Assembly: GCA_001599295.1 (NCBI GenBank)
Contig: BCGN01000003.1
Location: forward strand, 1,302,001 to 1,366,000
Length of the DNA stretch: 64,000 nucleotides
From: Sporopachydermia quercuum
Lineage: Eukaryota
Direction: 5' to 3'
Part shown: positions 1 through 64,000 of the stretch, piece after piece
Layout: every line of letters starts with the position of its first letter
How positions within the stretch are numbered: position 1 is the stretch's first letter
The notes under the pieces: generated by a model
Database searches by the model: none
The model's input: only the letters and a program-made list of their open reading frames with translations
What the model was told of the DNA's origin: nothing
Translations under genes and position numbers: made by a program

Positions 1-535
1 TTGGGACCCTCGTTGAAACTATGGGCTTCAGTATATGTAAGTGCTGCTTTACTGAATTAGGCTCCTTTGGGCCGTTTCTTTCCTACTTCCTATAGATTGC
101 TAAAGATTTTTATTTTGGTACTAACAATTTTTCTAGTTCTATGTTCATGTTCTGATGTTTGTCACTATTTATTTATTTAGTGGAGCTCAGAAGAAGAAGA
201 CAATAGCTTTCCTTGAGAAGTACTACCCGGCTGCAGAACCTTCACCAGCTCAAACAATTAAATCAACTAAACTTGCTGAAGTGCTGAAAGAGAAAGAAGA
301 TTATGAAAATAGTGAGCAAGTTTTCGGTGTCCCTGCTACTGGCTTCGATGAAATCGGCATGGATGAAGTGGTAGCTGATATAAATGAAGCTAGAAAGGCT
401 ATACAAGACTGGAAAGAAAGAAGAGGGTCTGTAGCGGAGGAACAAGCTGTGCGAAATGCTTTTACTCAGTTACGTAATGATGTGCAGTCAAGCCTTAAAG
501 GTGATTCTATTGCACCTGATAAGAAGGAAGATTAG
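1..535 (+). CDS. ALE1: Lysophospholipid acyltransferase (MBOAT) Ale1, 3' end only; exons <1..36 and 137..535
   Basis: Intron 37..136 (GTAAGT...ACTAAC...TAG) joins LGPSLKLWASVY to FYVHVLMF in frame. The C-terminus (FGVP...DWKERRGSVAEEQAVRNAF) resembles yeast Ale1. Confidence 0.8.
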
Positions 536-1291
536 TAATTATCTGTATATACTTGTCAAATGCTTGACTAATGATTATGATAGCCGTGTGCTACGTAGAT
601 GTAAGCTATGTTACATATAATGGTTGGATGTAAACCTGAAAGTCAACTCCAGTGCAGCTCGAGTTGTTATATTCAGCAGACTATACAATGCTTTTGGTCG
701 ATATATTACTGTCTTTATAGTAGGAGAGCTCTCTGAATAAACTGCCTTCCAATACAATAATATGATAAGAACACACATGATATAAACTAACTTGCACTTG
801 AATATGAGTATTACATCCAATCCATGTTTGATCCAAGAGTTCATGTGAATGATGAATTTACTCCAAAAGTATGTAGAAAAGATTTTGGTTCTCTTGATTT
901 GGGTTCTCAATTAAATTCAGTTCCAAATGCTCGGGGCCAAAGAGTTATATATATTGTGTCCTCTAATATCGCATTCAAATGCATATCGATAGAACAGGCT
1001 ATTATTTCTAACGCTTTGTATATCTATTTATATGTATAGGTAAAACAGTGTCAGTGCCGCAGAGAATACATCTTACATCTTTCTTTTGAGTACATCGTAT
1101 CAAAATGACAAGCGTTCTGGTACTAATTCATTTAACATTAAAAGCTTTCAGAAACCTTTTAATGATGACTCGTTGTTTCTGTTTTCTTATAGAAAAAGCC
1201 AAGTCTGATAGTAGTATGTCTTCTTCTATTCTGCCACATGCTTTCAAAACCCCATTAGTTGCAGTAGCAATCGAAAATAGGCTTATTTCAT

Positions 1292-2068
1292 TCACAGATC
1301 TTCATCCTCATCAAATAGATCCAAATTCACCTGCATTTTTGCTTCCCCATCCCCTCCACTCACACCATCATCAGTACCAAATGAAAATGAACCTCGGGTT
1401 CTCGAGCTTGGATTAAATGTAGTGTTTGCTTCTGGCTTGTACTCCTCTTCCTTTTTCTTCGACAGTTCAGGGTCTTTTACTAGCTCATCTGCATTCAAAG
1501 ACGCTATCGCAAGCATTCCTTTCCGTAAAGCATCTTCAGAAGGCCAAACAAAATTTGGAGGTCCTATAAATGAAGAATCGATCATTGGTGGAACGCTCGA
1601 GAATTTAGATAATCTCGAGGCATATTTCAATATCAATTCAACGTCTAGACCATTCTCTGAGGAGGTTTCAGAATTACCAGCAGTGTCGGTACTTTGATCA
1701 AAATCTTTACCACTGTTGCTATTGCTGTTTCCTGTAAACTCTGAGGCGGATTCTTTTTCGTAATCATCATTGGGTAACTCTCTTAGCTTCCGCCGGCAGT
1801 CAGCTAATGTTAGTATGGCTTCTTGAGTTATTGAATTCAGTCCTTGGTACTTTCCTTCAAGCTGTTTTATTCGTTTTCCTGTTTGCTGATGTTCTATTAG
1901 CTCGTCTACCGATTTGTATAGTTCTTTGTTACATTCGTTGAGTTCATGAGCTAGTTTAACACTGGGATTGAATTTTGATATAGAGAGCACCAGTCCAGCT
2001 AATGTAGTGTCAAACTTGTTCAGTAATGACAGAATGGACAATGCCACTTCTTTGTTTTCAGTTGACAT
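1292..2068 (-). CDS. MED4: Mediator subunit Med4
   Basis: 258-aa ORF with a coiled coil, ILKYASRLSKFS and FVWPSEDALRKGML motifs, and an acidic LDLFD C-terminus. Confidence 0.9.
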   Translation of the reverse strand: MSTENKEVALSILSLLNKFDTTLAGLVLSISKFNPSVKLAHELNECNKELYKSVDELIEHQQTGKRIKQLEGKYQGLNSITQEAILTLADCRRKLRELPNDDYEKESASEFTGNSNSNSGKDFDQSTDTAGNSETSSENGLDVELILKYASRLSKFSSVPPMIDSSFIGPPNFVWPSEDALRKGMLAIASLNADELVKDPELSKKKEEEYKPEANTTFNPSSRTRGSFSFGTDDGVSGGDGEAKMQVNLDLFDEDEDL

Positions 2069-3260
2069 AATGAATCAATGTTTTAGTTGATTTAAGAGTG
2101 ACAGCAATGGCGATAGCAATAGCGATGATGGTAAGATGTGTTTGATAATGTTGATATAAGACATAAGATGGTCGATTAGATTCTAGGTAATAGGAGATGC
2201 CAATTACCTTTTGTTACACAACAAATGAGCTGCCTGTAGGGAGTTAATCAAACTGCAATATAAACTGACACATCGCAGTTGCTGCTAAGCAATATTAATT
2301 GGCTATTAGTATTCAATCATCTATCTAGAACAAATTCCAGCATACATCTCATAATCCTTTGTCCTTTCAGTCAATAACCAGTTTAAGCAATTCAATTGGA
2401 AATCAACGTCAATGTCGAGTAGTGAACCGGAAGTACAGATGGATAACATGAACCGGATAGATTCTGGACATGCTGATGTCCACTTTGTTAGATGTGAGCC
2501 AGTGGTATAACTGAATGAACTGGCATTAGTTAACGTTAATTTTAACTTCAACTGCATGCTCAACCGCAAGATGGTTGCAACTAATAAACAAAACTACTTC
2601 TAAATAACAAGATCAAAATATATTTCAATCAAAATCAACTGCATAGTAATTATATACCTCTTCATTTCCTCCATTCATCATCCGGTCCATTATGCCAATA
2701 CCCTGTATAACCGTCCGCTAATCGACAGCTCCCCCTCGCATCTTTGTCTATTTCCTTCCGGACAGTCAATTTTTTCACTTTGAATTACAAGGGAATCTAT
2801 TGATGATAAAGGAGCGAGAAGTGGTTGGGACAGAATAGTTGGAACCTTCTACTGAACAGATTGTTGATTGATTCATTGATTAGCTCGTTGGATCTTTGAA
2901 TAGGATAAACGGAGTTGTAGCCTATTTGTAAATGCCTCTAGATTGTATGATAGGAAAGTGATTGTTGTACTATTAAATAACTATCAATAGTCAGTCGGAG
3001 AGGAAAGACACATAGATCGATAGGTATAGGTTTAGTATCAGATTCGGTTCTTCGTTTCTGCTAGAGTATTTCATATTTTACACCAGAAATCAAGCAATAG
3101 AATTGGTTGATTCAATATCAGTTTATTGAGAAAGAGAACACATCAACAGGATCAGTAGCATTCAGAACAGCTTTTTTATAGTGAGTGCCTCAGGTCACAA
3201 GTACAAGTGCAGCATAGCATATCAGGTAATGATACAACTCAGTACAATCTAATATAATAT

Positions 3261-3325
3261 ACTACAATACAACACAACACAACACAACACAACACAACAC
3301 AACACAACACAATACAATACAATAC
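3261..3325 (+). repeat. Pentanucleotide microsatellite (CACAA/TACAA)n directly 5' of the TIM22 ATG
   Basis: About 13 tandem units visible in the sequence. Confidence 0.95.
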
Positions 3326-3326
3326 G

Positions 3327-4103
3327 ATGAATAGCGAAGGACAAGGTGTAGGGGTGACCGCCTATCTGATCCCAAAACCAAAGAAGAATTATGGAGAAAT
3401 GACACCGGAAGAACAAGCAGAAGCTGGTGCTCTTGCAATGATGAATTTTATGCAATCATGTCCTGGTAAATCAATCTTTGCTGGTGTCACTGGATTTGCT
3501 TTAGGNGGTGTTTTTGGTTTGTTTATGGCTAGTATGTCCTACGATGCTCCTGGTGTTGGTATGGGTCAAAAGAACCCTATTTCAGATTTGCCTTTCAAAC
3601 AACAAATGAAAATTCAATTTACAGATATGGGGAAACGTTCATGGTCTAGTGCTAAGAATTTTGGTTATCTTGGTTTTGTTTTCACTGGTGTCGAGTGTTC
3701 TATTGAATCTGTAAGTGTTGTTAGATTTGCCGGTAGAGCTTCAGTAGTTCAGAAACTATTTAAGCCGTCATGTATATATAGTATTCATAATACTAACATT
3801 GAATAGCTGAGAGCTAAGAATGATATCTACAATGGAGTTGCTGCTGGTTGTTTGACTGGTGGAGGATTGGCTATTAAATCAGGACCTCAAGCAGCTTTAT
3901 TAGGATGTGCAGGGTTTGCAGCATTTTCTACAGCAAGTAAGTAACTGGACATTAGGTGTTGATGGCGCTATTAGTTTATATTTTGGAGGCTGTGCTATAT
4001 GGCAGCAGTTCTAAGAACAATCACTAACCTATTTTTTCCTGCAGTTGATTTATACATGAGAAGTGATGAAGCCCCACCTCCGGCCAACGATTATGATTCA
4101 TAG
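3327..4103 (+). CDS. TIM22: Mitochondrial inner membrane translocase Tim22; exons 3327..3710, 3807..3936, 4045..4103
   Basis: SCPGKS...[15 protein letters not shown] and SSAKNFG motifs. The spliced product continues [16 protein letters not shown] and AFSTA|IDLYMR across canonical GTAAGT/CTAAC/YAG introns. Confidence 0.95.
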
Positions 4104-4507
4104 AGTAAGAACGGCTGCCGATGATAGTGCATTTGAAGGTGAGAAGAAACAATAAAGGAACGGAGATAAAGGAAGGATAGAAGAATCAAGAACTTGTATA
4201 TAGATGGTAGATCTAGAGGGAAGATAGTTTAATGGATAAAGAGGTGATAATGGACGGTAACGTTAATTGTATGTGATGTAGGAAGAATACGAACAGGAAT
4301 AGGAATAATAATAGGAATAGTGATTGAGGCATGAGCCTGGAATAAGAATGTATTAAGAATATTATTACACTTGTCATAAGGATTGAATATAAGTTGATGG
4401 CTAATGGTTTAAATTGTTGGTACTTTTTGGTATGCTTTGTTCCTGTTTCGTTTCGTAGTATTGATACGTTTTTATATTGATACAATTGGTCGTCGAATCT
4501 TTTAATG

Positions 4508-6490
4508 CTATCGTATGACTAGGTGCGCCACTCTTTCATTCATACTAGGGATAGATAGAAAGACAATAGCAACAAAGATTAAAAGCATTGTTAGCAAAGG
4601 ACTGTTTAGTATCACCAGCATTGTTGGTTGACGGTTCAGCTTGCTGTGTATATTTGATCGCTGAGCCTCTTCTATTCTTCTTCTTTCGTCCTCTTTCTCT
4701 TCTTCCTCAAGCACATTTTCTAAAGTTTCCAATATCTTATTGATGTCAACATTGTTGGTTAATTTGTTAATACCAACATTTAAAACATTTTCACCATATT
4801 TCAAAGGCTTAAACATTTCTTGATGTTTCTTTGTAGTACTAGTTCTTCCTTTACCTGTGGAACCTTCTATGCGTGTAGTGAAAACATCACCATCATTCTT
4901 GCTGTTACTATCGTCAAATACGCCATCCTTTCCAAACATAGGATCAGCCTTCATCTCTCGATACCTCTTGAGCAATATTGATTTGGAAGTAGTCAATCCT
5001 TTCCTAATGCTACTATCCTTACTTCTGAGAGGACTAGGCTGCTTCAAAATTAAGCTCTCTTGCCTTTGGATGTCTTGCTTCAAGTCCAAAACAGCTTCTC
5101 TGATTGCCAGATAGTCAAGTTCCAAATCTTCCAGTATTCTTCTGCGATCTGCTGAAGATTGTACTATACCTTCTTCGGGGATTGTAGAGTTGCCCATGGT
5201 AATCGATGTAGCCATTGTTGAGTTGGTAGTGTTGGTCGCATCGGTGAAAAAAAGTAGAGAATCGTGTGGTTTACCACTGCTTGTATTAGAAGGAGGAGTT
5301 TCTATGTTAGCCATTTTCTGGAGGAACGTTTTATGTGATTGGAAAGATCCATGGGCAAAGACATCTTTAAAAGGAGATCCCATTAGTTTTTCTGGAGTCC
5401 TTGGGGATGTAGGAGTTCTTGGTCCTGAAAATGATGAGCTCTCTGAGTCTTCGTAGTTGAAATAGTTAGCTTTTTTGTCTGGATTGCTTGTATTGCTTCT
5501 TGTTTCGCTTCTATCACTTTTATTGTGTATTAACCTGGGTCTTTCTTTCAGTATAGAACCTGCAAATGATTTATTTGTTGTTAGTTTCCTGACTAAATGC
5601 TCATCCTTGAAGAAATTTAATTCTAATTCTTCATCATCTGATAGATTCTGCGTAGCTTTAAATGAGTTATTTTTACCATCAAGAGACAATGAATATGCTT
5701 TTGCTTGCTGACGGAGTTTTCTAGCTGTTATTGGCGATAGTACGTTAGCATCCTCATTGAAAAAGGTAGGTTTATAGTTCTCATTATCAGAAGTGTTATC
5801 ACCTAGAGACGGAGATCCATAATCGGTCGTCCTGTGGATATTTTGCTGATGGCTATCATGGTTTTGGTTACCATTATTAAGGTTAAGGATATGATGTGTA
5901 TTGTCTCCTCCATCAAGTGACGGTGTTCTTTTCAAGTCAGGTAATGGAGAAATGGGCTGAACGAGTGCTCCATACCAAGAAATGGGTCTTCTTTTACGGA
6001 CAGAATTATTTTTCCTTGCAGGTTCTGGTGCTCTTTCTCGGTTGGCTCTTTCGGTAATATTAATGGGCTTCAGCTTCACTGTGTCTTTATAATCAAACAG
6101 ACGGCTAAGTTTATTCCATTCGACTTGTCCATGTCTAGTTGGGAAGGTGTCATTGCTAGTGTTTGATGTGTTTGCCGGTGAAGTCATTGATCCTGCACTA
6201 GTGTTAGTCAAGATACTTTTTGTAGGAGTCAATAGAGAATTCTGTGGGATAGTGGTCTTGTGGTTATGAGAGCTCTCTGGCTGATCATTGTCAGCAAACA
6301 GATTGTCCTGGTCAGAGTTACTTGCAGCGGTATTTTTGTTGTTTAGTTCTGCTTGTTGAACACTGACATCTTGCGACTTTTCCAGTTGTATGTCAAATGA
6401 TAAATTGTTGAATACATGCGATATTGCTTGGATTGGATCGTCAGATAGTACTTCTGAGTCAGGCTGGCCGTGATCCTCTAGTTGATCCAT
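4508..6490 (-). CDS. Uncharacterised ~660-aa protein: disordered and S/T-P rich, with coiled coils and a C-terminal transmembrane tail anchor
   Basis: Long ORF with first ATG at 6490 (MDQLEDH; the track's 6604 start is non-ATG). It ends LLTMLLIFVAIVFLSI plus a short tail and has several S/T-P-x-K/R sites. Confidence 0.8.
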   Translation of the reverse strand: MDQLEDHGQPDSEVLSDDPIQAISHVFNNLSFDIQLEKSQDVSVQQAELNNKNTAASNSDQDNLFADNDQPESSHNHKTTIPQNSLLTPTKSILTNTSAGSMTSPANTSNTSNDTFPTRHGQVEWNKLSRLFDYKDTVKLKPINITERANRERAPEPARKNNSVRKRRPISWYGALVQPISPLPDLKRTPSLDGGDNTHHILNLNNGNQNHDSHQQNIHRTTDYGSPSLGDNTSDNENYKPTFFNEDANVLSPITARKLRQQAKAYSLSLDGKNNSFKATQNLSDDEELELNFFKDEHLVRKLTTNKSFAGSILKERPRLIHNKSDRSETRSNTSNPDKKANYFNYEDSESSSFSGPRTPTSPRTPEKLMGSPFKDVFAHGSFQSHKTFLQKMANIETPPSNTSSGKPHDSLLFFTDATNTTNSTMATSITMGNSTIPEEGIVQSSADRRRILEDLELDYLAIREAVLDLKQDIQRQESLILKQPSPLRSKDSSIRKGLTTSKSILLKRYREMKADPMFGKDGVFDDSNSKNDGDVFTTRIEGSTGKGRTSTTKKHQEMFKPLKYGENVLNVGINKLTNNVDINKILETLENVLEEEEKEDERRRIEEAQRSNIHSKLNRQPTMLVILNSPLLTMLLIFVAIVFLSIPSMNERVAHLVIR

Positions 6491-6809
6491 TATGATTCGT
6501 GTTGCTTCTATGTATTTTGGCTGTGACCAGAAAACCAAACTGTAAGAATCCACTTTGCTGGTGGTTGACCTTTCGATATCTCTTCGCTTGACGGTGATCT
6601 CCAAGCAAGCTTCTGCTATTCGTAATTATATTCTAAGCCTGCAATTGGGAATGATCCAACTCCGTCTTCTAGCTACTTCTTCTGCTTATTTTTACCACCA
6701 ATGGTTATTCATTTATGCATAAACACCAAAACAAGATACCATGCTCTGCTTGACTATGAGCGAAAATATAGACGGATAAATGGTAGCAAACGAAAACTAC
6801 AAGTGAGAG

Positions 6810-6857
6810 CTGAGAATTGAGAATTGAGAATTGAGGATTGAGGATTGAGAACTGAGA
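6810..6857 (+). repeat. Heptamer tandem repeat (GAGAATT/GAGGATT)n
   Basis: About 6 units read directly. Confidence 0.9.
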
Positions 6858-6924
6858 CCGCTGCAAAACAAGAGCAACGAATTCTTCGCGCTGAAAGTTT
6901 GTTTCAAGCCAGTTAGATAGCAAA

Positions 6925-7050
6925 TTGAGCTTTTGGCAGCTTCCTTGTAATTAATCAGGATCTCTCTGTAATCAACGAACTGCTATCGCGACGTACTATT
7001 ACCATCAATATCTATATACTCAGTACTTCCAGAAGCTGCCAAAAGGTCAA
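6925..7050. repeat. 19-bp inverted repeat (1 mismatch) with an 88-bp spacer
   Basis: TTGAGCTTTTGGCAGCTTC (6925-6943) pairs with GAAGCTGCCAAAAGGTCAA (7032-7050). Confidence 0.85.
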
Positions 7051-7504
7051 AAGATAAACCAATCGTAGAAAACTGTCTCTTTTTCTTTTTCTGTGTGAAC
7101 TTTGAATCAGACACAAAAGAATCGATTAAAGAATGCTTTGTATGTACATGTTAAATACATAGACATCCAAAATATGGTTTGAAACCTTAAGTCTGTTTTC
7201 AGTAAGGCATAAATAGGAACGTCCATAGATCGAAAACATGAAAGGAGAAGTTAAAGCAAGAGAAACTAACGGAAAAGAGCATTTTTTTCACAAGTAAATA
7301 ATAAATGATTGGTAAAGTTTATAATAATCATGTTATTTAGTTAGTCCGTTCGCTACGAAGTACTGATATCAAATTAATATGTAAACTCACTCCGACAGCT
7401 GGATCTGATAGAGGTGTAGAGTTCACCTAAATAGGAAATTTACATGTTAATGATAATATGCATGACTATGCATAAAACCAAATTAGGCTGCGCGATTGGC
7501 AAAG

Positions 7505-7533
7505 ACGCGTAGCATCTTGTTNAAGATACGCGT
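7505..7533. promoter_or_regulatory. Paired MCB (ACGCGT) elements
   Basis: ACGCGT at 7505-7510 and 7528-7533, about 1 kb upstream of the 4508..6490 gene. Confidence 0.5.
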
Positions 7534-8019
7534 TATAGGACATTCTTCACATGCCAACCGAAAGGACTGAAAAATTATTACTAGAACTGACCGTAGAAGA
7601 TATAAGTATCCGGGATGATAGCCGTAAGAGTAGTTGGATGCATTATATCGAATTGCCCTATTAACGTGAGGGCCCTGTTGAAAGGGAGTGAAAGGTACAC
7701 GAGTAGCCTCTCTGTCATATTTTTGGTCACGCTTATGTAATTATGTAGATGCAGACATTGTACAATTGTAGAATTGATAGGCTAGCTAAGATGAGGATCG
7801 CTAGATAATTCATAACAATGTTCTGGATAGTCATTGCCTCGTTGGAGATAGTAAAGATGAGATGCTAGTTTGTTTGTCTTTTGGAGGAATAGGTCGAAGA
7901 GCTGACATTACTGTTGATATATTGAACCAGGTATCACGATTGGTTCCTGTGCTGGATAATAGATCATCTAGAATAACAAGCAATCAGCTCCCAATAGTAA
8001 CGACTTCTTTTGCTGTTGT

Positions 8020-9672
8020 TCACTCAAAATTGAAAGTAGTAGCTTCCTTCTGATCAGAAGCTCCAAAACGAAATACTTCATGGTCGGCGTCTATCATTGG
8101 CTCTACATTCATGTCGATACCTAGAACATCATCATCCTCTTCACTGAAATAATTATCCAGGACCCTATTTGCAGCATCAAAAATGTCCATGTTTTCACTG
8201 GCCAGCAACTCATTGAACTTGCTAGTTCCATTCTCTTCTGCAACCTTCATCGCATAACGATTGTACGGTAGTTGCTTCGATATTTTCTCTTTTTCCCCTG
8301 AAATTAGAATATTCTCCAATGCAATCAAACAGATACTTGACATTCTCACATCTCTAACATCCAATGCTTCGTACAACGGTTTGATGCATCCTTGATTAAC
8401 AATGTATTCAATTTGGCCAGATTTTGCTAATCCGCCTGTTGACAAATTAGTAATCACCCAAGCACTTTCAGCTCGTACGTTTACGTCAGAGGATTCAATT
8501 AGCTTCACCACTTTAGGTATCAAATCTGATTCAATAAGTGCTTCAATTTGATAGTTATTTCCCGCGCCAATATTACTCAACGCCCAACAAACTTCCCTTT
8601 GAACGTCGTATTTAGATGAATCCAGTAACTTTTTAAGTGCATTGAGACATCCGCAATTGATGATAATTTGAGTCTGAAAATCATCTCCACTGACAATATT
8701 TCCAACGGCTCTTAGTACAGGTGAGTGAATTTCATACTTTTCATGGCCTAGCAGTTCAACTAAACGTCTAGGAATACCAGCATCAATGAGATTCTGTATT
8801 TGCTCGGGTGAACCTTCAGAGTAGCGTGCAATACACCAACAGGCATCCACTAGTAACTCTTCATCAACTGAATAGATTAACTGAGCAAATGCTGGTACAG
8901 CAATAGAAATTTTTTCCCAATCAGGACTCGGATTCTTACCTCGGCAGAAATTACTTATAACCCAGGTACAGAGTCTTAGCGATCTGATTTTTGATGATGT
9001 ATTCAATATCCTAAGTAGATAAGGCAAAACACCATAACTGAATACAACATCTCTGAAATTGCAGGAATCACCTGTTATATTGCCCAGAGCCCAAATTGCT
9101 TGTTCCATAATCTCAACATTAGAATGTCTAATCAGTTTCACTAGTTTAGGGATACATCCAGCATCTACCAAAGCTTTCACGTTCATACTATCGCCAGATG
9201 CAATATTGGTGATGCACCAAACAATATACACTAATAGATCCACCTTTTCAGACTCTAGTAAGCTCACAAGACATGGAATTACTTCGTATTCACAGTAAAG
9301 CTGAACCGGAAATTTGGGCCGTAATAGTTGTTCCCTAATTCTCTTGACGGCTTCCAATTGAGTCTCCAACTTGTTTGATAATAAACCAACGTGTATTGAC
9401 GATATTTCTCTTTTCAGGCTACCTTCTTCATTTGTATAGTCAATAGCTTTATTTAAATCTTCGTCGTCACTGTCGGTAAAGAAAGCCGATAAAGAGAATT
9501 CATCCTTGATATTTCGACGTTTAGCAAGATTTTGAAACCTTCGAGTTTTTCTAATTTCTACTTGGGTCTCTTCATGGCGTTTCCTCACCTCGGAAGGGCT
9601 GAACAAATCCCTGTTCTTATATCCACGTCTTCTATGCTCTGGAACATATCTTTGTATTGAGTCACTTTCCAT
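8020..9672 (-). CDS. Importin-alpha (karyopherin alpha, Srp1 family); divergent and intronless
   Basis: IBB domain (VPEHRR...VEIRK...LAKRRN), ARM repeats with a WxxxN ladder (WALGNITGD, WVISNFCRGKNP, LRAVGNIV), and a C-terminal FNF. Confidence 0.93.
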   Translation of the reverse strand: MESDSIQRYVPEHRRRGYKNRDLFSPSEVRKRHEETQVEIRKTRRFQNLAKRRNIKDEFSLSAFFTDSDDEDLNKAIDYTNEEGSLKREISSIHVGLLSNKLETQLEAVKRIREQLLRPKFPVQLYCEYEVIPCLVSLLESEKVDLLVYIVWCITNIASGDSMNVKALVDAGCIPKLVKLIRHSNVEIMEQAIWALGNITGDSCNFRDVVFSYGVLPYLLRILNTSSKIRSLRLCTWVISNFCRGKNPSPDWEKISIAVPAFAQLIYSVDEELLVDACWCIARYSEGSPEQIQNLIDAGIPRRLVELLGHEKYEIHSPVLRAVGNIVSGDDFQTQIIINCGCLNALKKLLDSSKYDVQREVCWALSNIGAGNNYQIEALIESDLIPKVVKLIESSDVNVRAESAWVITNLSTGGLAKSGQIEYIVNQGCIKPLYEALDVRDVRMSSICLIALENILISGEKEKISKQLPYNRYAMKVAEENGTSKFNELLASENMDIFDAANRVLDNYFSEEDDDVLGIDMNVEPMIDADHEVFRFGASDQKEATTFNFE

Positions 9673-10768
9673 ATCTGGTTAGAGCTCAAAATATTTATAT
9701 ATAATGTAAATAGTTCAAATGAATTTTATCTGCAACTAATCTTATCACTTAGTTATCTTAGAAGACGTAGAAGGTTGAATGCAACAAGGGTATACTTTTC
9801 TGATACCAAACAATGGATCTGTTCAAGGCTTATCATTTAGACGAACAAGTATCACCAAAAATGTCTTAGAAGTGCCAATCGTTTAGCCTTTGTTGTTATT
9901 GTTATGTTACCATTCAAACTGTGGTTTGCTCTATATTGAAGGTCAGATGATGGCTTTGTTGTTCTCCCAGACAAAATCCGTCTCTAACCTCAGTCTCTTC
10001 CAAAAGGTTCCAACTAACAACTAAGTTACCACCACTATTCTCATCAGTGAAAACTGTCATAAATGTTTTCTACGTGCACTGGTCTCTATCACATTCAAGT
10101 TCAGTTTGATCCGAAGATCAACCAAACATTTGACGTAAGAACAAGTAACCGTGGAGAAATGAAAATGCACTCCCACGCAAGATAAAGAATAAGCTTGATG
10201 TATACATAATTGTGCATAACAAAGTATATTTACGTACAAACAACTTACTATTCAATCTGGTACATGCATCATGTATAAATATGTAGCTATGTGCGAGATA
10301 GACTCCATCGGGAAAATGAATCTTAGTAGCACATCTCATCGCAAACTCAATTCATTTGTTTGTGGAGTAATTCAATTACAATTGCACCATTGTTTCTCTC
10401 TGCTTTTCTTCTTTTTCATTTTTTCATTCCTTCTGTTCTCCTCACTGCAAGTTGTTTGGATAGCTCTGTTTATCTTTTGCAAAGCNATTGGATTTATCTC
10501 CAATGATAATTATTCGATATATTTGCTTGGCAGATAGCTGGTTGGATAGGCCCTACTATGTTCTATTCATTCAAGTGACCCATCATATTCGTTAAGAATC
10601 ATCTTTGAGATATAATTTAAGTTACTGTCTTTCTCATTTCCGGTGATATATCACAAGACCACAAGCTGAGTAGCCACTGATACTTTGAATTCAAGGTCAG
10701 TAGATATTTGGAGCAAATTTGATGTGGAAGTTCATTTTACTGAACAGGTTTCTTATCTAATCGTGCTA

Positions 10769-12581
10769 ATGGTTTTTTTCTATTTTTTCGAACCCACAAT
10801 GTTACTCAAACGAGTCAATTTTCCCATTGTCTCAGTGGGGAAGTATCATCTAAAAATCATTTATCTAATCAATGGTTTGCTGCTATTGTTAGCTGCATGG
10901 TGCGTGATATCAAACTGCTGGAGTCAGTTGAGTTGTTGGCTTTCTGGTGCGGTTTACTCTCCATATGAAGAAGTTATGAATCCTTATGTGTTAGGTTGTA
11001 AAAAAGTTAGTAATAGTTTGAAGTGTTGGAGAGTCAATCAAATGGCTGGTAGTGCTCATGAAAACGTGTTGGATGGTGACGATATAGTTACTTCAACTCG
11101 TGGTATCAGGTCTGTTGAACCTATTTAAATTCTAGAATTTTATGTGTAACACTAACAAATGATAATAGCAGTAAGAATCAGGACAATTCCCAACATTTTG
11201 ATGATGAAATGGAAAATGTAAACATTGTTTTAGATGAGAACTTACTACAATATATTGAAGGCTTGAAAATCAATCGCCAGGGCTCTGAAAGTGTGGAAAT
11301 TACTAATGTTGGTTTCGGTGTAACTATTTTCATTTTTATTTGCGTGTTTCTATCCTCTATCAAAGAGTTGTTTACTCTTCGTGACGTTGTCAGCTGTTTA
11401 AGTAAACTATCAGATGGAAAATCTCAAGATTTTCTCAAGCAGTGGTCTTCAAAACTCCAAATTATTGCCAATAATGACGATTCTATTCAGGAACAGTTCT
11501 CCAACTTGAGTTCACTAAGCATCAAAGTTGACTCTTTAGCGAGTGAAGTAAAGAGGAATTCTGACCAGCTTGATTTAGTTAAAGCTCAATTAAAAGATAG
11601 GGAAATCTTATCGCCAAGGCCTGTTGCCTACTATAGTGTTCCTACAATACCTCAACAGATACCCACTATTAAAACCTCTCCTTTGGTCCAGCAAAAAACT
11701 TGGTTCAGTAGACCTATTGCAGAGCCTAAGCCGTTTAGATTTGGTTTAAGCACAGAACGCCAATTACCCTCTAAACGTTTGTGAATTACCATTTAGGCGA
11801 ATCAAATGATGTTCCTTTCGCATGAAACTACTGAGTTATTCGTGAGCTAACTGATTCTACAATTTTAGCATTTGTCTCAGGATCTGCGAAACTGTGTAAA
11901 CCAAATTCAAGTACTGATGCTCAAGAGATGGAGTTTTTTCTAAGTGATCCAAAAGGACTGGCAGATTGGAAAGAATTTGTCAAGCATGGGACTGTCAAAA
12001 CACCCACAAGCGTTGTTGATAAGCCTGTAATAAAGTTGACAACTCAACCGAATACATCAGATCTTCCAATAAAACCAGCTAATAATTGGAAACATTTATT
12101 AGCTAATCACTTTCCCAAAACTCAGGGCTTGAACTTAAGATCTGAGAACGATTCAACAAAAAAGAACACCAACTTTTTTTCCTATGATTTCAAAACTGGG
12201 AACAATCAAGTATCTAAGGTTTCATCAAAGTTTGCTGGTTCAAAGTCTAACAATAGCAACAGTCGTCATTCTAACGCTGATGAAAATGCTCCCATCAAGG
12301 ATACATTCAAGAATGGGTATCAATTGAAAACACAAGGTAATATCAATTTTACTAGTCAGGATAATACCCAAGAGAATANAGAGTGTGAAAACCAACAATC
12401 AGACAATCCTGATGGCAAAAATGGAGATCTGAACAGTCTTCAATCAGGAACAGTGAGCAGATTGGATAAAAATGGGAAGCCCCATAGAAGGGTGTTTGTC
12501 CCTGGTAGAGGTTGGATGGCTGGTAAAAAGTATGATGAAGAAATTGCCAATAGTGGAAATGTATCTCTACCGGTTGCTTAA
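10769..12581 (+). CDS. Uncharacterised ~550-aa protein with two hydrophobic segments, a coiled coil and a low-complexity tail; exons 10769(or 10799)..11109, 11169..11776, 11869..12581
   Basis: Three consecutive ORFs are joined in frame by introns 11110..11168 (GTCTGT...ACTAAC...TAG) and 11777..11868 (GTTTGT...GCTAAC...TAG). The start codon is uncertain. Confidence 0.65.
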
Positions 12582-12735
12582 ATATTTTAAAACAATGCTC
12601 TAATAAGCTAAAATATAAAACATTTCTCAGTGATCTGTTAAATTCATATCATCTACTATACTTGAAAACCTACTCTTTGTCTTTCTAATGTACCTCTTTG
12701 ATCGATAAATCTTATTTACTTTCTTATAACTAGAA

Positions 12736-13982
12736 CTAGTTCACAGGTACACCGTTCAATCCTCTGCTTCTTCCTTCTCTTTCTAATGGCGGAATTGCAT
12801 CTGAGTTTGCAACTGGAATAGATCCCATTAAGCCTTGACGAGCAGCAAAACCACTTCTTCTTTGGAATAATGGGTCAGGTTGATAGTACTCATCAATAAT
12901 TGGATGCAACAGCACTGTTTGATCTCGTATTGTCAACACTGAATTTGAAGGTACCGTTATCCAATCACCTCTTTCAAAGGTTAGAGGCTCTGAAGAGACC
13001 ATTATAATATCCTGTCCTCTATCTAGTCTTTCCATTCTATATTGACCTGGTTCATATTCTGTAAACTTGGCTCCACTGGAGAAATGTAATGATGCTGCTT
13101 CTTCTGTGCTAGATGTAACATAACGGCTAACTACTACTGAGCTACCATCAGTCACAGCAATATTTAGTAATGTAGGTTCTGCATCTTCTTCTTCAGCAAA
13201 CTCTTTCACCCACTCTTTGATATACTCGATGGTTTTCAACAAAGCTGTCCTCAGAGCTTCGTGGCCAAAATTTCCTTCTGGTGATGCTGGATTGTATCCC
13301 AGCTTGTCCAAAGTGTCTAGAAATAAAGCAAACGCCCATTCTGAGTCGGTGCTTCCCTGCACCGATAAAAAGTACTCGTCTTTTATGTGGTCCACAAACT
13401 TTCGTTTCACTTTACCAAAACTTCCAATTGATCCATTGTGCATGAACATTAGCGTATGATAGGTGAAAGGGTGACAGTTGGTTTCAGAAAGAACTCCCGA
13501 TGTCGATGCTCGAACATGAGCAAAAATGAGATTACTTTTAGTTTTCTCAGATAGTTTCTGTAAATTCATATTGTTCCATGCTGGCGTGATAGCCCTAAAT
13601 GTGCAAGGTCCATCGTTTAGTTCAGGGTCCAAGCTATAGTATCCCACGCCGAAGCCATCACCATTAATTGGTCGCCGCATGTCAACTCTCAGCCTACTGT
13701 CAAATGATTGGCTATACAAGTTTCGTTAGTTTCCAGTTCAACAAAAGTAAACATTCTGATATAATTTCACTACTAGAGACACCAAAGGATGCAAGAGCAT
13801 TTATCGGTGATCTGATTGACACTTACTTTATAATCGAATGGGCTGGTCTTGTCAATAAATGCGATAGTAAGATAGGATCCTTACCTATATATTCATTCTT
13901 AGTTAATATCAATAGTAACAAATCCAATCAATCAATCACAAAGGTTCTTCGACATACCTTTAAAAATCAAGAATCGGCACAT
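12736..13982 (-). CDS. DUG3: Glutamine amidotransferase type II Dug3 (glutathione degradation); exons 13958..13982, 13827..13884, 12736..13711
   Basis: Spliced N-terminus MCRFLIFKG|KDPILLSHLLTRPAHSIIN|QSFDSRLR, plus INGDGFG, AHVRAS, NCHPF, MHNG and GSTDSE motifs. Confidence 0.95.
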
Positions 13983-14778
13983 TTTATAACCTTCTAGATG
14001 ATCTGGTAGTATCCTCTTCTTTTCATATATGTGCTACAAATCGACGATTAGATAATCAACGACGTCGTCAACTACCTCTTCTATCCAATCTCAATTTCAC
14101 AAACTGTTACTAATAGACAACTCTCTCTCAAAATAAAAGATGCCTCCAACAAAAGAAAAGGCGCCCATACAAAAAAATAAGCATATACTCATCACCTAGT
14201 CATCTGACCTTATCATCTCCCTCTAATTATTCCTTTTCATTGTATGAGTCCTAACGTCTTCACATGACTTGATACAATGTCATATGTGAGGGAAATGTGA
14301 TACAAAACTTAAATTAAGAATATTTCCGGATAAAAAGTCTAAACAATCCGGGATCTGTTGCAAATCGGCATAACAATCTACAATTTGTTGCTTAGTGCTC
14401 TCGGTGAGATATTGTGCACTACTACTGGATATTGGACAGTTGCTTTACGATAAGAATGGTAAAATATAAAAGGAAGGAAACGGGAATGAGATCAATTGCG
14501 ATGGGTTGAGAAAGAACCTAAGTCTTGTGATGGTTGATTGATGAAGGTATTGAAAATTCTTTACAGTCTTTGAGGTAGCTCGAAGTGGACTGAGTATATC
14601 TGCAAAGGTATTTTAAGTGAAATGTTGAAGGGAAAAGTTGAATTGAAGCATAGTAGATAGGAGAAGTGAAATAATGCATTGGGTTAATTCATAGGATGCT
14701 ATGAATCGAAAATTATTAAAGAAAAATAAAACAGAGTTCAAGAGAGAGAAAATAAAAGCTAGGAATATATGGTATGAA

Positions 14779-15927
14779 ATGGTTGATGATACTGCAAATG
14801 GGGTCAAAGTTCCTGCAGTACTAGTCTCTCCGGTTGCAGAAGGCCTTGAGAGTTTGACATTAAAATCATCTGTGAAAGATGAAAATGATGAGACAAATCG
14901 TGGAAGATTAAGCGGTAGAAGAAGTTCTATTTCTTCCTTGAGCCTTCATTCTTCCTCCTCGTATGTTTTCTTTGAAGAATTAAATCATTTTTTTTCTAGT
15001 TTATTATTGTTATTCTAACACGTTGCTCTTCAATAGACCTTTTAGAAGAGGTGTGTCATTTGATACATTGTCGATTAAAGGATCGGAAAGGGCGTCTTTA
15101 CGGCTCAAATCTAAACATATTGACTACCAATTTGACCGGCATTCAAGAAGATTCTTGGTTGGTTTAACAGATCACGAATTCTCTTTTAACGCTGTAAGAT
15201 ATATTATACAAGAGTTAGCTGTCGACGGTGATGAAATTATTTGTGTATATGTTGTTGAACCAGGATCTAAATTGGCAGACTACCAAAAGTCCAAGATCTA
15301 CAGAGAAGAAGCTGAGAAGTTTCTCAATGAGATTGTTGATCTGAATACCTACAATATCAGAATATGTATTATATTTGAACTTGTGACAGGAACAGTATCA
15401 AAGCAAATAAGTGAATTTGTATGTTTGACTATTAAAACAGATTTAGTAGTAGCGAACATTTGCATCATAGATCCATTTTCTAACGAAAAAACTTCGCCTT
15501 AGGTTAAAATTTATCAGCCCCAAGTAATCGTACTTGGTGAGAAAGAAAGATCAAAATCAGTAATAAAGAATCTTCTAACGCAACCCCTAGCTGAGTAAGT
15601 TCTTGCTTGACAATCTATAATCGTTTGTATATTATGAAAAAAATCCTACATAACTAACACATGAAAAGGTGGTGTATAATCAATTTCAAAATACCGGTTC
15701 TTGTTGTTCGAGAGTCGTATGACAATCAGCATAAGCTTCCAGAAAAAGCTTCACCGCAATATTTCAGCTCAATAGCAAGACTAAACAATTCGTCAAACAA
15801 TTCGTCAGACTGTGGTGCCCTGCTGGGAGACGATCTGCAACCAAATAGCACAAATTCAGACGAGGAAACTCAAAGAGCAAGATCAAAATCACCTGTTCGA
15901 AGATTAAAAGCATTTCTATCTAGTTGA
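14779..15927 (+). CDS. Universal stress protein (USP) domain protein; exons 14779..14960, 15037..15418, 15503..15594, 15669..15927
   Basis: RRGVSFDT, SRRFLVG...SFNAV...DGDEIICV, YQPQVIVLG and IPVLVVR motifs. All three intron phases are consistent. Confidence 0.85.
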
Positions 15928-16080
15928 TCATCATTGACTTATACATAATCTTTAATTCTGTATTCTAAAATTCTCGATATCTTCCTTTTCCCCTTCTTTA
16001 TACATATTTATATGAATGATGAGCAACCAAAGTATAATAGTTCATTTGCATTTATCGTGAGTCTTGTTCACATTCTCACT

Positions 16081-16667
16081 CTATCTCCTTGGTTCTCTTG
16101 TATCGTATTGTATTGTCACAGGACCATCATTAACAAGGGCGACATCCATCATAGCACCAAACTTCCCATCTTTGACGGCTTCATGGCCCAGTGGATGTCC
16201 TTCCCCTATCAATTCTTTCACTTTCTCGTATAACTCGACAGCTATATCACCTTTTGCGGCCGCATGGAAATCAGGTTTTGTACCTTTCTTGACTGTTCCA
16301 TATAACGTAAACTGAGATACACATAATATTTCTCCATTGAAATCACTAACGCTTTTCTTCCACTGAGCTCCATCTTCATCTGGCCATAGTCGTAATTGCA
16401 AGATCTTCTGTGCTAGCTTGGTGCAATCAGCCTCCGTATCATCGTTGGTAACACCAACTAGTACCAAAAGTCCTTTTGAGATTCTGGAGTCGAGATGTTA
16501 GTCAAAGCAAAATAGAAGTAGACGTAACAGTAAACAAATTAGATCAGTAAACAATGCAATCATTATTGCCCAAATATATATATCAATTACATTTCAACTT
16601 ACGAAGAAATCACCTCGGAGTCAACTCTGACAGATGCGTTTTTAACTCTTTGTATAACTGCTTTCAT
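16081..16667 (-). CDS. DTD1: D-aminoacyl-tRNA deacylase; exons 16603..16667, 16081..16483
   Basis: MKAVIQRV N-terminus, SQFTL and NDGPVT signature motifs, and a GTAAGT...CTAAC...CAG intron. Confidence 0.95.
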
Positions 16668-17573
16668 AACTATTAACCAAGCCTAATCTCAATCAATTCC
16701 TCTTACAACTCAATTCACATTTATCTATCGGGGTTTCTAAAATCCAGCAAATCAGTATATCAACGAATTATCTATCTGTCAACCACTTCATACCAACTAT
16801 AAAAGATATCTTACTATCAACAGAAATGACCAAATTCCTCATGATATCTCATTTAAACTTGCCTTCTCCGGAAACCTCTTCCAAGTAAGCCCAAACTAAC
16901 TAAGCAGGCACACTAAAGATCAGTGGAAAAATCAATTGCTTGCTAATATTACTATGATCTGTCCTAATTACCAATTCGCCAAATATATTAACTATATGTT
17001 ACTTACTTGTCATATAGATCCATATTATTAATTTTATTATCTTTTACTATAAAAGGTGTTTCAGACGTTTGGATCAATGAGTTCTCATCTTTTCTTTCCT
17101 TTCTCTATTATACTCATTGAGCGAAAGGAAATAAAAGGTTCGTCCCTTACTGCAACGAACGTGTGGAAGTACCTGAAAACAGTAAAAACGGTGGTTATTC
17201 GGTAATAACAGGTTTAGTGTTACAAGCGACAATAGAAAAACGGGATAATATTAGTAAAAAGAAGAGAAGAGTGAATAAAAAAAAAGGAGTAGTAAATTAT
17301 ATACGTAAGAGAGAAAGTGCTATGATTTTTCTGATCTAATAGACAACTGTTTCGAACGTTTTCTATATGTGTTGAGAACGCTTTTTTTGGTATAGATATA
17401 GGAAAGGAATAGATAAAGGGAAAAGCAGTACTGGCTGTAAGGAACTATGATAAAGAGATAAGACTGATAACATAGATTAGAATAGGGTAAGTTAANATAA
17501 GATAAAAAGATAAATCTGGAGAGTATAATAAAAAGGATAGAAGGATAGAACTATTGAGATCAGAATATCAACG

Positions 17574-19147
17574 ATGAGTACTTCTAAAATAGGAGAAAAG
17601 CCAAGTGTGGCAATTATTGGTAAGTATCTGTTGATTTGAATGAGCTAGTTTGACTTTTGGTGTTATCGACATGAAAGTATTGATGGCAATGATGGCAATG
17701 AACTTGTCCTTTCTTCTCACTTTTATAATAGTGTAGCGATCAAACATCAAGTTCTAACAGCTTTTCGTCATTAGGGGCAGGACCTTGTGGAGCAGGAACA
17801 GCAAGAGCATTTTTGGCTGAGAAAGCGTTTGGAAAAATCAAAGTATTTGAAAGAAGAAGTGCAACTGGAGGGCTATGGAATTATCTTGAAGATAAAGCAG
17901 ATATTCCTGTTCCTTGCAATGATCCTAATCATGATTGCCCTTATGTAGCAAGAAAAGACGGTACGAAAGTATGGCCAAGTGCAATTTATAAATATTTGGA
18001 TACAAATGTTCCAACCAGTGTTATGGCATATAAAGGAGAACCTTTCCCTGAAGATGTACCATTGTTTGCTCAGAAAGAAGATGTTTTGGCTTATATGAGG
18101 AAGTACTCTGAACCAATTGTTCCTTTTACAGTGTTCAATACGAATGTTATTGATATCAGAAAGAATGAAGATAAAACTAAATGGATTGTTACATCGAAAT
18201 CATTGTCCGACGATTCCAAAATCGAAAAAGAAGAGTTTGATCTAGTTGTGTCCGCGTCTGGAAATTATGACGTTCCTTTCATTCCAGATAGAAAAGGACT
18301 CTCTGAATGGAACGAAAAGTTCCCTGATTCGGCGATTCATTCCAAGAACTACTGGAAACCTGAAGACTTTGAAAACAAAACTGTTCTGATCGTTGGTAAT
18401 TCTGCTAGTGGTGCGGATATTGCTTATCAATTGGCTCAGGTACCTTCTATCAAAGTCTATAAGTCGTGTCGAAGTGAAAACATGTTACCTGGAGGGAGAC
18501 ATGAGAGAATAAAGGATGTGGCGGATGTAGAAGAGTTTTTGGCAGACCAGAAATCTGTAAAACTGATTAATGGTGACGTTCTAAGAGATGTGGATAGTGT
18601 GATTTTTGCCACTGGGTTTTTGAAATCATTTCCGTATCTTAGCTCACTAAACGGAGTTGACCATCCGCTGATCACTGATGGTGAGAAAGTTCATGGTTTG
18701 TACTTGCAAATGATTTACTATAGAGATCCGACACTGGCGTTTATCGGTCTACCACGTTACGTTTTGCCTACTAGATTATCAGAAAGTCAGAGTGCATATC
18801 TTGCTAGAATATGGAGTGGACGAATCAAACTTCCTTTGTTTGAAGAGATGCAAAAAGAAGAGAAGGATCGAGAAGCAGTCACAGGATCTGGAAAACATTT
18901 CCATGACATGAAAACGCCTGCGGACATGATATACTGCAATATGCTTTATGATGAGATCATCAAGGCTGGAACAGATCATGGATTGTTTCCTGTAAGGTGG
19001 GAAGGAATAGACTGGGATGTTCGAATAAAATTCAAGTATCTCAAAGAAGGAGCAATTGAATATAAGAAAGACACAAGAAAAGTTGCAACATCAGTCCAAG
19101 AGTTAATTGATCTTGGTTATTTTCAGTTAGGCACTGAAGACGAATAA
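17574..19147 (+). CDS. FMO1: Flavin-containing monooxygenase Fmo1; exons 17574..17619, 17775..19147
   Basis: Spliced FAD-binding motif VAIIG|AGPCG, GGLWNY, FMO motif HSKNY, GNSASG and FATGF. Confidence 0.92.
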
Positions 19148-19356
19148 GTATGGTAGTTATGGTAGCTAGTTAACTATATTGTCAAAAAATTGTGTAGTAT
19201 ATCCATTTACGAATCTGAGAGTTTCATTTAATGTCTTTACGATAGGTTTTCAACGATAGAAGTTAGAATCCGATTTTATTACGATATATTACCAGAGTAA
19301 CATATTCCTAGGTTATCAACTAGCAGAAGTGAGTAATAAAAATTAAAAAAAAATTC

Positions 19357-19429
19357 TGCCTCGAGCCGGAGTCGAACCGACGATCTTAACATTACTAGTG
19401 TTACGCCTTACCAACTTGGCCATCAAGGC
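19357..19429 (-). tRNA. tRNA-Thr(AGT), copy 1
   Basis: GCCTTGATGGCCAAGTTGGTAAGGCGTAACACT-AGT-AATGTTAAGATCGTCGGTTCGACTCCGGCTCGAGGCA folds as a cloverleaf with A/B boxes, followed by an oligo-T terminator. Confidence 0.97.
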
Positions 19430-19445
19430 TGCTTCGAGTTTCTTA

Positions 19446-19693
19446 CTGTCTGCTCATATATCATTCAGTAAAATAAAATGAATTTTAAGAAAAAATGAAG
19501 AATTATATTAGANTTCTTGCTCTTTTCCCTTCTTCTCCTTCTTCTTCTTATTAATTAGAAAGAGAAGAATGAGAGTAAATAATCAGCGAAGTAAATAGTA
19601 TATATATATAAAAGGTACAAATAGAAATATAGATAAATGTAAAATGCCAACGTGTCACGTGAAAGGTCACGTGGTTCAGTAATAAGTAATGCA
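19446..19693. repeat. Diverged ~245-bp direct repeat, copy A (5' flank of tRNA copy 1)
   Basis: Aligns block by block with 19983..20227 (tatatcatt, aaataaaatgaattt, ttcttctccttcttc, taattagaaaga, aaaaggtacaaatag, tgtcacgtgaaag, taatgca). Confidence 0.9.
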
Positions 19694-19982
19694 TAGCTGG
19701 TTGTTACAAGTTATCACCCGTTCAATGATAAGAAAAAAAGTCATGTAGTATTGATATGTCCAAATCAACTGCTAGTAAGTAATCAAAATAATAATATGAG
19801 CTAGCCACAAACATATAATTATATAAACATCAACTAATCCCTAATTCTTAAGTATAAACAGTTCTTCCTTCTTATTATATAGCAGAGGTATGTATAAAGA
19901 GAAGAGCATGCAAGTGAATAAAGATTTAGAGTGAAAAACGGAGAGATAAAAAGGCAGGAAGTCCACCAAATGCGATTTGCTT

Positions 19983-20227
19983 CTGTCTGATCGTATATCA
20001 TTGAGTGAAATAAAATGAATTTAAGAAATAATGAAAAATTACATTAGAATTCTTACTCTTCCCCATTCTTCTCCTTCTTCCTATTGGTAATTAGAAAGAA
20101 ATAATGAGAAAAAAAAATCAGCGAGATAAATAGTATATTTATAAAATAAAAGGTACAAATAGGAATAGTTAAAAGTTAAAAGTTAAAAGGTTGATATTGT
20201 CACGTGAAAGAAGTACATAATAATGCA
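19983..20227. repeat. Diverged ~245-bp direct repeat, copy B (no adjacent tRNA)
   Basis: See copy A. Confidence 0.9.
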
Positions 20228-20548
20228 TTGCCAGGTCTTTGCATGATTTCTTTAGATCAATAACTAGATATTAGTGTATGGTGCCAAAGGTCTGTAATAG
20301 TACTTCGTTTTACCCTTTCTGCCCTGGACAGTGTACATATGTACATATATATAACTTTATTGCTCAGCTTATAGTATGACAAATAGCGTGACTAACAATT
20401 ACTGGAATGTGCGTCTAAATTCGTAGTTTAACGATGGGTGGTGCTATATATGTTTTAAGAAAGACTTGTCAGTGTCAGTAAATCGTTTCCTCACTTGAGT
20501 AATTGTAAAAGATATACTAAATAAAAATAAAAAAATATATAAAANAAT

Positions 20549-20621
20549 TGCCTCGAGCCGGAGTCGAACCGACGATCTTAACATTACTAGTGTTACGCCT
20601 TACCAACTTGGCCATCAAGGC
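20549..20621 (-). tRNA. tRNA-Thr(AGT), copy 2
   Basis: 73 nt identical to copy 1, with a T-rich terminator downstream. Confidence 0.97.
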
Positions 20622-21406
20622 TTCGAAAATTGGAAAAATATGCTGTTTATATCACATGAGATATGATATTCCTTGAAGAACTTTGTTCATTTTCATTGTT
20701 TTCAAAATAATAATCTTATTATTTGAAACCAGTCATCATTAGATCTATCACAGGTATTATATTTCAATCTATCATCACTTTGAAGGTGCTCCGATGTTCT
20801 TTTCGTCCAGTGATGAAACCTTTCTTATTTCTCGTACATCCCTGGTACACAAGATCCTCGATTATGGGTAGTCATTTTCAAGTAAATCATACCATGAAAA
20901 ATCATTAGAATATTATACCTCTAGCTAACAACCTGCTTAAATAGATTGTTCTTAATTGACTGTTTCAAATGATTTGCAATAGAGTCAGAATGGTATCCAT
21001 GTTGTACAATGTAAATCCGCAAAATAAATTCTAGGAACATCAAATGTCGCTAACTTTTCTCACTTGCATATGCGTGCGTCTCTTTCTTAACAAATATCTC
21101 ATAACTTATAATTCATTAAATTATCTTTCGCTCTTTACTAGAAACCTATAGCTTCTATTTCAAGAGCATATACAGTACATATTTACAATNATTTATAGGC
21201 AAACTAACATAGTCATTCTGATCCCAGAAGCCTTTAGCTCGATTCATCAAACCTGTAGTCAATGCTCATTGAATCAAGTGCCAGAGGAAAAGAAAACATA
21301 CAGTTAGCATCACCAACATCTCTATAGGCCCATTACATCAGACCAATCTCGGATCGGGCTTCTAGAAATTTTTTCATTATTTCGTTGATATAGAACTTTA
21401 CAACCA

Positions 21407-23196
21407 ATGACTAGAAAGAAAGTCTCAAAAGAAGAGTATGAATATCAATTTGAATACTACATTGGAGTGTCTCTATGGACCTGAGAATATCCTCTGAATC
21501 GAGTTTAATGGAATACTAACAGTAAGAAACTATAGATCAGCATCTGACTCTGACATCATGAGTTTCAGATTTCTTCGGAAAGCAAGCGCAACGCTCAAGA
21601 TTGGTGCTCATGTTGGAATGGCAGGTGGCATTCAAAAGTCGGTTGTTAACTCGATCGACATTGGGTAAGAAGAGATTGATTCTAGTGATCACTAGTATTT
21701 GTGCGTATGCTTCTCATGAAACCTCTAACAACAGAAATAATCTAGGGCTAATTCTTTTGCTATGTTCCTGAAAAGTCCTCGAAGATGGGTATCTCCAGCC
21801 TTTAAGCCAAGCGAGATCGAACAATTCAAAGCAAGATGCGAACTGTATAACTATAACCCCGCGAAGTATGTAGTCAAACAAAAGATCAAAATTCTCAGTG
21901 CACCCACACCGGTGATAACCGTAATATAATTCATTTTGAAGCTCGAACTAATAAGAAATTAGGGATGTCTTACCTCATGGATCATATTTTATCAATCTTG
22001 CTAATCCTGATGCAGAGAAAGAAAAGAAATCTTTTGATGGTTTCTTGGATGATTTGAAACGTTGTGAACAATTAGGAATTGGACTATACAACTTCCAGTA
22101 TGTACTACAAATTGTTTGATATGCATCTCTTTCATATGTAGCAGCTGCTGTCTAAGAATCATTTCGACTAATCCTAGAAGTTTCTAGTTCAATTATGTCA
22201 TACTAACAAGGTAAACAATTTAGTCCTGGTTCAGATTTGGGCTCTGATCACGATCAAGCATTGGATAGACTTGCTGACAATATAAACAAAGCAATTGCTG
22301 AAACTGCTACTGTTAGAATTGTTATCGAGAATATGGCTGGTCACGGAAATCTGATTGGTTCCGATATAAGTGACATAGGTAAAGTGATTAAGAAAATCAA
22401 TGATAAATCAAGGGTTGGCGTATGCATCGATACATGCCATACATTTGCTGCTGGTTATGATATCAGTGATGAGGCTGGATTCAAATCCTTCTGGGATCAG
22501 TTTGAGAGTGACATCGGCTTTGAATATTTATCAGCTTTACATCTCAATGATTCTAAAGCTCCTTTAGGTGCCAATAGGGACCTTCATCAAAGGATAGGCT
22601 GGGGATTTCTAGGCCTAGAATGTTTTCGACTTGTATGTTAAATTCAGACTACTATTCCCTGAATAGTCATCAAGGAACTATTTCAAAAGCTTAGAATTTA
22701 ATATTGAACTAACAAGTACCCATTTCTCTTATAGCTTGTCAATGATGAAAGATTTCATGGACTACCGATGATACTAGAAACACCTGATGACGCTGATGGA
22801 ACAGATAACATGAGAGGACAAGAAATTAAATTATTGGAATGGTTAGTTGGCAGATCTAGTGATGATAAAGAGGTAATTGCTAAAGCAATTGAACTTCAAA
22901 AACAAGGAGCAAAGGAAAGAAAAGAGTATCAATTGAAATACGATAAAAAGAAAACAGCTCAAGCAGCAAGTCCAAAGAAAGCGAAAAAGACTGACAGCGG
23001 GTCATCAATAACAGATTTTTTCTCTAAGCAGAAAAAAGAAACAGTAAATGGAAATACAAAGGAGATTTGCAAAGTAGCAAAAGTGAAAGTAGAGTTACAG
23101 GTTGAAGAAGAAAATGAAGTAATAACAAATGTTGAAAGCGGCGATGAGAATGGTGATACAGATAGTAAGAAAAGAAAGCGAAGGAAGAAGAATTGA
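21407..23196 (+). CDS. APN1: AP endonuclease (endonuclease IV family) Apn1; exons 21407..21435, 21536..21664, 21746..21865, 21963..22097, 22224..22632, 22735..23196
   Basis: [50 protein letters not shown] and ILETP motifs. Five phase-consistent introns. Confidence 0.95.
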
Positions 23197-23473
23197 TATC
23201 GTCAACATAGAAAGGAAGGGAACAATCCTTTATTATTCAACACTTCTATTGATGTTAAGAAATATTACTTCAGAAAACTTCTATTAATTTCACAGGATGT
23301 TAATCATTCTAATAAGAGTTTTAACGCTCTTTAAGTCTATTTTAATTCAAAGAAAGTACATGTACATATGAGATAATTACCTAATGGTATAATGCTAAAA
23401 GAATAATTTTATAGAACCAGGAACCAAAAACAACCAGAAACAAGAAACCAACCGAACATAATTAATATCAAAC

Positions 23474-25387
23474 CTATTTCTGTTTCAAAACCCTTTTGGG
23501 ATCTACACCTTTCCTCCTAAGTTTCTTTGTTAGATTCTTCGTGATAATCTCACTATCTTCGTCTTCATTAAAGTCAGCGAAATCACCATTGATCAGACTT
23601 TCTTCTTCATTTCTTGCTAATCCTTCCTTTTCTTTGGCTCCAGCCTTAGAATTGTCATGCGGACTTGATTCAATCTTCTTGAATTTAGCGACGTAGAAAC
23701 CATCGACATTATATGTATGAGGATAATAACGTCTCGTTAATTTTAATGATGGATGAAAATGTTTACCTCGAAAGCTAGTGAAACCTTCTTTACCAATTTC
23801 TAAACCAGTGTCTACCAACTTAACATTAGGTCTTTTCCTTAAAGCATAATCAACAACAGCTTCATCTTCATCTACAGTCACTGAACATGTGGAGTACACG
23901 ATATAACCACCAGTAGGAGAATCGGCATCAACTGAGTCAATCGCAGATAACAGCAGTTGCTTTTGAAGATGGGGCAATTGAATGAAATCCTTTTCAGTTC
24001 TTGACACTTTAACACTCTCATCCTTTGAAATAACACCAGTACCTGAACAAGGAGCATCTAATAATACCCTATCAAATCCACCAATAACTTTAGGAAACTC
24101 TCTTGCATCATAATTACATACAATAGTATTATTACAACCCAATCGATGAATATTAGCAATAAGGGACTTGGTACGAGCTTTGTTAGCATCATTAGCGAAT
24201 ACACAACCAGTATTTTTCATTAATGCTGACAAATAAGTAGTCTTACCACCGGGAGCAGCAGCCATATCTAACACTCTTTCATTTTCTTGTGGAGCTAAAG
24301 CCATAACAGGAAGAAAAGATGATGCAGCCTGTAAAATATAATAACCAGCAAGATATTCTGGAGTAGCACCAATTGGAACTTGAGAATCAAACACTTGTAA
24401 ACCGACTTTAGTCCATGGACCAATTGGTTGTAAATTAACACCTCTATTAATTAACATTTGTGCTAAGTCACGTCTTCTAGTCTTTAATGTATTTGCTCTT
24501 ATCGTAACAGGACGAGCGATCTCGTTTGCTTCAAAGAATTCAATTGCTTCTGAAGGTGAGAACAATTCGAATAACTTTTGAGCTAAGAATGGTGTATATC
24601 CAAAGTATTTACAAATATCTCTAATCAGTTGCTCAGTATACTCTGTTCTACTTCTGCCTTCTTCTGCTAAGCTCTTGAAATCTTCTAGAACACGAACAAT
24701 TTCAAGCATTCGGGTTCTAATCATCGTAACATCTTCATTTTCTTCTGCATCATCAGCATTCTCCGGTAAAATAACAGCTCGTGGTTCTTGTTGATTGAGT
24801 AATTCTTCTTCAGCTTCTTCTTCCATTTCTTGTTGTGCCAGATCCAGTTTTCTCGACAACGCTTCCATATTAGCTGCATTTAACATATCTTCATCTTCGT
24901 CGTCATCACTGAACATTGGTTTCTCTTGATCATCGTCAGAATCATAGAAATCTTTGTTATCCTCATCATCGTCATCATCATCACTACCAATACCTGATAA
25001 ATCCAATTCATCATCTTCTAAATCCTCCAGACCCTCAACCTCATCGTCGTTATCACTATCATCAAACAGGCTTAATTTCTCCTTTTCTAAATGTTTCAAG
25101 TCCTCTTCATCTAAATCCTCAGCTGGATAGGAAACATTATCTTCCAGCTCCTCCTCTTCAACATTTCTTTGTTTCTTGGACTTCTTAAGTTTGGTAGAAC
25201 CTGATTCTGATGTTTTAACCTTTTTCGCTTTAGTGCTGCGTTCTGATTTACCATTGGACTCTAATTTCGACGAAACTTTCCTCTTCTTTGATTCTTTATC
25301 ATTGCTATCTCTCTTTCCTTTGTAGATTTTATTGAATTCATCTAAACTAGGAGGAACTCCTTGTTTACCTTTAGCTTTACGACCCAT
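23474..25387 (-). CDS. NOP2: 25S rRNA m5C methyltransferase Nop2
   Basis: LDMAAAPGGKT, LLDAPCSGTG and VYSTCS motifs, with an acidic N-terminus. Confidence 0.97.
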   Translation of the reverse strand: MGRKAKGKQGVPPSLDEFNKIYKGKRDSNDKESKKRKVSSKLESNGKSERSTKAKKVKTSESGSTKLKKSKKQRNVEEEELEDNVSYPAEDLDEEDLKHLEKEKLSLFDDSDNDDEVEGLEDLEDDELDLSGIGSDDDDDDEDNKDFYDSDDDQEKPMFSDDDEDEDMLNAANMEALSRKLDLAQQEMEEEAEEELLNQQEPRAVILPENADDAEENEDVTMIRTRMLEIVRVLEDFKSLAEEGRSRTEYTEQLIRDICKYFGYTPFLAQKLFELFSPSEAIEFFEANEIARPVTIRANTLKTRRRDLAQMLINRGVNLQPIGPWTKVGLQVFDSQVPIGATPEYLAGYYILQAASSFLPVMALAPQENERVLDMAAAPGGKTTYLSALMKNTGCVFANDANKARTKSLIANIHRLGCNNTIVCNYDAREFPKVIGGFDRVLLDAPCSGTGVISKDESVKVSRTEKDFIQLPHLQKQLLLSAIDSVDADSPTGGYIVYSTCSVTVDEDEAVVDYALRKRPNVKLVDTGLEIGKEGFTSFRGKHFHPSLKLTRRYYPHTYNVDGFYVAKFKKIESSPHDNSKAGAKEKEGLARNEEESLINGDFADFNEDEDSEIITKNLTKKLRRKGVDPKRVLKQK

Positions 25388-25519
25388 AATGAATACAAAA
25401 CCTCAACTTCCTAACTAATCTATACTTTGATGCACATTTGCTAGAAGTATTCTTTAACTAAGAGTTCAACTAATAGTATTGATAGTGTCTACAAAGTACA
25501 GATACACTCGCCATATAAC

Positions 25520-25641
25520 AAAAATTTTCCTTATAAAACAAAATTTTCATTTTATTAATTTTTCACTTGAAGCGATCAATTGAGAGGAGTCATGAAGTAT
25601 TTAAGGGGTGCACTCTCAAGATGAAAATAAATTGTTACCCG
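25520..25641. promoter_or_regulatory. RRPE-like motifs and a Reb1-type site in the NOP2 promoter
   Basis: AAAATTTTC/AATTTTTCA at about 25520, 25540 and 25557, and TTACCCG at about 25634. This is typical of Ribi promoters. Confidence 0.55.
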
Positions 25642-25918
25642 GAGTTTGTGTGGGACGATTTAAGGTTTAGATAATCATTAAATGATAGGAGTTAATGAGA
25701 AGGCTGAGAAATCGAGAAGAGGATGAGGCGAGTTGTACATATGCTTTTATAACATATAGATTGGTAGAGATAGATCTCATACTATTAATATATCCATTAT
25801 TAGTATCTTACTGGAAATTATTACTGTTCAATTGATTACGAAGATGAATATCTGATCAACTGGAGAGCAGGTGGAGGTGTATTCAATTTAGATTTATTAT
25901 TCTGTCATTGCATTCTCT

Positions 25919-27248
25919 TCATCTTCTTTTACGGAATCCACCAGGCTTTGTAACTTTATTACTTTTTTTCGTTTCAGCAGCTTTTTTCTTTTGCTTTGCT
26001 AATTGTTCAGCAGTCTTAGGAACTACTTTGAAAAAGCCATCAAGACGACCTTGAGGAGCGGTTTTGAGGCTTTTCTGTAACCTTGTTATACCAGAACGAA
26101 TTCTATCTTCTGAAAAACCTTTCTCCTTGACCAAATAATTAATCAGTCCATCAACATCAGGCTCAGTCCATTTCAATTCTATCGTTTCTGGATCTAGAAC
26201 ATCAGGATTCTTGAATAGCTCTCTTGCTTGCGCGTAGGGCCAATCTTCAGGAATTTTGTATTTTGACTTTGGTTCACTTTCAATCATCTCTACGATTTTT
26301 TCAATTGACTTGTGTTCTTTGATCAGTTTATAAGCGGTGGCAGGACCAACGCCTCTTATTGTTTCACAGTAATCACATCCTAAGAGGATACATAAATCAA
26401 TAAACTCGTCATAAGTCAATTCAAGTCCTTGAATAACCTTCTCATAAGATATCTCATCTACAGGCATCTTTCTTTGTTCTGAGAACGTCAAATGTCTCAA
26501 CAGATATGGTGGTTTATAACAAAGTGTATCCATATCCTCTGAAGCAGCAGCATATACTTTTCCAGCTTTAGCTAAAACAGCTGCTTGAGCTTCAGCTTCG
26601 CATGGTGCTTCAACGTAAGGTATACCCATTAATTTAAGTAGTTTCTTAGCCTCCTCATTTTGTTCCTTAGTTACTTTCACTTTCCTTTTCTCTAGTTTAG
26701 TAATCTCCTCCACTGTGCCTGTTTCCTGAATTTCCTCTGCCTTTTTAGTAGCTTCCTCTCTTCTCTCTAATCTTTTAGCTAGTTCACCTGATTTCATTAC
26801 CGGTGGTTTACCGTCAAATATATAACATGGCTTTATACCATTGTCAATCATTCTCAGTGTTCTATAAAACATTCCCATCAAATGTGATGTAGTCTCTCCA
26901 GCGTCATTTAACAATTGTTGACCATCCTGTTGTCTGACTGCAATCAGAAATTGATACAATGCCATAGATCTATTATAAAATACTAGTTAGTATTTAATTT
27001 TTCATATGATACTAAAACATGGGTATACATTCTATCGTAAGGTACTTACGCATCCTATCAATCGTTAGTATTTCTTCTATTAATAATCAAAATATCTCTT
27101 GTTCTCTCTAACAAACAAAGAAAATATACGAGAATAAAATATATCTTACAATTGCAACCTTTCTACCAAAAAAGGTCTTGATCTCAGAGGCTTTGATAGC
27201 ATAACCTGCATAATCAGCTATAAGCTGATTCAACCCTTTAATACCCAT
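25919..27248 (-). CDS. RAD27: Flap endonuclease 1; exons 27150..27248, 27050..27054 (5-nt microexon), 25919..26969
   Basis: Spliced MGIKGL...[17 protein letters not shown], plus EAEAQ, SEDMD, LLGCDY and the PIP box QGRLDGFF. Confidence 0.97.
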
Positions 27249-27439
27249 CTTGATGACACTAAGCACTGTACTATGTTGGTTCTATTCGTTATACCTGTAG
27301 ATTTACACCTTCTCAATAATTAAATACAAATACTGAGCGTTATTTAACTTTAATGGTTTAGTTTATAATATATAATATAATAACTATCTTTACCTGAATA
27401 AAAGAGAAGAATGATTCTCAATATGTATGTATATCTTTT

Positions 27440-27471
27440 GCGCGTTTCTTGAACTATAAATCAGAACGCGT
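27440..27471. promoter_or_regulatory. MCB-like elements upstream of RAD27
   Basis: GCGCGT at 27440 and ACGCGT at 27466, about 200 bp upstream of the ATG. Confidence 0.65.
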
Positions 27472-29209
27472 TTCATCTCCCCAGACTCGAGCTAAAAAGC
27501 GGTAGATTCACCTTTAATCAAACAATTAAAGTGTATCAAATTCAAACAAATGATTTAAAAGACTATTACTAAACAAACTCTCAAATCTTGAGAATCAGTG
27601 GCCTATTTGAAATAATGTCAAAAGGAATTACGATACACCTTACTGTAAATCAATGTCCACCTGATGGGAACATTTGAACTATCTACATGATTTGCAGAAG
27701 TCACGTACATTAACTAATAGTATAATACAATACAATGAAAACAATACATTTACTCTAAAAAAATTGTCACGAAAGTTTCTTTCCCATATTCACTTTCCCT
27801 TTGTGAGAACATTATTCAAGAGAATAACAAGAAAAATGGAAAATATGTACTCCGTATTCAATCTAGGACAACTGTATCAGTGAAGGACCCATAATAGAAA
27901 AGATAACTATAACAAATCAGAAATTGACTGAGACAATTAACAATCTACGGGAAACCCGGGCAATTCACTTTCTTTGTCATCCAGCTATTAACTCCATTAA
28001 ATAGTATTCTTATCTTTTATAAATCTTCCAGTAATAAACACATTTCGATACCTATCAAAAATCTTCACTAATGCTTGATGATTGGATTGGATCAAACGGG
28101 AAGTGTGTAATGTGTGCCGTGAAACTCACTGTGCATATTACTAGAAACAAGATACGAGATACCAACGATATCAATAGCCACATAAAACTCGTTTTCGACT
28201 TAACTTTTCAATCAATAAGTCACAACATCTCTCTATTGGGAGAGAGAGGATTACTCAAACGCTGCAACTTCTATAGTGAAGAAGAATTTATTATTTGCCG
28301 TATAAACTAGTAGCTCAACTACATAAAGAATTTGCCATTTTTTCCTTTTTCTCTTTTTGGCGAAAAGACGGGAGTGGTATTTTAGATAACATAATCATTT
28401 ATTTTTATTTTATGCAAGATCTCATCGAACATTCTAGTAAACTCGGCACTATAAATGAAATTTTGTACGTAAGCAATTGGTGATACCGGGGATATGTAGG
28501 AGGTAAGATGTGATAAACACAAAGAATAACAGCCTTTAACAAAATCATGAAATACCTGAGAAACGTGAAACCATATATAAGAAGAACATCTGAATAAATA
28601 AAATATAAAGTGGCTCATAAATATACTATTCAAGCGATAATAATAGTATAGCTAATAATCATCTTGTGACAAATTATTGGTACGGCCAGTATCCTTATGC
28701 GTCTAATTGGGGAAGTCTCAAGACAACGGTTTGATAAATGTTTCCTGCCAAGGCAATATCTTAGTACTAATCAATGTAATGAATTTCGGGTCATAAAATG
28801 CTTCTTCGATATTCTTTGTTGATAACAATGAATATATGATAAAAAAACAGAAAAGAAAACCAAAAATCTCTTATGGAGAAATTATATTTACTACTCTTCA
28901 CCATTGCTTTATTCTGAGTTCTATTTTAATCAAGAAAAGAAATAAAATTGCTTTAACGCCATAACGATTATACGATTCTTTTCTAATACACAAATCATCC
29001 ATCTATTGCAAAGATTTGATAAGAGCACACTACAATAAAGGCAAATGTGTATATAGTGCAGACTTACGATAGATTCAATTTTCGAGTGCAGGGTTAATAG
29101 GAGATTGAAACTAATCAAGAATACCTGCGATAATATCTTTTGCAAAAGAAGCTTTACTATTAGATCAGCTTTACAGAAGAGTTAAAATAACCCAAGTCGT
29201 CAACTAGAC

Positions 29210-30118
29210 ATGTCTATGTTTGGAGTATTATGTTCAGGTCGGCCTGGTATGTCTGATTGGTAATCTAATTCCATTTATAAGAATCATTGAACTTCGGTTT
29301 CTAACATTTTCTATAGTGATAACCGACCTAGAACAAGTTGACGTTAATAAATATATAGTTAGCATACCAGATGCATCCAATATCCATCATGTAGGAGTAT
29401 TTCTACTTCCTGGAGGTATGTTTGGTTGGAATCAATTGTGTAGAAAAGATTATTATCGTCTAATGATCTTAGAACGTACGACTTTTACTAACGAGCTATT
29501 AGTTAACTTAGAACCAGCATATGTTGCCTCAGTATATTTTCAATTGCCCGGGAAAGACTTTCAGCTACTTGGAGTGTATGCCGTCTGATTTGCAGTATGA
29601 TTATCGACGTTATCTTTTAACTCAGATACAATTATTGTCGTGTACATCAGTTTGAATCAAATCTAACATTTATAACTAGGATATCGAGTTCCAAACCATC
29701 CGCATTATTCAAAATATCTAGCGGTAACCAAAATGGTAAACCAATTGGCACGGGGACAGGCATGGTAAATGGATTTTCATACAGTAACGACTTCAGTATT
29801 GGTAATAGCAATGGCAATGGTAACAATAGCAGTTTCCCTGTGATAATAGGAATTTCTATTGAATCTGCAGATCAAGCACAACAAACACTAGAAGCAGAGA
29901 AACAAAGGCCAAATGGATTTAGTGTAGGCGAAATAGCTAAATCTAATCCTCAAGGAACTGCTGAACTAGCAAACAAAATCATTCAACATGCATATAATTA
30001 CTTGAGTGGATTCGAAGATATGAGCGGGAAAGTTTCTTTGAAACATTTTAATGATTGGTGGGATAAATTTAAGAATAGATTGAGCGTAGATCCTAAATTT
30101 CTTGATAGGGTAAATTAG
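29210..30118 (+). CDS. OPI10: Hikeshi/Opi10 family protein; exons 29210..29246, 29317..29415, 29503..29575, 29680..30118
   Basis: MFGVLCSGRP, HVGVFLLP, FQLLG|VISSSKPSALFK, IGISIE, AYNYLSGF and WWDKF...DPKFL motifs. Intron phases are consistent. Confidence 0.92.
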
Positions 30119-30476
30119 ATTTAGGATGATTTAACAGAAGAAATTTAAATAACGGAAAAGAGAAGATGATCACTTTTGTAAACCACACAGAATAGCAACA
30201 ACAAAAGACAAAGGAAGAAAGATAAGTAGTGTGAAAGACAACGAGAATAGGTATACGAGTAAAGCTTGATTTGTAATAATAATGGTTAATAATGAGAAGT
30301 AATGTATTTTGAGATAATTGTAGTCTAAAATGCTATTTCACTTGCATGCTTTTAAATGCTTTTGAATGTATATACAATAAATGATTAATCTCCCATAACC
30401 TCCTATCATCGTCAATAATGAAAACAGTGTCATCATGCTCTATATCTATATATAGGCTAACCTTCAAAANGTAAAA

Positions 30477-31721
30477 TTAAAGATCATCGGCAAATGCTTT
30501 CCTGGAAGCTAAAGGATTTCCAAAGACTAAATGTCTTGCTTCTTTAATAATAGTCTTGAATTCTAAATCATCTTCATCAACATTTCTTTTCCTTTTATCT
30601 TGTTGTATCGACTCTGATATCTCTGCTAGTCGAGAGACAAATGAATCGTCAACAGGAATGACTCTGTTGTATTTTTCCTTAATCATTTTCAGAAGTTCAA
30701 ACATTCCTTTGCGCAAATTTAAGTTTTGCGGAGTATCCTTATTAAGACCAGTGCAATCAACGAATTCTTTCTGTAAAAGGACGAACCACTCTTTGGCGGA
30801 CAATATTTCGGAGTCCTCATTAGACAAACCTCGTTTCTCCAATTCCTCATTCTCCTTGTCCACTAGAACAGTTTCATCACTTTTATATCTATCTAGAAGA
30901 AAGTTGAGGACTTTAGTTTTGGTCCGTTCATCACCAGTTCTGAAAACGCTTTTCAGTATTCCACCTCCATTGTTCAGCTTGAACTCTCTTAAAGCTGACA
31001 AATCTGCATCTGGTGTTGCAGCAGATAAAGCATACAGATATCTAGGAGTCAGCTCATTTTCGCTATTCTTCAACAGCTTAAGCAGAACACCAATAGTTTG
31101 AAGCTGTTTAGAATTCTCATAAGCATTCGGATTATTTCGCAAACTAGCACCTAGTACTCGTAAAACTTGTTCTTTGATGGAATTGTCAACATCAGATCTT
31201 AATATCTTGAAAAAGCAAGTCAGATTGTCATCACGAGTTATTAGATCCCCATACTTTAGATCATGGGATAGATGAATTAAAGTCTCAAGACTCTCATTTA
31301 TCAGCTTTTTATCAACTGATTTTCCCTCGCTCAAGATTTTTATGCCATTCAAAGCTTCATTTATTGACCCTACATCACCTTGACTATTAGGAAAAATCCT
31401 CATATCATCAGATCCCGAATCAGATTTAAAAGAGACTGGCTCCAGAGCAGCTCTGTTTGGTTCATTAACTGTTTGAACCAATTCACGAGACTCGTCGTTT
31501 TGATCCTCAAAGTCCATAAGTTTAGCCTCTTGTAGACCAGTCTCAAGATTCATTCTAACGTGAAGCCCTGGTGGGATCTGTTGATCTGCTTTTATCACTT
31601 GCCAATTATCTGATGCTTCAAACAACTTTGGATAGCATTCGCCTCCACGACAAATAGTTGATTGTCCAACCACTAAGCCAAGAGAAAATCCTAAACAGAT
31701 CAGCAAGTTTGATACCTTCAT
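30477..31721 (-). CDS. SIL1: ER Hsp70 nucleotide-exchange factor Sil1
   Basis: Signal peptide, CYPKLF...WQ...QIPPGLHVRMNLETG, LSHD...G, LRNNP, and a C-terminal GNPLASRK...ADDL. Confidence 0.92.
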   Translation of the reverse strand: MKVSNLLICLGFSLGLVVGQSTICRGGECYPKLFEASDNWQVIKADQQIPPGLHVRMNLETGLQEAKLMDFEDQNDESRELVQTVNEPNRAALEPVSFKSDSGSDDMRIFPNSQGDVGSINEALNGIKILSEGKSVDKKLINESLETLIHLSHDLKYGDLITRDDNLTCFFKILRSDVDNSIKEQVLRVLGASLRNNPNAYENSKQLQTIGVLLKLLKNSENELTPRYLYALSAATPDADLSALREFKLNNGGGILKSVFRTGDERTKTKVLNFLLDRYKSDETVLVDKENEELEKRGLSNEDSEILSAKEWFVLLQKEFVDCTGLNKDTPQNLNLRKGMFELLKMIKEKYNRVIPVDDSFVSRLAEISESIQQDKRKRNVDEDDLEFKTIIKEARHLVFGNPLASRKAFADDL

Positions 31722-32274
31722 AATTATCTGTATTAATAGGTTTATAGAATGTTTTAATAATTAAAGACTTAGTATTAATAGTTGTGAACTTCTGAAGAAA
31801 AGAGAATAATAAGTGGAGAAAGGTAGAAATCTATGTGCCAGATAAGCATAGAGAAGAGATGGAAATGACATGTGAGACTTCTCTTAAATGATGACATAAT
31901 CGTAATGATATTGAGATGCGATGTGTGAATAAAGAAAGCATGAGAAGGAAGGAAGTACGGTATAAGTGGAAGTAAAAGAATTGAACCAGATAAAAAAATA
32001 ACATTTTATATACAAAAGAAAAAAAGTAGACGGTTGACAAGTTTGATTTCTCTGTTTACATATTGTATTATAGGAGTCTTGGAAATATGAGAGAGCAACT
32101 AAAAGCATAAATGATGCAAATACATGCGGTACCTGCATATATTTGCAGGATTTCGTAAACTTTATTTCTCAGGGAATATGGATAGTTATTCGATTTTAAG
32201 CCAATAATGAAAATTCTAGTATTATTTTTTTTTTTTCTTTCAAAATCCCCTTACAAATACTAACTACTAGGTCC

Positions 32275-33405
<1,131 letters not shown>

Positions 33406-35230
33406 TGTATAGATAATTAGTCAGGCGTTATACAAGTGGTAATGCAGCAAAAACTCTTGAACTCTCGACTTGTTTATTTGGTCTACTTAGTCTACTGCAA
33501 AATATAGCAGTTTATCTTGAATTTCACAGTAGCTCAAATTTACATTAAATATCACAGCCCCTATCTATTTTCCTATTATCAAAGAAGACATAACAATTCA
33601 TTTAGTTTCATAATAATAGCTCTCCGCCGTAAATAACATTGTCTTGAAAATAAAACATAGAATATGAATTTTCATTTGCACGTGCCAGGTATGTACGAAA
33701 CAAAGAATCAAGGGATACCTAAAATAAGACAGATATTTCTGGGTCATACCAATTTGCTGATTTTGCTTTGTGATTGTACTTATGGATGAAAGAAAGAAAA
33801 AAAGGAAGGATTATGTTAGTAGGCGGAACTGAAGGGAACCAGAACTCAGTCACAGATAGGTTAGAGCATTTTCTCATTTCTCTGACCTTTTTCAGTATTC
33901 AATTAAGAAGCGTCTATATCTTCACTCCTAGCTAATATTCATACAGAAACACTCAAGCGTCGAGACCTTTGAACTTCTGTTAAGAGTTCGAAACCGATTA
34001 TACAGAATTAGGTTGTAGAATTATATTATCACCAGTGACGAGCTTCTGCAACCCGCAGTAAACCCGCAGCAAGGCTACACCAACTATTTTTTTATTATTT
34101 AGCATTGTTTTTCATTCTTATTCACAACTATAAGCAGAACTACCTACAGTATTGTATACAAAACTAAACTATAGTTATCAGTTTTATTGCTATTTTTTAC
34201 CCCAATTCTTCTATCCACTACATTCCTCTACAACATAACACTTTCTCAACTTATATTAGTTTTCTTTGCGCTCTCGTTCCTATTCATTACCAACCGCTAA
34301 TATGCAACTTCATGCATAGACTCTACTAGCTCACTATCCAGCTAAACCTAAACCTCTTTGCTTCTGTCCGTTCCACAGGCGATGAATTCGGGACATTTTT
34401 TATTTTCTTTTTGTATGTTTGATCACTAAATTAATGTATTGTGGTATTCATCGTTCTTGTTAAATATAGAACAAAAGATCAATTCTCTGCTCCCGATATT
34501 CAAATATTGTTTATTCATTAGTTGTTGATGGCTGTTAGTTCTTGAAGCTATTATACATTGCTTTAGAATTAATAGATACTAATATTTGCGCGTGTGTATT
34601 AGTAGACATCCTGAGTTTGGTATCATAACATACTGGAGGTGAATCTTCTATTGCATTGCTTCTCGTTTTCATTGATCCCAGTAGTCAAGGTATTTATAGT
34701 AAAGCAGTATTCATGAAAATCAGAATATTATAAATGAACTGCTTGATGAAACCGTGATTCATCTGACTGTTCACCGAAGACAAAGGAAGTTTGTATTATG
34801 TATTAGGCATCAAAATAGTGTATGTTAAAACAACTGGCTTGAAAGTTTTGATTGTACATTAAAGGCACTCATTTTCATTCGGCCAATAGCATCAGGATAG
34901 CAACAGCTATTCGTGAGATACAAAAACATTATTAGCACTAGTGACGGATTAGTTTATAGCAGCACTTACGAATCTATCTCGGTGAGCAAAATTTGTGTAT
35001 TTATATGCATATTATGAACGCTTTGTGCGGACAGTCACACGTCTTAAACCATTATAACGCTAAGAATTAGCAGATCAAAAAGCATCAAGCATCAACAAGA
35101 TCTCGAATCAATAGCACAAATATTTGACCAATAAAGCAGTCACACAATTATTTTATGTGTTTGAAGTCACTTTTAATTGCATCCCTTCAACCAAAAGGGT
35201 TTTAAGCAACACCATAAAATCATCCTAACT

Positions 35231-38200
35231 ATGGTAACCTTGCCATCGAATAAAAATAGTTCACTGGCAGCGGCTCGCCATAGAGCGAGCAGTATAGGGA
35301 GAAACTACTCTCCAGCAAGGCCACGTACTGTTTCAATAGGCTCATCAGCTTCAATTAGTGCCGAAGGACCAAACGATCTCGATAATACTACCAGTGGAGG
35401 CAATAGCAGTAACATCAACAATAATAGCTGTAATAGCAATGGCAAGCACAATGCCACCTCTACACAACCATCACAAGGATTAAACAGCAATAATAGCAGC
35501 AATAGCAGTAACAATTCAAATACATCGAATGATGATCATTTGCTATTTCCTGATCCTTTACGTGATACTATTTGTTTATTCATTGTCCTGATCACCCTAC
35601 CAAAATGGCTTGCCATTCCAATATTTATTATTCGTCTGATAGTTGATGTTCATCCAGAATTTGAATTTGATAGACTGTTGCACGGTGCTATTCCTTTCAC
35701 TAGAGCAAAAATAATGAAGTATATTGTTTTTTACAACCATAGGTTTTTCTATACTCAGCCTGAAGAAAAGAATAATGATAACAGTATCAATAATCAGATA
35801 GAAACAACTACCGATAATCCTACATCAAAAACCGTTCATATAAACAAAAACCATAAGAAGTCCATTACTAAGATAATTGATTTGGACGATAGAATATACA
35901 ATCCATTCACAAATATTCACTTTTATGATTCAAAAACTGGCGTCATATACAATTTACCTGCTCAACAAGCTAACGAAGGTAAAAACTACTCGTACTATAC
36001 CGGAAAGCTATTAATCCCTACTACTATACAATGGCTTCTGAAAGAAACATCAACACACGCTTTAATAGCAGTATTAATCAGTTTATTTGCTCCACACTTC
36101 TGGCCTTATCTTATCGTATTTGCTAATTCCGTTGTATGTGGAACTTTAGCTGGCAGAAACAAATTCACTAGCAAAGGCCATAGCAACATATACGCATCAT
36201 CATTGTTTCATGCTTTACTAGTATCAGTTATTTATTTAACTGTTGCAGGTTTGGTATTAAAAACTTTNCCCCATAGTACTTTACTTCGGCCTATTAACGA
36301 ACAGAAAAACTTTCTATTGAAATTGTTATCTGGTGCATTCTCTCCAGCCATTGCAATATTTTCACAGGATAAAACAAACTTCAACCAAACCTCAGATTAT
36401 CTGTTGCGACAGCATTATCCCTTTCTTCAATTAACTCTTTTCTTTCATAATGAGTTCAACTTTCGAACGTTCATTGATCATGTCGTTCATTTATTTGCTG
36501 ATCTAACACATTATTACTCTTCAGGGCTATCATCTGTTAACTCTTTGATGTATGGAACAACAGTGGCAGGCCCTTTGCATGGGAGATTTTGGAGGCTCGC
36601 TTTAAGCGTTGATGGAATTTATGCTGTGGTGGTTTTCATGTTCGGCAAATTCTTGGATTTTGCCTATTATTTCCTGCTGATTCATTTCTTTATGCTGTGT
36701 TTTGACCCTTCTATTAATGTTTTAGGAAACTATCTACTGTACAGATTGCCTGTTCCTGAAAGGATTCGGCAGTATCTGAAAGCTCATCTATTGCATGATG
36801 TCCATGTCACTGATAGTATGGATGACCCTATTAATAACAATGGCATTTATGAAGTAAATACAGGGTACCGCTCTAATTCAATTGGATCAATAACTCCACC
36901 TTCAATCAGTATAAATGATTCAACTGTTAGAACAATCGCTCCCTCGACTACCTCTTCATCTGCTTATACAAGCAACAATTCTAACTTCAGTGGTGTTCTA
37001 GAAAAAGGATTCAAAGGCAAAAATAACCCGAAGGATTATGAATCGTTTGATCTGAGTTCTAACAATAACCAAGCAGCGTACCTATCGTCTGTTTCTAGAC
37101 TATCAGTATCATATTCCAGTAAAAACAGTAATGTCAACACTACCAATATGAGCAATAATGGCAATGTGAACACCAGTCTTGCAGTAATCAGTACGCCTTT
37201 CTTACCATCACAGATTGAACCCGGAGTATCAAAAATGGGTGAAATGATTCTGATTGATCAGACGGGTTTTTCAAGAAACTCAAGCGTCATTCATATGCCC
37301 GTTGTTCTCCAAGATGAACTTCCAAAAGTTAAATTACTTGCTACTGATGATTCTCGCCCCGAGAGTAACTATGCAGCTTATTATTCTGATTTGTCGTATA
37401 AGGTGACCAAAGTCAACAAGAACTCAAGAAGAACAGGACTGTTCCGACCTTTATTGAAAAAATTATGTCTGCTTTCTATCTCGTTGAAGGATTTCGAGTC
37501 AATTGATCCAAAACAGAACATTACTGCTTCAGATATACTATCAATGACTGATTCAATCACCGGGGCTACTAACTTTGAAAGATACTTATCAGGTAAAACA
37601 AATGAAAGGTGTCAAGTCACTGGGTTTGATTCTGCTGTCGTAGCAAATATCTATCAATGTGATGATGGCTTAAATATATATCCAGGGAATGTGATTTCGA
37701 ATAGTTTCATAGCAGTTGCATCTAGTGAAACTAAACTCGCTAGTTCTGGTTCTAGTGCCGATAGTAGCAACAGTGGTACTGCTTCAAACACAGAATATAA
37801 TGCAATATCCAAAGCAGAAGATGAACCAGTAGTGTTAGGATACAATTCTATTAAAAGGAAAATTCTTCCTTTATTACCATCTCATTGGACCAGCTGTGAA
37901 CTATTGGGTCCATTTTATTCAACTATTTCAACATCAGCGAAAAAAATGTCTCTTATAAGGTTGAACGCTCCTATCATGAGCTATTTAGGTGCACTCAAGC
38001 TACTCAATGGGAAATTCTGGGCTGGTGGAGATTCTCTTCTCAACAGCGCCATTACTAGAAGCAACACTTCTGATGAGCCATCTTATAACAGACCATCATC
38101 AGGTGATATCAACGACCCTATCAATAACCTACAAGCATGTCTCTCTCTTTCATATATTGATTATTCTGTTATTTGCATTGAAGCTGATATATGGATTTTT

Positions 38201-39328
38201 GGTGGAAAACGCTTGGACTATGAAGACGATATAACTACCATTGTCAATGGAATCAAATGGCCTATGGTTATTATTGGTGAAAGATCAGAGAGTGTCAATG
38301 AGAATCAGCAATTTTATTCTGCTGAAGGTATATTCCATTCAAGTGTCAACGTTGTCATTTCTGGGTTGGAACCATTAACAGTTTATGATGTGGAAGTAAA
38401 TATTATCTCTCCAGCTGTTTTCAATCAATCTTTCCGTATTATAACCAAATCTTCGTCTTCTCCCTCATCATCATCTTCATCAGCACCTTCAACGGCATCA
38501 GTATCGGCTATAACACCAACTTCAACATCAGCTGCCACATCAATTACAAACAGTTCCACAACGTTCAACAGCTCTACGACATCTAACAACGTTTCTTATG
38601 AACTAGAGCCAAGAACCATAGAATCGACTCTTATGTCTACCCTTCAATATCTAGAAAGTCAAACAGGAAAACTGAGAAACGAATTGAGGACTATCCGTAA
38701 AGAAAGAATCAAAACTATCAACAATTTGTCTAAAGAAATAGAAAACCTTCGATCGAAGGATTTGATGGTGAACAATGAAAAAGCTCAAAAGACTAAACAA
38801 GGCATTGAAACTAATCTGAAACATATTGAAGAAGACTTGGAACATCACAATGAGCATGTATCATCATTAGAACAAGAAGTTAAAACAAAAGCTCTACTTG
38901 TTGATAACATAAAGAAAGATCTTGTGAAAACAAGAAAGAATTATGATACCTATAAACTCAAGTTCGAAAAGGAAATTGCTAACGCAAAGAAAGAGCTAGA
39001 ATTTGATGGACTTGAGACTGAAGTCAAGAATTTCACACTAAAGAAGGAAAAGGGCTTAGCAAAGTTGAAGAAGATCGAAGCTGCTTTGAAGCTGGATATT
39101 GAGGAGAATGGTACGGTTGATGATAATTTGGATGAATTGCAGAAGGAGCTGATTGAGAAGATTATGATCTGTCGAGAGGACGAAACTAAAAGACGTGAAT
39201 CAGAGCTTCATAAGAAACAGGAACAGTTGGAAAAGAAGTATTCAAAGATTCAAGAGCGGAAACAATTCATTAGACAATTGAGTAATCATATCAATTCTAA
39301 GCATATGAGTATGGATCAAGGATGGTAG
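35231..39328 (+). CDS. AcrB-like (fungal ubiquitination-network signalling) membrane protein with a C-terminal coiled coil
   Basis: 1365 aa from ATG 35231. PLRDTICLFIVLITLP, several TM segments, an FN3-like IVNGIKW...ISGLEPLTVYDV region and a long coiled coil match the architecture of Aspergillus AcrB. Confidence 0.65.
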   Translation: MVTLPSNKNSSLAAARHRASSIGRNYSPARPRTVSIGSSASISAEGPNDLDNTTSGGNSSNINNNSCNSNGKHNATSTQPSQGLNSNNSSNSSNNSNTSNDDHLLFPDPLRDTICLFIVLITLPKWLAIPIFIIRLIVDVHPEFEFDRLLHGAIPFTRAKIMKYIVFYNHRFFYTQPEEKNNDNSINNQIETTTDNPTSKTVHINKNHKKSITKIIDLDDRIYNPFTNIHFYDSKTGVIYNLPAQQANEGKNYSYYTGKLLIPTTIQWLLKETSTHALIAVLISLFAPHFWPYLIVFANSVVCGTLAGRNKFTSKGHSNIYASSLFHALLVSVIYLTVAGLVLKTXPHSTLLRPINEQKNFLLKLLSGAFSPAIAIFSQDKTNFNQTSDYLLRQHYPFLQLTLFFHNEFNFRTFIDHVVHLFADLTHYYSSGLSSVNSLMYGTTVAGPLHGRFWRLALSVDGIYAVVVFMFGKFLDFAYYFLLIHFFMLCFDPSINVLGNYLLYRLPVPERIRQYLKAHLLHDVHVTDSMDDPINNNGIYEVNTGYRSNSIGSITPPSISINDSTVRTIAPSTTSSSAYTSNNSNFSGVLEKGFKGKNNPKDYESFDLSSNNNQAAYLSSVSRLSVSYSSKNSNVNTTNMSNNGNVNTSLAVISTPFLPSQIEPGVSKMGEMILIDQTGFSRNSSVIHMPVVLQDELPKVKLLATDDSRPESNYAAYYSDLSYKVTKVNKNSRRTGLFRPLLKKLCLLSISLKDFESIDPKQNITASDILSMTDSITGATNFERYLSGKTNERCQVTGFDSAVVANIYQCDDGLNIYPGNVISNSFIAVASSETKLASSGSSADSSNSGTASNTEYNAISKAEDEPVVLGYNSIKRKILPLLPSHWTSCELLGPFYSTISTSAKKMSLIRLNAPIMSYLGALKLLNGKFWAGGDSLLNSAITRSNTSDEPSYNRPSSGDINDPINNLQACLSLSYIDYSVICIEADIWIFGGKRLDYEDDITTIVNGIKWPMVIIGERSESVNENQQFYSAEGIFHSSVNVVISGLEPLTVYDVEVNIISPAVFNQSFRIITKSSSSPSSSSSSAPSTASVSAITPTSTSAATSITNSSTTFNSSTTSNNVSYELEPRTIESTLMSTLQYLESQTGKLRNELRTIRKERIKTINNLSKEIENLRSKDLMVNNEKAQKTKQGIETNLKHIEEDLEHHNEHVSSLEQEVKTKALLVDNIKKDLVKTRKNYDTYKLKFEKEIANAKKELEFDGLETEVKNFTLKKEKGLAKLKKIEAALKLDIEENGTVDDNLDELQKELIEKIMICREDETKRRESELHKKQEQLEKKYSKIQERKQFIRQLSNHINSKHMSMDQGW

Positions 39329-40205
39329 AAGAAATAATAGTAGAATATGAAAGAAAATTGCTATTTGATTAATTGGATTAAATACTAATAAGAGTTGATT
39401 CTTAAGTGCTATGAATGAATTATAATGATTGAATTATTGTGTATGATAGAAAACCAGTAGAGCAATAGTATTACCAATAATACCTTATATTATGTCATAC
39501 GAACATGAACAGAACTCAAGCTGAACTTGCTCTTTATGATTTAACCTTTTTTTAGATTTAAGTATTATGGAATTATTCATTGTTGTTTTATACTAGTAAA
39601 TATGACATTACTGTTAATGTTTTATACTTTATAAAAGATAGTATAACATGTAAATCTTTATTCATCATCGTCATTATCATTTCCTTTTTCAAATATCACA
39701 TCTATTATATACAAGAATCGTCCACTCCAGTTTATTCATAAAAAGTCTAGCAAATGCAATTAATATGTCGAATATCTCAATGCAACGTCAATTATTTGCT
39801 TTAACGCATGCAACCAACCAAGAAAACAAGAACAAAAGTAAGTCAGAAATTCTTCGATTCTTCAATACAAATATAAGACAAGTGTCAAAGATGAAAGAAG
39901 CTTTTCATAAACCATAATGCTACATCAACGACCAAGAAAGAACAGTTTCGGTTTAAACAGCAAAGCCAATCACCAGGACAGTAAAACATTTCAGAAGTGA
40001 GAGGACATTTAAATAGTAATCAGAAGCAGTAGTCAAAATGATAATGCCAACTCACACCTAATAATTCCAATACCTTCCGAGAATCCTGATCCTAACAAGA
40101 AAACACTACCAAGCTTCCATATGCTTTTAAACAGATCCATAAAAGATTTTTTTAAACACCAGAACATCTACACTTTTTATCCAATAACACAATAGTCTAT
40201 CCATT

Positions 40206-41170
40206 TTACTCCTTATCTGTGTCTTCCTTTTCTCTTTCATCTTTAAGCTCGCCAATTAAATCTCCAATTTGATGAAACCGGTGATTATGATACAATATTC
40301 CTCCCTTAGGTTCTTGTCTATGCTCTATACCTAATACCTTAGCAACCCATATCTCATGATCATGTACTTGGAAGACATTCATCTTCTCACAGTATAAAAC
40401 ATCTACTGCTGAGGCTATCGTTGGTATATGATTTTCTTTCTGTTCNCTGTTAACAGCAGAATCCCATAAATCAAACTGCTTCTGAGTTACTATGAAATCG
40501 TGTGACTGTTTTTCATGTTCTGTCAGTTTGTCTAAAGAAGATCTTGCTCTAAAGGTTACATCATTATCAAATGGATCATCGGTTGAATTCTCGATTGCCT
40601 TGGCACCAGCAGCAAATTTCTTGCACAAATCTACTGAAGATTTAGTTGGTGGCAATACATTTAAAGAGAAATGTTTTGACTCATGTAATAACTTAGAAGT
40701 GCTTGAAGGAACCTGCATGTTGAATTGAATTAAAGGTGTTGGGTAAACTGAAAGTGAAGTAGCTGATGAAAGGGTCATTCCTCTGTTGATATTCTCTGCA
40801 GATACTAGTAAGATCATAGCTGAAAAACGTTGGTTAGTAGGTGTCATAAAAGCCTTCCATATAATAAGATTACTGATTTACAATATAATTTAGACGTTTC
40901 AGCAAACGATTTCTTGTGTGTGTGCGTGTGTGTGCGTGTGTGTATACTTTCTTAATCATATAACATACCTTGAGATGAGATGCCACTCATGACCTTTTTG
41001 AAAGAGGTATGGATTGGGGTATTAGGTCTTTTGGGAACAGTAATGTCCCTAGTAGTAGCATTAGTACTACCACTACCACTACCACTACCACTGCCACTGC
41101 CACTGCTATACCATCTCCATAGTATCCTTCTAGTAGTATTCAATGTTGGTGCCCGTATCCTCAGCATCAT
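40206..41170 (-). CDS. Flavin reductase-like FMN-binding protein, probably mitochondrial; exons 40969..41170, 40206..40819
   Basis: Arg-rich N-terminal presequence. FKKVMSGISSQ|AMIL, RGMTLSS, P..QFN and VHDHEIW motifs. GTATGT...TACTAAC...CAG intron. Confidence 0.85.
40915..40943. repeat. (GT)n dinucleotide microsatellite inside the intron
   Basis: Read directly. Confidence 0.9.
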
Positions 41171-41913
41171 GGATAGGTTCCTTACAATAAGTGCTTTTAC
41201 TGTAAGGTACAGATGTTTAGAAAAAATCTGACTTTTTCTAAACCAATGCAAAGAATTTCAATGCTTCACGTAATAATTCCAAGGATTCTAATTCATGCTG
41301 TTTAGAAACGTTTCCACAGTTTTTGTTCGCTGAAAAAATGATTCGAAAAAATGGAAGGAGATGATACAAAATATCAAACAGAAGGTAAACCGATGAGGAG
41401 TAGGCAATTCGCGAGACTGATATGTTTTTTGGGAGGAGAAAGTACAAGAAAAATTACTGATGACTTATAAGGGTGATAATATTGGAGGGGTTCACTAAAG
41501 ACTGAAAAGGAGTTAGTGCCAGGGGATTGCAAGGGAGAATATAAGGAGTTCTCATTTGTTATAATGTAGAGGGAAGTAAGCTAATTGGGAGACTCAGAAG
41601 TAATTGAGAATCAATTGAGAAAGGAATTGAAAAAGCTAGAATGATTAGAAATGATTAGAAAGTAGAACTTGAATAGAAAGTGGACAGAGAATCAGTTGAA
41701 TGCAGGAGGGAAAATACAGTAAGATATTATGATAAATGGAGTACAAAACGGTACGGTACGATAACGGCAGTAGCAGCCTAGTAATAAATATATAAGTAGT
41801 TTTATTCATATGGTTCCTTAACTCACACACATCAGATTTTATATAGTATTATAGACTGAACTGAAATAAAATATGCAATGTCACTAATATATATATAAGA
41901 TCTGCCAAATTAT

Positions 41914-43497
41914 TTAAAAACTAAATAACGATACTTCGAACTGAAGACCTGGTTTTGACACATCACTTGGTCTATCAGTTAATGGGAAACAATAACTGAG
42001 ATCAACAGAGGCAATGCTCGACTTATATACTAAACCAAGACCAGCAGCATATGCAAATTCTCCAAGTTCAGTCTTCAAAGCTGTTGGAGATAATAAAGAT
42101 TTAGTAAATCCTTGAGGAGTTGAATATAAATTTCCACCATTGACAAATAGTTGGAATCTTAAAGGAGAGCTAGGATTGATTTTTGGTAATCTTGAGAACA
42201 AACTAATGCCACCAGAAACGAATGATTCACCTCCAATGTAATCATTACCATCTTTAATTCCTAATCTATTTCTTTGGAAACCCTTTATTGATTCTGGTCC
42301 GCCAAGGAAAAATCTATCAGAAATATGAGTATGTGGCTTCTCAGTATTAAGGCTTGCAATTGCGCCAGCATTAACGTTGAATGACACGGTGAAGAAGTCT
42401 TTGAAGAAAGATTTGACAAATAATGAGGTGAATTGGGATTTGAAGAACTTCTCATTTGATGCTAAAGTACCTAAACCTGAATATTCACCATCAAATTTCA
42501 ACAATGAACCATTCTTGGCGAAGGACGAGACAAATTCCAAGTTATTCGATAAAGCAGAGGCAAAAATACTTGTTTTTAATGAATCACCTGCATCACGCTT
42601 AACTGAATCACTTGCTGTTGCTCCTATACCTGTGAGGCTTCTTACTACTGTACTAATACCAACTTCACTGGTAGTAGTTAACTTACTACTATTTGATGAC
42701 CGTACCACACTGGCAATAAATCCACGGTTCAACTGTTTATGTGATGCCCATGTAGAGTCTGATGATGTTAGGAAAGTATTCAATTTCAACTGCGAGTTAC
42801 CAGCTTTTTGAAACGGACTAATAAATGTAGCACTACAAGCTTTAGCTTTAGGATGTTTACCTAAGAACCCATTAAGCTCAACTGTTTCACTGTTGCCCAA
42901 AGCATTGTTGTTGAGATAGCTGAAACCAAATGCACCAAACCCATCATTAGTATGAGTCAAGCAGCTTTTCTGATTCACAACATTGGTTTTGACGTCAATC
43001 CTTGCATCAACAACTAATGGCCCTGATTTTGAATCAATATTGATAGCGTCAAGTCTAACAACCGCATCTTGAATAACATTATAGCTTTTCAAGTTTTTTG
43101 CCACTTTTTCTGAATTTCCTAATATTGACGCAACTGTATGGTTTGTGCTGAATAATAAAGGCTTCAATTGGGCCTTAAGAAAGCTATCGTTCAAATCGCC
43201 AGCTCCATTAACTACCACTTGATTAAGTGATACTGGTCTAGTAGATGACCTCGAGATCTGGATAATGACTTATGTTAACAATATTGCGATCTCAATCAAT
43301 TTTAGAAAAAAAATTTAGATTTAAATACTTACAGTTGATGGAAGATTATCTGAGATTTGCCAGGGTGAAGCTACTGGTGGTGGCTGTTAAAGTCTATGGT
43401 TAGTATCTGTGTCTTGAAAAAGAATAAATAGGTGCAATTACAGGCAGGGAAGGTGAAGTTCCAGACAAAGACTTACAGTAAAAAATTCATCCGCCAT
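41914..43497 (-). CDS. SAM50: Mitochondrial SAM complex subunit Sam50 (Omp85 family); exons 43477..43497, 43333..43383, 41914..43257
   Basis: DRFFLGGPESIKGF, DYIGG, FVNGG, GLGLVY and C-terminal PGLQF..S.F motifs. Two short 5' exons are in frame. Confidence 0.9.
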
Positions 43498-44378
43498 TGT
43501 TTCTCAGTTTGATTTATAGATACAAGTCAATTGTTACTAAAAATTGTAACAATTTGGTGATTTAATACTTCAAAGAATATTCTCTCATATGATAGTATAA
43601 AACTATCCTATTGGATCAACGATTGATGTAATACCTTGTAATTTTTGATTATCTGATGACTTTCTACTAGGCTGATTATGTGGGGAAAGGGTGTACTGGA
43701 TTAACGGACAGGACATTTTAAGGATACAGTTGATAAGAGGCAAGGGAGCCTGTTTTGTAGGGGACAATGAGTTGATAAGGGAGGAAAAAGGAAGGAAATT
43801 ACTTAGAATAATGAAGAGAAAATGATATAATAACGGCCAAGAATAAATAAACGTATAACAAATCAATCATTCATATAATCTTTCAAAGAATTGTTTTCTT
43901 ATTGTGATATGGTTGTCATTTTTCATCAATTGCTAACTGACATCGATAAGGATGCAGTGTATTCCGGAGAGAATTACCCCAGAATTTGAACCATAGTTTC
44001 CGATATTGGTCCATATATCACAAAAAACCCCAATATGGGACATGATTAAACAATCCATCACCAAACATAATAAATTAGTGTATCTATTGACTTAGACACC
44101 TGCCAATTAATTGTACTAAAGAGTATCCGCTCTAAAGGTAGTGAACTATACGTCTAATCGTTTGAAATAGTCCGATATCAACATGGGAAGCGAATATTCA
44201 ATATAATATACGGGGTTACGCGTGCAGTCACGAGTCTATAAATTGTGTTTTGTTTGAGATCCTCGCCTAATTTTTAATTCTACCTATCTTCGGATCAACA
44301 TCATATATATATATATATATATATGATTTTATCATAGTATGATCTTCTGTCATTATCTGGCTATATCAGTACATCAAT

Positions 44379-45840
44379 ATGAATAAACCTATATATGAGG
44401 AGTTCTATGATCAAATAGTTATTGACACTTTTCTATCAGGTCATGAGAAAGAGGATGTTCTGTATGTTCAATTGGGCCTTTGAAATTGTCTATATGCAAT
44501 TCCATCCACTAGTAGTGATCAATGTTCATAGTATTAACATATCCAGAGAGGAACTAGCGCTGATACCTAGCTATATTATTAATGAAAGTGACGAGTTTAA
44601 GACGTCTACATTAATAAAAGGGCCAGGTATAATTGGCTTATCGAAAGAGAACTACTTGAGGATGTTTGTTGAAGCACGAAAGAAGCTGTTAGATCCTTAC
44701 ATCAGCAAAGATGATCTGAACAAAGCTTCAATAGCACTATTGATCACAAGTTATGAGAACTTTACAAATATGAAAAGACGCTATCGGCAAGTATTTGGTG
44801 AGAATGTAGAAGTAAAATATCAAGGAGGAAATGTCAATTGCTCTGTGCATGTTAAAAATATTTCACTTGTAGAATTAGAACTCAAACTACTCAATCTGCT
44901 ACAAAGGTCTTCACTATCAAAAATGAATAAGTCTTCAGTGCTTTGGAACTACAGGAAAGCTTTAGTACTTTCATGTGTATTTGATTTATCTGATGCTGAT
45001 CAACAGAACAAAATTAGCTACAATAAAATTCCAACCCTACTATTGTTTGAGTTTGATAAGATAGTACTTCGTTCAGCAAGTAAGCATTATATGAATTATT
45101 ATGCTTGGTCATATGCTAGATGGTTGATTCAAATTGCCTGGTTATTTTTGAACAAACAAAAAAAGGGGCAAGAGCAGGAACAGAATCCAGATACTTGCAA
45201 TTTGTCTGTCAGCTCATCCTTCTCTACGTTTCTGCAGGCAATACGTCAGCGTTTCATAGAATTTTGCGAGAAGAACGTTTCTGATGCTTCTGCTTGGGCA
45301 TTTAGATTCTGGCTAAATACATTTTTGGAAAATGGAAAGAATCTAGTAAATGAGTCGTTAACTTGTCTCAATATCTTACTTGCAGCTAATAAAGACAGTA
45401 TAGCTACTAACAATTGGAAAAACAATGGTGATATAAACTTGACGTTGAACTCTAAATTAAATACTAGTATTTCATTTTCATTGGACTCGCAGCTCGCCGG
45501 AGGTAGTAAAGCTAGCATGGAAATAATGACAGATGATTTGCAATCAGTCTTGAAGCAGCTATCGTTTGAGTGGGTCAAAACGCATGAATGCGTATGGAAT
45601 TATATCACACAGTCGTATATCTATCTCAGGCATAATTGCACAGAAGATTCTCTGAGCATACTAATAGAAGTTAAGGATTTTATTCGGAATGAAGCTAAGA
45701 ATGATATTAATGATTTGAGTAATTCGCTTGATGAAGCAATGAGTTGTTTGTATGAAAGGTACATGAGTTCTGGCAGCATAACATCAAAGACAGAGTTTTA
45801 TGCTACTAGGGCTTTGATAAATATTACATATAACATATGA
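44379..45840 (+). CDS. ECM9: Ecm9/PTAR1-like prenyltransferase alpha-subunit repeat protein; exons 44379..44461, 44547..45840
   Basis: NKSSVLWNYRK, HYMNYYAWSYAR, SDASAWAF and HECVW repeats, with a phase-2 GTATGT...TTAAC...CAG intron. Confidence 0.75.
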
Positions 45841-46329
45841 TCTGTGATGATTATAGTACAGCAATATATACATAACATACCATGGCAGCACCAATGGGTA
45901 ATTCCTCGATTTTTTCATCGCAATGAAAGTGTTATATTCAGGAGCCAGAGATAGCGGTGTACAGCCTCCTAATAGTAACTTTGTATTATCTTTCACGATC
46001 AGTTCAAATCTCACTATCAATAAAAACAGTAATAACACATGCGTGGAATCAACCTCAAGCTGTGACAGGGTCTTGTTTTGACAACTCGTCGTTTTGACGA
46101 TGGATGGAACATTTTTTCCTATACAGAAGCCAAGACAGCAAAGCAAGAACACCAAGAACACCACCAATGCTCGCAAGAACAATTACGCAATGAGATATCC
46201 AACATTTCCCCCACCCATGACAATCATTAGCTACCAATACAAATAAGGTTATTAAATCAAATAGAGCATCTACACCTATATATTTGTTAGCGTTCTTAGC
46301 CTTTTGTACGTTATTATTATACATTTACG

Positions 46330-47004
46330 CTAATCATGGGGGTCCATTATTGATTGCTGTTCAATCAATTGCCGGGGCACTCCTCCATTACCTTCTTCCT
46401 GTGCAGATAGTAGTAATGCCCATAGCTCCTGCATGAACTGCCGTGAGACCTTCGGGAGCAGCTTATCCAATTGGAAGTATAGAGCCTTAGGATTAGGCTG
46501 AAGAGCAAGAGTTCTATGTTAGAAGGGTTTGAATGAATAGGACGATTTGAACGTAATTTGTGTGTACATCTTAATAAAAACCATATAGATACTTTATTAG
46601 TAAATTGATACTTACATCTGGTGATTTGAGTGTTTCTAATATGAGTCCAACAATTATGTCATCATCTGTGACTTTTGAAAGCTATTTTGATAAGAGTTAG
46701 TAGCAACGATATATATAGAAAGACAAATGTCCTAAAAGCAAGCTATATTATAATCATAATCAATTTTCTCACCTAAAAATCCGTAGAATATTCATATTCA
46801 TGTTTATAATTATAATATATTCTTTTAGTTGTTTGTTATAGATAGTTTCCGCTCATTTTCTTGTCAGCCCAAATCAATCTTGACAATGAACAGTTTTCAT
46901 TTACTTACTCTTGTTATAATCCAAGCTTCAATTATCTCCAAATCAACCTTTGAGAAATCAACAGGATTGTTACAAATCTTAGGTATATGCCTTTTACTCG
47001 ACAT
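46330..47004 (-). CDS. 109-aa PWI-domain protein (SRRM1/SRm160-like); exons 46909..47004, 46616..46681, 46330..46497
   Basis: Spliced product VDFSKVDLEIIEAWIITR|LSKVTDDDIIV...|PNPKALYFQL...FMQELWALLLSAQ..GVP matches the PWI consensus. Both introns are phase 0 with GTAAGT donors. It is absent from the ORF track. Confidence 0.88.
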
Positions 47005-47968
47005 GACTGGCCGTTCTTTTATTGATTTATCGATTTAATGATTTTTTGGTGAGTGATCTGATCTGCAATGTTCAATTTAAGGAGGCTATTCTTGATTGAG
47101 GATAAGCTATTTGACGGAATACGATAAAGGGAATGATCAAGAACATTGATAATTCGATAATATTTATTTTTATTGTGATCAGCACTGCTATAAGATATTG
47201 TTTTGGTATATAATGAAAATCAGATTAAATGAAAGAGAAAAGAAAGAAAGAAACTAAAATGATGCGCCAGGTGAAATATTCGTAATCGCAAATGAAAAGT
47301 GGAGAAAGATGAGAAAGATAGCAAAACACTTGAATTCATTTGTGGGATATTATGAAATGTAAATGATTGATAGACTATATTGTATGGAGCACTACTTTTA
47401 TATAGATTATGGTATGAAAGTATTTGAGAGTTTCTTTGGTTGGATCGACTATTAGTTTACAGCATAATACGCCTAGACCTTTGGTATATACCAAATGCTG
47501 TCCTAACTATTACTATTAGAACAACGAGCAAACTGATTTGAGATAAAATCTAATGATTAGAACTTCTTTGGCTAGAAAGGGAGCCAATTTTTGTGAGCAA
47601 ATTTCACTATAAACCGTTCGCTTTACGACAGCATCTACTATAACTACACCTTATGAGCATTATTAAACTAAACTACTATGAAAAGGAAGACATAAACGAA
47701 AGAAAAGAAATATCGCTCACATTCACATCTAAATCCTATTCGAATTGGCACCAATATTCATTAATATAATTACAACCAAACCTCACACAGGTTATTTCCC
47801 AAATATGCACTATATCAATAATGCTGTAACACATCTATGATAAAATGAAGAAAGAAAATGGAAGAAAAGGAAAGAAAGGGAAAGAAAAAAGGAAGCTGAA
47901 ATGAATTGAAAAGAAGAACCATAAAAAAAGAACCAAGCCACTCAATAACAAGAGGACCAGACCATTTA

Positions 47969-49108
47969 TCAACTGAGTTGCGTTGATTTTGATTCTTCAA
48001 TAACTCTTTCAACAAGGTCTTGACCGTAGGCAGGGCCATAACCATCACATCGTTCATGACCTTTTAAAGCCTTTATCACATAAGAAACATGAATGTTCTC
48101 TAAATCTGGATCACTGTTAATTCTATCCCACACAGCACCAATCCCCATAACTTTGGCACCATCAGCAGCTCGATACGAATCATAACAAGGTTTCAAATCA
48201 GCAATAGGTTCATGATCTTCTAGAAGTTTGTCATAAAACTGATTTGGGAATGTGTATGAGCCATGCGACGTTAGTTGTTCTGTTGCATTATTTGGCGACA
48301 ATGACTTGTGAGTAGCAGTTTTCAACAATACTTCATTTTCTGTTGTGATGACGGTGTTTTCTTTTTTGAGAACTTCAATTTCTCCTAATAGTTTCTTCTT
48401 TTCTTGCTCTGACCTGTCCAATAAATCTTGTAGTTCTTTCAACTTGTTTTCCTTTCTTTCTCTGAACGCACGTTGAGCAGCTCTATTTTGGGCTTTTCTC
48501 TTGGAATATGCGTCAGCTTTATCATCTTGATCTGAAGAGGAGGAAATAGAAAGATTACTTGAACCGCTTTTCTTTGTCGTAGCACCATCATTTGTGGAAA
48601 TATCATTATTCATTCTGTTAAGTATTTGTAGCTTTTCGTAATCTAAGTTACCTGTTACACCTGAGGTTGGAATACCATTAGCTGGTGAAGATGTCACATT
48701 TGGGTTAGAAAGTAGAGGACTCTGTTGATTGTTTTCAAACATAGCATCAAACTCACTTTTCAACACTTGGTTACATTCTTCACTTTCTGGATCGATTTGT
48801 CCTGTATGGGTATGGATTAATTGGTGATTACTATTATTATTAACTGATCCGTTGAGTGGACCAATGAGATTTGAATCTGATGACATTGGTGAGATCGGCA
48901 ACTTATTTTGCAAATGACCATTATTCCAAGTATTTACCTCTATCGCTGGTGCTAAATCATTTAATTTGTCCGTTCCCAAATTGGGATATTGAAAGATACC
49001 ATATGTATCGTTGTCCCCTGGTACCATATTGGTATCATGGTCAGGCACCATATGGTTCTGATCAGGGATGAAATAATGAGCGTTGGTACCATAAGCTTCG
49101 TTCATCAT
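47969..49108 (-). CDS. AP-1-like (Yap3/Fcr3-type) bZIP transcription factor
   Basis: KRKAQNRAAQRAFRERKE basic region, leucine zipper, and C-terminal GAVWD.I...L.G...C.G.GP domain. Confidence 0.9.
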   Translation of the reverse strand: MMNEAYGTNAHYFIPDQNHMVPDHDTNMVPGDNDTYGIFQYPNLGTDKLNDLAPAIEVNTWNNGHLQNKLPISPMSSDSNLIGPLNGSVNNNSNHQLIHTHTGQIDPESEECNQVLKSEFDAMFENNQQSPLLSNPNVTSSPANGIPTSGVTGNLDYEKLQILNRMNNDISTNDGATTKKSGSSNLSISSSSDQDDKADAYSKRKAQNRAAQRAFRERKENKLKELQDLLDRSEQEKKKLLGEIEVLKKENTVITTENEVLLKTATHKSLSPNNATEQLTSHGSYTFPNQFYDKLLEDHEPIADLKPCYDSYRAADGAKVMGIGAVWDRINSDPDLENIHVSYVIKALKGHERCDGYGPAYGQDLVERVIEESKSTQLS

Positions 49109-49796
49109 TTTTGACTGGTCACTGGTTCTAGTTAGGTTCTACTTTTTTTGTTGATTTAATTATCTATTAGCTTTCCTAACTTTCTTGACTTCCCTTAGTT
49201 GTTTCTAGATGAATAATTGAGTGTATGAACGTACCCTTGTCACTCCGCTCCGTCTTCCACTCGAGAGAATCAAGTTTCCTATCAATCACTGCAACTATCT
49301 GTGTTGAGATATTGTTCTTGTATCCTATTATCTATGTTATCTTCATCCGTTCTCCCTTTAAAAAACGAAATGTGAAGATAACAACTACTATTCAACGTAG
49401 TACGGTCGATATCGGAGATAGGAAGTTTAGGAGCATCAAAGTGCGAATTTCTGTAGAGGAACTCTTTAGAAACGAAGGAAAAACAGACCCTTTGATATTC
49501 TGGAACATTTTAGGACGTGACATTACTAAAGGGTCTACAAACATGATATAGCAGAGGTTAGCTGTCCAAAAATAGATACCTTAGAAGTTGTTGAGATGAG
49601 GCTTAGCTTAATCAGTAGGTAAAAAACAGCAAAGTAGGGATTAAGTTCCCCCATTATCAGACCCTTATTCGTCATCTAAGAACCTTTTCTTTAGGAAATT
49701 GGGCCAGGGTTGTTTTCTGATTATATAATACTAAATGTATTTTTGAACAATGAACAAATACTTATTTGATTATGTTATCAGGGAAACTCATCTTTG

Positions 49797-49820
49797 ACGC
49801 GTTAGTTAGAATTAACGCGA
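49797..49820. promoter_or_regulatory. MCB elements upstream of MSH6
   Basis: ACGCGT at 49797 and ACGCGA at 49815. Confidence 0.65.
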
Positions 49821-50129
49821 CTAAACTGTACGTGATTGTGTTAGGGAGGGAATGTTTGTTTCTACTACTTGCAGGCCTTTCTTTTATTGAGAACAAGTTA
49901 TTATTGTGTATCAGTCTGATAATCAAACATGTTCACTCTTATGGCATTTATTACTAAATGACTTCATCCTAATGCTGGTGATTTTTTTGTTACTGATTTA
50001 ACCATCCATTGAACGATAGATAGGTCATTAATTGCCAACCATTATCTCAATCAATTGATTGCTTACAATAGACCATAGAACCCTAGATAATTAACAAGCA
50101 GCCTACTTATGAACTCATACTAATCTAAA

Positions 50130-53100
50130 ATGACTTCAACATTCAAACAACCGTTGACTCCAGCAATGACACCATCTTCAAAGAGAGCTTCTGAAGAAGG
50201 TAGTGAGAATACTACACCTACAGGTAGCAACAGTACTGGAACTAAGGGTAGAAGAAACGGATTACCGAGAAAGAACACCGATAAGTTAAAACAACAATCG
50301 TTATTATCTTTCTTTTCCAAAGTAACTCCTATTTCACCAAAGAACAATTCTGATGATCTTATAAAATCCAAGAAAACTCAGAAACAGTCCGAAGAACCAA
50401 AACCTGTACTTGGGCCCGAAGCGGAACCTGAACCAAAATCTGATTCCACACCAGCAATTGGCAAATCAAACATTGATTCTAGCGAATTGCCTACGGATCC
50501 ATTTGAAGTCATAACACGTTCTGATGCATCATCGTCTTCTCCCGTTCGTGATTCAAGTCCAACTGCCGGAAGACGAGCAAGAAGACGCGTTAACTATAAC
50601 GAATCTAGTGATGAGGAAATCGAGACAGATACAAAGAAGATTATAGCAAATAAGAAGAGACGTAAGATAGTTGATTCTGACGATGAAGATGAATTCAAGC
50701 CTGAAGATGAAGATAATGAAGAGAACGACTCCGATGTTTCGATAGTTGATTCTGATATTGAATTGGATCTAAACGCTGTTGACGAGGACTCTGAGCAAGA
50801 CAACGATGTTGTAGTTAAGAAGCGAAAGAGTGATAGCAAGCCTTCAAAACTACTATCAAACACACATCCAAGCAAATCCCCTAATAAATTATCCTCTTTT
50901 GCATCATCATCATTAACATCAACAACATCGGCGTCAGCAGCATTAGCGGCAGCAAATAGATCAAAATCAACTAAACAAGTCAAACAGACCAAGTTTGGAT
51001 CAACTCCAAAAAAGCCAGGCCAACCGTCATCATTTGAAGAACAAAACTCCGAAAGATACCAATGGCTATTAAACCTTAGAGATGCTGATAAGAACCCAAT
51101 TGATGAACCCAATTATGACCCAAGAACTCTTTATATTCCACCGCAGGCCTGGAAATCATTCACTCCATTTGAAAAACAGTACTGGGAAGTTAAGAGCAAA
51201 ATGTTTGACACGGTTGTATTCTTCAAGAAAGGTAAGTTCTATGAATTATATGAAAATGATGCAGAAATTGCTCATAATCAATTTGATCTAAAACTTGCCG
51301 GTGGTGGCAGAGCCAATATGAGATTAGCCGGCGTACCAGAAATGTCGTTTGATTTCTGGGCTGCTAGTTTTATTGCTAAAGGCTATAAAGTAGCCAAAGT
51401 AGATCAAATGGAATCCGCTTTAGCAAAGGAAATGAGGGAAAATGGAGATAAAAGTCGTGGTAAAGAAGATAAAGTTGTCAGAAGAGAATTACAGTGTATC
51501 CTTACTGCTGGTACTCTTACTGACGCTGGTATGCTCACTGATGACATGTCTACTTATTGCATGGCTATTAAAGAATCTATTGCGACCAGCGATAGTTCTA
51601 TTGGTGTATCTTTTGTTGATACTGCAACAGGTCAGTTTTTTCTTTCGGAATTCAACGATGATAATGATTTAACCAGGTTTGAAACATTAATTGCTCAAAC
51701 TAGGCCTAGAGAATTAATTGTTGAGAAAGGCAACTTATCATCAAAAGCTAGTAAAATACTAAAAATGAATACGTCTTCGCAGACATTATGGAATAATATG
51801 AATTCTGGTACCGAATTCTGGGATGCTTCAACAACTCGACGAGAAATTAAAGCTGGTGATTATTTCAATAATAGCAGTGAAATGCCCACACCTTTAAAAC
51901 AGCTGATTGATGATAACAATAGCTCAAACAAACCTTCACTTTCAGCATTTGGTGCTTTGTTGTTCTATTTACGCAGCTTGAAGCTGGATAAATCGTTACT
52001 TCCTATTGGCAACTTCCAGGTATACGATCCCATCAAACCAGCAGAAACTCTTATTTTAGACGGCCAGTCTTTGCAGAATTTGGAAATCTTTGTCAATTCT
52101 GACGATGGAACTGACACCGGTACTTTATTCAAGCTTGTTAATAGATGTATCACACCTTTTGGTAAACGATTATTAAAACAATGGGTAAGCCATCCATTAG
52201 CTAAGCTCCAGTCTTTAATCAAGCGTCAAAATGCGGTGGAGTCCTTTATCAATGACAGTAGATTTTTATCTGAAGTTGAAGCAGGACTATCTAATCTACC
52301 TGATTTGGAACGTCTTCTAGCAAGAGCTCATTCCGGGAGAATCTCGGTAAAAGATTTCCTACTGTTAATCAATGGTTTAGAAAGTGCCGAAAAGCTCTTA
52401 GAAACGTTAAAATCCTCTGAAGATCTCGAAATTGAAGAGACGGTGAATTCTATTCCATCAATGTTCCAAGATCAACTAGAAGTATGGTCAAATTCCTTTG
52501 ATAAAGCTGAAGCTCTTGAAGGTTCATTGGTTCCTGAGCCAGGAGTTGAACCAGCATTAGATAATGCTCGAGAGGAAATCGAAAGTATAGAAAAGAAGCT
52601 TCGCAAGGAAATATCAAACTATAGAAAGGTGCTTCGTTGTCAGGATATTTGTTATAGAGATTCAGGTAAAGAGATCTATCTTATAGAAGTTCCAGTCCGC
52701 ATTCAAGTACCATCAGCATGGCAACAAATGGGAGCAACAAGCAAAGTGAAGAGATTCTGGTCGCCAGAGGTAAGGAAACTGGCAAGGGAGCTTCTAGAAG
52801 CTCGTGAACGGTTGAAAGCTGAAGCTGATATTGTCCAAGGAAGATTTTTCAGTAAATTTGCTAGTGAATACAAAACTTGGATCACTGTTGCTAAAGCTAT
52901 TGGCAAGATTGATTGTTTATGCAGTTTAGCTAACACCTCCTTGAGCTTGGGATCACCAGCAGTTCGACCGAACTTTATTCAAACACCGTCAACAGGTAGA
53001 GCGGAGATATCGTTCCAGTCGTTAAGACATCCTTGTTTTAATGCTGGAAGGCATGCAACTGATTTTATCCCTAACGATATTTCCCTTGGCGGAGAGTCAC

Positions 53101-53921
53101 CACGAATGACATTACTTACAGGTGCTAATGCAGCCGGGAAATCAACAGTTTTAAGAATGACATGTATAGCGGTTATTCTGGCCCAGCTAGGCTGCTATGT
53201 TCCTTGTGACAAGGCTACTTTGACCCCTCTGGATGCAGTTATGACTCGTCTTGGAGCTAGTGATAACCTATTCACAGGCAAATCAACATTCCTGGTTGAA
53301 CTGTCAGAAACAAAAAAGATAATCTCAACTGCCACCCCTCGGACTTTAGTTGTAATCGATGAGCTTGGAAGAGGTGGATCCTCTTCCGATGGATTTGCTG
53401 TAGCAGAATCAGTTTTCCATCATTTATCAACTCATGTGCAAACTATTGGCTTTTTCGCTACTCATTATGCTACATTATGGTCATCGTTTATACATCATCC
53501 TGAAATATGTGCTAAGAGAATGGCTATTATGGTGGATGAGGAAGCTCAAGAGCTGACATTCTTATATAAGCTAGAGCCAGGTGTTGCTCCAGGATCATTT
53601 GGTATGCATGTAGCCAGAATGTGTGGAGTTGATAAAGAGATTGTTGATAATGCCAAGAACGCAGCTGAGAGTTTAGAACATACTTCCAAGATACGTAAAG
53701 TGTGGGAAATGACTAGTCAACAAGGTGATCATGTAGGATTAGGTATTCAGAGCGATACTAGTTGGTTAGCTAACAAAGGCAAGCATTATGGCCCTGTTGG
53801 CGGTGATGATGGTGATGGTGATAGAGTATATGATATATTTGAAGGATTGGCAGTAAAGACCGAAGTTTCTAGGAAGGAGATGTTGAAATGCGTTTTAAAA
53901 ATGGCCGAAGAGTTGGTTTGA
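50130..53921 (+). CDS. MSH6: Mismatch repair protein Msh6
   Basis: PIP box QQSLLSFF, YDPRTLYIP, FFKKGKFYELYE, Walker A LTGANAAGKST, DELGRG and STFLVEL motifs. Confidence 0.97.
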   Translation: MTSTFKQPLTPAMTPSSKRASEEGSENTTPTGSNSTGTKGRRNGLPRKNTDKLKQQSLLSFFSKVTPISPKNNSDDLIKSKKTQKQSEEPKPVLGPEAEPEPKSDSTPAIGKSNIDSSELPTDPFEVITRSDASSSSPVRDSSPTAGRRARRRVNYNESSDEEIETDTKKIIANKKRRKIVDSDDEDEFKPEDEDNEENDSDVSIVDSDIELDLNAVDEDSEQDNDVVVKKRKSDSKPSKLLSNTHPSKSPNKLSSFASSSLTSTTSASAALAAANRSKSTKQVKQTKFGSTPKKPGQPSSFEEQNSERYQWLLNLRDADKNPIDEPNYDPRTLYIPPQAWKSFTPFEKQYWEVKSKMFDTVVFFKKGKFYELYENDAEIAHNQFDLKLAGGGRANMRLAGVPEMSFDFWAASFIAKGYKVAKVDQMESALAKEMRENGDKSRGKEDKVVRRELQCILTAGTLTDAGMLTDDMSTYCMAIKESIATSDSSIGVSFVDTATGQFFLSEFNDDNDLTRFETLIAQTRPRELIVEKGNLSSKASKILKMNTSSQTLWNNMNSGTEFWDASTTRREIKAGDYFNNSSEMPTPLKQLIDDNNSSNKPSLSAFGALLFYLRSLKLDKSLLPIGNFQVYDPIKPAETLILDGQSLQNLEIFVNSDDGTDTGTLFKLVNRCITPFGKRLLKQWVSHPLAKLQSLIKRQNAVESFINDSRFLSEVEAGLSNLPDLERLLARAHSGRISVKDFLLLINGLESAEKLLETLKSSEDLEIEETVNSIPSMFQDQLEVWSNSFDKAEALEGSLVPEPGVEPALDNAREEIESIEKKLRKEISNYRKVLRCQDICYRDSGKEIYLIEVPVRIQVPSAWQQMGATSKVKRFWSPEVRKLARELLEARERLKAEADIVQGRFFSKFASEYKTWITVAKAIGKIDCLCSLANTSLSLGSPAVRPNFIQTPSTGRAEISFQSLRHPCFNAGRHATDFIPNDISLGGESPRMTLLTGANAAGKSTVLRMTCIAVILAQLGCYVPCDKATLTPLDAVMTRLGASDNLFTGKSTFLVELSETKKIISTATPRTLVVIDELGRGGSSSDGFAVAESVFHHLSTHVQTIGFFATHYATLWSSFIHHPEICAKRMAIMVDEEAQELTFLYKLEPGVAPGSFGMHVARMCGVDKEIVDNAKNAAESLEHTSKIRKVWEMTSQQGDHVGLGIQSDTSWLANKGKHYGPVGGDDGDGDRVYDIFEGLAVKTEVSRKEMLKCVLKMAEELV

Positions 53922-54543
53922 TTAGTTTTAGTTCTATGGAGGAAGGATGAAATAGCAATGCTATCATCTTATCGAATATTTGATGCTTAAAGGCATGAAT
54001 ATGAATATATGAATATCATGTGTAGTTATGAGGATACTGACTTCTATATTTGTTTTATTTATTATAACAGTTATAAGCGTGTATTGTAGTAGCTTTGTTA
54101 GCGCTGCTGAGACGTGCTTGGTTATGCTTGATTATGTTTGAATTAATAAAACAAGTACTAAGGTGTGAATGTGAGAAATAAAGTAAATAAACATGAACTA
54201 GAGCATATATATTACATAGATCCATATATTTGAGAGATCCGTCTTTATCGTTATATTATTACTTTATTACATTATTGAAAAGAATAGTAGATTAGTTGCA
54301 TATTTTAATCATGGCAATCCTTATTCTAATTCTCTATCCTCACAGTTAATAGTAGAACCCTTGGGGCTCTTGTTATAATATATACATTTATCAACCAATA
54401 ATTATCATATACATTACATTACAAAAAATACCTTTTCTTTTATACTTCCGTAAACCATTTCATTAATTTCATAATATAATACATTTTCTTTTCCCGCAGT
54501 TGTTTTCTCTTCTAATATCAATTCCTAGCAAATAAGCCACATG

Positions 54544-57500
54544 CTAGTCGCTGTTTTCAACAGTTCGTTTGCTCTCAATCCAATTCAAATCATTACGGGC
54601 AAAATTCATATTCAAGTTCATATTTACGACAGCTACTGAATTCTCAATTCCATTATCATTAGCATTGCCATTCAAATGCATCTTATTGCAGTCTTTTTCT
54701 AGCTGTTTTTCTATATTCTTCCTCTCTTCTCTTTTCTTCCTAGCATCACGTCTTCTACACTTCACTTCATACATTGGATCATTTGGTATACTCAAGTCAA
54801 TTCTCCCGTCTGAATAGTAGGCAATGCTTTCAGAAGATTCAATAGGACAATAGAACCACCATTTTGACATTGATTCAAACTTATAGAGTTCCTTCAATTC
54901 ATTAATCTTCGTTGATGATAATGAATCAACCGACACATCAGGTTCATTCAAGTTATAATGTTCGGAAACGAACATCTCATGAATCCACGTTGATAGAGTA
55001 TCAGGATCGCACTGGATATTGACAGGTAGTTTGTTAAGATAGTCAGTGTATAGGATTTCATAGAATGATTTGTTGATCGTAGGATCTTTTGAAAATCTTG
55101 CCTTGAATAAAGGATCATATTTTGGCTTAGATTCAGTGATAACAAACGGATCCTTAGGTATGTTGGCGATTAAATCATTGTTATTGCTCCTGGAAGAGGT
55201 AGAATCTGTAGAATCTTCACTTCCGTTCATTCTATTATATTCAATAGAATTCTTCTTACTGTTGTTCTTGGGAGTCCTTTTGCTATCCTTCTTTCCCTTT
55301 TCACTTATACTTCTTGTTCCATATAACCATTCTTCTGGTGGAGTGATCAAATGATGGTAATCGATTACTTTTGATCCTTTAATACCCAAGCCAGTTTTAC
55401 AAGGAACAATTTCGACTACTACTTTCTTTTCATTTGGTTTATTTTCAGTAACAATAGCATAAGGAACCCATTTGCCCTTGAAAGCTAGTTGAGGAGCATT
55501 TAATGGTGTCGTACTGGTGTTGTTATTTGTAGAGCTAGCAGTATTACCATCATTATGATTAATATCACCTGTGGAGTCAGTATTGCTAGTGCTTCCACTG
55601 ATGTCAGCATTCGATGAGTCTTTCTTATTAATATCTTCAATTAATTGAACCAAATCACCATTGGATAGATTGGAAGCCCATTTATAACAATAACTGAGAG
55701 AATCACTTTTGTTGAATTGCTTTCTTCTATGATATCTGCATAATGTCTTCTTATGTGGAAGGACTGCAGGGTTTTTGCTATCTGTTGCATGAAATGTAGT
55801 GTTGATGGGTTCGTTATTATTACTATCAACTATTGAAACATTCTCATATTTAATAATATTACTAGTTGTACCAATAGATGCCGGCTTGATATTGTCATTA
55901 TTATTTATGTCGATATTGTTCACAATGCCTTTGTATGTCTCCACAACATGATTCAGATCAGCAGTACCATTAGAATGCTCACCAATAATATTCTCTATCG
56001 GTGTATCAATAGTAGCATTATCATTAGCATCAGCATTGGCAGCAGCGACAACATCATCCTTATCCTTATCATCAACTGCAACAATATCCTTGTCAGCAAC
56101 AGCAGCAGTGTCTTTATCAACCTCATTTTCATTATCAACATCAAGCTCCGTACAATTTTCTACACTATCCTCTTCCTTAATTTCCATCCCATTGTTCAGA
56201 CAGTCTAATAAAACACCGCCAGGTAAAGCACATACTCCATGATACCCTCTTGAACAACCATCAGCAAGACAATATGTCATCAGACCTTTCGTTGAACCGC
56301 ATATCAAACATTTATACTTATTATTCCTTTCCAGAAATGCAGTTTCAACCCCAAATGCTTTCTCGCTTCTTTTATCGCGCTTTATAGTTAAATTTCCAGC
56401 CGCTGACGCACATATCCAATGGGCTCTTCCATTATTATCATCAGTTCTTATTAACCGCAGGTATTTATTAGATAATAACTTTTTGGGTAGTCTATTAGGA
56501 CATAAAATACACTGAGGTTTTACCTTCCGACGTTTAGTTTCCTGCTGTTTTTCTGCCTCATTCATAGCTCTTTTCTTATCTCCCGACGTTGAAACCATAT
56601 TAGTACTAGTACCTGTACTATTACAATTATTAGCAGTTGATTTAGAAACACCTGTGGATATACTCGTTGAATCATCAGAATCATCTAATAAATCAGATAA
56701 GGATCCAAGATTCTTATCAGAATCTGAACCACCTAATACATCATCACCATACTGCAGCCTAAGAATCTCATCCATATTGATAGCTACAGCGTCAGATATA
56801 CAGCCACATTTGCCAGCAGCTTTACCATAAGGAATCCATTCTTCTAATGCAAAATTTACAGATTCTGCACAATTATAACCAAAATTGAATCCTGCATGAT
56901 AACCATAAGGATACGTAATAACAAATTCGTTCTGATAATGCACAAGCTTGTTCACTTTGATGTTATACCTTTGCTCCAGTACAGTTGGAGATACTAAGAA
57001 TGTTTTATGACGTAGAAACTCTTTACACCTTTTATATTCTTCTGGCCAAATTTCCTTCATAACGTTAAAAAACCGGTCTTTGCTTTGTTGGGAGATCGAG
57101 TACCATTGTTTCGGTGCTCCAAAATGTATGTAATTGATACTGTATAAATCCATATCTTCTAAATGCCACGAGAAAGTACTTTTCCACAAGCCAGCGTATA
57201 AATAAGCATCATTAACACCAGGAACTTTGACAGCCATGTTATTTAGTATGTTATCAAGATTAGCAACGTTCCAAGTAGTGGTACGTGAATCAAACAATGA
57301 TCCTAATACATCGGCACCATATAAAGGTGAATTATACGAAAGAGATCTCCAATAATCTCTTTCAAGTTCTTGACATCGTTCTTGTGTGAATTCAGAATCG
57401 TCAAATGTATAGTCAAAACCTGAAAACAGATCGTTCTCAATACCTTTATTTGACTGATCTTTGCCTAATCGTTTTCGTTTTCTTTTAGTTGCTTTGTGAA

Positions 57501-57960
57501 GCCTTTTCTCTCCTCTTCTTGCCGGTGGTTGGTGTTCTGATGTTTCAGACATCGCTTTCCATTCAGGTAACGTATAAGAACGCTTCTTTTCAATGTTCTG
57601 TTGTCTATAGATACCACCAGAACCAATGATGTGTTGAACGATTGGGTTTTTTATTTTGATATTCCTGATATTTTCATCCAAGCGTGGAAGTGAAGAGACC
57701 CATTCTTTTGGGGGTATTACTTTCACAATACCGGATTTCATGCCAAAAGGATTGATAGCTGTGACATAGGCATTAAAATCTTTGAATTCTTCCATTGTCG
57801 GTGTAAAAACAGGAATATAAGTATCTCCATAGTAGTAAGCTGGCTCTATTGTACATTTTGATGATGATGATGATGCTGATGGAGAAGGACTACTCGCTGC
57901 ATCAGTATTGACAGTGCTAGACCCAGCACCCGATTCCTGGACTTCTGTTTCAATGGTCAT
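54544..57960 (-). CDS. JmjN/JmjC histone demethylase, KDM4/JMJD2 family (Rph1/KdmA-like), with PHD/ePHD-type fingers
   Basis: JmjN (PVFTPTMEEF...GIVKVIPPKEW) and JmjC with intact Fe ligands WHLED...YGYHAGFN, followed by a Cys/His-rich region. Confidence 0.92.
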   Translation of the reverse strand: MTIETEVQESGAGSSTVNTDAASSPSPSASSSSSKCTIEPAYYYGDTYIPVFTPTMEEFKDFNAYVTAINPFGMKSGIVKVIPPKEWVSSLPRLDENIRNIKIKNPIVQHIIGSGGIYRQQNIEKKRSYTLPEWKAMSETSEHQPPARRGEKRLHKATKRKRKRLGKDQSNKGIENDLFSGFDYTFDDSEFTQERCQELERDYWRSLSYNSPLYGADVLGSLFDSRTTTWNVANLDNILNNMAVKVPGVNDAYLYAGLWKSTFSWHLEDMDLYSINYIHFGAPKQWYSISQQSKDRFFNVMKEIWPEEYKRCKEFLRHKTFLVSPTVLEQRYNIKVNKLVHYQNEFVITYPYGYHAGFNFGYNCAESVNFALEEWIPYGKAAGKCGCISDAVAINMDEILRLQYGDDVLGGSDSDKNLGSLSDLLDDSDDSTSISTGVSKSTANNCNSTGTSTNMVSTSGDKKRAMNEAEKQQETKRRKVKPQCILCPNRLPKKLLSNKYLRLIRTDDNNGRAHWICASAAGNLTIKRDKRSEKAFGVETAFLERNNKYKCLICGSTKGLMTYCLADGCSRGYHGVCALPGGVLLDCLNNGMEIKEEDSVENCTELDVDNENEVDKDTAAVADKDIVAVDDKDKDDVVAAANADANDNATIDTPIENIIGEHSNGTADLNHVVETYKGIVNNIDINNNDNIKPASIGTTSNIIKYENVSIVDSNNNEPINTTFHATDSKNPAVLPHKKTLCRYHRRKQFNKSDSLSYCYKWASNLSNGDLVQLIEDINKKDSSNADISGSTSNTDSTGDINHNDGNTASSTNNNTSTTPLNAPQLAFKGKWVPYAIVTENKPNEKKVVVEIVPCKTGLGIKGSKVIDYHHLITPPEEWLYGTRSISEKGKKDSKRTPKNNSKKNSIEYNRMNGSEDSTDSTSSRSNNNDLIANIPKDPFVITESKPKYDPLFKARFSKDPTINKSFYEILYTDYLNKLPVNIQCDPDTLSTWIHEMFVSEHYNLNEPDVSVDSLSSTKINELKELYKFESMSKWWFYCPIESSESIAYYSDGRIDLSIPNDPMYEVKCRRRDARKKREERKNIEKQLEKDCNKMHLNGNANDNGIENSVAVVNMNLNMNFARNDLNWIESKRTVENSD

Positions 57961-58985
57961 TGTTTACCAAGCGAACACAAGAAAATCAAGCTAGAAGCGA
58001 TGAAAAGTCGACAATGATTATAGCCTGCAGACAGTTGGGCCTTTGACTTAATTATAAGTGATGAAATTGCAGATACAAGACAGTTGTTATTATCTCTATA
58101 GTTAGATATAGCTCACGAAATCAATTGCTGCCTTGCTGAGCCAAAACCGAATACTCAATAGCAGAATCTATCAAGGAATCAAGATAGTTCTAACTACAGA
58201 AGACTTAGCAGTTGATTCAAACTTTGACTAAGTAGCTGTCTTTACAATCTACCTTCCAATCTTCTGAGTTATTATATGACTAAATAAAGTATAAAAAAAA
58301 GCCTGCTACTAATTGACCGTAAAATAAATAGCATAGCAGTTCACTATAGAACATATAATAAAATGATACGATATGATTATGTGGTAGTGACAGGTACGGT
58401 TGTTCCATTGTTAGAGGGAGAAGTGTGAAGATGACAATGAAAATGTAAATGTGAAAGAAAGGACGATGAGATAATATCATGTCATGTCATGTTAGGAAGA
58501 TAATGACAAGTGTGTCAGGAGAATGTCATGGATGACATTAGGGGAGTAGAAATTACTAGATTATATGAACATTTAAAGAAAGGGTGAAATTGGTGGTTTG
58601 AATGAATACATATTACATAATCATAAATTAAATGTATTAACTATAGTACAGTTCGGTGATAGTATGTAATGGATTAAGAGAAAGAACAGATAAAGAGGTG
58701 CAAGGGTGAGCCAGTGATGAATTCTTGGTGTGAGAATAAAGTGAAGTAATAGTTGATGGTTCAACCAGTTTCGTTGAATGATATGATGCCAACATGCCAA
58801 CAGGAAAGAGATGCGTTCATTAAGTCGTTAATTCAGATAGATCAATTATTGATTAGAGCAAGGTTCTGGACTAAACTCAAAGCGAAAACTGGATAAGCCG
58901 TCCTTAAGGGATAGCACGTTGGACTCTTTTAGTATGAAATGAGAGCTAATAACATCACGAGTTTCCAGCTCATTAGTACACAGTA

Positions 58986-60749
58986 CTAAAAAATAGCCAA
59001 GTTCAACCAATCAACAAGTGGTCCAAAGTATTCTCCACTATTACCGTCTTTTGTAACAGTTTTTGATAAAAACTTTTCCTCATTCAAAGATTCTTCTCCA
59101 CTATAAATATTCTCAGTAAGCTCTACAACTGCTCCATACATTGCCTCCTCAATATCAGGATTACATTCTTCTTTTCTCGGCTCCCATTTCCATTCTGAAT
59201 CATCCTTTTTCAGTCCTTTTATAAATTCAGTTCCCTTCCACCAGTTTTCCTTAAATTCAAATTCTGGCTCGTTTTCATTTTTCTCATTTAGCATTATACC
59301 AGCTTTCAGATTTAACTTATTACAGTTCTTTGATCTTTCACGTTCGTTAGCAAACCATGAAGCATTCATTTCGTGCAATTCTAATGCAGCTGAGAAGATT
59401 TCTGCTGTCTGACGGGCAAATCCATGCAAAAATTTCAATATATCTGTCTTGAACAAAATATCGGTACCAAAGGTATAGCATAAACTTCGATATGCCAGCT
59501 GAGCACGATCACTGTGCGTACCTCGCGTAAGGAATGCAAATGTTACCGACAAGTTCTTCACACCAATCTCAGTGCTATATGATTTAGTTCCTAATAAAAC
59601 TTCTAGTGAACAAGCGTATAGGTTGAATATAGCCTTAGCTAAGGTAATACTAACTTCCGGAGAAATTACAGAATTTGCCCAAATGCCTTCTGGTTTCATT
59701 CCGTCTTCGCTTAACTTCCAGAAATGAGAATAACCGAGAATGGAATTTTCCTCCAATATAGCTTTGATCAACGATTTGCTAATAGATGGTCTGAAAGTCG
59801 CTGTTCTGAGATCTCTCAATCCTAGCCACGTAAGAATGAGTAAATCATAGTTTGTTTCACTTTTATCGTCATCTTCTGATCCTAATCTCACGCTGTCAGG
59901 AATTGCAGTAAATGAGTTAAATCCTTGAGGTGCTTTGAATTTGAAAACCGTATGACCATCATCATGTCCATTAAAACAAGTAGGACAAAGAAAATAACCA
60001 CCGCCTTCACCTAGTGTTCTATCTTCAGCTACTACAGAAGTGGCTAACGGGTGAAATGTAGGAGTTGAGCCATGTGAGTATTCCAAGCCGTTATTAGTTT
60101 TCGCATGGAACATATTGCCACTATCGAGTTGCAGCCACCCGAACTTACTGTCATATTCCGAACAAGATGCCCTACATTCTAGACATAAATACCAAGAAGA
60201 TTGCGAAGCAGGATCCAGATCTCTCCGTCTAATGCCGCAATGGGAACAGTTTAATATTCCCCAGTTATACTCTTGGTGAGGATAAGCTGCGTGATTGAGA
60301 ATATCTTTGATTGCTTCGTAATTTGATAGGTCTGCCTCAAAATCCTGATTCTCAGTTGAATCTGATGTTTTGATTAAAAGTGTGGATGGCAAGTCTGCCA
60401 ATGCTTCTTTCAAGATAGGATCCAATGGAATACTATGAAACTTATTTAAAGCTGACGCTTTTCTAGCAAATGTTGCTTTACTATGACCAGTGAAGTTGTT
60501 CTCTAATCTATTAGTATTCCTTGTCCCATTGTTTTCATCACTGCCTGGCTCCCCATTAGAGATAACGTCAGACTCACTCCCATCACTAGCTATCACTCTT
60601 GGTTCAGATGATCTACTATTATTTTCTTTCGCTTCACTGGATTTCGGCCTGGTATTCAGCCATTCATTGATAATAACAAATGCTACAGTGGCTAACGATG
60701 AGACTAAAACTGTGGCTCCAACGACCTTGGATGATTGTAGATAAATCAT
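58986..60749 (-). CDS. N-terminally anchored protein with a ZZ-type zinc finger and a degenerate EF-hand-like region
   Basis: N-terminal hydrophobic helix, CSHC...WYLCLEC...LCPTC...H...HTVFKFK, and an FAFLTRG...RAQLAY EF-hand-like linker. Confidence 0.7.
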   Translation of the reverse strand: MIYLQSSKVVGATVLVSSLATVAFVIINEWLNTRPKSSEAKENNSRSSEPRVIASDGSESDVISNGEPGSDENNGTRNTNRLENNFTGHSKATFARKASALNKFHSIPLDPILKEALADLPSTLLIKTSDSTENQDFEADLSNYEAIKDILNHAAYPHQEYNWGILNCSHCGIRRRDLDPASQSSWYLCLECRASCSEYDSKFGWLQLDSGNMFHAKTNNGLEYSHGSTPTFHPLATSVVAEDRTLGEGGGYFLCPTCFNGHDDGHTVFKFKAPQGFNSFTAIPDSVRLGSEDDDKSETNYDLLILTWLGLRDLRTATFRPSISKSLIKAILEENSILGYSHFWKLSEDGMKPEGIWANSVISPEVSITLAKAIFNLYACSLEVLLGTKSYSTEIGVKNLSVTFAFLTRGTHSDRAQLAYRSLCYTFGTDILFKTDILKFLHGFARQTAEIFSAALELHEMNASWFANERERSKNCNKLNLKAGIMLNEKNENEPEFEFKENWWKGTEFIKGLKKDDSEWKWEPRKEECNPDIEEAMYGAVVELTENIYSGEESLNEEKFLSKTVTKDGNSGEYFGPLVDWLNLAIF

Positions 60750-62506
60750 TCTACTACACTAATGAACCACACCTAAACGTTTAATCTTCACATAGACATC
60801 TCAGCCAATCAATCCGTTCATAGCTGCCAATTAGTATTTTGCTAAGCGATCTGTACCTTACACCCTATACAGCACTTCTTTACAATCCACCAGCTAAGAA
60901 AACAACCCAATATAATACAATACTATACAACAAATTACCTAAGGACCTACTAGGCTTCTTTCAACATACCAGCTTACAAGAAACTTTCTCACCAAACATC
61001 GTTATCAACATTATTGTTATAATCAATAATTTTATCTTTATTTACTCGTCATTATAGGTCATACATAAAATTGGAATAATTCCACAGCTATAATCATGTG
61101 TCTTCTATACGAGGGTCCTCGTATATTTATNTCTAGATTGTTGGACACTTTTTTAATGACAATCTCCGGAACTTCAGGTATCAGCTTCCGTGTTATTTCC
61201 TCCGCTGCTGGCGGGTAAGAAAAGAATATAAATTGAAAATTTTTATGAGGAATGAGATTTCTTCTTTGGTATTGGAAATTTCTCGTGTAGAAGGAAGGAA
61301 TGCGATAAAAATATAGAAAAAGAGTATTGTTAACTATTTTGATATTATTGCTGTAGGATATGTATGCGATGGGAACAGTAAATTGGATTCTGAGCAATTA
61401 TTTTTAAATAGGGCTAGGACATAATGAATTAGCTTAAATGTGTTAATTTTGATATGATGTAAGTGTACTGTTGAATTGTATAATAAACTCTTAGATGCTC
61501 AGATATAATACTAGGCTGATTGAGTAAACAAATAGACCAATTAGAAGAGACAATTGATTGAGTGATGATCAAACAAACAAATTTCAAACTAGAGTATGTG
61601 ACTATTCAGAATGATCACAACGTTTTTAATGCTGACGAAAAATTGTCATGATAAATGGGTTAAATTTCAATAGAGGCTATTCAGTTTACTCGAGTTTTCT
61701 TCAGTGGAGAGGTTCTAACATGGTTTATTTATTAGTTCGTATATTTTACATCGACTAGCTGGAAAATTGTAGGATTCATTGAAAGAAATAGTGCTTAATA
61801 TGGTAAACTATGTGTAAAGAAATAAAGAGTACAGCTCACTAGTATATGAAATACTGAAAAGGCGCTCGTAGATTGTGGTAAATAAGTTAATCAATATTAG
61901 TAGTGAAGTATCCACAGAAGTTGATGATGTCAGTTATCATTATATTGAAACATAAAATATATTAATTAAGAATGTGCTATTAATGATTAAACTATTTCAG
62001 TTTGGTCTCTGAGTTATTGAGTATGACGATCCATGAGAGAGAGAACTGCGATCAAATTCTAGCAATCATCAGCCATAGTATTCAATTGAACTTGCGATCA
62101 TACTATGTTTCAAAAGAATATTTTCAGACTGCTCTTTCCTGCAAAGTATAAAAGATCAATGAATAAAGAATAATCAGTATTCAAATAACAGTAGAAGGGC
62201 TATGAACTGAAGAACGTGCCGTGTTCAGTTCAATTCCTGTTCATGAAGCATCTTCAGCTGGTCATGGTAGCCACAACTCGTGCACTTGTTTTTTTATATC
62301 TACATCAGTTGTATCGACAGCCTGTGCATTTTCAAATATAGTTACTATAATCAATTGCTTGAGTATCAGTTTCCATTTGATTCTTCAAAGTGTAAAGTCA
62401 CTTAATTCTTCAATATTAAACTTTTTTGATTTCGTCAAACTCTTCATCATTAACCAGCGACTGTCGCTCTCTTATCCCCATGCTTCTTCTAGAACAAGTA
62501 TTGCCT

Positions 62507-63767
62507 CTAATCCAACCGCCTCCATGCTTTGCTGTTCAATGAAAGATTTCCACTAGTCTTAGACCTGCGTACAGGAGATGAAGCAATAATTTCCAGCTTA
62601 CCAGGAACAAATCGAGAACTAGTACCTCCCAACTTTTGACCAATATTACCAACTGACAAACTACCAGCAGTACTTGTAGACTTTCTAATTGGCGTGGTTT
62701 GATTATTATTATTACTGTCATTGAGATTTCGAAGATTGCTGGATAATTTATTCATTGAAGTTGCACGAGACAAGGATCTCATACTAGTACTCTGGGGAAT
62801 CCGACTTCCAGATACCTTCAAGGATGGAATCGAATGAGTTTTTGGTTTTATTGCCACATCAGGTGTTCTTTCTAGAATATTAACAGGTTTAGAATTAAAG
62901 ATATTCCCATGAGGATTACTGGAAGCTGATTTGGTTTTATCTAGATTGATCGTTGGCAGCCGAGATCTTGATGGTGATTTATGCAATTTAGACAGTGATT
63001 TTCCCGTACTATTCGCAAAGAGATCCATACCTTGCTTCCGGGGACTTGTATGCAGAGTCTCTTTGGTGATAGTGTTTCCTTGGTTAGGATTATTAGGATT
63101 ATCATTATAAGGATCAATTTCTTGATACTGCGAATTATTAAAACCAGTACGACGTCTTTTGCTTGCACTTGATATGGTTGTACCTGTTAGTCGTTTACCT
63201 GTAGGAGTGTCTAGTATTTTATTTTGACTAATAGTATTGATATCCACATCCATATTACTATCAGGGCGATTGCTTCTATAAGGAGAACAGTCCTCATGAA
63301 TTTGAACCGTCCTGCTTGGTGGTAGATAGGTTGATGAGGATGCAATTGAAGCCATGTTGTTAAACCGTTTCTTGTGAATTATGTTATACCTTTTGCTGAT
63401 AGACGTCCTGCCAGCAGGACTTCTAGTAGGTGAGTTCATATCTGAGTTAAGTAATGAGGAGAAATTTGATTTTGCTAGCTCCTGTGATGCGATTCCTAGA
63501 TATAAAGTTAGTAAAATGACTCTAAAAGTGATGACAAATATTTCATTTTCCATGAAACTTACGTTGAGCTCTTGCATTCAGTTCATTAAACACATCATCT
63601 GTTAATCGTTTACTGTACCCCATTTCCGTCAACATCTCACTTTCAACTTCTCCTGAATCATGTGTGACTTTCCTAGGACTAGAAAACCCATTGAAATTGC
63701 GATTACTTTCCGGTGACAATGTAGTCCTTTTTCCTGCTAAGGAGACCTTTGATGCTGTCGATTTCAT
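62507..63767 (-). CDS. Basic Ser/Thr-rich 397-aa protein with a NuSAP-like motif; exons 63563..63767, 62507..63495
   Basis: Intron 63496..63562 (GTAAGT...TACTAAC...TAG) joins the two overlapping ORFs in frame (FNELNARAQ|RIASQE). Contains RYNIIHKKRFNNMASI. Confidence 0.8.
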
Positions 63768-64000
63768 GTTTGGTGATATCTGAGTATGAATTGAATTGAT
63801 GTTGAATAAATGATTGCCTTATAGATGACAAACCAAAAGATGAGGAGTAATTGCAGTTTGATATAAGAAGTTTCCCTTAAAAGATTAAATGCTGAGACAG
63901 TTGAAAATAGTAAGGTCTTCTATGGTATCTGATTATCAAACACCCTTCAGTCATCACCTCTCTCTTTTCACTGTATTCTTCAAGTGGAGTGACAGCGACA

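Follow-up and report, generated by a model that had tools for sequence, protein, structure and literature searches.

Does a five-nucleotide exon supply the catalytic aspartate of a flap endonuclease and, if it does, is it a device for regulating the enzyme or an inheritance that every productive transcript must carry? The question arises from a gene resembling FEN1/RAD27 on the minus strand of a 64,000-nucleotide stretch of Sporopachydermia quercuum DNA (the window), for which an earlier note, made from the sequence alone, had proposed that Asp34 is encoded by a microexon, GATGC, whose inclusion could act as an on/off splicing switch. The exons, introns and motifs described there were confirmed base for base. 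Exon 1 (27150-27248; 99 nt) comprises 33 codons, from the ATG at 27248-27246 to that of Ile33 (MGIKGLNQL...FFGRKVAI). It is followed by intron 1 (27055-27149; 95 nt, GTAAGA...TAG), a phase 0 intron between codons 33 and 34 with a TACTAAC branch-point box at 27064-27070 whose branch adenosine is 27065; by the 5-nt exon GATGC (27050-27054), made up of the Asp34 codon and bases 1 and 2 of the Ala35 codon; and by intron 2 (26970-27049; 80 nt, GTAAGT...ATAG), a phase 2 intron interrupting codon 35 after its second base, with a TACTAAC box at 26986-26992 recognized from the sequence and from motif counts for the window. Exon 3 (25919-26969) completes the Ala35 codon with its last base, encodes Ser36 to Arg384, includes the stop codon and bears the remainder of the XPG_N domain, the XPG_I domain and the C-terminal tail. 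The internal exon GATGC would owe its existence to two ordinary U2-type GT-AG introns placed 5 nt apart.

Exon 1, GATGC and exon 3, when joined, form an in-frame coding sequence of 1155 nt that specifies 384 amino acids (..VAI-D-A-SMALYQ..). Other ways of reading the region end in premature stops: skipping of GATGC not only loses Asp34 but, as the earlier note had said, shifts the frame, a stop appearing 21 codons downstream in the translated window sequence, while translation into a retained intron 1 reaches a stop after 13 codons of intron. A single long intron in place of the pair was rejected, as it too gives a stop. The branch box of intron 2 directly abuts a TAG (26985-26983), whose AG (26984-26983) is the first after the box; it was tried as the acceptor and rejected, since it lies 3 nt from the branch adenosine and produces a stop if used. 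Being both too near the branch adenosine and stop-producing, it leaves the second AG, at 26971-26970, as the acceptor that intron 2 must use. Precise removal of both introns would then be needed to create the Asp34-Ala35 junction and to keep the frame.

The protein so assembled bears out the splicing pattern. The Pfam profile XPG_N (PF00752) matches exon 1 over profile positions 1-31 (E = 8.4e-06) and exon 3 over positions 34-101 (E = 2.7e-21), so that without the microexon exactly two residues, Asp34 and Ala35, are absent; the earlier claim that GATGC restores I33-D34-A35-S36-M37 is upheld by the joined 384-residue protein, in which these two open profile positions are filled. XPG_I (PF00867) is found in exon 3 (E = 6e-30), and alignment of exon 3 with human FEN1 structures (E = 2e-124) places its first residue at Ser36 (chain 8yjh_D, residues 36-378). 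The order of XPG_N and XPG_I with a short spacer between them, within 384 residues, is the FEN1 arrangement, and the top-scoring relatives bear the name flap endonuclease 1. Of 8000 candidates scored against the exon 3 protein, 6183 are relatives at E <= 1e-30; the top 120 of the 6183 are nearly all budding-yeast flap endonucleases, headed by those of Nadsonia fulvescens (75% identity) and Wickerhamomyces anomalus (75%) and an unnamed protein of 345 residues (76%), and none of these 120 is nearer than 75-76%. As judged by these matches, the gene is the FEN1/RAD27 flap endonuclease of an intron-moderate ascomycete yeast, its protein being closest to the FEN1s of Saccharomycotina. Its downstream neighbour, also on the minus strand (23477-25387), encodes a 637-residue RNA cytosine methyltransferase of the NOP2/RsmB type (PF01189, E = 6.6e-77), the N-terminal region of which is long and acidic.

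The active site is complete once the microexon is in place. In the structure alignment the acidic residues of the segments ..FDGKPP.., ..EAEA.., ..SEDMD.. and ..GCDY.. are aligned and identical in human FEN1, segments which we take to be the sites of the other metal-binding acidic residues of the human enzyme; the remaining one, Asp34, is provided by GATGC. That Asp34 is an active-site carboxylate of FEN1, as the earlier note had stated, is substantiated by the human enzyme, whose D34N form is reported to be about 80000-fold slower (PMC13333337), and on that basis Asp34 is catalytically critical.

The open frame of exon 3 starts just upstream of Met37, and a truncated human FEN1 isoform arising by alternative translation initiation has been described (PMC3652857), from which it could be argued that the region is not spliced as we propose, the gene being in decay or yielding only an N-terminally truncated product begun at Met37. 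Such a product would lack Asp34 along with the N-terminal segment, and its synthesis would have to contend with the capture of ribosomes by the upstream ATG; a decaying gene, for its part, would hardly be expected to combine an intact exon 1, matching the family N-terminus over 33 codons, with splice signals that are all canonical, in a structure conserved across fungi (below). We regard this reading as extremely improbable.

Are the two introns ordinary ones for this genome? The window, at 35.8% G+C, contains 19 TACTAAC boxes where 7.75 are expected, a number reached in 0/100 shuffles, and 8 matches (at 4 distinct places) to the composite GTAAG..TACTAAC..AG where 0.26 are expected. Further TACTAAC boxes are accompanied by a GTAAGT or GTATGT donor 50-130 nt upstream and by an AG, the first usable one, 5-16 nt downstream; in the FEN1 gene the box ends 9 nt from the acceptor in intron 1 and 16 nt from it in intron 2, spacings similar to those of the other candidate introns. 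Since these boxes have like donors and AG spacing, the FEN1 introns look normal for this genome, and each has, as far as sequence can tell, the donor, TACTAAC box and 3' AG of a yeast U2-type intron. The sequencing runs listed as containing the stretch are three, all of DNA, and removal of the introns is predicted from these signals. Candidate introns elsewhere in the window lie at 43384-43476, 63496-63562 and about 40826-40968 on the minus strand and at about 37-135, about 3711-3806 and about 29416-29502 on the plus strand; several further short introns are probable in the window, and the genome appears to have more introns than that of S. cerevisiae.

The spacing of the signals bears on how the pair might be spliced. 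Counted from the branch adenosine of intron 1, the G of its own acceptor is 10 nt downstream and the donor of intron 2 is 16 nt downstream, a separation at which two spliceosomes would probably be unable to assemble together; removal of the two introns is most likely sequential. This has a parallel in plants, where the splicing machinery is said not to form on the two flanks of a microexon at once, and where splicing of a flanking intron is delayed for more than 72% of constitutive microexons (PMC8831610). Whatever the order, a productive mRNA must carry the microexon, because skipping or retention truncates the frame and Asp34 is needed; inclusion can be presumed constitutive.

To learn whether the arrangement is peculiar to this yeast, metagenome contigs were scanned with the exon 3 protein, yielding 80 FEN1 loci, fungal and other, in each of which the ends corresponding to '..GRKVAI' and 'SM..' were placed by tblastn and the DNA in between was read. 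Among the 77 loci that could be scored, 30 (26 distinct sequences) have two introns and a 5-nt exon at the site; one (L018) has intron 1 only; five (L046, L071, L073, L075 and L078) have intron 2 only, with GATGC fused to exon 1; and 41 have no intron, the two ends being separated by a 6-nt gap, GAYGCN. All 30 two-intron loci conform to the pattern GT...AG | GA[TC]GC | GT...AG plus one base, at the same codon positions as in the window gene: the microexon reads GATGC in 26 of them and GACGC in 4, the introns measure 47-83 nt, and in the fungal loci the branch-to-acceptor distance is 9-15 nt. The unscored loci are L052, L063, from which the site region is absent, and L065. The first of these, its contig ending inside intron 1, is a further case of the microexon (...CAG|GATGC|GTGCGT...CAG|A). 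The last (L065:377-560) is an AT-rich, non-fungal-looking FEN1 relative in which an intron separates Gly28 from Arg29, 5 codons upstream of the fungal site, and which has none at Asp34. At the level of sequence, then, GATGC has the attributes of a constitutive coding microexon: it is no longer than 15 nt, it lies between two introns, it is needed for the frame and for conserved residues, and it is conserved in orthologues.

To label the loci, a profile of ten locus proteins was searched and each locus was then compared with the named matches; on a protein so conserved, the labels denote nearest matches and not identifications. Compared in this way over 190 residues, the proteins nearest to the microexon loci belong to four classes of Pezizomycotina: Dothideomycetes (Botryosphaeria and Lasiodiplodia, at 91-96% identity), Leotiomycetes (Coleophoma, Hyphodiscus and Lachnellula, 93-97%), Sordariomycetes (Chaetomium, Immersiella, Anthostomella, Corynascus, Coniochaeta and Cytospora, 92-98%) and Lecanoromycetes (Xanthomendoza, 92%). 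The 46 Pezizomycotina-like loci divide into 31 with the microexon (the 30 scored and L052), 6 with one intron and 9 with none. Dothideomycete-like loci are found in all four intron states, which fits repeated independent loss of introns. The site has no intron in any of the 14 yeast-like metagenome loci (L001-L014), making the window gene the only direct budding-yeast example in this comparison; its claim to ancestry rests on identity of position and phase. The remaining 18 intron-less loci are distant relatives whose identity to a Mucoromycota protein is <=72%; many lie on short contigs that may derive from transcripts.

Two other intron positions came to light in these loci, both of them vacant in the window gene. 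Many Pezizomycotina-like loci (L049, L051, L053-L055, L060, L061, L068-L072, L074, L079, L080 and others) show a break in the exon 3 frame just after ..M[DE]RKQ, around residue 230 and about 590-630 nt into the exon, which indicates another conserved intron. An intron just after MG[IV]K(G) is common in CTG-clade-like yeasts and filamentous fungi (L001-L003, L010, L015-L026 and others, in which the exon 1 match begins at residue 5 or 6; among proteins, P0019, P0023, P0034, P0035 and P0046), and it explains many database models with an internal or spurious start.

It was the earlier note's own suggestion that intron positions be compared across fungi, with wide conservation taken to favour an ancestral feature over a regulatory one, and the conservation found here is wide. 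Because the positions and phases of both introns are identical in the window yeast and in four classes of filamentous ascomycetes, we take their origin to be ancestral: the pair and its 5-nt exon would have been inherited, as in the many Pezizomycotina that have them at the same positions and in the same phases, from at least the common ancestor of budding yeasts and filamentous ascomycetes, as parsimony implies, and one or both introns would later have been deleted precisely in many lineages, including most of the budding yeasts sampled. Could yeast and filamentous fungi instead have acquired both introns independently, the microexon not being ancestral at all? The lack of the microexon in the 14 yeast-like loci is what such convergence would lead one to expect, and the intron sequences share no features beyond their splice signals. 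Convergence, however, requires that two introns, at identical codon positions and in identical phases, 5 nt apart, have arisen twice, and at flanking exon bases, ..ATT|GAT and ..GC|N, which do not resemble the usual proto-splice sites, whose consensus is MAG|R. An established pattern also speaks for inheritance: budding yeasts have undergone massive intron loss with retention at the 5' ends of genes, and the FEN1 introns, which begin 99 nt from the ATG, fit such retention. We consider independent gain very unlikely. The microexon is best viewed as an ancestral ascomycete feature, inherited and very probably always included, a reading to which we assign a probability of about 0.85.

How much further back the microexon might go was approached through a listing centred on Mucoromycota FEN1, which added 103 new proteins, about 84 of them from early-diverging fungi by a hand count of names. 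The sequence VAIDASM is intact in 98 of them and none starts at Met37, figures to be read in the light of a full-length query, which favours complete N-termini. This hints, though faintly, that the microexon is absent from early-diverging fungi. The 103 proteins include no Basidiomycota or Taphrinomycotina, groups unsampled in all our listings, and the estimate of age is confined to Ascomycota. Two Cunninghamella blakesleeana proteins (P0273 and P0286) read VAINASM, Asn replacing the catalytic Asp34 in an otherwise contiguous N-terminus; they may represent a paralogue, a variant or a sequencing error.

The structure could still have a regulatory use. Variable inclusion of the microexon might turn FEN1 on and off, skipped or retained transcripts being passed to nonsense-mediated decay: both kinds do yield early stops, the donor of intron 1, GTAAGA, is the only one of its kind among TACTAAC-associated donors in the window (the rest are GTAAGT or GTATGT), selection could explain why so awkward a structure has been kept for so long, and one regulated microexon has been reported from a filamentous fungus (PMC11121469). 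The same source reports that the length of regulated cassette microexons is usually a multiple of three (PMC11121469). The FEN1 exon, at 5 nt, is not, and skipping it gives a stop and no translatable isoform, hence no alternative protein. Nor is the structure indispensable, as shown by clean loss of one intron in 6 loci or of both in 41 in many lineages, while its wide conservation, in 30/77 scorable loci, is that of an inherited feature rather than of a switch. An RNA secondary structure that would present the microexon was sought and rejected: the 221 nt around it fold with a minimum free energy of -35.6 kcal/mol, no better than shuffled sequences (mean -35.67; z = 0.02). Upstream of the gene, ACGCGT at 27466-27471 and a second ACGCG core at 27441-27445, about 220 and 195 nt from the ATG, resemble the MluI cell-cycle boxes of G1/S genes and would suggest ordinary transcriptional control; ACGCGT occurs 6 times in the window, where 1.93 sites are expected. 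The switch put forward in the earlier note, which would have to operate through a frame-breaking exon, thus finds no support here, and we think it unlikely.

A related but distinct idea is that selection has kept the intron pair for the kinetics of its removal. Splicing would be slow and ordered, because two spliceosomes could not sit 5 nt apart, and would couple FEN1 output to spliceosome capacity or to the cell cycle, with nonsense-mediated decay clearing the mis-spliced RNA. If true, this would explain why an intron-reduced yeast has kept the structure of its ascomycete ancestor, and would mean that it regulates an essential, dosage-sensitive replication nuclease; we hold it to be no less doubtful than the switch. 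Constitutive inclusion of an inherited exon remains our preferred reading.

A 5-nt exon is easily missed, and public gene models show how often. We examined 120 proteins in a Pezizomycotina-centred listing obtained with an exon-3-only profile, which is unbiased by N-termini: 63 have the correct VAIDASM, 23 start at Met37 and the remaining 34 are aberrant. These comprise a fusion protein from a moth, whose variant is contiguous, and 33 fungal models in which wrong or inserted residues stand immediately ahead of Ser36-Met37, on the pattern VAI, then junk, then SM. The junction is therefore wrong in 56/119 fungal models, and reference strains are affected too (Chaetomium globosum, Fonsecaea pedrosoi and Capronia epimyces). 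The 63 correct models imply that annotators have implicitly used the 5-nt exon where both introns exist. In a yeast-centred listing of the same size (n = 120), 89 models have VAIDASM, 28 start at Met37 and 3 are odd. These Met37 starts were set aside as proof of a microexon in yeasts, being ambiguous: after Met1 the next Met is residue 37, and the same truncation would follow from an intron near Gly5, such as that in L001-L003 and L010. The locus whose nearest named protein is from Lipomyces (L001) has the Gly5 intron and none at Asp34. The model from Limtongia smithiae (P0027), MYEHQAHSNR-SM..., offers a slight hint of an acceptor before Ser36. The earlier note's guess that automated annotation would cut this gene back to MALYQ thus describes an error frequent among relatives; the exact Met37-truncated protein that the window gene itself would give was not found in a collection of 15 billion proteins.

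The same listings revealed an error of naming. At least 26 of the 120 Pezizomycotina-centred flap endonuclease 1 proteins are called 'Elongation of fatty acids protein 2' at NCBI, by hand count. The name is also borne by proteins in the Mucoromycota-centred listing (examples from the two listings are P0126, P0128, P0136, P0137, P0169, P0197 and P0198) and by P0107 in the yeast-centred one. The cause is probably a collision with a S. cerevisiae gene alias, FEN1 being in that species another name for ELO2.

No paper on a FEN1/RAD27 microexon turned up, whether in searches on RAD27 microexons, fungal FEN1 intron positions and Pezizomycotina micro-exons or in wider ones. The closest described phenomenon is the pervasive misannotation of conserved small microexons in plants (PMC8831610). 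Plant constitutive microexons of <=15 nt are likewise ultra-short, conserved and needed for protein function; they are often missed or mis-spliced in annotation, and their flanking introns are probably not handled together (PMC8831610). The present case differs in being fungal and in concerning a DNA-replication nuclease, whose active-site aspartate is carried on 5 nt; the words 'flap', 'FEN1' and 'fungi' do not occur in the plant study (PMC8831610). Fungal microexons are described as little characterised, with experimental tests only in S. pombe (PMC11121469). The microexon of Trichoderma virens Xlr2 also resides in an ascomycete gene, but it is included alternatively to give two protein isoforms (PMC11121469), whereas that of FEN1 cannot be skipped in frame and would always be included. 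Complex intervening sequences and stwintrons of Lipomyces and other fungi resemble the FEN1 pair in being close or nested U2 introns spliced consecutively (PMC7138796); the FEN1 introns, however, are separate, with 5 exonic nt between them, and neither interrupts a splice signal of the other. Endonuclease genes are not mentioned in that study (PMC7138796). Among fungal genes the nearest counterparts are the orthologous Pezizomycotina models with the correct junction, to which the window adds a budding-yeast-like genome that has kept the microexon.

The FEN1 5-nt exon is thus real and, by parsimony, ancient; its inclusion is very probably constitutive, and it was already implicit in the correct public models. 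It opens no new mechanism. Its practical consequence is that the junction is a systematic annotation trap, and the site could be used as a benchmark for annotation pipelines; with 56 of 119 fungal models faulty, catalogues of 'FEN1 without catalytic Asp' or 'truncated FEN1' in fungi are artefacts. For the biology of the family, what stands out is that ascomycetes very distant from one another have kept a five-base exon for a catalytic residue of this essential nuclease of replication and repair. Such an exon provides a clean natural test case of how intron-defining spliceosomes deal with exons of near-zero length, and the pattern in which its two flanking introns are present or absent offers a concise marker of intron loss in Ascomycota.
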